A stretch of 63,064 bases of DNA, the filler included, from Hyphochytrium catenoides (taxonomy: Eukaryota > Protista > Hyphochytriomycota): NCBI GenBank assembly GCA_900088475.1. It is 11 parts of 11 records of this genome, joined end to end, with 100 filler letters (N's around TTAATTAATTAA, not from the genome) between each part and the next. Parts side by side here need not be neighbours in the genome. Positions count along the whole stretch, not along the records: positions 37,770 to 42,512 come from FLMG01000645.1; 10 more parts are not named here. One strand, written 5' to 3'. Below the pieces are notes generated by a model, which saw only the letters and a program-made list of their open reading frames with translations, was not told the DNA's origin and did not search any database. The position numbers and the translations under genes were made by a program. This document shows, piece by piece, positions 1 through 63,064 of this stretch (its first letter is position 1; each line of letters starts with the position of its first letter).

Positions 1-2382
1 GCCCGCGACAAGTGCAGGTTCTTCCAATCAGAGCTGAAGTTCTTGGGTTTTATCATTGGGGATGGGAAGGTGATGTCTGACCCAGCCAAGATCAAAGCGA
101 TGGTGGACTGGCCAACGCCCAACTCTGTGAAAGAGGTGAAGATGTTCCTCGGTTTAACAGGCTTTTATAGAAAAAAGTTTATCGCACGCTACTCAGAGAT
201 AGCACTCCCTCTCATTGATCTGACGACGGAAGAGTTCAGGAAAAACTTCAAGTGGACGGCGTCTGCTGACACAGCCTTCAAAGCCCTGAAGACTGCTATG
301 GTGAAGGCTCCAGTCTTGCTAATTCCAGACCCCAACGCCGAGTTCATTGTGGCCACGGATGCATCCGACTTCGCAATTGGAGGAGTGATTATGCAGGACT
401 TACGAGACGGTCCCCAACCAATAGCCTTTGCTTCAAGGAAGCTCCATCCTAACGAAGTAAACTATTCCGTGTATGACAAGGAGCTGCTGGCGATCACGTA
501 TTGCTTAGAGGAGTGGTCCCACCTTTTATCTTACAAGCACTTCCAGATGTGGACGGATCACCACTCTCTCACATTCCTCCTGTCTCAGTCGACGCTCAAT
601 CGCCGCCAAGCGAAGTGGTTAGACATTCTCCTCACTTACGATGTGACCCTGAAATATATTCCGGGAGCTCTCAACGTGGTAGCCGATGCCCTCAGTAGGA
701 GACCAGATCACTTAACAGCGCTAGAGCTTAACACTGCAGGAGTCACATACTCGGAAGCGGGTGTGAAGGTGGCAGACGACCTATGCGAACGGATCTTGAA
801 GGGTTACGAGCAGGACGAATACTTTAAGGAGCTTTGGACGGCGCTAAAGAACCCTGGAAGAAAAACTAAGGTCACCCCAGCCCGACTCAAGCGCTTCGCG
901 CTATGTCCTAACACGAGCTTAATTCTTGCCCTCCGAGAAGGAAGCGGAGCCGACAGGATTTGCATTCTCCGGGCAGACAAGGAGCTCGTCACTCAACTCT
1001 TGGTGGAAGCACACGACAACGTCTACGAATCACATTCTGGAATCAACGCGACACAAGAGAAGTTAATGCGCCTATTTTTTTGGCCCCGAATGGACACAGA
1101 CATTAAGCGCTTCATCAACTCTTGCATCGTCTGTGCGAGAACCAAGAGCAAGAACCGCAGACATGGGGTCATACATCCCATCAAGAGCCCGGCGAGCAAG
1201 TGGCACACGGTGTCGATCGATTTTATTGTGGACCTGCCCCGCACGGCAGAAGGGTTTGACGCTGTGATGGTAGTTGTTGACAAACTTACTAAACACGCGC
1301 ACTTCATTCCTTGCAGGAAGTCAATAACAGCCGAGCAGGCGGCGCTACTCTACCTCAAGGAAGTGGTGAAGCATCATGGTGTCCCACAAGTCATCATCTC
1401 AGACAGAGACAGCAAGTTCACGAGTGCATTCTGGACCGAGCTTCAGAAACAACGGTTAGGCACCTCTCTAGCCATGTCTACGTCACACAGCCCCCAGACT
1501 GATGGTCAGACGGAGATCGTGAATAAGGCAATGCTAATTGCCTTACGCTGCTATGTGGACTACAAGATGACGAACTGGGAACGCGACCTTCACCTCATCG
1601 AGTTTGCGTATAATAATAGCAGGAAGCACGCCGCCACTGGCTTCGCTCCCTTCTATTTGGCCTACGGCTACTTACCAGTGACACCTATGATGGCGGCATT
1701 CGCTGCCGTCACAACTAACTCTCACCAACAGGTAGAGAAGGATGGATTGCCCTCGGGCGTAGCAGACACGCTCGAAAACATCAGAGTATCACTCCTTGTC
1801 GCTCAGGACCGTCTGGATGCTAGCCAGGATTACATGGAGGCACTTCACAACCCGCACCGCACGGTTTTGCCATTCAAGGTGGGAGACAAGGTCATGTTAG
1901 CTACCGACTATAACCTGGACGAAGTGGATCGGCTTCGGCCCAAAACGAAGCTGCTGCCGCGGTACAGTGGACCCTACAAGGTGATAGCAGCTAAGGACTT
2001 TGATACATACACATTGGATTTGCCCCCGGCGATGGCGAGATAACACCCAGACTTCCATGTCAGCCTGTTGAAGCCCTATCACCCGAACCCGACAGAGTTT
2101 GCTTCTCGAACGCCTCCAGCCCCTTCTCCGGTAGTGGAACCTGCCACCCAAGCCCTAGTGTACGAGGCAGAAGAGCTGTTGGACATACGTCTCACTAGGA
2201 CCGGCGTCGAGTACCTGGTTAAATGGAAAGGCTTTGATTTGGCGGAGGCCTCTTGGGTGCCTGAATACGATGTAGGGAAACCATTGACAGATGCTTTCAA
2301 CGCCAAGTCGAAGAGCGCGACCACCACCCCACCGCCTCGGCGATCGACGAGAGCAAAACGGGGCACCAGACGGAGAGTCTAG
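1..2382 (+). mobile_element. pol: Ty3/Gypsy chromovirus pol (RT C-terminus, RNase H, integrase, chromodomain), 5'-truncated, with one in-frame stop at 2041-2043
   Basis: Frame is open from base 1 (ARDKCRFFQSELKFLG). Motifs: RT thumb FLGLTGFYR; RNase H ATDASDFAIGGV / YDKELLAI / TDHHSL / ADALSR; integrase HHCC (AHD..SHSG..CIVC) and DDE (SIDFI, ISDRD, QTEIVN); GPY. After the TAA the same frame gives HPDFHVSLLKPY and a chromodomain (YEAEELLDIR..EYLVKWKGFD..ASW). Confidence 0.96.
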
Positions 2383-2426
2383 GCGGCAGACACGATAGCC
2401 AGCTTTTTCACTGAGCCAAGATTTTC

Positions 2427-2671
2427 AAAGGGGAAGGGTGTTATATGTATATCTCCCCAGACGGCTGCTATCGCTCTGGACCCGACCGGTGTATGGGATG
2501 GGACCTCTTCTCTTGGAAAGCACTATCAGGAAGGGTAGTCCCGACTAGAGTCATCAACGAATGGCTCTGACGAAGGATGCACTCTCCCTTTTCCCTTTCT
2601 CCCCTCTTTCTCTTTGCATGTTACTAGGATAGCCTGTTGACTTTACTTCTCTTGCATGTTGCTCTTTTATC
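2427..2671 (+). mobile_element. Polypurine tract (2427-2438) and start of the 3' LTR (from 2439), cut by the contig end
   Basis: AAAGGGGAAGGG is immediately followed by TGTTATATGTATATCTCC downstream of the pol stop. The sequence matches the solo LTR at 6380-6862. Confidence 0.9.
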
Positions 2672-2770
2672 NNNNNNNNNNNNNNNNNNNNNNNNNNNNN
2701 NNNNNNNNNNNNNNNTTAATTAATTAANNNNNNNNNNNNNNNNNNNNNNNNNNNNNNNNNNNNNNNNNNN
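2672..2770. other. Artificial contig linker (N-TTAATTAATTAA-N). Others at ~4019-4118, 8079-8178, 34019-34118, 37669-37769, 42513-42612, 47233-47332, 53733-53832, 60397-60496, 61586-61684
   Basis: The same all-frame-stop 12-mer sits inside N runs ten times. Confidence 0.98.
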
Positions 2771-4018
2771 NAACCGTAAGGTAGCAGCCCGCATGAACTT
2801 CAAGCATGTCATCCCGGTCTCAGGACAGACTTACACTAGGAAGATAGACTACCAGGTGGCCATCCTTGTCTTCCTTTCACTTTCGTTTGTACTTCTCCTT
2901 TTCGCTCCTGCTCTATCTATCAGTCCTTGTTTGAGGTCCACGCATTTCAGCGGGCTGCTTTTTTCTGTTTTATCTATCGAGTCATCATGCCGTCCGTGAT
3001 CCTCCTCGGTTGCTACCCTTAGCGCTGAATTTCTCAGACCTTTACCTTGCTAAATAGTCTGCCTTCTTCACTTCTCACCATCTCACTGCATGTTGCTTCT
3101 ATGCATTGGCTCCCAGGTGCTATCCCTGCTTTCTGGAATTGCCCAGTCAGCGTATAAGCTGGCAGGTGCGTAGTGAACGACTCTTTCTCCGTTTGAGAGC
3201 CATTTCAGAGTTCCTCGTCAATGGAGCAGCTTAGCTACTCTGCCCTCCCCTTCAACAGCCATGATTGTCTCCTATCCTCTCCCTGCCTGTGTTATGTTCC
3301 GGTCCAGGTTTCCTAGAATAGGCGCTCAACCATCACACTGCTCTAACGGCCCACCTCGCTGCTCAATTCTATTGCTGTTACTGCCATACGACTTAATAGG
3401 TGACATCCGCCTCCTTGCTAGCATGAAAGAGGTAGAGGAACCTTTTGAGAAGAACCAGGTTGGAAGCTCTGCCATGGCTTACAAGCGCAACCCTATGCGA
3501 AGCGAGAGAATTTGCTCGCTTGCCCGCTATGTAATGAGCTTAGAGGGGAATGCAGCCCATACGCATGCCAACCAGTGGTTCGAGAGGACACTGGATGACT
3601 CTGCCAACAGGTATAGTAGCTAGTTTCCGTGCTTCGATCCTCTTAGGCTGCCATGTTATGACAGCGTGGCCCATGCTGCTTCCTCAAAGTTAGTGGTTGG
3701 CATCATATTATACCTTTCAACTGGATGGTACTGGTTAACCCTCTTTGTGCCGTGGATGTGAAGAAGCCGTCTATATCCCCAAAAATGTCTCTTCTTCTAC
3801 GCTTGCCTAGTGTTAGTCAAACGCTTGTGTTAATTGGCATTGTTGTGGGCAGCTGAACGAGTGTCTGCTGAGGCGCCGAGAATCGCTTTCAGAAGCTGGC
3901 CGCGTATTGTTGGTGAATTGACTCTGTTCTCCTTTGCAGGCGCATTGTTCTTCCTGAGGGCTTTCTGGCTACCGATGTCATCCTCAACCTTGTGAGCAAC
4001 GTTTGTGATGGGCTGCAA
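2771..4018 (+). CDS. ADSL: Adenylosuccinate lyase, internal fragment of 4 exons (~2771-2854, 3117-3166, 3400-3610, 3940-4018)
   Basis: Spliced translation gives [14 protein letters not shown] / [16 protein letters not shown] / [49 protein letters not shown] / [12 protein letters not shown]. Contains the fumarase/lyase GSSxMxxKxNP signature. Introns are GT-AG. Confidence 0.96.
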
Positions 4019-6379
4019 NNNNNNNNNNNNNNNNNNNNNNNNNNNNNNNNNNNNNNNNNNNNTTAATTAATTAANNNNNNNNNNNNNNNNNNNNNNNNNN
4101 NNNNNNNNNNNNNNNNNNTTCAGGAGAAGAGAAGACTTCATATCTCGAGTACCTCCCGGACCTTTCTTTTCCATTTTGAGGGAGGGATCGACGCTGCTGG
4201 GCCTGGGCTTGTGGCACTTTACTCCTATTATAAGCGGTAGTAGTATGATGGAGCCATACACAGAACACAGTTGAACTAATTTTGCCAAACGACGGAGAAA
4301 GTCTACGAGGTCTGAACGACCAGATTGTGGTAATAAGAGGGAGGTTGACGGAGATGAAAGCATCTAGTAGACCTATCCACTTCCATGAATTGCAGGCCGA
4401 AAAGCTCTACATTAAAGTGAGGTTGCTCCTGCTCCATCAGCTTGATATTCCTGAACTACTCATAAGAAGAAGAATAAGGACTCTCTTTGTCTCGAATCTA
4501 AAGGAGGCCAGTTCCAGCTGGAGCTCAGTCCACTTGTTCTCCATGCCGCTTTACTTGTACATACAGATAAATATTTATTTGTCTGGGACAAACAATTGTA
4601 CTCGATCTTTCACTCACCACTTGTATCGACATCAATATTTGTACATCTTTTCTCTCTGCTTCCTTGTAGATACAAATTATTTGTTCCCTAAACCAGGCTT
4701 CATATTTGTTCAATGCACAATTATTTGTATACGTTTCCTAGGGAGTCATTTATAAAAGACAAAAGATTTGTACATGATTCTTCCTACACCATTTGTAAAA
4801 TACAATTTATTTGTCCACGTTTTTCGCCCGACTATTTGTAAAGTACAAACCATTTATATGTCCATTTGTCCAATGTGTGAAAGCTTTCCTCTCACTCTTT
4901 CCCTCTTTCCGCTCCTTTTTACGGCCTTTTTCCTGGTCTCCCTTGCTTTACCGCTTTCCAATCTCTCCTCAACAAAGTCCTATGATTGTACAAACTGTGG
5001 TATCGCACCATCGTTTGAGCATCTGTTTTTCTACGTCGCCGAGGTGCTGAGGACAAAGCTGAGTAAGCCTTTTGCTGTACATATTCAGGCCAGGACTACT
5101 AGGGCGGGAAAACAGAAGAGATCACATCAGAACCTCGGATAGTGTTAGAGAGCCAAAGAAAGCGAGAGGATGAAACGTATGGCCTATTAGGGAGCACTCC
5201 GTGCCTTTCCCCACGATGCAATTTCGCTACCATTCCCCCGCGCTTTTTCTCATGTGCATCACAGGCTGCTGCAAAGTTGAGTGCCTCCCATTTTCAACTT
5301 TCATCATCATAGGTAGCCAAAGGTTCCAGGCGGCAGGCTAGGCTTGAGTCACCGCCAAGTTCGCTTTTTTTCATTAACAGCGGAAGCTTCAGACATCAAC
5401 AACATCTACCTCTGGTAAAAGTCATCATGCTTCTCTCCACTCTCTGCTCTCCCGTGCGTCTGTCTCTCTTCCTGCTCTTCTGATCTCTCTCTCTCTGGGC
5501 AGTGACAATCCCCTTACTTTCTTTTCTTCCTCAATTTCTCGCTGTACTTTGCACGCTCTCTCCTGTCCTCGTTCAAGCTCTCCAAACCCTTTTCGTCCTC
5601 AGGCATAAACCGTCATCTATCCTCTTCCTCTCGCGCGTGCTACTCTCCCAACCGCTTTCAAAATACCATCGCCTATGATTCCTAACCCAGCTCTGTCTCT
5701 TTCTATGGTAAATTGACATAGAGCCAAGCACGAGAAAATATGTCGGACTCTGGTTGCGTACCCTGGGAACTTTGATCAGGTAGAGTGACGATGTAGTAGA
5801 GAAGGAGAACAAAGATTTCTATTCTCAGGTTGACGACTCGCCTCCCATCGCCTTCACCATGACCCTTTCTCTCGTTGTGTCTTTGTCTGTCTTACTCTCT
5901 TTCTCGCTCTTTCCTTTCTCCTTTCCTTGCCTCCCAACTCTTCCTTCGGTCTTCCTTCTTCTTTTCCTCACTGCTGCCGCTTTCTACCTTCCTTAAATTT
6001 GTCTACCTCTACCCTTAATGAGAGCCTGTAATATGAAACCATCGCTTTCCACCTCACCACCTCTCACCAGGTGCCTCTCTTGCTTAAGATGCCGCTTTCT
6101 CTACCTTGCTTGATAAGCACCATAGTAGTCGTACGTCTCAATTACTTCCTTTACTCAAAAGTATCTCTCTAGCGGAGAGACTGTGGCGGAAACCTGGAGC
6201 TTCCTCTTTCTTCGTCTCCGCTTCAGCAGTCAGTTTTGGAGCGCAGAAAGGAAGACGAGAGATCAGGGACCAGAGAGAGAGAGAGGGAGAGACGCATAAA
6301 GAGAAACAACAGTAGATAGACAATGAAAAGAGGACTCAGTGAAGTAGATAGAGGAGCTTGGACAATGAAAGAGAGAGAC

Positions 6380-6862
6380 TGTAATAATTCGAATCTGATG
6401 CAGATCTCGAGAGAGTGAGAGAGAGAAGGTGCTCTGTCTGTACCTTGGCTGGCCAGGCCGCAGTTCAGACAAGCACCACGCAGAGGAAGACTTCGCGGGA
6501 ACACACGCAAGTAGCAAAGGGTCTTCTACTTCAGAAAGAGGTTTATTAACTGGCATATAGAGGGTATGAGGGAGTCTCCCTTGCGAGAGAGTCAGTCTAC
6601 CTGAGAATGCAAAGATAAAAGAGTAACATGCAAGAGAAGTAGTGTCAACAGGCTATTCTAATAACATGCAAAGAGAAAGAGAGAAGCAAAAGAAAAGGAA
6701 GAGAGCAACCTTCGTCAGAGCCATTCGTTGCTGACTCTAGTCGGGACTACCCGTCCTGAGTGTACTCTCAAAGAGAAGAGGTCACATCCCATACACCGTT
6801 CTATCCGTGTCCAGTGCGCAATCAAGTGCTTAGCAGCCGTCAGAGGAGATATACATATAACA
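6380..6862 (-). mobile_element. Solo LTR (483 bp) related to the contig-1 chromovirus, with 5-bp TSD GAGAC
   Basis: TG...CA ends. The reverse complement starts TGTTATATGTATATCTCC and shares GGTAGTCCCGACTAGAGTCA and AACGAATGGCTCTGACGAAGG with 2439-2671. GAGAC occurs at 6375-6379 and 6863-6867. Confidence 0.92.
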
Positions 6863-7514
6863 GAGACACAGAGAGAGGAGGACAAAGGGCTTATCGGTGG
6901 AGAAGAAGACCTTGAATCCTTCGGCACCGAGTAAGCAGAAAAGACACTAAGAAGAGAGAGAGTATGTCAATTGGCAGAGAGAGTCCGATAGAGCGGAGTC
7001 TTCTCCGTACAATCAAGGTAGCAGGTGACCTATCTGCTCCTGACAGCGGACTTATACGACGACATCGTTTTTGAAAGTTGCGTCATGGAACAACAAGAGC
7101 TTTTGCCTGGACCAGACCCAGCAGCGACGGCCATTGCTATGGTTGCCGCAGATCTTCGGCTGACTTCTGATTTCGTACATGCAGCCTCAGAATGGCTTAC
7201 TCTAATCAAGGTCAAATATCGGGGCTAGCGCTGGCATGCTATCGGGACGAGTTTTTGTATGTAGCGCTCCAGATGCCGGGACAGGGACTCGGGATGAGGT
7301 CACCGAGGTTAACGAGGCCGTTGAGTACTTTTGCCGACAATCTGAAGACACCATCGCAAAGAACTTTTATCTACGCACTCAGCTCCTTTTCCCTTCTTCT
7401 TCTCCTTCTTCTCTTTCCTCCTCCACCAGACTGGAGAGAGGAGAGAGAGTCAACAGAGAGAGAAGAGGAGGGAGATCTGGATGCTCAGCTTGCAATACTG
7501 AGGTGGAAAAAAAT

Positions 7515-8078
7515 CCAGCACCACAGTCCGATCAAGCAGACGATCGAGCTCAGTCAGACGCTAAAGCAGCAGGATTTAGAGCTTCGCAAAGCGCAGAATG
7601 AAGAGAGGGAGAGAAAAATGGATGGCGAAGATTGTTGAAATAGGAGGAACTTAGTAAGCCTCTGAAGGTAGACTTTTCTCTCGGTCCCTCTCTCTCTCTC
7701 TCTGACTCTCTCTCTCTTCCTTTCTTCTTACTGTCACTGTCTCTCTCTCTCTCCCTCCACCTTTACCTCTCTCTCTTTTCTGTCTCCTCTCTTATGCTAG
7801 ACACTTTCCCTTATCGTTTTCTCTCTCTCCTTCGGAATCTTTGCGACGTCCCTTCTTCCCTCTCTCTTTCTTCCTCTCGCCTAAAAGCCCTAACTTGTAT
7901 TCTTTTCCTGCCTATCCCTCTTCCTCTCTTGCTCTCCTCTCTTTTGCTCTCTCTTCTCCTCCTTCCTCCCTGCTTTTTCTCCTCCGCCCTCTCACGTCCT
8001 TCTTCCTTCTCTCCCTCTCTTTCTCTCACTCTTTCCTATCAGTCCTCTCGTTTCTCTTATTCTTTCTCTCGTTGTCTT
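7515..8078 (+). repeat. Dispersed repeat, copy 1 (exon-like segment + CT-rich intron-like segment); copy 2 at ~53836-54400
   Basis: Shared runs include CAGACGATCGAGCTCAGTCAGACGCT, GCGCAGAATGAAGAGAG, GCCTCTGAAGGTAGACTTTT and CTCGCCTAAAAGCCCTAACTT. Confidence 0.85.
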
Positions 8079-11000
8079 NNNNNNNNNNNNNNNNNNNNNN
8101 NNNNNNNNNNNNNNNNNNNNNNTTAATTAATTAANNNNNNNNNNNNNNNNNNNNNNNNNNNNNNNNNNNNNNNNNNNNCGGCGCTCCGCTGACGCCTGAT
8201 GGAGGGTCATTCTGAAGCTTCCGAAAATCTCTCATTAATCTTCGACGCGCTGCCGTTGACATTGTTCTATATGCGAGGCTAGTCTTTTACTCCGGTCCTA
8301 TTTCTAACAGATGGGTTGCGATGGGCCATACGGCGATGTAAAGAGAGGTAGGTGAGCGAGGAAAGGTTGCGTATCAGTAACGTTCTACAGCAAAGACTCA
8401 TGTCTGCAACCGAGATGGGAACGCACCTCAGTGGACAAGGAAAACTCAAGGACAGAGGTAGTGCTTTGCTACCCAGTACAGAAGGATGTTTAGCCACTCT
8501 CCACCAGCCGGCAATTGCAAAGTTGAGTTCTTCCCCGGCGAATCTTCACGTACAGAAGGCTGCAAGAAGTGGGAGTGGAAGTTAGGTCGTCAGGTCCTTT
8601 ACATAGAGCAAGCACACATTGTGGACGAAGCCGTCCCCTACCTCTTTCTGTCACTCAAGATCCTGATACCTATCCGCAATCGCCAATTCCTTCCTTTCCG
8701 CTAACGTCCTCGGAGCTTCTCTTCTTTCCACCTTCTAATTCGCAGTTCCATAGGCCTGAAGAGCTCTGCAAGCTCTCCGCATCCTCTGGGAGAGTTCTGC
8801 AGTCTTTGGGGACTTGCCAACAGGAGTGTTCTCACACCTTCCTTTATCGCCTGCGCCGCGCGGCAGAGTGGGTAAGGATAAGTTGCGATACAGAGTAATT
8901 AGAGCTACAAGAGGGATGAGTCCGATTAGGTGTATTGATAGGAATAAGCGTTAAAGAGCTAGATTTGGCAGTGAAGTAGAGTGAGGCGAGAGACGTAGAA
9001 GAGTTTCTCAAAGGGAAAAGAGCGGTTCATAGATGTACGATGTGGTGTTGTATAACGTGCTGGAGGACGCCAGAGGGAGAGCGCACCTCGATGAACTATT
9101 GACACTCATATCGCTATCTGTAGAGGGTAATGTGCGCTTTCCGTACCTGCGTACATTTACGAATCGTGTGTATGCACCAAGCCTTCGTTGTCTTCCCTCT
9201 CCCTCCTTACAAAATCTGGCTCTGAATCAATAGTCAGTTATCTTTAAGTTGTAGAGTTAAAGGTTATCACGAGAGACAGAGGGATCCTCGCGGAGCAAGC
9301 TCTATCATTCTATCATTCTTTGGCCTTGATGTTGAGACCTTTTGCGGAAGGATCGCGCTCTTCACTCTTCAATCCGATAGACACGTGCGTGGGCGCAGTG
9401 ATAGAGGAAGAGCAGCAGTGTGACGTGACAGAAGACTCATTGATGCCATCCGTCGGGCATCCGTCTGACCATCTCCGCGCTTGACGACTTCTGCGCCGCG
9501 GGGTGGCATGCACCAAACCTCTGTCCTCATCAGCGGTTGCCTCTTGAAGAGCAATTTGCCAAGCTGTTGGTTAGGTTAAGCGAAAGCTTTGTCTTTGCTT
9601 GCGATGGTGTCTCCGTCCCTCTACGCTGCATATACTCCTTTTGACTACATTCAGACGACACTAGTGGGAGAGAGATATGAGCGGCCTTCCTGCCGCCGGT
9701 TACATTGAAGAACATTAACCCTAAGCTTTGTATATGCTTCTCCTGCACTGAATAATAGTCTTCCTCCTTCTACGCTGCATTCTCTTTTGACCGAGGTGCT
9801 GTTGGTGATGCTCTCCATAGTCTTCGTCCCCAGACCGTCGATACTATCTATTGGTTAATGTGTCGCTCATAGTTGAGAACATCATCGTGCATAGTAAAGT
9901 GAGACTTCACCCGGGAGGCAACAAAGCCTCCAGGGAAGAGAGTCTCGACAAAAAGAGAGCGGGCACGGGGTCAATAAGGGCGACAATGGTTTATTCCCTC
10001 TGGCATCAGAGGCTCTTGTGAATGTTTACTATGGGGTTCTGCACGACGATAGATTGAGCTTGCTTAGCCGTTCTTACGCGCAAGCTATGTTCGAATCGGG
10101 TACACAGGTTATTGTTGGCTGACTTCACACAGCGTTAGGAGACGGTCGTGGCTCCAATGCTGCCAAGCTTTTAGAGGAAAATGGAAGAATACTTCGAACA
10201 ATCCTGCACTCAAGCTTTGAAGTGCATGGTCATTGAAGAAGGCTGTGTGAGCTGCTGATCTTACTACTGTCAAAGTGCCAACAGAAATAGACATAAGAAA
10301 AGTCATAGAAGGTAACAGGAGTAGCCTAAGTTTCCATTAGGGAGTTACCGACAAGGAGTGCTCGAAGCTCTTAACCTTTTTACAATTGGAAGTAAAGTGA
10401 GTGCCCTGTGGCTTGAGAGCAGAATGGCAGCGCCAAAACGTGACCTAAAGAGGCTTTTTGCACCATGCGAGAGGACGTCTCTGAATATAATAGGGACTGG
10501 CAGAGCCCATGATTCTCTGTTGCTGCTAGTCCTTTGGTCTGAGACTCTATCGCTTATTGCCGCGAAGGGAGGGGTGGTGGTTCCTTACTGCTTCATTTCA
10601 TTGCCCGTACTAACACGGTTTCAAATGCTCACTCATCTCGGCTTAGAGAGCTGCTTTACTTCGTCGGAGCAACTGTCCTACTGACTGTAGACGGTGTCTG
10701 TGAATATGAGCTGTTGTTCTTCGGCTGGCCTTTCTGTCTGTTGAATATCACTCTTTTATAATTCTGTCTCTTGCCCATCTCTCAATGCAGGAGTAGACCT
10801 GCCCAAATGGTGAAGTCAAACCTGTGCAGTCCAGCTACTTATGTTTTTGTCTCTTGCCCATCTCTCAGTGCAGGAGTAGACCTCTCCAATTGGCGATGTC
10901 AACGCTGTCCAGTCCAGCGGCATTTCCAATTCAGCCCACCAGGTGCCGTTCTGCAGCGATGTACTATGGGAGAGGAACACAATCCAGATCTCTCAGGAAG

Positions 11001-13165
11001 AAAGATGATGTCATCATCATGAGCAAGAGCAGATGGAGCTTTTGCTATTAAGGTATGACCACCTATAAGCGTGCAAGACCACTGAGGATGCTAATAGTCA
11101 TATTGTAGCATTGAAGACAAGTTTGGTCAATGAGGTACAAATGATGCCATCAGCCCATTCTCTCGTCCTTCGCAAGCAGGGACGCGAAGTGGCCAAGCAT
11201 TATCAACGTATGTCGCGTTCACCAATGATGATGTCTGCAGCAGGATCGTTTTTGCGGCGTCATCACTTGTGGTGACGGCTACCTTGCTGTCTGCTATCGA
11301 TGCTGGTGGTGCTCTTCGAAGAGGACAGACGAGGAACAGAGGAAGAGAGAGAGCAAGGCAAAGAGCACCAAGAGGAAAAATAATGAGAGAGAGAGAGAGA
11401 GAGGGAAGGGGAGAGCAAGCAAGAGAAAGAGAGAGAGCGAAGAAGAGACAGAGAGAGAGAGACTAGAAGAGACAGAGAGAGAGAGAAGAAGAGACAGAGA
11501 GAGTCAGAGAGAGAGACAGAGGAGAGAGAAGCGCAGAGAGCGAGGAGAGAAGAAGGAGGAGAGTGGTCGACCTAAGAAGAGCCCTGAGTTGAGGCTGCGG
11601 CCTCCAACGTCTCCTCAGACCAGAAGTGCATCTTCCCCTCCTGTGAGTAGTAAGTGGGTTTTACTGGTCATGGTATTTCTTGTGTGATGCTTTGTTTAGA
11701 AGGGTCACACGCATTTAGTTTAAAGTACAATCTCAGTCATAATTAGCAAGGTGTGGCGCCCTAGGCAAATGGGACAGCTGCAATCCTATCATTGCCTTTA
11801 TGTGTGAGAAACAGTTACTACCCGAGTCTGTGGAGTTTGAAAGCCGAAAGTGGTCAAGGAGGCAGTTACTCCGCCGGTAAATACCGCTGCTAAAGATAAC
11901 TCCCATTCTAAGTCCTGAGACATTAACCCGTGGTTTTCTATAGAAGCTCGAGGAATAACGTGACATGTTTTCCCATCAGCTCCCTGCTGGATCTCCCAGT
12001 GATTGCACTGCTAGCGCGACCTCTCTCTAAGCGCGGCGGGGGATGATGGACGATCGCGGATTAGCGGCAATTTCTCCTGCCAAAGCGCTACAAATGTGCG
12101 GGCTGCATAGCGAGTTTGTCTCCCGAAAGGTCTGCTCCACGCTATGGCAATGGACGGCAATCCTACTCGACCCACCACATTGAGCTATGGGAGCTCTCAG
12201 TGGCTTCACTCCTGTCCAGTGCATATGGATACCTGTCACACTACTGCTGGACAAGAGGATATAGAATCGGTCCTCGCTGCCTAGACGCAAGACAAGTCTT
12301 TCTTTCGTGCCTCTACTGACTACATGATTCTTCTAACTTTGTTCGCTTATAATCGCTCCACTAATCACCATCCGGAGTTGACGTAATGGTGAGCATACTC
12401 CCTCTTGTATGGCAACCGGTCCGCCTGACCCTTCTCTCGCTAGGTGGAGCTTGACTCAACAAAGAGTCGCAGAAGCGGACAACCAACAACAAACAATTAT
12501 CGACCTGCTGGCCACCCAAGGAGTAGTGGGGCAACTATGTAACTTTCTTGTCTTTGTAGCTCTGCTCGCTTGAGCTCCTGTCATCAAGGCTACGTCACCT
12601 ATATAGAGAAGGTGCATCAGGAAGTTGCTCCTATCTTTCTATTCTAAAATTTGTTAGTCGTCAATAAGCGGGCCCAAGCAGGGAAAGATCCATCTTAGAG
12701 ATGCACTAGCGCTGTCCATCGCGAGGAGACAAATAGTAGCATAGCCCCTTGTAGTGCATCTCGTTCGCTATGTGTGACACGGATAGATTCGCGTTGAAGC
12801 ACTCCTTCGAGCCTAGGAGTCAAATTACCTGGAAAGCATATAGATTGGCTCCCTTCGTAGAGGGTAGAAGCCTACTTCGTAGGCTGTCCAGCGCCATAAC
12901 TTTTCCATGGCTATCACGGACGTTATGGACTCTCTCGCTGTAGTCTCGTCTTCTCGTCGCGGTCAGACGCTCATTGCCGCGGACTTAACTGACGCCAGAT
13001 CATAGCTCCCAGTCCTTCTCATTACTCAATTTTCCATCTTGGACAGAAGCCCCAGCTAGCAACCTAGTGACCGAGCCTCTGTTTATTTTGTAGACCCTAA
13101 GGTCATCTAGAGCCCATAAAGCTAGAGACCTAGAGCATTCCCGCGGCCCCACCTTCCAGACCAAC

Positions 13166-14077
13166 ATGAAGCTGACGGCTACCCTTCTGATCTCTTTCAT
13201 GACCGCCCTGGCTCTGCCCTCTATCACCGCTCTTCCTGGAGGTGCACCAAAGTGCATCATCAACCCACCTGTCATTGCTAAGGGCCATGAGGTCAAAGGC
13301 CCCACCACTGCCGCTAACTTTGGTCTTTCTCTCGCCGCATCAAGCCAGACCTACACTCCAGGGCAACAGATTCAAGTCAGCGTCAATGCAAACCAGGCTT
13401 GGAAAGGCCTGCTCATGTATGCCGCCCAGGGAGCAGTCCATGACTTCGGAGCTGCCAACACCAACGCTGACTCTACACGTCTGAACCATGTCGGGAACTT
13501 CGCTCTACCAGCGGGATATCGCGCGCAAAGTGCATCAGCGTGCCAGACAGCTAACATTGTAAATGACGTACCGACCTCAACCATCACGCACTCTAACACT
13601 GCGGTCAAGAACACTCCGGGCCAGCCAGTCACCTTCCAATGGACTGGTCCCGCCCAAGACGTTGGCCCCGTCACTCTAACAGCCGTGGTCTCCATGGGGA
13701 GCGAAGGCTCTCCTTTCTCCATTTTAAACCAAGTTACCTTGATGCCCGCGGGAGGCGCAGGTGGAGCGGCGCCTGCAGCAGCCAGTGCCGTTCCAGCTGC
13801 GGGTGCCCCTGCCGGTGGAGCAGCTACTGCTACTGGAGGAACAGCAGCGGCGCCAGCTGGAGGAGCGGCGAACAATAACAAGGCAGTCGCAAAGCAACCA
13901 ATTGTACAGCAAGTTCAGACGGCGAGCCCGGTGATGCAGAATCAAGCAGGTGGCGGGAACCAGGCTGCAGCAGCTGCGAATAACAACAAGAAGGCCAACA
14001 AAAAGCAGGCGGAGGCTGCAGCTGCTGCAGATGGCGAAGAAGATGAAGACAATGAACGTCGACTCCGACGGGTCTAA
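13166..14077 (+). CDS. Secreted Reeler-domain protein with an Ala/Gly/Asn/Gln-rich tail, intronless
   Basis: Signal peptide MKLTATLLISFMTALALPSITA. Reeler pattern PGGAPKC..YTPGQQIQVSV..WKGLLMYA..VGNF..C..TITHSN..VTFQWTGP..GPVTLTAVV. Confidence 0.85.
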   Translation: MKLTATLLISFMTALALPSITALPGGAPKCIINPPVIAKGHEVKGPTTAANFGLSLAASSQTYTPGQQIQVSVNANQAWKGLLMYAAQGAVHDFGAANTNADSTRLNHVGNFALPAGYRAQSASACQTANIVNDVPTSTITHSNTAVKNTPGQPVTFQWTGPAQDVGPVTLTAVVSMGSEGSPFSILNQVTLMPAGGAGGAAPAAASAVPAAGAPAGGAATATGGTAAAPAGGAANNNKAVAKQPIVQQVQTASPVMQNQAGGGNQAAAAANNNKKANKKQAEAAAAADGEEDEDNERRLRRV

Positions 14078-15816
14078 TCACTTGCTTGACCAAGCCTCAT
14101 CCCATCACGGAACTCTTGCCCGAGCCCACCATACTACTAGGGCCTTGTCACTCTAAGGATGTCCTTGCCCTCGTCAGCCCATTATTACCCATGTTCTCAC
14201 GAGTAAGCACACAAATCACAGCGTTTATACTTCCAAGGCAATCTTCACGAAGATCTTACAGTCTTGTTCTTATCTCCTAGAATACGTCTTCACTAACTTT
14301 CACTTCTCTCTCTTTTCTATCACACAGTACCTTAGCCTGTCTATCTCCTTTAACTCCCTTCCAAGCCTTCAAACACTCTTGAATGCCCTAAGTTGATAAA
14401 AATAAATAATAACAAGCTCAACAGTCAGCACTTCGTCACTTACTTGCGGTAGATGCCAATGCTAAGAGTTTATTCATCGCCCCTTTATGTGGGAGCATTA
14501 GTGTAGGGAGCAGTCCCTCCTTATCATCCTCAAACGTAAGAGGCCGGTGACTTGGCTTTGGCGGATGCTGCAGCGCCGGTCAAAAAAAGCGAGGACCAGC
14601 AGCACATGACAAAGGGTAGTTGTAGGAATGAGGTCTTAGTATTTGGCCGTTAATGGCGAGCTCGAATCCTATCTTTCTGCGTACTTTCAAACTTTGTATG
14701 TGCTGCGCAATGAAGCTGGATAGATGACTGTGCAAGGACTCACCGAGAACCAGTTGGCCTTGGGATGCTCTCCGATGCTAGACCGTGTTAGAGGAAGGCC
14801 TCATATACACTCTATGACTCTATTAGCGACAGCACCCTCCAGAAAGCAGCCACGACAACAGCAGAAAAGATTTGAGGTTGCAAGTTAGGATCAGCTCAGT
14901 TGCCTTGCACAGTGTTAGGAGTAGAGGCGGAAGCTGAGCTTTTCTTTAGGAGCATGGCCCAGCATTCATCGGGACATTCGTGGCCAATCTCCAAGTGGAG
15001 AGAACCAGGAAACACAGTCTCTTTCACTGCTTTCGCAGCTCTCCTGCAAGTCCTTCGGTCTTCAACTATGACACCACCCTTGACGCGTCTCGAATGCATG
15101 CGATCTTTATGACATGTTTAGAGGTACAGTAAATACTTGTGAGATACTGATACCCGCCTATGTGTACATCTCTGCCTGCAAATAGCTTCTCTTTTCCCCC
15201 TTCTCTCTCCGTCATCTATCTCGCGCTCTCTCTCTCTTTCTCACTCTCTGTCTCTCTCCGTTCCTGACTTTCTCCAACAAACGCATCCACATCGCGCTCT
15301 TTGTCTCTTGGCATTCTCTCTTTTGAACGCTTCTTACCTAGCTCTCGACATCCCAAGGGGGAGACTAGAGCGTGTCATAATATCAGCATCGCTGCGCCGT
15401 ATGCGCAGAAGTTGTCTCTGTGATGACAGACAGGAAGGAAGGAACACCGCCTGCTTCCTGTACTTGGCCGAGTAAGGAAGATGAAAGGTGCGATCCCCAT
15501 CGAGGAGATAGCCTCGATCAGTCTAGAGGCAAGGGCGGCCAAGACAAGGAAGTTCTCTATTCGGCAGGCAGGAAGAAGAGGAGAGAGTACAAGTAGTGCC
15601 AACGCTCGTGCTGTCCTAGCTCCTCTCCATACCTCTGTCTTCTCCCTCTCATCAGCTCTGTGTCAGTCGTTGTTTGGTCTCGGTCTTCTTGTTCAATCTG
15701 CTGGACACACATCAATGCCGATCTGATCTCATAGTAGTAATCAATAAAAAGGATTCAAATCTGATAATAATCTGGAGTGCCTAAGTTAGGTTAGGGAAGG
15801 AAAGGGGGGCTGGCTT

Positions 15817-17440
15817 CAGGGTTTCGAAATTGCATGCAATTTATTATAAGTCGCATACTTGCATGCAAATTGCATGCAACGTCACGTGATAATCACGTGA
15901 GATACGAATTCCCGATCGGGCTGTTTATCTTTCGCTTATCAGTAAAATCTTTATAGTTATTCGGGATAACGCGAGGATATATACTGTTCTTTGTTATACA
16001 GTAGATAGTAGATGGCTGGAACAACCAACACCTTCTGGGATTACATTTTATGGATTGATAGTAAAGTAATGACGATTTTATTGTTGCCCGCTATCAGCGA
16101 AAGCCAATGAAGCTTCCCTTTCTAGGAGCATGCATATCTTCCTTTTTCATCTTTAGGTCAATCAACCGGTAAGATCATCATCATCTCCTCCCTCTTCTTC
16201 ATCGACGATATCACTATCGCTATCTTCTTCGTCAGAAGAAGAAACCGTGAACGGATCATCATCAAAGTCTATCGGCCCCGATCCAAAATCATCTTCGTTC
16301 TTCATCTCTTCATCGTTAGCCCCACCACCACCTCTGTTCTCTCCTCTTCTTGCCTGATCCCTGGACCTTGATATTCCCCCGCTCGCCCCAGGCCCGGCTT
16401 CATCGTCACTGCTGCTGTTGGGTATAGGAGCATCTCGATCTCTTCTCCTCCGAGCAGTTGAGAATCGACCCAGTTCAGCATTACCGCCGTTGGCGGAGGA
16501 ATAGTCTTGAGTAGTAGGGTTACTATTTCCGACAGTGTCGCGACGATGATTGGCTAGGCGTCCAGCCGCATCGCCTCGGACCTCCAAGGGGACATCCTTA
16601 CAGCTATTGGCCAGATGCTGGCACATTCTCTTCGGATCTTTGGTCAACATATGGCCACAATAGTTACATCTGGCTTTCTGCTGCCTCTTGTTGTTGCCAC
16701 TTCCTCCGCCATCCTCCTGTATAGTACCATCCTCCCTCCTAGAAGGAGTATACTGGGTGAAGTGAACCCAAGCCCATGACCTGGGCTTCTGCATCGTACT
16801 TCTTCTTCAGAAGCGATGAAGAGTTCTATAGAAGAAAGACCAGGAGCACAAACAGCACAACTAGAGCACAGCAGCAGCAGCAAAGTGGTGAGCAGAAGAA
16901 GAGCCCGCTAACTGCGTTTTCACTGAACGGATGTCACCACCACCCACCAGCAGCAGTCATCATCAGCAGCAGCAGCAAGGCGAAAAGATAGGGTAGGTGC
17001 AGGGTAGGAGCTACTAGCGGCGGAGGCGCGGGGAGAGAAGGCACATCACGGCCCCGCCCGCCATCATCGAAGAGCGAGCGCACCCCAACCACCAATGATG
17101 ATATGATGAATGAGTAACTCCTCTTCTGTCTTTGCTGCAAAGTGTATCATCGACCATTGTTGCTGTTGGTGAATGCTGCCGGTTAAGGCTTAGGTTAGAA
17201 AGGAATCTTGCACCTGTGTACGTCCTGTAGTTGGTTGTTATCACGGTGAATTCTTAGGGGAGGAGTGGTAACATCATTCTGATACCGGATTTGAGGAGAC
17301 TCTTGGCCTTCTATCCCCAATCCTCATACCTCCCCAGGTGCAATTTATGGGTGCAATTTACCAGGGGATAAATCGCAGACGCAATTTGCGTGCAAATTGC
17401 AGGGGTGCAATTTGCAATCTCGCAAGCAGTCGAAACCCTG
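15817..17440 (-). mobile_element. Non-autonomous hAT-type DNA transposon (~1.6 kb)
   Basis: 11-bp perfect TIRs CAGGGTTTCGA (15817-15827) / TCGAAACCCTG (17430-17440). GGCTGGCT flanks both ends (15808-15815 plus one extra T; 17441-17448). TGCAATT/AATTGCA subterminal motifs cluster at both ends. Internal BED-finger ORF. Confidence 0.88.
16162..16794 (-). CDS. BED zinc-finger protein with acidic tail (internally deleted hAT transposase)
   Basis: AWVHF...ARCNYCGHML...RMCQHLANSC fits a BED finger. Asp/Glu-rich C-terminus. No DDE or dimerisation domain in 210 aa. Confidence 0.8.
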   Translation of the reverse strand: MQKPRSWAWVHFTQYTPSRREDGTIQEDGGGSGNNKRQQKARCNYCGHMLTKDPKRMCQHLANSCKDVPLEVRGDAAGRLANHRRDTVGNSNPTTQDYSSANGGNAELGRFSTARRRRDRDAPIPNSSSDDEAGPGASGGISRSRDQARRGENRGGGGANDEEMKNEDDFGSGPIDFDDDPFTVSSSDEEDSDSDIVDEEEGGDDDDLTG

Positions 17441-19107
17441 GGCTGGCTGGCTATTCATAGTTCCCCACTAGTTGAGTTCTCGTTGTCCTTTCCGTACAGG
17501 TACAAGTAGTGCATGGAGCCTCAACTTCAACCATGGTGTCTCATTACTACTGCACGCATTGGTTTTCCTCCCACCGTGTAGGCTAACCGCAACGTTGCAT
17601 ATTATTTGTTGAACTTGGACTTCAACTGAACCTCCTATCTAACCTTTCTTTCCTCAGTTGAAGTTGGCCACGATGTAGGGTCTACGACTTGTACAAGTGT
17701 TGAGGTCCAACCAGGGTTTAGGGACAGGTGTTGCTGTTATCAGAAAATAGACGTTGTAGATTGTGATAAGTCGAAAACTATACGTTGAAGTCAGTTAAAT
17801 CCCAGTCCTTTTTTTAGGGCTTCCTGAAACTGTCATCTACTGTCGAAAATAAAGCAGTACAACTAACACGTACCACGCCAATCATCAGATCACCTCATTC
17901 ATTAGCAAGTTTCGGTCTTCCCTCCTTTCCATATCATATGACCATCCCATGCCTCAGCCGGCATATTATCAGGAATTTGGATCATGCAGACGCCATACGT
18001 GGTACATATAATGGAGGTGGTGTACTTTTGAGCGGCAAAGGATCAGATATTTGCGCCTCTGGAGAATTTCTTTAGAACGTCAATGGCCAGCCACCGGAAG
18101 GCGGATTATGATTCAGTATAGAGTGTTTTATTGACGGCCTTCCTTGGTTACTAGGCGGCTTAGGATCGGATGAGCGATCGAACAGTGGTGACGTGTTTGA
18201 TCTGGCTCATTTTTGATGGGGGGAGAGGGATCGCGTGGCAAGTAAGAGTGAGAGAGAGACACACACACAGTTAGATAGACAGGAGATAGCGAGAGACAGA
18301 GAGACAGAGATAGCGATTTAGCGAGAGAGGGACTGGACAGCGAAAGAGAGAGAGAGACTCACAGAGAGACTCGAAAGAGAACGGGCAAGAGAGAGNNNNN
18401 NNNNNNNNNNNNNNNNNNNNNNNNNNNNNNNNNNNNNNNNNNNNNNNNAGGGAGAGAGAGAGAGAGAAAGAGGCAGACAAGAAAGAGGAGAAAGAGGGGG
18501 AAGAGAGAGAGAGAAGAGAGACACTGCTCGAGCACAGGCGAGCACAAAAGAGAGCCCGGAAACGGAACACAGGCAGGAAGAGTGGGAGCGGCACCACTAG
18601 TGGGCCTGGAGGAGAGGAGGAGAGGAGAGGAGCAGACCAACCTCATCACTCTTCTTCACAGTTGCGGCGACTCTCCTCCTCTTGCTACCAAACACCTCTC
18701 GTCCCGGCACCTCACAGCCCAGAGTTTTATCTGAAGTCTACAGCCCTCCTTCTCCGCTGGTGACCATCGCCCCTGACTCTGCACTTTGCCCGCATCAGCG
18801 TCTCCTACCTCTTTCGTGGAGCCAACGACGTCACCTAGAGCTCCAGCTTTGTTGCCAAGCTCCCAATGTGGAGCATCAGCTTCTGTTAACTAGAGAACAG
18901 GGGTAGTGACTGCCTTGCCGTGGTCGACAGGTCTCGAAGATATGGAAGTCCTCGTCGCGGCACTCAGAGTAGCAGTATTTTGCTCGTAGAGATCGAGAGG
19001 AAGAAGAACACGAAGAGAAGCGCAAGAGCTCAGGCTAAGAGAACACATATACACGGCGGCGAGGAAGAGAAAGCTTCACTTGGACGTTTTGGGACGGTTT
19101 TCTAAGT

Positions 19108-20577
19108 ATGAAGGCCACGTTTCAAAGGTCCGTGCGATGGGCGACTCCTCAGCCGAGTGTTCAGCTCGTTAGCGCGCGCTCCCAAGCAGGCATTCAAGAG
19201 TCAAACGATGGACAACCTCCAATGATCTCTGAGGAACCAGCTCCCAGTACATCCTCCACAATGAAGAAATCAAACAGCGACACCTTGCTCCGCCGCGTGA
19301 GGACACGAAGTATTAATGAGCAGACTGATCAGCCGCCCAGAAAAATCAGCCGACTAGATGGTAGTGCAGAGTGGGCACAGGAGCAGCGTAGACGTTGGGT
19401 GCCGGCAATGGACCGTGGAAGAAGGCTGAGATTGCCGTCGGACGCGGTTGACCTCCCCCTAGAAGAGGCTGCATTCAAACTACAAGCGGAGCTGCAAAGA
19501 CTCCAAAGGGAAGGGGGTGACCGCTATCTCCAGCCGCCGCCGCAACAAAGGACGCTGTTGGAGAGCTCAGCAGGACGAGGAAGTCTTTCAACTGGAGATT
19601 TACAGAGCTGCGTTCACGACTTGAAGACAGCAGCGGAAAGCGTGATAGCCTCTGTCCAAAGGGATATAGAGGCGGCCATAACTACTCATGTTCCGACACT
19701 TGCAATCTCTACTGGGAGGCAAAGACTGCCTCGGATGGAAAAGATTGCCGAGCAGACAGAGCCTGCTAACTCTGACGTGCCAGAGACCTCCGTAGCAACA
19801 GTTCTACAGCGTTCTACCTCTGTCTTCTTTGGTTTAGCCGACCAGGTAGAGTCATCGTCACCACAGTCAGCCGTAGACGCGCAAAACAGTGTAGAAAGGC
19901 CAGACAATGAAGGAATGGGCGAGATGAACCACGAAGACGACGAAGAGTCAGATGAGACCTTTGTCCTTCGAACCATCGAGGAAGAGCGGCAGAAGCGGCT
20001 ATCTAGTGCCACTAACCTCATGCCGGCAGGAGCTTTCCTTCATCGCCTGCAAGTCGAGAACCCAAAGGAAACCAGCAGCAGTGGCCCTAGATTTCCTTCT
20101 ATCTCTCCTAAACCTCTCGTCTCCTCTGATGGTCCAGTTGCACCTTCTTCTTTTCTGGATAAGGGAACGATCACTACGGAAGTAAAGAAGGGCCCGGCCC
20201 CTCCTCCCCCTCTCCTCTCGCAGCAGCCGAGAGACAGACTTTCTTTCGAGAAATGGATCCCGGGACGGGTCTGCCCGACACCGGGTACGCTTTCTCAAAC
20301 ATTCAAGTCAGGTGATGCCCAACGTGCACCTTCCCGTCGACAAAGAACCTCAAGCCAGTCCATCGATATCCCGAGCAAAACCAAAAGGAGTGCTTTCGAG
20401 GCATATAGTTCTGCGTGTTTGTCTCTTTCCCTGCTCCCTGCTCATGAACACTCTTCTCCTGTCACGGATGGAAAGCAGATGAACAGCATCAGACAAAATG
20501 TTGAGCAGGTGCTGGCACTGGAGCAAGAAGACTCAAGAGAGGATGATGGCTCACTGCAATTCGAACTTGAGCTTTGA
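19108..20577 (+). CDS. Hypothetical 489-aa protein, largely low-complexity/disordered
   Basis: ATG-initiated 1470-bp open frame in non-repetitive sequence. No domain recognised. Confidence 0.6.
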   Translation: MKATFQRSVRWATPQPSVQLVSARSQAGIQESNDGQPPMISEEPAPSTSSTMKKSNSDTLLRRVRTRSINEQTDQPPRKISRLDGSAEWAQEQRRRWVPAMDRGRRLRLPSDAVDLPLEEAAFKLQAELQRLQREGGDRYLQPPPQQRTLLESSAGRGSLSTGDLQSCVHDLKTAAESVIASVQRDIEAAITTHVPTLAISTGRQRLPRMEKIAEQTEPANSDVPETSVATVLQRSTSVFFGLADQVESSSPQSAVDAQNSVERPDNEGMGEMNHEDDEESDETFVLRTIEEERQKRLSSATNLMPAGAFLHRLQVENPKETSSSGPRFPSISPKPLVSSDGPVAPSSFLDKGTITTEVKKGPAPPPPLLSQQPRDRLSFEKWIPGRVCPTPGTLSQTFKSGDAQRAPSRRQRTSSQSIDIPSKTKRSAFEAYSSACLSLSLLPAHEHSSPVTDGKQMNSIRQNVEQVLALEQEDSREDDGSLQFELEL

Positions 20578-20842
20578 ACATAGCCCTTGCAATTGATCTC
20601 CCTCCCTTGGCAAATGCTCTCTCTTAGCCTATCAGTTCCCTGTTCTTTTAACTCCTCACTTCACACCATTTCTTCCTTCGCTCTCTTCCTTTTAGACAGA
20701 CTTCTTCTCGCTTAGTATTTATTGCTATGGTCTGACGCGGCCAGAAGCCATCGAGTGTTAAATAGACCTTTCGTTCTGAAATGATGAGTTAAAACTTTGA
20801 CACTATCCTTGCAAGCCTGTGCCATGCTGTTCCAAAAGCCGT

Positions 20843-23800
20843 CTAACCGACCAGAATGTGCTGCAATTGGTGGAGATCGTATCGGCTGATATGCATGGGA
20901 AGACAGAGCCCGCCAGTGCTGCCCTTCTTTTTTTCTCCTAAGTGTATTCTCCCTAGGGGCAATCCTTCTGTGGCCATTTGCTCAGAGAAGAGTGGAAAGG
21001 CGTATTTAGTTTCACTGAAATTCCACGCAGCCTGACGAGCAACAGAGAAGGTGTCAGCGGTCAGGTCCAAGGGGAAGTGCGTGTAGGTGAAGGATACGCA
21101 TAAAGTCTAGAGCGAAAGCGTCACTGACCGTCGCTCCAGGATTTTTGTCAAGAATGGCCTCCGTTGCCTCCTGCTTGACCTTTTGCACCTCCTCCTGAAG
21201 CCTCAGGCGCTGGACCCGAGCGGAGAGAAACTGAGAGTAGGAGAGTTAGATGTTTGGCAAGCAGTTCGCCTAGCTGAGAAAAGGGTAGCCAATGGAAAAA
21301 AGCCTGGGAATGTTGTTGTAGGTTTATTGACGGCCATCTATTTACCTGCTGGTGGGCGGGAACTTCCGGAGATGCGAGATCGACGACTGAGGGCATCGCT
21401 CTGAGACCTCGCAGCCGCTTCTGAAGGTCAGTGACTCGCTAAAACAGAGAGGTAGTAGCGGCGGAACAAGCCGTGTGAGCAAGAACACAAGTGGTGTATC
21501 GGCATGGATGTGAAGAGTCGTAGAACAGCAACAACTGAGCTGGAGAGCGAATATACAGACGGACTAATAGGGAGAGGTTGAGCTCTGTATGCGAACCAAG
21601 GTAGTCAGGTGGCAGCGACAAAGGTCCGCCATCGAAGGAATCTCCGTCGCCATACCTTTACCATCTGACCATAACTCTCTTGTGACTCCGTCTTAGATCT
21701 GGAGCTGGTGCCAGGAAGTGGCTTGAGGTGCTTAAGCTCATTCTGCATAGTCAGGTATTAGTCGATTCCTCCTCCTCTATTCTCCATCATAACTTATCAT
21801 CCCGTTCCCTTCTATGCATCTTCTAATCCCGCAACTCGTTATTAGGGAACTAGTTATACCCTCCAGGACCCCGGATCTTCCCCCTCTTGCCTTCAGGTTA
21901 TCCTCTCCTTCTTGCCCTGCAAAGAGGCTCCAACGCCGTACCTGCGTAGCGTAGGCCTTCCACGCTGCGAGTCTCTTTCTCAAATATTTGTTGACACTTT
22001 GAAGGGCCACCATCTCCTCCTCCGCGATGAAGTCAGCAGCGGTTGGGGCTCCCGTACTTGGAGCGACGCCCTGCATGCTAAATAAACTTCGAACGCTGCG
22101 AGAGAGATTCGCTCGACCAGGAGTTCGAGATGGTGTTGCAGAGCCAGGGCCCACCTTCAGTAAAGAGTGGCAGAATATGTAGAGCAACAGGCAATGGAAA
22201 GGTCAACTTAGCGACGTAACTAAGTGAAGGTAGGACTGCTAAGAGAAGAAGGATATAAGCAGCGCGTGGCCCTTCCATGATTCACCCTTCGCGCAAAAAT
22301 TTCCCTCTCAATCCCTGTCCAATCCTGTCTGCACTCTCTCGTCATTCTTGCCCTAGCCGGGACTGGCCCTTCTAACCAACGCCAGTCAAAGGAGAAAATG
22401 TTGCCATACCGCTGAGGAGAGCTTGATTTGTTTCTTGAGGTCTCTGTTCTCAGCGTCCACAGCGTCTTTGTCCTTATGGAGCTCGTCCAGTGCGCGCTCA
22501 AATTCCTCTCTTTCTTTTGCATGGAGCTTCAGGGCATCTTCGTAGAGTTGACGGCTTTCTTCAGAACGAGAGCGACTGCGTTGCAAATCGCTCTGCGCAT
22601 GCCCAATATGACAGCGGTAGAAAATGCGGACAACGGAGCGAGAAGCGCAAGGTAGAGAGGCAAAGGAAAGCATTTGGGGACGGTGAAAAAGATGAGAATA
22701 GCGATTTAGCCGCGGCGCTGTGGATGTATACCTCGAGCTTGCTCCTAATAACCTCCGCCTTGCTTAACTCTCTCTCCTTTGTCCTGAGCTCCTGACTGGT
22801 CAAGGAGAGATGCTCCTTTGCTCTATCAAGCTCTTTCTGGACGTTAGCTGCCCCCAGGAGCTGACTTCGGATAACGGCCGCTCTCTTCTGCCTATTGATG
22901 GTGGAGCGTAGAGCGAGGAAGTTTATCAGATGCAGAATGCTAGTTGTCATATAACGTCTGCGCTGACCAAGGCGAGAGCTGCGCCGAGGGCTGGCTGTCA
23001 GCCTCTTCCACATCCTCCGTAATTGGTCTATGTCTCAGAGCAGCAGTGAGAGAGCCGATCGTCACCTCCTTGTAGATGGACTCAGCCTGATGACAAGGGA
23101 GCCGTCATTTACGAGAGGTGGCATTACCATCGGATAATGCCCCGACGATCTATCTGAGTACGTAGGAGAGCATCTTCTTTCAGGCAGTTGCTAACATTAG
23201 TTCCTAACCTTTAGCTTCAGCGCCCGGCTCTCCTGCAGCAATCCTCCCTCACCAATCTCGGTACGGAGGGTCTGCACATCCTCACCGTCCGCACCTGAAA
23301 GCGATAAGAATCTGCTTGTCCTCTGCGAGAACCCAAGTACGATTAGTGACAGTGAGGTGAGAGCTATATAGTGGTAGTGGCTGAGCCAAAATCTCCAGAA
23401 AGAGATGAAAAGGAAACTGACAACCTTCTCCTATACCTGCTTGCCTGCCCCAAGCAAATTGTTGGCTTTCTTAAGAAGCCGAGAGCTCTCCTCCCTTATG
23501 CGCCGTAAATGAGTGAGACAATCTCCCCCAGTAATAGTTAGAGCTTGGTTATCGCTAGGGTCCGCGGCCTGGGGAAAGTGGTAGATTCCCAAAGAGGCAA
23601 GGAAAGAGAGAGGGTAGAGGAGTGATAAGAAGTAATGAGAGGACGAAACAGAGCGGGAAAGCGATTACTGCTGCCTATATATTTTTATCCTTGACACGTG
23701 CTCCTTACCACTTCATCGCCTACTTTCTTGAGCAGCCTCTTACAAAGGCTGCTGAACTCAGAAATCTCCTCATACAGTTCCCCCAAAGGCTGAGCAAGTA

Positions 23801-26800
23801 GAAGATAGTTCTTCTCCTGAGAACCGTCAAACCAGCCATTAAAGACCCAGATCATTCGTGAGGTAGAAACTTCCGACTCACCTTAACCTGTGTCAATACC
23901 CATTGTAACGTGGCTTGCAGATAAGCTCCATGAATGGCAGCACATTGGACGTCATAGGAAGACTTCAGTTTTGCAAAAGAACGAAGGGGAAGAAGTGTGC
24001 CTTCTTCAACACCCGCAATAGCGCCGAGCACCCAGTCCTCGGCTAGTGTAACAAGTCGGCTACTTTCTGAGTACGCATTGTTTGTGCCTTCCAACAAGGG
24101 TGATTGAGTGCCACAAAGGAAAATGAGATCAAACAGGGAGCACCAAACCTCCTAATACTCCGCCTCCTTGCCCTATGGAGGCCATGAGCCCATCGAGTAT
24201 TATATCTGCCTCGGTAAATAGCGGCTTGGCGCGTCCAGCAACCTCAAGATAGACCTCATAGCTCGTTGTAGCTGACGACAAAAAGCCAAGGTAGAGAGAT
24301 GCTTGGCATTTCACTTTAGCGAGAGCTAAGGCCACCTCAGCTTCGTGGTATCTCATAGCTTCGTCGATTTCAACCCCTGAAAGTTAGACTTAGCACGGTT
24401 ATAAGAAAGCATGGTAGGCGATCAAGTAACGCAAGAACCTAAAAGGATATACAAGAGCATAAGACGGATGGCTTGCCAGTCCTGCGAGCGATAGAACTAT
24501 ACCTAACGCACTCAGCTGGTTCTGTGCACTGGACCTATCACAATATTGGAGGACGAAGTTGCATTTTAGTTTCACTCCCTCCAGCAATTGCTGGCCCTCC
24601 AATGCTTCAAAGTCTGATCGAACGACTTCGATCGGAACCAATCCTTGCAGCAGCTGAACCTCCATAGCACTCTTCGCGGTCTTAGTCTGCAGGTAGACAT
24701 GTAAGGGAGAGATTTAACGAAGGATTCAGTGTGCAGGGGACTAGACTAAAGGAGCCCTGACCGTGGCAGGGCAATGACCTTGGTTTGACCGTGGCAGGGC
24801 AAGAATGGACTTAGGAAGAAAGAGCAGAAGTTACTATAGAGGTATTAGACATTCGAAACAGACGCCATTCACAATGTATGCCTTTGGAGGGCACCGAGGA
24901 CTACTCGAGCCGGCATGGTAGGGAGACAAAGACCTATAGCGTCGCCTTACCAATGCGATATGAATATCTACATCTTTCTTCCGAGCTATCTCCACAACAT
25001 TCCTCAGGGAAAGAGAAGCATTCAAGGCCGCCTGCGCCTGTCCTTTCACCTCCTCCAGCGCCGTGCTCTCTTGAGAGACTTGGCCCTTAAGAACATCGAT
25101 TTCTTGACGGAGCTGTCGCACCCTATGGTCGATGACAAAGTGAAGCAATGTTAGAGGACTCTCGACCATTGGCACTGGTCGGAGGTAAGATGCGCCATAT
25201 GGAGGACACTGACGTACAAGTCACGGAACTGAGTGATGGTCCTTTCTCTATCATCCAGTGAGGCTCGCTGGGTGGATAATTGCACTGCCAAATCCCTAAT
25301 TCGTCGATCTTTGGCCCCGCTCTCAGCCCGTAGCTGGGCTTCTAGCTCTAAGTGATGCTCCTCCAACTCTTCTGACATCTCCTTCAACGCTTCAAGATTT
25401 GCTAGATTGCCTTCTAGATCCTTCACTCGTTCGCTGGTGCGAAAATAAGATGTGGACATAAGCAAGGAAAAGTAAGTACAAAGAGTAGGCTACGCATTGC
25501 CCTACCTCATTTCCAGGTTCTTCTCAGTAATTTTCTCCACCATCTCCTCATAAACATTGGCGACATCCAGCATCTCCTTAAGCTCTTCTACTTCCTTTTC
25601 CTAGGCGCATTTCAAAAGTGAGAGCGGTTGAGAAGTAAATCGCATTGACATTAATTCACCAGCTGAGTTTTTCGACTCTTTGTCTCAGACAACTCTTCCT
25701 GGACCGCAGCCAACTCCGCACATTGGCGCTCGAAAGCGCGGACCTAAGAGAGAAGAGAGTCATGGTCAGCAGGAAGGAGCCCTTGAAAGTATAGCTGGCC
25801 ATGACGAAGCTGTGAGACTCGAACTACTCTTACCTGTCTTGTCAGATCAGACTTCTCAGCGGTGTGACGCTCATGCAGCGCTTTGATGGCCGTCCGCAGC
25901 TGAGAGTTCTGCTCAATCATGGCCTGAGAGTTGCTGTCGGTGGCAGAACTCACAACTGGAGCTGTGGAAACAAGTGGATGCGAGACAAATGCAATCAATT
26001 GTGAGAGATCTGTCGCCATTGAACAGTAGATCTGATCTCCATTTCATTCCCGCTGGATATTAATTCTTCTCCCTTCCACTCGTTACAGTCTCTTAGTTCG
26101 AATGAAAGCCCGCGCAGCTGTTACCGTTCAGATGTTGCGTCTCTTGGAGAAGCTTTAGCTGGCCCTCTAGCTCCTCAGCCCTCTCCTCAGCGATCTCTCG
26201 TTCCGTCTCAAGAGTTTCCTTGTCCAACGTTAGCATCTCGACCATTTCGTTCGCCTCATCAAGTTGCTGCTGAAGCTCCTCACACCTTCTCTGTGAGGCT
26301 GAAAGCTTGGCTCGCAGCTACCAGGCAAATGTGGGCACCAAAAGGTAAGACTGCCATTCAGTAACAGCCAGAATAAAGGGCATGGTAAGTACCTGGGCCT
26401 CCTCAGCAAGCCATTTTTGTTGGTCAGTAGATGTCTGAGCTGCTTGGCGCTTAGACTCGGAGAGCTCTGCCTCGAGCTCTGATAGCTGTCACATAATCAT
26501 GTGAATGGCGAGTAAGCACAGATGCACCGTAAGCGGACTTCTCCTTCGAGTTGACAGGGAACTGCTGAGCTATGAGAGATATGGTACTTCCATACCTTAG
26601 CTTTCTGGAGAGACATTATACCTTCTAGCTGTGCTACCTCCTCTCTGCTTGTTTGTTCTAAGCCTCTAAGTTTCTTGTTCATTTCGTCTTGCACCATCAG
26701 CTTGGAGATGTCTGAGCTTGAGCGTAGGTCGCTGAGTTGGCGCTCAAACTCCCTTCTTAGCGCCTCAATGTCAGTAGAGCCTGCACCAGTTAATCTATTT

Positions 26801-28087
26801 ATCTGGGGGCGACCAAGAAAAGAAGATTTCTCGAGTGAAGAAATAGCTCCAGTAGACTATGTACCTTCCCCTGAAGCGCCACTGGCTGTTCTTTGAAGGG
26901 ATTCCAGCTGCTTCTGAACGCTGAGGAGCTGCTCCTCCTTCTCTCTGAGCTTCACTTCCAGCTCTGATATCTGAGCTGTTGCCTGCATAGGGTGCGTCAG
27001 CAGCATTCAGGCAAACTCGAATGGTACCAGATCACCTCGCAGCTGATAGCTATGTGAAGATAGTTCAACAGCGCAACACATTACCTGGGAGAGGTCTTCA
27101 TGACGCGTGCCGGATTCGGTCTCGGGACGCCTACTGTCTGCGATTGAATGCATGCATAAGTAAGGAAGTAGCAGATAGTTAGTAAGGAGGTAGCAGAGGC
27201 CAGCAGGAGGGAAGAAGTAAATTAGCGTAACCGTAAAGTTGAGCAAAATCCGCAGGGAGTGGCAGATATTTTTGAGGCCTCCACAGTTGGGGTGTCTATC
27301 CAGAGCATCACCTTCTACATTGCCGGCATCTTCTAGTGGTTCGAGGTTTGTGCTGCTCTCAGAGATCACACTTTTGCCGTCTTCATCAGTGGCGTCACCT
27401 TCTGTTGTTGCGGATGCGCTCCCCGCGCTCGCGGCGGCCGGGGATTCCACTCTTCCCCTTATACCTTTTGAGAGCGAAGAGCTAGGTGCGCCTTTTGGAG
27501 GTAAGAGCCTGGAGCCTCCAGCGATCGAAGACCGCCTAGATGCCACGGACGCAATTCCTGCAGTCCTGTAACAAATGCGGGAAGCGCGTTTGGGGAAGAG
27601 TTAGCTCAGTTTCGAGGACGTGAATCTGCCTGGCGGCAGCTAAGAGTCTTGCAACCTCGTAGAGCTTTCGGATGGCGAAGAAGCGCTGGAAGCGCGTTTC
27701 TCTTTCATTGCCAGGAGTCTTGACGAGGTTCTCACTGGGGAGGGCCTGGTAGCTCCGCTTGTGATGGTAGCTGAGGCGCCTTCTAGCTTCACCTGATAGT
27801 GCACACCTAGGTTATCTATGTCTTACCCTTACTCCAGTGTCCCGGCGAAATGTTTTCCATACCTGGGATTGTTTGACAAATATGCCATGCATTTCCATGC
27901 ATTCGAAGTACCTTCGTCCTCCTAGCGAACCGTCATTCTTCCCCTCAGCTTTGTCAAGCTCTATGCCGATCCACTCCCCAGCTGCGACGTGAGTGGGTCC
28001 TATGTAGCGAACCACGCCCACTTTACCCGCTGCGACAACTCTATCCCCAACGGTAAACGGGGCAGATGAGCCTCCTGTGGCCGCCAT
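20843..28087 (-). CDS. DCTN1: Dynactin subunit p150Glued, multi-exon
   Basis: N-terminal CAP-Gly (VGDRV..GVVRYIGPTHVAAGEWIGIELDKAEGKNDGS..YFEC..HGIFV), then a basic/Ser-rich linker. Coiled-coil exons carry EMVEMLTLDKE..AEERAEEL, YEEMVEKITEKNLEM and LEALKEMSEELEEHH..ERTITQFRDL. C-terminal EFERALDELHKD and ..DLHQLQHILVG*. Confidence 0.92.
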
Positions 28088-30441
28088 CCTCACCCTAAAT
28101 CTTGGAGGGAATGGCGCAAGGAAACAAGGAACTGAAACTTCTGGCAATGCCCGGGCAATTGCGCCGGCTGCTGACTGACGTTTCACCGAGCGGATGAGGG
28201 ATCTCAGAATGCAGACCTAACTAACTGGATGCATGCTGAAGTGGGAGAAAAGCAAGAGAGCAGGTCAGGCAAGGCTCACTCGCGAGAGACTGCCTCGTGG
28301 CTCCTTCTTCCAACTATCGATCCCCCTCTCTCCTCCACAAAAATGCATTGACTTGGTCCCTCGATAGCTCCTTCCACTTTCCGGCAGTGAGCTAGCGGCC
28401 ACTGCTGGTGCTTCAACCACCCTCTAGGTGACAAATCTTCTACTTACTAGCCCAGACAGGACACATAGTGCTCATTCTTCCTTCTCGACCCGCGACGATC
28501 TCATCTTGATGCAGCCCACTGAGCAGTACAAAATGAAACAAGCAGGAGCTGATCTGGTAAATTTCGGCAACAGGTATGTTATCACGTTGTTATTACCAGT
28601 TACAAGCACTCTTTTCCTGGGGTGAGGAGCCTAGTTTTGGGATGTAACCGAGACTAGGATGTTCCCGAACTTCAGCTCCATCAAAGATACCCAGCCTTTC
28701 AACTTGTTTACAATCCTGAAGTGAGGACGTCATCCGGCCTTCGGCTGCAGGGCCTTCTTGAGCGCTCCCCGTGAAAGTCTCCATCTTCGTCTTTCTCTGC
28801 CATGACGACGCCAGCGTCTGCTGGAGCCACAAAAGAAGGGAAGTCCACAATGTGCTTCATCTTCTTTGTAGGTGAGAGGAGGTAGAGAGGGCCAGGTTAC
28901 TGAACATGGAGACATCACGAAGGAGAATAAGGTGACGGCTTAGTAAATACGAAGGTCGATGAAGTCACTGAAAGAGGTAGAAGAGAGGAAGAGAAGAAGA
29001 GGGAGTGCGAGATCCCTTGAGAGAAGCACAGGCAGACTCTTCTCTCTCTATCAAGAGACAGCTTGGTCGTGTCATCATCCCCAACTCTCAAAGGTTGCAA
29101 CTGCTGCGAGCTGTTGGAGGCTGTACCAGTGCAAGAATGATTATCGGGAGATTGTTACAGAGACAAACAGAAGACTGGAGAAGAAGAGGAACTAGGAAGA
29201 AGGGAATAGCGCGTGGGTTGTGTGAGAGAGAGAGAGAGGAGGGAGGAGGGGGGCATCGTGCCACTACTACTAGGCTTGCTATTATGGTAAACGCCGGCCC
29301 AACGAGTACAGGCGAGCTAAACAGCATGATAGGCTTCCCCCCGCTGCCTTCTTGCCAAGTATGGTGGTGAGTCGTCCGCCATCCCTCGTCTTGCCTCCGT
29401 TGAAGTTGAGGAGCAGTTTCATTCTTGATGTCATGTTTCACTGCTTCTCTTCTTTTCCCTTTCCTCCCCCTATCTTCCTCTTTTCCTTGTTCTTCTCTCT
29501 CCTTTCTCTATCTTGTATCTTTCTTCGAAGGTCTTATGAACCGACCTCTCCGTAAAGGGAGCGAGGAGATGATTACTTCTATGGACAACACCTTCTCCTT
29601 TCTTCCATCTATCAATTATCATGAGACTTCATCACATTCTATGGCTGCTCAGTAGTTGTTCTTCAAGGAACTTTCTTCATAGTCCTGGAAGTATGGAACG
29701 CGACCGACACTTTATGATGGCTGTCCAAGAATCTGCTGGAAAAGATGATAGCGAGTGATGACGTAGAAGAAGAAAGCGAAACCGTTGCTTGTTGATCTGG
29801 AGGATGTAGCGTACGGACCTTTTTCTATGGGGAGTAAGAAGAAGAAGAGGAGCAGCTGCAACTTACTATTAGGACGACGCATTTTTCGGTGGCCTCCTAC
29901 GATTGCGCGGTCGGTCCCGAGTAGCTCTTGCTTGAGGATTCGTCGGAGTACTAGCTTACATATGTGCAGACCTTCATCAGAGCTTCTTCTAAAGGGTTCA
30001 ACACTCATTGATAACTCCTCTCCTCCTGGGAGGTAGGCAAGACGAAGATTGACCTAGTCCAACCTCTGAAGCAGCTGAAGGAGTCGGTGAAGCGCAATCG
30101 GAAGACTCGACGAATGATAACTTCATGTTTAGACAAATTAGAAAATGGAAGCCTACAGGAAAGGAGCATGGCCCTCACGGCATAAATATTAGATGTACTG
30201 GCGCTCATCGTCCCAACCTGACGCATTCTATGCAACGTGTAGTCCCTTAAACCTCTTTCATTCTCGTTGCTGGCGCTTTGTCTCTCCCTACCCTACGACG
30301 GATAAGTGTAGGCTTTGAACAGGCGCTAGTAGCCGAAGATACTCGTGGGCCCGGGACTGTCAGTTCCCTGCTCTCCTATGTGGAACCGCAACGGCTCGTT
30401 CCTCACAAGCAGGACGGAAGACAAGGGAGACTGTACTACCC

Positions 30442-31326
30442 TTACAGCGGTGGTAAGCCAAGCGACCATCTTCCCTGACCCTTCACATAATACCGCAGGC
30501 ATTGATGTTCGATCATATCAGCATAAGAGAGGTTCTGGCTGAAGCAAACATTCTCCTTGACGTCGTCAGGGACGCAAACGCAGCAGCCAAAGTTGTGATA
30601 GCCGTACCTACACTTAGGGTAAGCAAGTACACCGTAAAGCTCACAGTTAGCAGTTCCATGGACTGCTTCACATCGTGCAAACTGACCGTCATATGACAGC
30701 CCATCGGAAGCTTGCCATGGAAACCCGGTACCGCGGCCATATTTTTTGTACTCAGTTTCCGGCTTGGATATGTAATACCCATTCCAGAAGCAATCTGCCC
30801 CCGGGCACGTCTCAAAAACGTACTTGAAGAGCTCTTCCTGCGTCCCGATGCGCGAAATAGAAATGGAAGATATTTTGTCCTTCCACCTCTTTCCTACCCA
30901 GTTCGTGGTGGTGATAAAGTTAGCCTCCTCCTTAGGGTTGTTCATTGGGCCATCTTCAGACACTCGCACGACGTAGCCTCCAACCAGCTTGATAGATGAA
31001 ATCTTGTCGTTGAGATGGCTAGGCATATCGTAATAACCTTCTGCATCAAAGCATGCAAAATCTCCTCTGTTGGGTGAAGAGTTAGGGAGCAGTTAGAAAA
31101 GTTGAAGAAGAAGAGAGCCAAGTGTCGGACAAGAGAGAGGCTGATGAAGGATCATCATCACGTACCCGAAGTCCACAGCTTCGTAGACGCAGGCGAGAGC
31201 TCCATCATCCGAAGCAGCGCTGGCTGTCAAGGAGAGAAGGGCAGCTCCTCCGGTTGCTAGAAGAAGTAATAAGGCATAGTTTATGTGGCGCCGCCCGCGT
31301 CTTTGCAAAGGTGATGATCGCGCCAT
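30442..31326 (-). CDS. Secreted protein with a beta/gamma-crystallin domain and a Cys-rich module (intron 31165-31067; 3' end uncertain)
   Basis: Hydrophobic leader YALLLLLATGGAALLSLTASA. An in-frame splice gives ACVYEAVDFGGDFACF..NDKISSIK..KDKISSIS (paired Greek keys). Then YGRGTGFPW..RCE..NCE..YPKCRYGYHNFGCCVC. Confidence 0.8.
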
Positions 31327-31684
31327 GGCTGATTGGCAACGACACTTCTTCAACGACTGGATGCTGCGGGGAACTTCTTCGTTCGATGATGGAGAGGCTA
31401 ATACAAGCAGCTTGCCGGCTTGACGAAAGTAGTAAGGTGAGCACGACTTTCGGATTATCTGGCATCTACTTCGGGCTTTCGACCCTGCGCTTGTGTGATC
31501 CTTTTGGAGAATGACGAGGTCAGGGGTGGAAGACAAAAGAGAGTGGAGAGACTGGAGCGGAAGAGGCTGGCCTCCATTGCTACCGCCACGGGAGGGGGAC
31601 GAAGAAGAAGACTGATACGCTAATCTATCTAACTCATCGAACGGGAAACGACGATAGCTCCTTTTATAGATAAATATCATAGGA

Positions 31685-32579
31685 AAATTCTACTATGAAG
31701 AATGAGGGCCTGGATATCAAGGGAAAGGCCAACGTCGTCTGTGACCACTGAGCTGAGTAACTGAGGGCTCTCAGCGAGATGTTCGGCCTCTGGTGGTGGA
31801 GCAATAGAATACAAGTGACCTGTAGATGAAGACAGAGGTCACGATAAGCGACAACCTAGGCAACAGAAAAGGCATTTCTGTTCTTTGACATAGAAACGTG
31901 TACGTCAATTCAGGGGACAGAAACCGTCTCTTTCCCTATTTCTTGGTCTCTATTTTATAAGAATCTAGTAGAAGTAAGATACCAACAGAAGTGAGAGCTG
32001 CTGGATGTGTGTGTCCCAAGGGATTTTGAAGTAGTTTTACTATGAGACTGAACTCCACTATTGCTGATGAAGGAACCAGAAATTCAGACTTAATATCAAT
32101 TGAACTCTCAACTCAGTAAAACTACGTGTAGAAATCAAGTACGAATACAAGTGTGTCGGTTCCTGGAGAACAAGCGGAGCCCACTATTGGAGGCCAGTAG
32201 TAGTTCTACGGCCAGCTTCTTCAAACTCCCATCGGCCCATGAATTACACAGTCACACCATGGATCACACAGTCACACATTCATCAGGGCAGCTCTCACTT
32301 CTCTTGTAATAAAATAATCATTTCTTCTAGGATATTCAAAACACAGAAAAAGAGAAAGAGACGGTTTCTGTCCCCTGAATAGACGTACTAGTACTGTTTG
32401 AGAAAGAAATGCTCGGTCTGTTGCCTAGGCTGTCGCGTGTCCTGACCTGTCTTCATCTTGTTTTACGAGTCCCTTCTTGGTCCACCAGCAGACGTGAACA
32501 TCTTTCTGAGAGAGCCCTCCGCTATTCAGTACAATGGTCACAACGAGGTGGCAAGGCCCTCCATCTTCACAGTAGATTT
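31685..32579. mobile_element. Foldback/MITE-like element with ~300-bp diverged inverted arms
   Basis: Perfect 27-bp inverted match 31908-31934 / 32354-32380. Further collinear inverted blocks: AGAAGTGAGAGCTGC, CCTAGGCAACAGA, AGATGAAGACAG, GAGGGCTCTC, CTACT.TGAAGA. Confidence 0.8.
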
Positions 32580-32824
32580 GTGGGACGAACGGACGTATCG
32601 CGTTGTAGTTCTACTTGTTCCATTGCGCCTTCTGTTTTGTAGTCGTGCTGGCCTTGAAGTGTGTACCTCCCGTCGTGTGTACTTGTAGTCATACCGCTGT
32701 ACTCGTACAAGTAGAACTACGTGCTCTGTGGATTGCTGTTAACATGGTTGTGTAGAACTACTGTTTTATAGTTCCTCCTATTATTACTGTAGCACCACAG
32801 CACCACCCTTCTAATTCTTCGTAA

Positions 32825-33353
32825 GGAGTCCAGGGAGTGGGGGAAATGATGACAAAAAGTCACAGAGCAAGCGAGACTCACTTTACTAGATGCTATGTGA
32901 AGGTGTGGTTCTAGGCACGGGTCAATCGAGGTTATGGTGATATTATGGTCGCTTTTTCTAGGAATACAGGTGAACAAGGAGAGAGTCAGACCTCCACCTA
33001 TCTCTATTTGTAGTGTCAGCGGAGTGGAAGAGTGATGACACCGGTATTATTATTGTGTCGTGGTCAATGACGACACAAAGTCACAGGACACGGGAGACTC
33101 ACTGTACTAAAGGCTATGTGAAGGTATTGTCATGGGTCAATCGAGGTTTGATGGCGTTTTCTAGGAAGAGGGGTGTCCAAAGAGAGAGTCAGACCTCCAC
33201 CTAGAGGCTGCCCAGAGGTATTAATGTCACGGAATGGGAGAGGGTGAGACAGGCATCGATCAATGATGATGAGACAAAGTCACAGGGCATGATGTGAGAC
33301 TCACTTTACTAGAGGCTTCTATGTGAAGGTAGAGTCATGGGCCAATGGAGGTT
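32825..33353. repeat. Diverged tandem repeat, ~200-bp unit, about 2.6 copies
   Basis: AAAGTCACAG..GAGACTCACT.TACTA..CTATGTGAAGGT occurs three times. GAGAGAGTCAGACCTCCACCTA occurs twice. Confidence 0.8.
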
Positions 33354-33479
33354 CGCCCCCTGCTTACTGTCACATAACTAAGGATAGAGCTATAACCGCT
33401 ATTCATAACGCCAGCCAACAGAAATTTTGCTCTAGTACGGGCAGTGCTACAAGTAGAACTACCTAACTCCTCTGACATC

Positions 33480-33925
33480 AGGGCACAAACCGTCCGGGTC
33501 CTCCTTACAAAGAAGCTCTACTTATTCCTAACCGCAAGGATGGGATCTGCTTTACCTGTCTGTTGCCTGGCCAGAGCCGTGGATACAACTTGGTCCAAGG
33601 ATCGGACGGGTCATCTTTAAGTAAGCCCATTTTCGGGTCTTCTTCGGGATTGACCCGAACTTTGACTCTCGCTCGGGTCACCGTATCCCTCCTTCCTCGG
33701 GTGGCCGGGTCATGACTTGAATTACTTGACACGTTTCCCCTCATTGGCCGGGTCCGACCCGTCTTTCGGGTCATCCTCAGGTCACAAATAAGTCTTCTAT
33801 GAGTCATTCGGGTCATAAATAAGTCCTTCAGGTCGCAAACAAGTCTCAAACAAGTCGTTCGGGTCCTTGCCGGGTCCTCGCCGGGTCCCAAACGGGTCGT
33901 CGTTCGGGTCTTGATCAGGTCGGAA
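33480..33925. repeat. Cluster of CGGGTC/GACCCG motifs (possible transposon subterminal region)
   Basis: About a dozen CGGGTC and a few GACCCG copies in ~440 bp, irregularly spaced. Confidence 0.6.
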
Positions 33926-34182
33926 GCAGGTCATATGAGGTGATTGAGGGGAGAAAAAGTGGATGATTATTATGACTGGTTTCGCGAGAAACGCGAAGAC
34001 TTGTATGGGCGCTTTTGGNNNNNNNNNNNNNNNNNNNNNNNNNNNNNNNNNNNNNNNNNNNNTTAATTAATTAANNNNNNNNNNNNNNNNNNNNNNNNNN
34101 NNNNNNNNNNNNNNNNNNCTCTCTCTCTCTCTCTCTCTCACGGGCACTTCTCTCTCTCTCTAGGACTCGACTCTCTCTCTAG

Positions 34183-34219
<37 letters not shown>

Positions 34220-34299
34220 GGGCACTTCTCTCTCTCTCTCGGACTCTCTCTTTCATCTGTACCAGCTTAGTACTGCTGTTCGTCCGAGGGCGAAAGGTA

Positions 34300-34402
34300 C
34301 ATGAGGCCCATTCTTTATCTTCCAGCGCCTTTCTCATCATTAACACCTTCTCCTCACTCCGTCTCCCCTACAAGGGTAAGGCGGCGTTAAGAGTTGAGCT
34401 TA

Positions 34403-34468
<66 letters not shown>

Positions 34469-34822
34469 AGGAGAGAGAGAGGTTAACAGAGAAGCTAGGC
34501 AGAGAAGAGGAGGGAGAGAGAGAGGAGACAGAGACAGAGATGTAGAAGTCTTACATAGCGGAGGAGAGAGTCAACGCTTCGCACGGCAGACCGTTTCCTC
34601 GCCTCATTTCGCTCTGCAACTCCTGAGCTTTGACAAGCCTGGAAATAATCCCAGAGTCATGTCAAGAAGAGAAGAGAGCAAGCCGAAAGAAGGAGAGAGA
34701 GAGTGAAAGAGAAAGTAATATAGATCATGTCACAAAGAGGCTGACCAACACAAATCAAAACAACGAGAAATAAGAAGCTACCAGGGAAGAACCGAGAAGG
34801 AGAGAAGAGGAGACACGAGAGA

Positions 34823-34861
<39 letters not shown>

Positions 34862-36052
34862 NNNNNNNNNNNNNNNNNNNNNNNNNNNNNNNNNNNNNNN
34901 NNNNNNNNNNNNNNNNNAGAGAGAAAGAGAGAGAGAGAGAGTGAGAGAGAGAGAGAGAGAAAGAAAGAAAGAGAGAGAATTGAAGAGTGAGAGAGAGAGA
35001 AAGAGAAATAAGAGAATGAGAATGAGAGTGAGGGAGAGAGAGAGAGAAAGAGACCCAAAAAAGTAAGGCAAAGCTATAATGGATAGTCTTCACGCAGGTC
35101 CGGTCCTACCTTTCTATATTTCTCGCAGAGCCCACTGTGCAGATCTAACAAGGGTAACAAAGGAAAGAGAAACAGCTTGATGAGAGAGAAGTGAGGCGGA
35201 AAAAAGAGGAAACGATGACATTTGACAGTGTCTGACAACCGCCGAACATCTTCGAAAGAGAAAGAATCGCCATCCACGGTGGAGAAAGAGAGAGAGAGGC
35301 ACCTAAACTAAGGGGAAGAATGTGAAGAGCCTTGAGAACGAATGTAGGTAGTTAGGGGAAGAGAGAGAGAGAGAAGAAAGAAAGAAAGACGAGAGAGGGT
35401 GATAGAACGGAGAGAGAAAGAGTGAGTTGTGTGTGTCTGTAAAAGAGAAGGAGAGAGGAAAAGGTGATGAGGTCAGTCTTGACCTGGAGGTGCTGGGTCT
35501 CCGCAGATGCAGGGCACCGTGAGCTTTCGTCTTCCTTCTGAGCTAGGCTCGCCCTAACATAAGCAATGCAACCTTCAGAGAGGAGACAGCGACAGGGAGG
35601 AACAGAGAGCTAGAGACAAGAGAGAGAGAGAGAGAGAGAGAGAAGAGAGAGATAGGACCAAAAAGAGAGAGAGATGAGAGGGAGAAGCTCAGGATGGAGA
35701 GTACCAATATTGGGAGAGGGGTACAGCAGAGAGACTTAGAGAGAGACAGACAGAGAGAGAGAGAGACAGAGAGAGAGAGAGAGACAGAGAGAGAGAGAGA
35801 GAAACGAGAGGTAGATAGCTAGAGAGAGAGAGAAAGAGACACAGACAGGCGAACAGAGACCTGAGACAGAGAGAGAGAGAACCAGAACTGAGAGGACTAT
35901 TCTTCCTCACCTGCAGCTCTTGGTCAGTCCCCACATTTTGACCCTTCAGTTTGCTAAGCGGGGTATGTAGGGATAGGGGACACTCTTAGCTTTCCTGTTC
36001 ATTCATCTTTTTCTCCTTTTACCCTTCGTTCTCCCTCTCTCTCTCTCTTCCT

Positions 36053-36098
<46 letters not shown>

Positions 36099-36489
36099 TT
36101 CTCTCTCTCTCTCTCTCTCTTCCAACTAGAACCACCATGAGCTTCTTACCTCTCATTTAGCTTCTCCTGCAGGGGACGGTGGACTGGAGACGAGCGTCCC
36201 GGTGAGAGCTTACCTTTCCTGATGATCTTGGGAGAGGGAGGCGCCAGGATAGCGTTCTGCAAAGAGAGAACGAGGGGTTGTTTTTCAAGGTTAATGAATG
36301 AAAGGAAAGAAGATAGAGGAAATGAACAGGGAAAGAAAAGGCGCCAGGCACAGACGCTCTTGAGATAGTAACGAGGAGCCAGTCGAGCAAGGAGTGGGAG
36401 AACAGAGACAGAAAAGAAAGGGTAAGAGAGAGTGTGGAGAGACAGAGAAAGACAGAGAGGGAGTTAAGGCGAAAGGAGAAGAGAGGAAT

Positions 36490-36532
<43 letters not shown>

Positions 36533-37198
36533 CACAGACAGAGAAAGAGAGAGAAGAGCGAGAGAGACGGAGAGAGCACTCCCATAGCGCTGCCTTGCCT
36601 CTATCTTTTCTCGAAGTAGGGTCTCGTCCTCCTCTACCATGCGCATAATCTTCTCCTTCAGCTCTTCATCCTTGCTGTTGAAGGAAAGCAAGGCCTGGAG
36701 CACAAGGAAGTTGTCAAAAAACCCTGGCCTCTTCTCTTCCTTACTCTCTCTCTCTCTCTCTCTGTCGCTGCTCTCCTCTACGGCTGACTTTCTGAGTACT
36801 GACCTCCCGTAGCCTGCTTCTCACTCCATCCTCTTCCTCTGAACAGTCGGACAGACTGACCCGCAAGCCAGCTGAGGGCGCTGTAGGTGTCTCAAGAGCA
36901 GGAGATTGAGGAATTGGCGGCGCAGAGAAAGAAACTCCAAGCTCTTCAGGAGGAGGAGGAAGAGGAGGCATGACAACGACCTCTAGAGAGAGAGGACGAG
37001 GAGAAGAAGGAGGAAGCTCCGGCTCCATCCTTGCGATCGAGAAGAAGCTCCACTGAAGATCTTCGAGCGGCGCTCGTGGTACTGCAGACGGGGAACGCTC
37101 ACATCTACGAAAATCTTTCTTTCCTGCATGTTAAGTCGGTCCTCTCCTACTTTCCTCACTCCCTCCTCTCCCTTTCTGTCCTCGTTCTTATCCCTTGT

Positions 37199-37261
<63 letters not shown>

Positions 37262-37527
37262 CTCCGTCTCTGCCTCTGTCTCGTCTGCAGGGCACCTAGA
37301 TGGCATCAACTGAAGGGATGGCCGTTAGCGGCTAGTACAGTAACCGCTTTTTCTTCTTAGAGGACCTTCTCTCTCTCTTGGCAAACCTTTGGAAGGCATC
37401 AGCCTCCCCTTCTGATCAAGAGACTCATGGAGGAGAGAGAGAGAGCGCGCAGAGAACGACAGAGAGGGAGAACGGGAGAGAAGAGAGACGGAGAGAGACA
37501 GACAGAGAGAGAGAGAGAAAGAGAAAA

Positions 37528-37572
<45 letters not shown>

Positions 37573-37660
37573 TGAGATATTCGGAACTAGGAAGGTTTCC
37601 AAAGCGTAGCAGTGACACAGAAAGTGGAAGCCGATAAGTCTCATCGAGGACGGGGCCTCT
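34300..37660 (-). CDS. Unidentified multi-exon gene fragment with microsatellite-filled introns
   Basis: Short complex-sequence islands bounded by AG/GT between GA/CT tracts, e.g. FFDNFLVLQALLSFNSKDEELKEKIMRMVEEDETLLREKIE, a Pro-rich exon at ~36800-37100 and GCIAYVRASLAQKEDE. No family recognised and frame continuity not fully resolved. Confidence 0.45.
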
Positions 37661-39876
37661 CTCAGATTTNNNNNNNNNNNNNNNNNNNNNNNNNNNNNNN
37701 NNNNNNNNNNNNNTTAATTAATTAANNNNNNNNNNNNNNNNNNNNNNNNNNNNNNNNNNNNNNNNNNNNCTCTCTCTCCCTCCCCCCCTTCCCCCTTTTC
37801 CCCTTGCTTTTACCCTTCACCATTCCGTTGATTCTCTCTTGCCCAGTTTGATCAGCTAACAGCTAACCCTAACATTATCCGCCATTTAGGATATTGAAAC
37901 ATTTACGAAGTTACTCGGTCCTTACCCCAAAATACGCTTCATCTGCGACTTATTCCATACATAAAACCAGCAAATCTGTCCCATGTCTTTCGAATACGAA
38001 AACGCCCGTCTCCGACCAAAAGAAGCCATTCGCATGTCCTGATAATACGCCCACAAGCGACGGGTAACGGCTATGATTCTAGCAAAAGATTTCTTGAATG
38101 TGTATGGGCAGAGTGCACCAGAAGATGGCGCCACTGCTGTCTCTTGGATGTGGAAAGAGCACGGCCTTCATTCCATAAGGGAGAAGTTCGAGCAAAAGGC
38201 AGGCGTGAAGGAGGAGGAGGTCGGGAGAAGAAGAGAGAAGTCCCATTACTTAGTTGAGATCTGTCGCGACCAACCTGCAGGGCAGCAGCGGAGGGAGTAG
38301 AGTAGATGCCCTTTTGGAAGAGAAGATTCCGAGTCGCAACCAACTTGCGGGGCAGCAGCGGAGGGACTAGAGTGGGTGCCCTTAGAAGAGAAGGGCGAGA
38401 GAAGAGTTGATAGAGAAGGCGGATGACAGAGCCGGCACACTGTCTCCGAAGCACTTCAGGACCGAGAAAAGAGAGAGGAGATAAAGGTGCCGAAGAAGAA
38501 AGTAGTTAGGTACCTAGAGAGGACGGACTAGTAGCCATACCTTATAGGAGAGAAGAAAAGACAGCTCAGGACTCAGACAGACACCACTCCGTCGCCACTC
38601 AAACGTCCACTCCATTCTTCTTCTTTGGATAGCTCTTAGTTCAACGCCAATGGTCTAGCATGATTCACGGATGGAGAAATGTTTTGCTAGAGGATGTAGT
38701 TAGTTACTTTTAAGAGCCTTGAGGCAGCGCCGGCGTAAGCTTGCGTCTGATTTAGATCCATAGACAGTTGATATAGACGCAAAAGTGCGCTGACCACCGC
38801 AGCCACTCTGGTTGCTGGCATCCTTCTGCAGCCGGCTCTCTAAGTCTGTCATCCGGAGCCTTTTTGAAAGAGAAATGGGCGCTTCTGATAGTCTTTTCCT
38901 CTTAAAGCTGTATCATGATAGCTCAGAAAAGAAATCGTCTTATTTCTCCGTCAGCCTTTCCTCTCACTGCTCTCTCTTCCCTCTCCTTCCTTTATAGCGA
39001 GATGGCGACTCTGTTCTTTTGGTTTTGCATCTAGACAAAGGTCGGAGAAGTCGACGAGACAACGTGGCGATGGCAAGCTAACACCGCAACGACAGCAGCA
39101 GATGTGAGGCATGAGGTGTGTTCTAGAGCTAGTCTATCTCCCTCAGAGTTACTAGCTACTCTGCTCCTTTGCTTTCATTCGACGGCAAGACAAGAAAAGA
39201 GAGATGAAACTCTCTGAGCTAAGTAGCAGTCGTGATAGGGAGGAGAAAGAGAGCTAATAAAGAAAGCGAGCGAAGAAGGGGAGAAAGTGGAAGAAGGTAG
39301 CACCTTCTTGTCGCGATTTGGCAGTTAGCGCACACAATAGATGAACCTGCTCTTTCTCTCTTTCCGGAAGTCCTGATGCTTCTCATCCGCCAATTTCTTG
39401 CTCTGTCGGTCGTCATCACCTCCGGCGTGTCGCCTCATGTCATTCTTCTTCCTCTTCTTCTTCTCTTCCCATCACCCTTCCTGATCTTTGTTACTAGGAG
39501 GAGCTTAATGCTATTGTCACATACACTAGGTAGGGAGAGAGGGAGATGGATGTTGCCCGAATGCAGATCTGTTTCCTTGTTTCTTCTCTCTTTCTCTCTC
39601 TCTCCTCTCTCCTCATCTACTGGTTCATCAGGTGGTTGATCTCTGATTCTCTTCCTCAGATGACCGTCCTCCTCCTGTTCCTCTACTTCCCTATGATTTG
39701 CCCTGTCAATTGAGAGATGAACGAAGAAACAGTTAGGCAATGGTAGCTGAGCATTAGTAGCTGAGCAATAGCAGCTGAGCAATAGTTGTCTAGAGTAGCG
39801 TTAGCGGTAGGCAAAACGGCCTTTTTCGTTGAATAGATGCCAAGAATTTTTATAGTAGCCACTCTCTCTCTTTCTT

Positions 39877-39925
<49 letters not shown>

Positions 39926-40500
39926 CTCTCTCTCTTTCTTTCTCTCTCTCTCTCTTCTTTCTCTCTCTCTCCCTCTCTCTCTCTCTGTCTCTTCTCTGTT
40001 CGGTGCTCTCCCCTCTTGTCCGCTAGGAACTATTTTCCCTCGGCTGTGGTCTTCTCTTGAGATGCTGTGCGAAGCTGATCGGCGATCAACGCCATCCCTG
40101 ATCTTTCGGGTGTCTCCTTCCCTTCGCAGCCGTCCAGTCTCCCTCAAGGCATACAGCCCGCGGAGAGCGCAGCAGCGACGGGTAGGAGAAGAGAGAGAGA
40201 GGGAGCGAGACAGAGAGAGAGAGGCAGCGAGACAGAGAGAGAGAGGCAGGAACGGGAGAGCAAAAGCTAAGGGAGACGTAGAAATTCCGGTTGGGGTTTT
40301 CCATCCTGAACCGAGAGCAAAGAAGAAGGCAGCGCTGTTAGGAAGGGAAAGCCATTGTCATCCCATCATCCCCCGACTCACTAGCCTCACCCTAGGAGAG
40401 GTGCCTAGAAGAATCAATAAAGAGCCAGGCATACTGAGTTACAGAGAAAGAGAGAAGAGAGAGAGGAGAGAGAGAGAGAGAGAGAGAGAAGTCCCAAGCG

Positions 40501-41231
40501 ATGAAAGCCGCTCTCCGCGCTCTGCATGTCAGGCCCAGGCCCTTGGGTTGGACGCCGCCGCCGCCACGGTCATCCTCTCTCTCTTTTCTGTCCGCATGTC
40601 AGAGGACTGGTCGCAGGGATGAGAGAGAGACGAGGAGAGAGACAAGATCCTATCACGGAGAGCCGCAGATTAGGCGCGCTCTGAACCGAGTGTGGACCGA
40701 AGAGGCCAAAGAAGCATTTGTTTGGCAAGAGAAGTGTAGTCAGGTGAGGGAAAGAAGAGAGAGAGAGAGAGAGTGACTAGTATCTCTCTATGTCTTTCCT
40801 CGCTTACTCTCTCTCTCTTTGCCTCTCTGTCTCTCTCTCCCTTTGACGCTGTTTGCTATCTCTAGATCGAGGTCGTAGGCTTAAACGACCAGGTGGTAGA
40901 CTCTGTCTCGGATGGCTCATTGAACGCCTGTGAGAATCTGATCGACCGGCACTTGAAAGCAAGAGGAGACAGAGTCGCGATCTTCTGGAAGAGCGCGGAC
41001 GATGACCCTGTCGTCAGGTGAGTCGGACTTCCTCATTTTTTGCCCTTAGAAAGAGACCATAAAGGTCTCTCTCTCCCTGTCTCTCTCTGTCTCTCTCTCT
41101 CCCTCTCCTCTTCTTCCTTTCTTTCTTTCTTTCTCCTCGTAAATTAGCTCGTAGCTGTCACTGATCGCTCGGTGCAGTTTTTTGCTCTTTCTGCTCCTTT
41201 CTCCCAGCTTCCATTTTACTCTGTTCAAAAG

Positions 41232-41283
<52 letters not shown>

Positions 41284-42286
41284 TGTCTCTCGTCCAATAA
41301 CCATTTATATAACACTCATCGCTCACTCATGTCTCCCACTCTCCCTGCAGACGCATCACCTACCGAGATCTTCACTCTCTCGTCTGCTCCACAGCTTCTT
41401 ATCTGCAGCAGGAGCTGGGACTCAAGCAAGGAGACAACGTCCTTCTCTATCTTCCACGACTGCCAGAGACCGTCTTCTACATTCTGGCTTGTGCCAGACT
41501 AGGCATTTCCTACTCCGTGGCCCATCCCACAGCCTCTCCCCAAGAGCTGAACCGATACATTGACAGGCATAAGCCCAAGCTGATTGTCACGAGCAATCAT
41601 CCATCGAGAGAAGAGAGACGAGCAACGGTTGACTCTTCCTCGAGAAGAGGAGGCGAGGGAGAAGGATGTTCTGGAGTCCTTCTTCCTTGTAAGGAGAAGG
41701 TGGACAAGCTGCTGGAATGGAGCTCTGTGCCGCACGTCGTGGTGGTGGAGCGATGGAAAGAGAAGGGAGAGACGATGATGACGGGGAACAGGGACTATTG
41801 GCACCATGAGCTGCTGAACAAGAGAGAGGGGGACATTGTGGCTCCTGTTGTTGTCCCAGCGGACTCTCCACTCTTCTACACGTTCAGCTCCTCATCACGT
41901 AGGTGCTTTTATCCTCTCCATCTGTCTCTTCTCTCTCTCTCTTGTTCTCTCTCTCTTATTCTTTCCACTGTCGCTTTTCATCTGTTCCTCATTCTTTTTC
42001 CTCTGCCTCTCTTTTTCTTTTCTCTATCGTCTCTCTTCTCTCCTAGTTTCGTCTTATCTGGGTTAACTGTGATCGAACCTTATTTGTTCTTTCTCTCCCC
42101 TTCTCTCTCTCTTTCTTGCCTGTTCTCTCATCTCCCTGTCCCCTCCAGACGCCCCTCATAGCGTGGTTGGCTATCTGATGCACCTGAAGATGACGCTGCA
42201 GATGGAATACAATTTTACTCACGAGGACAGGTTCTGGTGCGTCGCTGACGTCTCCGAGACCAACGGCCACAGCTACGGAGTGTATG
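40501..42286 (+). CDS. Divergent acetyl-CoA synthetase-like (ANL superfamily) protein, 5' part; exons 40501-40743, 40866-41017, 41351-41898, 42149-42286
   Basis: DGSLNACENLIDRHL..RGDRVAIFW, RITYRDL, LGLKQGDNVLLYLPRLPE..LACARLG, DRFWCVADV..GHSYGVY. All splice junctions stay in frame. Arg-rich, acid-poor N-terminus. Confidence 0.85.
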
Positions 42287-42612
42287 GTGAGCAGCTAGAT
42301 AGAGAGTTAGGGCGAGAAGCAGGGGGCGGAAAGGAGGCCGTCGTTGGATGGGCGGAGAGGAAGACAGCTAGATGAGAAAGATGAGAGAGAGAGAGAGAGA
42401 GAGACAGTGTAAAGTCACAGCTACTGGTTGGAGAGCTGGAGCTGCCATAGAGGGAACGTGCGTCGTCAAACCGCGAGGAGGCACAGGGCAAGAGAAAGAG
42501 AGAGAGAGAGAGNNNNNNNNNNNNNNNNNNNNNNNNNNNNNNNNNNNNNNNNNNNNTTAATTAATTAANNNNNNNNNNNNNNNNNNNNNNNNNNNNNNNN
42601 NNNNNNNNNNNN

Positions 42613-43170
42613 CCAACTGGCCGCATCATCTGAGGATATCCAGTCGTAGGTAACTCTATGCCTGACTTTGGTCCGTGTCGCTGCGAGAAGAGACCTTTGC
42701 CACCTCACTCTGTCGGTTACCTTCCTATGTGTTGGATGATGCTTGTCAAAAGCTGAGAAGTTCCTTTCTGCAATCAGAAGGTTGGTATCGTACGCTTTCA
42801 TCAATGAGCTCCCGTCCCTTATTCTGCCAGTGAGAATATAGTGGAATGTTGCCTCTGCGCGGCGGCCGCTCTCCATAACAAAGAAAAGGAGTAAGGCAAT
42901 GAGAAAAGCAGGAGAGCTGAGGGCCGAGATCCCATCTTTCTATCGATAAGGAGCATGGCCACCTGCCTCTGGGCAGCAGCAGCGACCTCTCCTCTGTAGA
43001 GAGCATCAAGCAGCTCACTGGAGAGAGGTCTTCGGAAGGAGGGGACAATGCTAAGGACCGAAGTTTGCAGAGGAGAGAGCAAGGTAGGGAAGAGTGACGA
43101 GGAGAAACACTTACATCGCCCACAATGTCTTGCTGTTGTTTGTTCTAGTGCGCGGCGAACCTTGGAACCT
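42613..43170 (-). CDS. Possible exons of an unidentified gene cut by the contig end
   Basis: GT-AG bounded segments with open frames (e.g. AEATFHYILTGRIRDGSSLMKAYDTNLLIAERNF). No recognised motif. Confidence 0.3.
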
Positions 43171-44131
43171 GCGAGCGATCTGTCTCACAGACTCTCTCCC
43201 TCTGTCTTTCCTTAGAAGCTTCTGGAGTCTGAATAATGCTTGGCTTTATTGATTCTCTCGGATATCTCAATCCCCTCTTTCTCCCTTTCTCATTACCTCT
43301 CACCTGCCCACATTGTGGGGAGCGATCAGCTAAGGAACTACGAACCATCAAACCCTGTCTCTGTCCTCTCCTCCTGCTCTCTTCCTAAGTTATGTAAAGA
43401 GAGAGATTCAACTTCAACCAACGAGAGCGATGTAGTCGTAATTTGAGTATGTGCGTCTTTTTGCTAAAGGTTCTGAATGCTAGGAATACACACGGGCGTG
43501 GTCATCTTGATAGAGAACTGAAGGCTTACAGCGCCGTTATCGGGCACTGGCTCCTCATCTTCAGGAGAATGGATGAGACCCAGACTTGGCAGCCCAGCCA
43601 GGAGCCAGTGTAGAAACTGCAGAGCTGCCTCCCTCGGCTGGCACATCATGGGATGCAAAGAACGTTAGGATGTAGATAGGCAGGTGCGTTGATGATGCTG
43701 GCTACCGCAGAAGATGGACGCTGTCTTGATGGCTGTGTTGTCGGACTACAGGTTAAGAGCATCTGTCAAAGCCAATGCTGAAATGGGATCGCTGATGAGG
43801 TAGAGGTAGATGACATGACAGTCATATGTATATCTAACAGAGTTCTCAAAAGGGTTCTAGTTGGATTACGCTGAGCATAGATTGCGGTGTCTTGGGATGG
43901 ATATATTCACTGAATCTTACTGACTTTGCCTTATGGGATGGCCCAGCAGGAGGAGGTATCAGATCAGGCTTCTTGCTCCTGATCCTAGAACACTTCAATT
44001 TGGCACTGACGTGGATAAGCTCATGGCTGTATCCTTCTCGCCCCTTGAACCCCATCTATCTCTCCCGTGCCACTAAAGTTTCACACCCTAATAGTAGAAA
44101 GCATAAATAGTGATGAAGATCCGCCATGGCC

Positions 44132-47100
44132 TCAGATGTCGAAGAATCTGAGTCCGTGAAGCCTCAACTTCCGCTCAAATACAGCTTGATCTATCACCTT
44201 TCCGTCATTGAAGGACTAACATTGTATCCAAGAAGGCAGAAGTGAGGACTAAGTCAGCCATGAAGGGGGAAGAGACATCGGATCACCTTTGCTAGCTCCT
44301 GCACATGATCCTCCGGCACATTCGTATGCTTGAACTTCAAATAAAATATGTCTCGCAAAAGATTCCTCATCTCCTCTGTATCTAGGTGCCCACTAGAGTC
44401 TGCATCGTACCTCGTCCAGATCGACTGACGAAGACCAAGCGGAGTCGCAGCAGGAAGGAGATAGAATTGAGACGGTTGAGAGTGAGTACAAAGGGATAGA
44501 AATATGGCAACCAAGACGTCACAGCTAGAGGTGCGCGCTAGGTAAGAGCAATCTTGTTAGTGACACAGCGTCTCTCATGTCAGACACTAGAGACACAGGT
44601 GTTGACAACGTAACCGCATACCTTAATAGCTTCTGTGGAGAGTGACATCGACCCATCGAAGCGACTTAAAAAGTGCGCAGATGGCGGCCGTGACCTTCTC
44701 AACAGGTAATCGGCGCTTCTCATCTCATTAATGCGACTAACAGTGCGATCGAAGGCGAAAACCTCATCCACCGCACCCGCAGATATACCCGACGGAGAGA
44801 AGAGCTCTTCCGGAAGGCCGCTTGCCCGGAAGATGACCTGAGGCCGCAGGAAAGGGGCAGGATGCAGAAGATGAGTTAGTCCGATCCCGAAGGCGTCCTA
44901 GTTGGAGCAAAGAAAATATTACCTTCACTTGATGGTCATACAATGCGTCAATCAGCGTTATCATTCGGCGAACCTGGTGTCAGACCAAATAACCGAGAGC
45001 GGGGTAAGTCGGGAGTAACAAGACTTTTGAAAGGCAAACTGAGAAGCTAATGTCGGCATATCACTTGATGTCCCCAAAAAAATCACTCCTATGTCCTATC
45101 ACCTGGTTGAGATCGTTGCTGGAGAGGCGCGGAAGGTCGTCCAGAAAAATGGTGTGGAACGCTTTGGATAGGGCAATGTAGTCAGCTGCTCCAAGGGGCC
45201 GGTCGCATAGCTCTCCGAATGAAAATCTTGCGAGCTCACCAGGGACTGCGTTTCTAACTTCCAGCTGGGACAGCTTGTGAGTAAGAGTCGTAATCGGTCC
45301 CTCCCCGTCTCAATGTTATTGGGACTTGGCAGATTGACCTACCCTCCGTCCTTGAGCAACCACATCCTGCGACCCTATCCGCTTGTCCTAAACAGAGTGA
45401 TTAGTATTTTTTAGTCACAAATCTGTGCAGGTCAGCATTTTGGCTTACCTGAGTCAGCAAACGAAATATACTGTCAAACTCTCTTTTCGTGCCTTCTGTG
45501 AGAGGGTGGAAGTATGCATCATGGTTGAGCCCAGTATCCTGCATGGTAATTATAAAAGAGAGGAGGCAAGAGAGTGAACCTTCAGTTCTACCGACGACGC
45601 TGTCCCTCTATTAGTCATGTGGACAACGTCTACGTCACCTTCTTCATAAGCCGGTAGTCCGTCGCCGATTCGTCTAGTGAAATAATCCGACACTTCTGTT
45701 TGAGAAGGTCAATAAAAGGAAGAAACAGCTGACGTTGCAAGCCATTCTTATAGAGTTCCTGGTCACCCGGAGGAGGTCGAGAGTACGCGTTAGTAGAGAT
45801 CAGAACCGAGGTGGTGATAGTAATCAAAGGAGGTCTGTGGACTATCGCTCTTATAACTTAGGCGATTGTAACATATATACCTCTGGAGGACGGTTGGAAG
45901 TTGCTACAACCACTGCTCCTTTTTCTAGCATCGCCGAGAAAAGACGGCGCAGTATCATAGCATCAGCAACGTCTGTCACCTGCAAATCATAATAGTGGAG
46001 CGCAGCTTAGCAAAATCTTCCCCATTGAAAGATAATCATATCCAGAAGTCTGCCTGTAGTATCCCACAACTCGTCTGCTTGATAAAGCTAGAGCCAGGAT
46101 GCACATCAAGCACAAGCAAGCCAGATAGGTGAGAGCACAAGGAGCTTATGGGCATCTCGGCGATCCGTCAGCAGATATGTTACCTGGAATTCGTCGAAAC
46201 AGATTAGCCACGCTGTGCCTATCATATCCCTCACTATGTGCTGCAAAGGATCACCATCCGTTTTCGACTGACGTAGAGAATGGAGACGGTCGTGCACCTG
46301 CCAAAGGAGGAATAAGCAGGTGAACGCATTGTGCCAGGGCGGCGACGCATGGAGGGAAGAAAGTAATGCTAACCTCCAGCATGAAATCGTGAAAATGTAC
46401 TCTGCGCTTCTTGTCTACGGGTACTTGATGGAAGAACAGATCCATCAGAAATGTCTGAGGAACGCACGAAGTAAGGTAAGGACCTGACCTAGCCTTAGCC
46501 AGAAGCAAACGCATAAACGCCCGAGACGTAGGATGCAAAACGGATTGCAAAGGCCGCATTGGATTGATGTGTAAATGAAAATGGATGGGCGACGGGCGCC
46601 CGCAGGCTGGACAGAGGAAGAAGCGACATGGGCAAGCAACCACAAAGGCGGGAAAGAGATCAGGGCAGCAACGTTAAGAGAACACATATGCACCATTAGA
46701 GCTTAAGCTGGACTAGTAAAACTGGCATATTGCAACCCAGACACAGCAGAATAAGGAAGAGGAGACTAGAGGGAAAACTAACCTTCCCACATCCCACTCC
46801 TCCATGCATGTAGATGCCTTTCGGAGCCACTTTCCTCTCGGCTAAACCCCACCGATGCACCCACGTCTCCTCCTCAGGCTGATAACTCTTCACAGTGTTA
46901 TGTAAGTCCTGGGACAAGACAAACCATTACGAGCTTGGAGAGGCGAGGAGATAGTCATCAAAGAGAGAGCAGACTGGCAGAGAGTAAGTGGATAAATGGT
47001 AAAGCGATGCTAAGCAACAAGTGTAGAGGACTCGTCGGGCAGAACGTGGCCTGGCGAGCTATGAAAAGTGAGCATGGCCTATTGACCTGTAAAGGTTGCA

Positions 47101-47232
47101 GGGCCCGCAATTGTGCGGCGTCTAGGTGGATCTCCTTCTTCCGAACAGCATCACGGTACGCTAACAAGGGTCCATCTCGTACACTGGCTGTCAATTGGTC
47201 CAGGTCCGCTATTCCGCTAGCAGCAGAGTGCA
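44132..47232 (-). CDS. AFG1: AFG1/LACE1/ZapE-family ATPase with a C-terminal EF-hand extension, ~13 exons, 5'-truncated
   Basis: Walker [15 protein letters not shown]|TFLMDLF; RVHFHDFM; Walker B ICFDEFQ|[10 protein letters not shown]; VATSNRPP; LYKNGLQR; [11 protein letters not shown]; [12 protein letters not shown]; [13 protein letters not shown]. Spliced in frame to an exon with [12 protein letters not shown]. Confidence 0.95.
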
Positions 47233-47925
47233 NNNNNNNNNNNNNNNNNNNNNNNNNNNNNNNNNNNNNNNNNNNNTTAATTAATTAANNNNNNNNNNNN
47301 NNNNNNNNNNNNNNNNNNNNNNNNNNNNNNNNGAGAGAGAGAGAGAGAAAGAAGGAAAGAAAGAGAGAGAGAGAGAAAGAGGGAGAGAGAAAGAGAAAGA
47401 AGGAGAGAGAAAGAGAGAGAGAGAGAAAGAAAGAGAGAGAGAGAAAGGGAGAGGGGAGAGAGAGAGAGAGAGAAGTGTCTGTCACGTTGGAAAGCTTGTG
47501 TGGGGGCTTCCTTTGTAGGTGTAGGCTTTCTATATCACGATCATCGGTAGTGCTCCAGGGGTGAGACAGAGCGTAGCTAGAGAGAAAAAGAGAGAGAGAG
47601 AGAGAGAGAGACAGGGACAGAGAGAGAGAAGAACAAGAGAGAGAGAGAGAGAGCGGAGGAGGGGTTTTTGTGTATGTGTGCGGGAGAGGGAGGGAGGTTC
47701 AAATGTGAGACGAGGGAATACATGCGTTGCATGAGAATTACTTCTCCGAACGATAAGGCAAGAAGAGAGAGAAAGAAAAAAGGAAAGAGAGAGAGAGAGA
47801 GAGACAGAGAGAGAGAATAGAAGGGAGAGACTGGGAGGGAAAACCAGCCCGCGCTCTCTCTCTATCTTTCTCTCTTTCTGCCTCACTCTTGTCTTTATTT
47901 GGGTTTGTCTCTCTCTCCTTGACGT

Positions 47926-48873
47926 ACCGCAAGGCATTCATAGTACTTCTGAGCTTGGTTGCATCCACCTGATGGGAGAGAGAGAGAGAAAGAGAGATGA
48001 AAGAGAGAGAGATGGCACTGAGTAATCAAGAGCAGGGGAGAGAGAGAGCAGGACTGAGATGAAAAAAAAAAACAGAGGTCGAGAAAGAGAGAAAAATAGA
48101 GAGAGGGAGAGATGCAAAGGAAGTGAAAGAGAGTGAGAATGAAAGAAAGACAGATTGGAACAGAGAAAGGAGAACAAGTGAGGACCGAGGGACCGCTGTA
48201 AGGAGAGGATGGAGAAAGAGAGCGCGGTCAAGAGCTCTTTCTCTCTCTCTCTTCCTTACCAGGTAAGGTCTCTCACTTGGAACTGTAAAGTACTTGGAAA
48301 AGAGATCGGCTCTCCCTCTCTCTCCTTCACTCTCTCTCTCTTCCGCTGGTTGGACTCCTCCGTCACTCTCTCCTCTTTCTGAGCTTCTCTCTTGCACATC
48401 TACGTCCGTAAGAAAGAAAGAGAGATAGTCTCTCTTCTGTTCCTCTTCTCTGCCTTCAGTCTCTTCTGCATGAGGTTCCTCTGTTTCCTTTCCTGAGCTG
48501 TCTCCCTCCGCTCCTCCTCTCTCTCTCTCTTCCCTCCTGGCGGGAGAAGAGACAGGAGCCTTGGAGAGAGAGGGAGAGAGAGACAGAGGGAGAAAGGCTT
48601 ACTCCTTTGTTACTAATGTCTCTTTTTCTCGGTCCTCTCATTTTGGCTTTTCCTTCATAGCCCTTCCCCTCTGACCCTAACAGACCGCCCCTCTCCCTCC
48701 CCATTCTTTCCCCCAATTTCTCTCTCTCTCTCTCTCTTTCTCTCTTTCTTTCTCTCTCCTTCCCTGTCTCTCTCTCCACATCTATGTGTATCTACCTTCT
48801 ATCTATCTTCTCTATCTCTTCCTTCTCTCTTTCCCTCCGCTCTCTCTCTCTCTCTTTCCCTCCGCTCTCTCTT

Positions 48874-48955
<82 letters not shown>

Positions 48956-49194
48956 CTCTCACAACTCATGTTATTTATTGTCTCTCATCATTCTCTCTGG
49001 CTCACTCTCCTGCATACCTTAAGTATGGGAAAGTTGTATCTCCTCCGCTGCTCTGTGTCTTTCTGGGGGAGAGTCATAGGCGAGATGTGCAGGATGTTCA
49101 GAAGAAGAGAGCTGCCCTGCCGCCGCTCTAATGTTAGCTTGGGGAAAAGAGGATGACGGGCGGCTGGGAGAGAAAGAGAAGAGAAGAGAAAAAT

Positions 49195-49242
<48 letters not shown>

Positions 49243-49611
49243 AGAGAGAGAGAAAGAGAGACATGCAAGAGAGAGCATGAAAAAGAGAGCGACGAGAGAG
49301 AGCGAGGTGTTTCAATAAGTGTTCAACCAGCATCTCAAGGGAAGAGAGAAGACAGACGAGAGAGGAAGAAAGGGAGAGAGGAAAAGAGAGAACGGGGGGG
49401 TGGAGGGGGAGAGAGAGAGAGAGAGAGAAGAGAGAGCAGGAGAGAGAGACGCACTGAGTAGCAGACGGGATGCGAGATGCATATGACTTCAAGAGTTTGG
49501 GAAGAGAGACGGGGAACAAGAAAGAGAAAAGAAAGATGTCATACTGGAAGCAGTGTAGGAGAAGAGAGNNNNNNNNNNNNNNNNNNNNNNNNNNNNNCGT
49601 AGGTCGAATCC

Positions 49612-49642
<31 letters not shown>

Positions 49643-50721
49643 CAATTGGTAGACGTACTCTCTGCGATAGGGTTTCCATAGAGTGCCAATGACTCTAGCC
49701 GAGGAAGCCGAGCGAGTGGGAGAAGATCTGGCAGAGAGGAGAGAGATGGAGAGTGAGGAAATGAATGAGAGAGAAACAGACAGAGAGAAATGGAGAGAGA
49801 CATTCAAAAACAAAAACAGTGAAAGAACCACCAGTAGCGATGGAGAGACAACGAGACGGAAAAAAATGGGACGAGAGAGAGTGAGAGAGAGAGAGAGAGA
49901 GAGAGTGAGAGAGAGAGAGAGAGAGAGGAGAGAGACGGAGAGAGAGAAGAGTGGCCTCTTAGTACAAATGAGACAGAAGGAGAAAGGGAAAAATAGAGGA
50001 AAGACAGTTGGGAGACGAGGCACTAAAGAGATGAAGCACGTAGAGAGACACTTATTACTTTTGAAGAAAAGAGGAGGTAAAAGAGAGAGATTCAGAGAGA
50101 GAGAGAAGAAAGAGAGAGACGGGAGAGAGAAGAGACATCTGAGCGAGAAAAAGCAGCAGAACAGAGATAAGAGAGAGGCCACAAAGAGAGAGAGAAAAGA
50201 GAACACAGAGATAGAGAGAGAAGAGAGAGAGAGACTCTTCAAGGCCGTCACCTTCTTCTCTCTCGAAGAGGTTGTGAGAGAGATCCAGATTTTGAAGAAC
50301 GTTCCATCTTCCGGAGGACTGTTGATCTCCAGGCTTGCTGCACTCCTGAGAGAAAGAGAGAAAGAGGCAGAAAGAGATAGAGCGAGAAGAGGAGGAATAA
50401 AAGAGAGAGAAAGAGTGACAACAGGGAAAGAGAAAGAGAGAGGAATGAGAGAAAGAGAACAGGGAGAAAGAGAAAAAGCAAAAGAGAGAACGAGGCAGAA
50501 AAGGCCAACCAAGAGAGACGAACAGACGAATGTAGGTGGGTGAAGGAGAGAAGAGAGACGTGAGACAACGAAGAGAGAGAGGAGAGACAGCTCGAGAGAA
50601 GAAAAGAATGATAATCGGAAGAGATAACGCTCTTGGGAAGGACAACGCAACCAAGACAGAGAACCATTTTATGAGGCAAGAGCCCGAGTGAGAAGGGAGA
50701 GAGATAAAGAGAGAGAGACAT

Positions 50722-50777
<56 letters not shown>

Positions 50778-51294
50778 GGGAAAGTAGGTAGAAAAGTAAC
50801 ATTTGTTTACCTCGGGAATGCTCCGGAAGAAGTTGAAAGCAAGAGAGAGAACTCGTAGCTTTGGCATGGAAGAGAGAAGAAAGAGATCCTGTCTGCTCTG
50901 GAGCCTGTTCCGGTCCAGAAAGAGCTCCTCGAGAATGAGAAAGTCCAGCTTAGAAGAGAGAGAGAGGGAGAGAGAGAGAAGGAAAAGGTTAGGCAGACCC
51001 AGAATGTATCTCGCGAGGTTTGCATCCAGAGAGAGAGGCATCAAAAGGGAGAGAGAGAAGAGAGAGACGTAGAAGCGTAGGCAGTACAGCACTAGGGAGA
51101 GCATGATAAAAGCGAGCGAGGGAGAGAGAGAAACTGGGGTCAAGAGAGGCCAAAAAGGGTTAAAAAGAGATAGGCAGGGAGAGAATGAGAAGGAGAGGGC
51201 GAGAGAGAGCGAGAGAAGAGAGGGGGGAGAGAGAGAGATAAAGAAGAGAGAGAGAGACAGAGAGAAGAGCAGGAGGGAGAGAGAGAGATAAAGA

Positions 51295-51325
<31 letters not shown>

Positions 51326-51560
51326 AGAAGGGGGCAGAGAGAGAAGGGGGGTAGAGAGAGAGAGAAAGGGGGCAAAAGAGAGAGAGAAAGAGAGAGCGAG
51401 AGCGAGCGAGCGAGAGAGAGAGGAGAGAGACCAACTCACGATTTTGGCAGGAATGGCAGTGATTCTGTTGCTGCTGAGGTCGAGGCGGCGCAACTTTGGA
51501 AGTTTTGTTAGGACGGCGAGACTCTCCACCTGAACCTGGTTGTAAGACAGGTCCAGCGAC

Positions 51561-51596
<36 letters not shown>

Positions 51597-52466
51597 AAGT
51601 ATCTCTATCTCTATCTTCTCTTGGTAGTTCGTCTCTCTTTCCTTTCTCCCTCTCTGTGTAACTCTCTCTCCCTTTATTTCTCCCTGTTCTTATTACCTCA
51701 AGAGAGAGGAAGCCTGGTGGTAGTACGGGAAGCCTTGTGATTCCATTGCACTGCAGCTTCAGCGCTCGGAGAGAGCGAAGACCACANNNNNNNNNNNNNN
51801 NNNNNNNNNNNNNNNNNNNNNNNNNNNNNNNNNNNNNNNNNNNNNNNNNNNNNNNNNNNNNNNNNNNNNNNNNNNNNNNNNNNNNNATGGAGACATGGGA
51901 GTAGGAAGAGACGACGCCATGGAAACAGAACAAAAGAGACCAAGAAAGAGAAGATAGAGAGAGACAGTGTACAAAAATACCAGGGGTACGCTCCTCTTGA
52001 GAGAAGATGCGACCTCTCTCTCTCTTTCCGTCTCTAGCGCTTTACAGACGAACAAAGAGAGACGAAGACCAAGAAGGAGAGGGAGAGAGAGAAATAGAAT
52101 GAGAGAAAGAGAGAGAGAGAGAGAGAGAGTGAGAGAGAGAGAGAGAGAACCTCGTTGTCTCCCAGGTCAAGCTGCTCCAGAGCTGAAAGATCCGCCACAT
52201 CTTCGCTGCATCCTTTGAGACCTTCGCCCAAGACTTCCGCACTCCGAACCTCGTCAGGGCTGATGCCTTACAGAGAGAGAGAGAGAGACACACACAAGAG
52301 AGAGACAAAAAGAGAGAGAGAGAGAGAGACAAAGAAAGAGAGAGAGAGACAAAGAGGGAGAGAGGAGGGAGGTAACCGAAGCGAACAGAAAGAGGAGGAG
52401 AGAGGAACCCATTTCATTCAGCTCATTCAAATGAAGACATGTTCCCCAGTACCATGACAAGCCAGC

Positions 52467-52503
<37 letters not shown>

Positions 52504-52595
52504 NNNNNNNNNNNNNNNNNNNNNNNNNNNNNNNNNNNNNNNNNNNNNNNNNNNNNNNNNNNNNNNNNNNNNNNNNNNNNNNNNNNNNTCTCTTC

Positions 52596-52651
<56 letters not shown>

Positions 52652-52975
52652 CTCTCTCTCGCTCTCTTTTATCTCTCTATTTCTCTCGACCTCTATCTCT
52701 GTCTTTCTTTCTCTCGTCTTTGCCTTCCTGTCACGCGCTATCTCCGTCCCTTTCCCTCTCTTTGTGCTAGCTTCTTCCCGTTTTCTCTCTGTCTCTCTTC
52801 TCTTCCCTCTATTTCTCCCCCTCTCCCACCCGTCTCTCTCTCTCCTTCTCTCATTTGCCGCCCTCTCTCTTTTTTCTCTCTCTCTCTACTCACCTGGATG
52901 GTCTGCTAATATTCTGCATTTTGTCAAGAGTTCCTCTCTGAGAAGAGAAGACGAGACACTTGAAGATCCTGCCAT
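47926..52975 (-). CDS. Leucine-rich-repeat protein, XRRA1-like; multi-exon, both ends uncertain
   Basis: LRR exons LEQLDLGDNE, LRALKLQCNGI, LDLSYNQV..LPKLRRLDLSSNRITAIP, LEELFLDRNRL..MPKLRVLSLAFNFFRSIP, LQNLDLSHN, LPRLESLALYGNPI. Late exon KLRSTMNALRY. The XRRA1 call rests on recalled motif order, so it is less sure than the LRR call. Confidence 0.7.
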
Positions 52976-53835
52976 CGGCGCTCCAGTCTTTCTCTTCCTC
53001 TCTCTCTCTCTCTTCTTTCACTCTCCCGATCTCTCTCTCTCCTTTAAGCTGTAACACTTCTTCCCCTCTAGCTCTCTCTCTCCTGTTATCTCTCTCTCTC
53101 TTTCTTTCTCTCTCGCCTTGCACAGCCTGAGTGGCTGCGGAACTAGTAGAAGAAGAGAAGTGCGACCCAGAGCGAGGGAGAAGAGAGAGAGAGACAAAGA
53201 GACAGAGAGAGACACAGAGAGAGAGAGACAGAGGGAAAGAGAGAGAGAGAGAGCTGCTTAGGAACTACTGGCTAGGACAACACGTAATGAAAGGAATTGA
53301 GAGGATTGGAACGAAAGAGAGAGAGAAGACACAGAGAGTGAGAGAGAGAGAGAGTAAAAGAGAGAGAGAGATTTGAGCTCATAAGAGGGTAGGGAATTGG
53401 GAGGAAGAGAAAGAAAAAGACAACGCCAGACAGCCAGAAGAGAGTATTCAGAACCTGTCAGCGGACAAAAGCGCAGAAGAAGCGCGAGACAGGAGAGAGA
53501 CAGAAGAGAGAAACAAAGCCCAAGAAAGAGAGAGAGAAGGTCGGAAGTATGTAGAAGCAGAATAAAAGGTGATGACCGGTGAACTGGATGACAAGAGGAA
53601 GAGAGAGAGGAAGAGACAGAACGAGAGAGAAAGGGCAAGAGAGAGAAAAGAGAGAAAAGAAAGAGACTGAGACGAGGACGCTTGTAGCAGAGGAAGGAGC
53701 TAAGGCCTTAGGGAGACTGGAGAGAGAGAGAGNNNNNNNNNNNNNNNNNNNNNNNNNNNNNNNNNNNNNNNNNNNNTTAATTAATTAANNNNNNNNNNNN
53801 NNNNNNNNNNNNNNNNNNNNNNNNNNNNNNNNGAG

Positions 53836-54400
53836 CCAGCACACAGTCAGATCAGGCAGACGATCGAGCTCAGTCAGACGCTGGAGCAGCAGGATATAGA
53901 GTTTCCCAAGCGCAGAATGAAGAGAGAGAGAGAGAAGGGGATGGCGAAGATTGTTGAATCAGGAGGAACTTACTAAGCCTCTGAAGGTAGACTTTTTTCT
54001 CGGTCCCTCTCTCTCTCCCTCTGGCTCTCTCTCTTCCTTTCTTCTTATTGTCACTGTCTCTCTCTCTCTCTCTCCACCTTTACCTCTCTCTCGTTTCTGC
54101 CTCCCTCTCTTCCGCTAGACACTTTCCCTTATTGTTTGCTCTCTCTCCTTCGGAATCCTTGCAACGTCCGTTTTTCCCTCTCTCTTTCTTCCTCTCGCCT
54201 AAAAGCCCTAACTTATATTCCCTTCCTGCCTATCCCTATACCCGATCCCTCTTCCTCTCTGGCTCTCCTCTCTTTTGTCTCTCTTCTCTTCCTTCTTCCC
54301 TGTTTCTTCTCCTTCCCCCTCTTCTCACGTCCTTCTTCTTCCTTCTCTCCCTCTCTCCTATCAGTCCTCTCGTTTCTCTGGTTCTTTCTCTCGTCGTCTT
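53836..54400 (+). repeat. Dispersed repeat, copy 2 (matches 7515-8078)
   Basis: Collinear high similarity to copy 1 with small indels. Confidence 0.85.
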
Positions 54401-54773
54401 CTTTCCCGCTCTACCTTCATCGCTTTGGCCGTTTCTTTGTATCTGTAGCTGGACCCTTCTTTCCTCGAACATTTAGAAGACAGACTACAGCAGACCATGA
54501 GAAGGGCGCGAGAGGATCGCAAAAAGCATTAAAAATGCACCAAAAGCGTAGAAGACTCTCGCGTTCGAAAGAGGACAGAGCTGAGAGAAGAAGAAAGGCT
54601 TACAAGCAGAAGAAGAGCCAGCTCTGATTTTCGCTGTACAATTCTATGGACGCAGACGGGAAAGTGAGGTTGCCATCTCTTCTTGGAAGCCCGACCAAGA
54701 TAGTTGCCGGTGAGTTCTCTCTCTCTCTCCTCTTCATCTCTCTGCATCTTTCTCTCTAACTTTTGTCGACCTC

Positions 54774-55137
54774 CCTAATATAAAGACTGATCTCCGTTTT
54801 TGCCTTTTGCCTAATATAAAGACTGATCTCCGTTTTCCCCTCTGCCTAATATAAAGACTGATCTCCGTTTTTGCCTTTTGCCTAATGTAAAGACTGATCT
54901 CCGTTTTCCCCTCTGCCTAATATAAAGACTGATCTCCGTTTTTGCCTCCGCCACTAATATAAAGACTGATCTCCGTTTTTCTCTCTGCCTAATATAAGAC
55001 TGATCTCCGTTTTTGCCTTTTGCCTAATATAAAGACTGATCTCCGTTTTTGCCTCCGCCACTAATATTAAGACTGATCTCCGCTTTTCCCTCTGCCTAAT
55101 ATAAAGACTGATCTCCTTTGCCTAACCCTAACCCTAA
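54774..55137. repeat. Minisatellite of 10 units (35-37 bp; last truncated) ending in CCTAACCCTAACCCTAA
   Basis: Near-invariant core CTAATATAAAGACTGATCTCCGTTTT followed by one of three short variants (TGCCTTTTG, CCCCTCTG-like, TGCCTCCGCC). Confidence 0.95.
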
Positions 55138-56289
55138 TAAATCTGTGGTCTTTTGCGTGCGCCCAAGCAAGTCGGGGAGGGATCGCCGCCGCTGCTGCTT
55201 CAATCATCGTTCATTGTCTGCCCAGAAAAATTAATCGCTCATAGCAGTACGAGTAGTCCCTCTAGCATGCACCACGGCTTTTTTGTGTGCTTGGAAGTAG
55301 TAGTACGAGTAGGCTTATCCTTATAATATCATGCACGTCGGAACCTAGCTGCTGCTGGAAGACGACTCTCACCCCAGGGCCTGCCTACTTACTACTACGG
55401 AGGGACGAGGAGGTTCCTCCATGGTTCCCAGCAGGGCAGTAGCTAATTGCCAAAGATACCACCCAGAAAAAAATGTCGCGGCGATGCCTGCGACTTTGGA
55501 TTGGACTGATCTGACTATTTACAGATAAAGAGCAGCGGAACCACTACCAACGACGGCTAATTATCTCTTTCAATTGTCATTATTGACTGCAAGCTATTTT
55601 CAATACGATGAAAAGAGCCCGTTGGCTGCTTTACCACTGCTGCTGCTCAATGGTCCTTCTTTTCCTCTGCGACGACCGAAGACCTTCCAACGGCCCCTAT
55701 CGGAGATGCCTGGGGGCAGAACAGCAGGAAAGGTCTTTAGTCGTCGCTATAGAAGTGCAACAGAACGGAGAATCTACTCCTCCCAAGCTCGGTTCAAAGG
55801 TCTATATACTGAATGATACCGAACAAGAACTTTATGACATCAGCAGAAGGGCTAGGATAGAAGCAACAATGATGCCTCAGGAGCATCAACGCTCGAAGCG
55901 TGGAAAGGAGGACAACTAAGGCATAGCAAATAAATCGCTGAATACAGTGACGACAATGGGAGGCAGGCGTCGGTCGAGAAGAAGCCAGCAATAAAGAGTT
56001 GGATGGGCATCATGCTCCTACTACTACCTACATTAGTAGCAGCAGCACCAAGCCATCATTATTTCTTCCCCCCCAAAATGATTGCAAGGGATGTAAATAA
56101 GATCATCCTTGTATCCAGCCTGAGTGAAGGGAAAGACGACCACGTGAACATCAAAATGCCAAGCACGCGACGAGGAGGTTAGATTAGCTGCAGAAGAAAG
56201 ATGTGGTTAGTTTGCTAGCAGCGTTGTTACGATAAAGTTGGTAAATTAAAGCTAACTCTAATGTGCTGGCTATCCATATAGAGGCATTG

Positions 56290-57850
56290 ATACGCCAATG
56301 GGATGCGCTATTATCGTGAACAGACAGGAGATTCGGAGTCGAGAGCTACTTGGACCCCTTATCGGCTTCCCTGCTCTCGTTTCTTCCCTCATAGCTTCTC
56401 TCTAGCTCGCTTTCTCTCTATCGACGCCCTTACTTCTTTATTGATTAGGTTGAGGATCCCCTCCAAATACGGCTAGCCATGTTTAGGGGCGGTCTAGGTC
56501 AAGATAGACCACATTCTCCGCACTTGTTCCACAGCGCTGCTGGCTGGACAGCTGTCTGAACTTGACATGGGGCAAAGGCCGTTTCTGCTTTGCCTTGTAG
56601 AGGGACTTTTGGCACCCTGTCCTGATTCTGTATTAGGGAATCAAACTTCTCTCCCCATTCACACAAGCTTGGCGGTCTGGGTTTCCTTCCTGCTACAGCT
56701 ATCTCTCCTCCGGCCTTTTTGGGGTTCTTTGGTGCTCTTCGTTCCACGAAGTTGTGTCCGCTCTTCTGGACTTGTCCTCCCAACCTCTCTAACCCTCCTG
56801 CGGCCGTCCAGTGCTCTCTTCGTACCCTCCACGTACGATGATATGGGCTTGCCGCAGCGATCGTAGGAGCACCATAGCTTCGTTCAGCTTGTTGCCGTCG
56901 AGAACCTACTGCAGCCCAACTTTTGCTCCCGTCTCTAGCAGCGTGGTAACCTCTGTCTTCCCTCATGCCTCTCCTTTTTCTCGAGTTCGTCTTCGTTCAG
57001 TCCCTCTTCCACATGCTGGTGCCTTCCTCGCTGCTCTTCCCATAAGGCCCAGCCCCAGTAAAATCTCGCGCTATGCCTCAGCACTTTCTTGGCCTTCCTT
57101 TTCGTCAGGTTCCTTGTGTGCGAGAGGTGCCGTCGTTAGAGTGGAACGATGGATATCTACGGCGATCATGCGACTGGTCTGTCGGACAGAGGCGGCGGTT
57201 CATCTCGCCGATAACCGGCGGGTTCCCTCTTGTTTGTTTGTGTTCTGCGCTGTCAGACGCGGAATACTGAGCATTGCCCTCGTGAGCACCACCACCTGGT
57301 TCCTCGCTCTTCCTTCCAAGGCCCTGATGACCAGGAGGTCCCTGGGGGATATGGTGGTAGTAGTCGCTTCCCATATACAGCCTTTGATCTCTCCGTTCAC
57401 CCATCCGGTGCAAAATCTACCCTTCCTTATGCAGCGAAGCAATCGGGGTACCATATGGCTGCGGTTGAGGACCGTAAACGCCATATATACCTGGCCGCTC
57501 CAATGTCCACAAAAAAATCGACTTTCTTCCTTTAGTGTGGGAGTCATTTGATGGTGGTGGTGGAAGGGGATAAGCGGGGAGGGCGGAGAGGAGAGCTCTG
57601 CCTGCCACGGTTGTTGCAGCCTTTGTCAAGACCATTTTGTGCTGCTCAAACCAATCTGACGGTTTCTCTTGAGGGTGGTACACTCGTTCCGACATCGACT
57701 GAATACACAAGTTTCTGGGCACCACATACATGATGAGAGAGGAGGCGACCCGTATATGATGATATCCTGCTCCAGATTACCTCCTTCCAGCGCCCTTTCT
57801 TGCCACCTTTATTTCAGCCTACTCCGCTGCTCTCATCTTCTCCCTCTTTT
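56290..57850 (+). mobile_element. Decayed CRE-like non-LTR retrotransposon 3' region (post-RT, Zn knuckle, RLE endonuclease)
   Basis: Frameshifted motifs in the expected order: QIRLAMFRGGLG; RLRSVPLPHAGAFLAALP; FLGLPF; MDIYGDHA; VPGD..AFDLSV; AVEDRKRHIY; LVWESF. Confidence 0.72.
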
Positions 57851-58619
57851 GTCTCTCCTTCTTCTCGTCTCACGCATCATAAAAGAAGAGAAAGACGAAC
57901 TCCTCCCCACTTCCTCGGTGCCCGCTCAGCCGCTTTTTTTTTGCCCCTCTGTGTCTTCGTGGTGCACATATACATCCCTCTTTGTTCTTCAAACAGGAGT
58001 CTACTAGTAGGCACTCGTAACTAATTTCCGCGTACTAGAAGGCCATCCTCCTTCCTCCTTTCCTCTATATTACAGAGTGACCGCCCTCCTCTTGATGCTT
58101 CTCGGCATCTTGGTCAATGGTCTTCCCTTACTGAGGATGAGCGTGGGGCAGATCGAGCTGAGGGCGAGATAGAAGGCTTTATACCTTTTTTGTCGCTTCA
58201 GCTTCTTCTTCCTCTTCTTCCACTTTCTTTTTCCTTTTTAAGATTGATGTGGCCTTTATTATCAAGAAATTAGTTAGTAAGGAGAGTGTCGTCGACTACT
58301 GTTTGAAGAAGATGAGTGAAGAGATGCAAATATGTACTACTGTACGAAGCAACAAAAGAGAATGGAGAAAGAGCTAAAATAGGCCAAAAAGAAAGGAAGA
58401 GCAGAGTAGCAGGACCTCAGCCGGCCCCAAGGGTCGGGAATTGACAGAAGTTAGCAGTTGTGGGGCCACCAAGGAGGCGGCGGGGAGATCGTCCTCCTCT
58501 CCAATAATTCGAGAGAGGATAAAGTCTTGATCCTGCTCACGGTCAATAACCCAGAGGGCGTTGTCAGGAGCAGGAGCAGCGGCAGGAGCAGGAGAAGAAG
58601 AAGCAGCAGAAAAGAGTGG

Positions 58620-58900
58620 AGAGGAAGAGGAGAGGGAAGTAGAAGCGTGAAAGGCGGCAAGCTTAAGGAAGGGCGCAGAAGGCTGCAATCTCGAAACTAT
58701 CATACCTCCTCGTGCAAAGCCAAAGACGTTTGCCTCAATAAGCGATGATGGCGAAAGAAGTGTTCAAGAGCAACGGTCCGATCAGCCTGAGCAGCACAAA
58801 TAAATAGTATTGACAAAGGCTGCAAGGGTGGCAGAACACCCACCAAAAGACTCCCAAACCTGAGGGAGGAAGGAAGTCGATCTGATGCATTTTGAGCACC
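58620..58900 (-). mobile_element. Second decayed RLE-retroelement 3' fragment, inverted relative to the first
   Basis: FLPQVWESFGG and RLLRQTSLAL. Nucleotide matches to 57530-57820 (TTGCAGCCTTTGTCAA, TTTGTGCTGCTCA, TGGGAGTC). Confidence 0.65.
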
Positions 58901-59406
58901 CATCCAACAAGCAGGCAGATGGAAAGCCAGCCAGACTGCTACATCTGTACGAACCAGTCTGAACGTCTTTTGGACTAGTAGAACAACTGACTACCTGTAT
59001 ATCTCTTATAATTAGGGATGGGCTCTCTTGAAGAACTTGACCACAATAATAGAAAGTAGACCGGTTGCCCTTACTTCGTTCCGTCTGCCTTTCTCTGATT
59101 GGCATGGACTGATGAACAATTCGCATGGACTGATGAACTGAAGTACTGAAAGCTGCAGCTGGTAGTATAAGAGTATCCATGCATTCTCTGCACTGTACAG
59201 ATTGGGGCAGCTACTGGTACTTCTAGAAGTATTCATTGCCGAGCGGGGTTGGATCACTCCCTATACGCCTGTTCTCAAAAGCAGTTCCTTCAATGCAGTA
59301 CTTCTAAGCTGACGGCAGTGTCACTTGAACGTCCTGTCTTCTCTCGTTCTTATTCGTATCCGGCGGGGTTTTATTTTTTATTTTATTACGGAGCAAGCAG
59401 AAGAAG

Positions 59407-59476
59407 AAGGTTAATAAAGGGCCACATTCCTCGCAGAAGAAAAAGAGGAAGAAGAATGTGGCCCTTTATTAACCTT
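59407..59476. repeat. Perfect 23-bp inverted repeat with a 24-nt spacer
   Basis: AAGGTTAATAAAGGGCCACATTC (59407-59429) / GAATGTGGCCCTTTATTAACCTT (59454-59476). Confidence 0.9.
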
Positions 59477-60057
59477 TTTTTCAATGTTTATAAAAAGATT
59501 AAAGAAGAGACTGATGATAATAAGCAGGGAGCAGATCGAGCTGAGGTGGAAGAGCCTATGGCGTCTCAGCTTTTCTTCCCTTTGTCTTCTTCACACTCTT
59601 TTGTTGCTTCGTAGTACATATTGGCATCTCTTCTTCTTCTTCAAACAGTAGGCGATTAGAACTACACTCTTTACTAATTTCTTGATAATAAGAAACGTTT
59701 GCTTGAGAAGGAAGGAAGAGAGCACAGAAATCTATAGCGGAATACCACCACCAATGAGGTTGTCTTTCGGAAACTGAAGAACTGGTTGGATTGGCTATTC
59801 GGGTAGTGACTACTGTTTTTCCCTCTCTTATATCAGTCTTCTTCGCTGCACCGCATGCTGTTCCGGCTACTTGATGCGGTACTGCCTCTATCTCAGGCAC
59901 GGCAGATACGTGCAGCATTGTCTTGCGGGTGACCCTGACCCTTGAATATCAAGGACCGACAGTCGGGACATCTTCTATCAAAGAACAACGGAAGCAGCTC
60001 ACTTTTTTAATTTCCAAGTAATTGATCAGTAAGACGAAGCACCGACTCCCTAACATC

Positions 60058-60396
60058 ATGTGGAATAACGTTGTCAATTTCCTCAACAATCACGCTTGTC
60101 AAGCGCCAGCTGACTCCTCGGCCGCACCAACGTCAAAAGCAGCCAAGGAGGTAGCCTTTCCACCACTGGATTCCAACGTGAAGGTCGCCCTGATTACTGG
60201 CTGCTCCTCCGGAGTCGGTGCAAACTTAGCGGCAAAACTTCTGACACTCAAGCTTGAGGGACTAAACAAGCCAAAGTATCTCGTCTTTGCTTCCATGCGA
60301 AACACCCAGAAGACAGCAGACTTGGTAGCCGCTATGGAAGAATGCAGCGTGCCAGCCTCTCGCCTGGTAATGGCCGATGCTGTGCTTTGTGGAGAG
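60058..60396 (+). CDS. Short-chain dehydrogenase/reductase, N-terminal fragment (HSD17B1/RDH8-like)
   Basis: KVALITGCSSGVG (TGxxxGxG Rossmann motif) and YLVFASMRN. Cut by the contig end. Confidence 0.85.
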
Positions 60397-61688
60397 NNNN
60401 NNNNNNNNNNNNNNNNNNNNNNNNNNNNNNNNNNNNNNNNTTAATTAATTAANNNNNNNNNNNNNNNNNNNNNNNNNNNNNNNNNNNNNNNNNNNNTGGA
60501 CTGTCATCAAATGTGTCTGTCGCGGCCGGCCGCTCCCTAAGATAGCCAGTAGATAACATTAGCGCCCGTGTATCAGTAGAAACCTTGCCCTCCCTGAATG
60601 GCAGGGGTGATGCAGGCACTTTATAACTGCACACAACACAAAGTACACATAACAACAACCGTTTGTGCCTAAGTCGTAGCCCTATCGACCAGAGATAATC
60701 GCATAACGCCATGGCTTTGCACTTACGGTCAATAGACATCCGCCTCCTATATTCCCGTAAAATTACGTTTCGTGTTTATGGCCCTTGTTACCTTCACTTT
60801 GTATTTGAAATGGTCACCTTATGGCCCTGATCTTGTCGTATAAAATGGCAATGTTGCCCTTTTGGCGCTTGGGCCTGCTGATGGTGCCCGCACGCCAGCG
60901 TCATGACAGCCCAACTCTCAATATTTCTATGGTTCTTCCTTGAGACCGGAACTCTTGCCTTTCATAGCGAGCCTTCTATCCTTTATCTATCGACTATCAA
61001 CCAATGGACATTGGACATTGGACACCGACGATCGGGCAATCCGATCTTAGTTCTTGAGACAGACGCGAGTGTCTGCAGTCTGCATATCATCAGCAGCATC
61101 AGCACGCCATCATGATCTTTCTTACCGGCACAGCCACTCCACCCGACAGCCCCTCGGCACACAAGGGAAGGAAGGTACAAGCCTTGAATGTAGCTGGGAG
61201 CTTATAGCTCACAGTCGTGGCGCCTGACACTTGCTGGCTGAGAGAAAGCGATGCCCTCTTAGTACCAAACAAAAGTGAATTTTAGCGGTCGGAGAAAGGT
61301 GCTCCCTTGTCTTTTTCAAGTGCACGTAGTGATTGTTGATTGAATCTCCGTAATCTGCGTGGAATTCTCGGCAGTCTGATTTTTCTAAGCTTTGAAATAC
61401 TGCTGCTCGGCTATGCATCTACGTCTTCAGTATTGGCTTGGCATTAGTGAAACCAGAAGATGTCTGTTCGTGGCATGAACCTTGCTGCTGCTACGGGAGC
61501 AGCTCTATTTATCGTTTTCTCGAGGGTTCAGAGCCTAGAGTGCCCCTTCCCCGACGTGAGCAAGAATCCAGGTCTCCTTTGTGCTNNNNNNNNNNNNNNN
61601 NNNNNNNNNNNNNNNNNNNNNNNNNNNNNTTAATTAATTAANNNNNNNNNNNNNNNNNNNNNNNNNNNNNNNNNNNNNNNNNNNNCTT

Positions 61689-61729
<41 letters not shown>

Positions 61730-62031
61730 TCCTTGTTCGCGCCGTTCGGCCTCTTTCTTCTCTTTTGCTACTACTCGTCCTTCTGTCTCTTGCTGCGGCG
61801 AGTCTCTTTGTTTCCCAACATTATTGAGCATAATAAGCAGAGCTGACGAAGGGGATAGAATGGCCAACAAGGAGTCATCAAGAGGAAGAGAGAACTATTG
61901 AAAAGTGGCAGAGAGAATAGGCAGCGAGAGGAAAGGAGTCGTCGAAGCAAGGGAAGAGATCAGTGCTCTTATTAGCGCTGAGCTTCCCTGTATAAAAACA
62001 TTAAAAAGAGAAAAGAAGACTTCGGCGGCGG

Positions 62032-62177
62032 CTTCTCGATCACTGGCGACACGTAGCCAGGACGTAGATTATCAGAGATTATCATAGCTTTCCTGGTCGT
62101 TTCTCAGCACCACCTCCATCCCCTCCGTCTCTCTTCCTACCACTCTTGCCATAAACTCGTGTCCTCTCTCTCTCTCG

Positions 62178-62216
<39 letters not shown>

Positions 62217-62409
62217 TCTTCTTTTTCTCTCTCTCCTCTCTCTGCGGCGTCACCTCTCTCTCAGTGTCTTCTCGATCACTGGCGACACGTAGCCAGGACG
62301 TAGATTATCAGAGATTATCATAGCTTTCCTGGTCGTTTCTCAGCACCACCTCCATCCCCTCCGTCTCTCTTCCTTCCACTCTTGCCATAAACTCGTGTCC
62401 TCTCTCTCT

Positions 62410-62450
<41 letters not shown>

Positions 62451-62503
62451 TCTTCTTTTTCTCTCTCTCCTCTCTCTGCGGCGTCACCTCTCTCTCAGTG
62501 TCT
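62032..62503. repeat. Near-perfect tandem duplication, ~236-bp unit x2
   Basis: CTTCTCGATCACTGGCGACACGTAGCCAGGACG...CTCTCAGTGT is repeated from ~62268 with only a few differences. Confidence 0.9.
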
Positions 62504-62624
62504 CTTTCTCTCTCTTTCTTTTTCTCTCTCTCCTCTCTCTTTCTAAGGCGTCACGCTCTCTCTTCCTCTCTCCCTCTCGACTGCGTGTCTCTCTCTCTCC
62601 TCTCGGTCTCTCTCTTTCTCCTCA

Positions 62625-62659
<35 letters not shown>

Positions 62660-63006
62660 TCCTCTCTCTCTCTCTCCCTTCCTAGATTTGTCCCATTTTC
62701 TATCTTCTCTCGAAGTTCCCGTTCTTTTGTAGGCACTGGTGGTCCACTTGTCTACTAGGGACAGCAATCTTCTTGTAACGCCCTCGGATGTAGCTGCCTC
62801 ACACATTTGTTTGGCAAACCCACTATACTTTTTGTAAAGAGTCTTAAGTTGAGTAAGAACTGGAAAGGTTCCCAAACTCACTTTGATATCAAACGCAGAG
62901 CGTTACGTGCGGGGTTGCGTTTTGACCTTTCAGAAGCCCCTTTGTCATAGATAATGTGCTCTCTCTCCCTCTCTCTCTCTCTCTCTGTGTCTCTTCTCTC
63001 GCTCGC

Positions 63007-63054
<48 letters not shown>

Positions 63055-63064
63055 CCCTTTCTGT

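Follow-up and report, generated by a model that had tools for sequence, protein, structure and literature searches.

An acetyl-CoA synthetase-like gene without the ATP-binding loop in Hyphochytrium catenoides encodes a candidate pseudoenzyme

Does an acetyl-CoA synthetase (ACS) gene that has lost its ATP-binding loop encode a maintained protein without catalytic activity, or is it a gene in decay, an artefact of the gene model or an enzyme of an unusual kind? ACS occupies a central position in metabolism and serves as a drug target in fungi and parasites. The question is raised by a locus of the protist Hyphochytrium catenoides (Hyphochytriomycota; GenBank assembly GCA_900088475.1), found in a stretch of 63,064 nucleotides composed of 11 parts of this genome joined end to end, hereafter the window. 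The locus lies in the piece from 37770 to 42512, which comes from record FLMG01000645.1. A first-pass annotation had described it as an ACS-like gene of four exons whose product lacks the P-loop and had proposed that it is maintained as a catalytically dead paralogue.

The piece has a G+C content of 50% and is rich in (CT)n and (GA)n microsatellites. Its composition, and the charged low-complexity inserts, give a faint impression of coccidian-type genomes. Four GT-AG exons occupy the last 2 kb of its plus strand (Table 1). The piece ends within intron 4 and so shows about 330 codons, whereas the whole gene would be expected to have about 650-700. Counting the codons of exon 3 from 41352, the translation ends in ...DSPLFYTFSSSS at 41897; base 41898 and bases 42149-42150 together form a split His codon, after which exon 4 reads APHSVVGY...ADVSETNGHSYGVY up to the donor at 42288. 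The splice sites are canonical throughout: the four donors read GTGAGG, GTGAGT, GTAGGT and GTGAGC, and each of the three acceptors has a pyrimidine tract followed by AG. The four exons contain zero stops and zero frameshifts. Translation reproduced, in place, the peptides that the first-pass annotation had read here as well as its four exons free of stops and frameshifts. Inspection by eye of 42288-42512 showed no further ACS homology. The frame of exon 3 (41517-42161) stays open across nearly all of the CT-rich intron 3 up to a stop at 42159-42161, and retention of this intron would yield a Ser/Leu-rich tail and truncation ahead of the exon 4 homology.

Table 1. Features of the ACS-like gene, with positions in the window. 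A slash in a donor or acceptor marks the splice boundary.
Feature	Position	Strand	Basis
Putative exon 1	40501..40743	+	First ATG following an in-frame stop; donor CAG/GTGAGG
Content of exon 1	40501..40743	+	Arg/Ser-rich N-terminal extension, then FW...A...W start of the ACS N-terminal region
Exon 2, ...DGSLNACENLIDRHL...GDRVAIFW... segment, ACS N-terminal region	40866..41017	+	Acceptor tctctag/A; donor CAG/GTGAGT
Exon 3, initial part of the AMP-binding domain, ending in the first half of the P-loop remnant	41351..41898	+	182 stop-free codons; donor CAC/GTAGGT
AHPT replacing FGGF of ...HSVVFGGFS...	41520..41531	+	Alignment with 16 canonical ACS sequences
Low-complexity insert, net 21 residues, REERRATVDSSSRRGGEGEG-like	about 41607..41669	+	phmmer alignment, gap at chain 188-194
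P-loop remnant, 5' part: TFSSSS and first base of the His codon	41880..41898	+	Alignment to ACS
Intron 3, CT-rich, GTAGGT...CCTCCAG	41899..42148	+	250 nt
Exon 4, HSVVGYL...FWCVADVSETNGHSYGVYG	42149..42287	+	ACS homology; donor ATG/GTGAGC
P-loop remnant, 3' part: (H)APHS	42149..42162	+	His 42157-42159 aligns with the conserved post-loop His
SETN replacing GW(V/I)T of AD(V/I)GW(V/I)TGHSY	42253..42264	+	Alignment with 16 canonical ACS sequences
Start of intron 4; rest of the gene (A4-A10 motifs, C-terminal domain) beyond the end of the piece	42288..42512	+	Donor at 42288

The 2.7 kb upstream of the gene (37770-40500) gave no Pfam match for any of six ORFs and no Rfam family, and contain only microsatellites and one 51-nt repeat pair. 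The two members of this pair are direct repeats (38263-38313 and 38333-38383) that are 88% identical, start 70 nt apart and have no Pfam or Rfam match nearby. A 14-nt unit (GCAATAGTAGCTGA) is repeated in tandem at 39737-39786 in 3.6 copies. A (CT)69 tract at 39862-39997 is followed 200-250 nt later by GA-rich tracts (40186-40249 and 40443-40489) that include a 22-nt unit present three times. Taken together, the CT and GA tracts make up inverted arms that are long but imperfect. They lie a short way upstream of the putative ATG at 40501, perhaps in the promoter or 5'UTR region.

The exons were searched singly against profiles and structures rather than as a spliced, joined protein. AcsA models ranked above those of related ligases for exons 2, 3 and 4, with E-values against TIGR02188 (AcsA) of 1.1e-5, 6.9e-27 and 8e-10, respectively. 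The matches are collinear: exon 2 covers positions 49-83 and exon 4 positions 259-301 of TIGR02188, with an overall coverage of about 49-301, and exons 2, 3 and 4 cover positions 70-104, 111-267 and 277-319 of NF001208. The TIGR02188 scores of 94, 37.6 and 23.9 bits belong to exon fragments scored singly from the front half of the gene, while the equivalog cut-off of 724.95 applies to whole proteins. Exon 3 alone scored 73.1 bits (E = 2.4e-20) against Pfam PF00501 (AMP-binding), above the gathering cut-off of 29.9. Exon 2 matches residues 70-101 of Salmonella Acs (E = 1.7e-5), residues 2-181 of the exon 3 query align by phmmer to its residues 108-266, and exon 4 matches a range of ACS chains in the PDB with E-values down to 2.8e-5. 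Exon 3 also matches PrpE and acetoacetate-CoA ligase (E = 4.7e-16 and 1.3e-12), the PrpE match being at least 10 orders of magnitude weaker than that to AcsA. Exon 1 has no Pfam or PDB match, and its residues 63-77 align weakly with the invariant W/W columns of ACS N-termini (hhalign, E = 0.037 over 15 columns). Because exons 2-4 match AcsA best and collinearly, the gene is, judged by homology, a member by descent of the AcsA branch of the ANL superfamily, and the ACS-like identity assigned to it earlier holds on the same matches.

The signature of motif I in ANL enzymes, T[S/G]-S[G]-G-[S/T]-T[S/E]-G[S]-x-P[M]-K-G[L/F], has been implicated in adenylate formation (PMC3438747). At the junction of exons 3 and 4, where motif I (A3) of ACS reads TSGSTGKPKGVxH, the Hyphochytrium protein has TFSSSS-H-APHS, a sequence (T-F-S-S-S-S-H-A-P-H) from which the central Gly, the Pro-Lys and the final Gly are absent and which is 5 residues shorter than the AcsA profile. 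Residue 181 of exon 3 aligns with residue 266 of Salmonella Acs, while residue 3 of exon 4, a His, aligns with His276 and with position 277 of NF001208. The eight reference residues TGKPKGVL are matched by about three to four in the query (Ser, the split-codon His, Ala and Pro), which leaves the loop 5 residues shorter, and the same 5-residue gap is obtained from the AcsA profile coordinates of the end of exon 3 and the start of exon 4.

That this shortfall sits exactly at the exon 3/4 junction, flanked by an intron of low-complexity CT-rich sequence that assembles poorly, could mean that the true P-loop is normal and that it has been obscured by the collapse of a CT-rich region, by misassembly or by an exon beyond the piece, for example an alternative exon. 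However, the end of exon 3 already reads TFSSSS without any Gly, in solid sequence contiguous with the conserved DSPLFYT. Since the loop glycines are gone inside exon 3, the loss of the P-loop is independent of the splice model and of the junction. In addition, two further motifs described below, FGGF and GWVT, are lost in mid-exon, far from the junctions, and intron 3 has good GTAGGT and polypyrimidine-CAG sites. We enumerated all GT donors and AG acceptors in the interval 41840-42215 and computed the 19-residue local junction peptides. The splice used here had been described as the only in-frame one, which is not literally true as 25 in-frame, stop-free GT..AG pairs exist; among them, 41899/42149 alone combines good consensus sites with homology on either side of the junction, and GxxGxPKG is restored by none. 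The 250 nt of intron 3 contain neither AAA nor AAG, and therefore no micro-exon within it can supply the P-loop lysine; GG dinucleotides occur there only three times. Frame-keeping, stop-free AG..GT micro-exons of up to 60 nt in intron 3 would add only LSSYL or RAFILSI and no P-loop, and the sole 15-nt candidate (42047-42061) is one that would add LSSYL. Rescue of the loop by a micro-exon, which the first-pass annotation had named as one outcome that could overturn its proposal, is rejected at the level of the DNA by the lack of a Lys codon in intron 3 and by the 25 failed pairings. The reported loss of the P-loop Gly and Lys residues stands, the motif being absent and not restorable from intron 3, and we regard an artefact of the gene model or assembly as quite improbable.

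The P-loop is not the only altered motif. Aligning exons 2-4 as separate rows to 16 canonical ACS sequences shows SVAHPTAS in place of SVVFGGFS, with loss of the FGGF loop, and ADVSETNGHSY in place of ADVGWVTGHSY, with only AD and GHSY kept. The second of these changes, in GW(V/I)TG, had been noted before and is confirmed, the sequence now reading SETNG; the loss of FGGF and the insert in exon 3 are additional to what had been seen. In Salmonella Acs, the FGGF loop presumably borders the CoA/pantetheine tunnel, and the GW(V/I)T residues of ACS presumably form part of the acetate/AMP pocket. The low-complexity insert of exon 3 stands where bacterial Acs has a short GVRAGR loop.

ANL enzymes are chemically versatile, and with its fold residues well kept and its post-loop His, GY and GHSY retained, the protein could in principle still be an enzyme that has diverged in nucleotide or acyl binding or that carries out a partial or different reaction. 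This is hard to reconcile with the state of motif I, the superfamily signature tied to adenylate formation (PMC3438747), which is here shortened and stripped of every Gly and Lys. Two further ligand-contact motifs are gone as well, and literature searches on ANL and ACS pseudoenzymes and inactive forms yielded no active ANL enzyme without the loop. We know of no active ANL enzyme that lacks the motif I loop and consider retained enzymatic activity very improbable.

The distribution of the changes bears on whether the gene, and not only the enzyme, is dead. We considered the alignment columns in which conservation across the 16 canonical ACS sequences reaches at least 90%. Away from the three ligand motifs the query matches 34 of 40 such columns, and within the motifs it matches 3 of 15, a retention of 85% versus 20% (Fisher p = 1.3e-5) in a comparison whose motifs were chosen after the changes had been seen, two of them being delimited by their presumed structural role. 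When the literature-defined P-loop alone is set against all other columns, 2 of 8 are kept versus 35 of 47 (p = 0.011). In simulations of neutral substitution on the exon DNA, which concern exons that had been selected for being open, all 277 codons stayed stop-free in 4% of runs at 20% of residues changed and in at most 0.02% of runs at 64% or more, the range of motif loss. A single neutral rate cannot account both for motifs that are nearly erased and for a remainder that is open and well conserved, and uniform neutral decay does not fit the conservation pattern read from the sequence.

A pseudogene, meaning an ACS copy (duplicated or unitary) that has fallen out of expression or selection while its visible 5' half has stayed open by chance, would account for the destruction of catalytic motifs that are normally the most conserved, and likewise for the low-complexity insert within exon 3, for a P-loop deletion that abuts a CT-rich, microsatellite-like intron and for the failure to find either a listed RNA run for the locus or a relative in the collections searched; the visible portion is the 5' half, and the 3' half could be disrupted. 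The contrast between motif and non-motif columns speaks against this reading, as it makes the decay non-uniform, and so do the intact state of all 7 splice sites and the lack of any stop or frameshift in 277 homologous codons, for which the neutral probability is at most 0.04 even at 20% residue change. On balance we consider a pseudogene rather unlikely. A variant in which the gene died recently after a long life as a pseudoenzyme, or in which the 3' half is damaged, is possible.

Uneven conservation combined with an open frame therefore favors long-term selection on the fold after the loss of catalysis. What these two features uphold of the earlier proposal that the gene is maintained is the part directed against random decay. 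Taking the evidence together, we assign a probability of roughly 0.55 to the reading that the ACS-like gene is a selectively maintained, non-catalytic ACS-fold paralogue.

Such a maintained, non-catalytic paralogue would still encode the N-terminal ANL fold but would have lost the elements that hold ATP and substrates. The formation of acetyl-AMP should be impossible without these motifs, so that the protein would have no ligase action and the gene would be kept for a non-catalytic ACS-fold product. The Arg/Ser-rich N-terminal extension could serve mitochondrial import. The first 39 residues of the predicted protein, which belong to the weakly supported exon 1, include 7 Arg and 1 Lys but neither Asp nor Glu, and the predicted N-terminus is about 20-45 residues longer than that of bacterial ACS. 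This composition is consistent with the mitochondrial-type presequence proposed in the first-pass annotation. Once in the mitochondrion, the protein might act by binding a partner, for example an active ACS or an enzyme that adds or removes acetyl groups, or by binding a ligand, and not by catalysis. The sequence itself shows the family membership, the motif loss, the intact frame and the uneven conservation; inactivity of the protein, its expression, its targeting and any binding role are inferences from it, and a function as a sensor or as a structural subunit or scaffold is speculation.

A word search with exon 3 found no close relatives, and exact matches to two ORFs of the window were not found. 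An exhaustive search of 1.84 billion representatives gave 2252 hits, all of them to ordinary or distant ACS homologues; identity to the query is 37-45% for the best. A metagenome scan gave a single match, which is distant and probably prokaryotic, and a feature search of protein clusters (atlas) gave only generic AMP-binding clusters. The tree of the exon 3 region is star-like and uninformative, with the query on a long branch. Many of the top matches are ACS homologues with a degenerate P-loop in intact genes (P0008, P0021, P0047, P0092, P0106, P0115, P0117 and P0119), and several of these also lack FGGF. As such homologues occur as intact bacterial genes, retention of a gene despite loss of its P-loop is not unique to the Hyphochytrium locus. 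They form no clade with the query in the exon 3 region tree, and since they do not group with it, loss of the ATP loop appears, at the level of sequence, to have occurred several times in ACS homologues. We tentatively raise the possibility, which we hold to be less likely than not, that ACS-derived pseudoenzymes constitute a recurrent class, so far undescribed. It would comprise this eukaryotic, probably mitochondrial copy and independent bacterial copies, each having lost the P-loop, FGGF and sometimes the A10 lysine; one bacterial copy would be biotinyl-fused and another would lie beside an acetate-permease-type locus. All of them would have been kept to regulate acetyl-CoA metabolism by binding acetate, acyl-CoA or a partner.

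Three of the homologues have architectures or surroundings of their own. P0008 (L003, 8001-10280) is a bacterial ACS homologue of 759 amino acids that has a hydrophobic segment at its N-terminus and a biotinyl/lipoyl domain at its C-terminus. Its P-loop is degenerate (YEPGLNG), it has FHTL for FGGF, and its A10 lysine is replaced (SGD). It is surrounded by housekeeping genes and may, on its motifs, be a non-catalytic ACS-fold protein. P0119 (L004, 8001-9617; L005, 4947-6563), found on 6 contigs, is a 538-amino acid homologue with no C-terminal domain and the degenerate P-loop YDVDDAGELRG. It is located immediately upstream of a DUF4212 gene and a 488-amino acid gene without a Pfam match, and a pair of genes for a sensor kinase and a sigma-54 activator lies upstream of it. 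This arrangement recalls acetate-uptake loci. P0001, a protein of 1273 amino acids on a Logan contig, is a tandem fusion of two ACS-like modules in which the first P-loop is canonical and the second altered (YTAEASGNPKG).

Full-text literature searches, within the terms used, brought to light no description of an ACS or ANL protein without catalytic activity. If the Hyphochytrium gene is expressed and conserved, it would represent a clean example of an ANL pseudoenzyme and provide a handle on the organellar sensing or organization of acetate and acetyl-CoA metabolism. It would also be a caution to annotators that a homology-based acetyl-CoA synthetase label can mask a dead enzyme. As a pseudogene, the locus would be ordinary.

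Compared with AcsA/ACSS enzymes, represented by Salmonella enterica Acs (PDB 1PG4/2P2F), the Hyphochytrium protein keeps N.C..DRH, GD.V..Y.P..PE, LACAR.G, DSPLF, H..GY, FWC.AD and GHSY. Its identity to the canonical ACS consensus is 40% across 249 columns. It differs in the shortened motif I without Gly or Lys, in the exchange of FGGF for AHPT and of GW(V/I)T for SETN, in the net 21-residue low-complexity insert and in the basic N-terminal extension, while its C-terminal half lies beyond the piece. PrpE and acetoacetate-CoA ligase belong to the same ANL subfamily, but both have a canonical P-loop and score far below AcsA for all exons of the query. The mitochondrial ACSS1-type eukaryotic ACS resembles the query as an ACS paralogue with an N-terminal extension that is basic by composition; ACSS1 differs from the query in that its P-loop is intact and it functions as an active ligase. 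The P-loop-degenerate homologues from metagenomic and bacterial contigs share with the query an AcsA-like sequence in which motif I and often FGGF have degenerated in an intact gene, but they are bacterial and intronless, have other architectures and are at most 39% identical to it.
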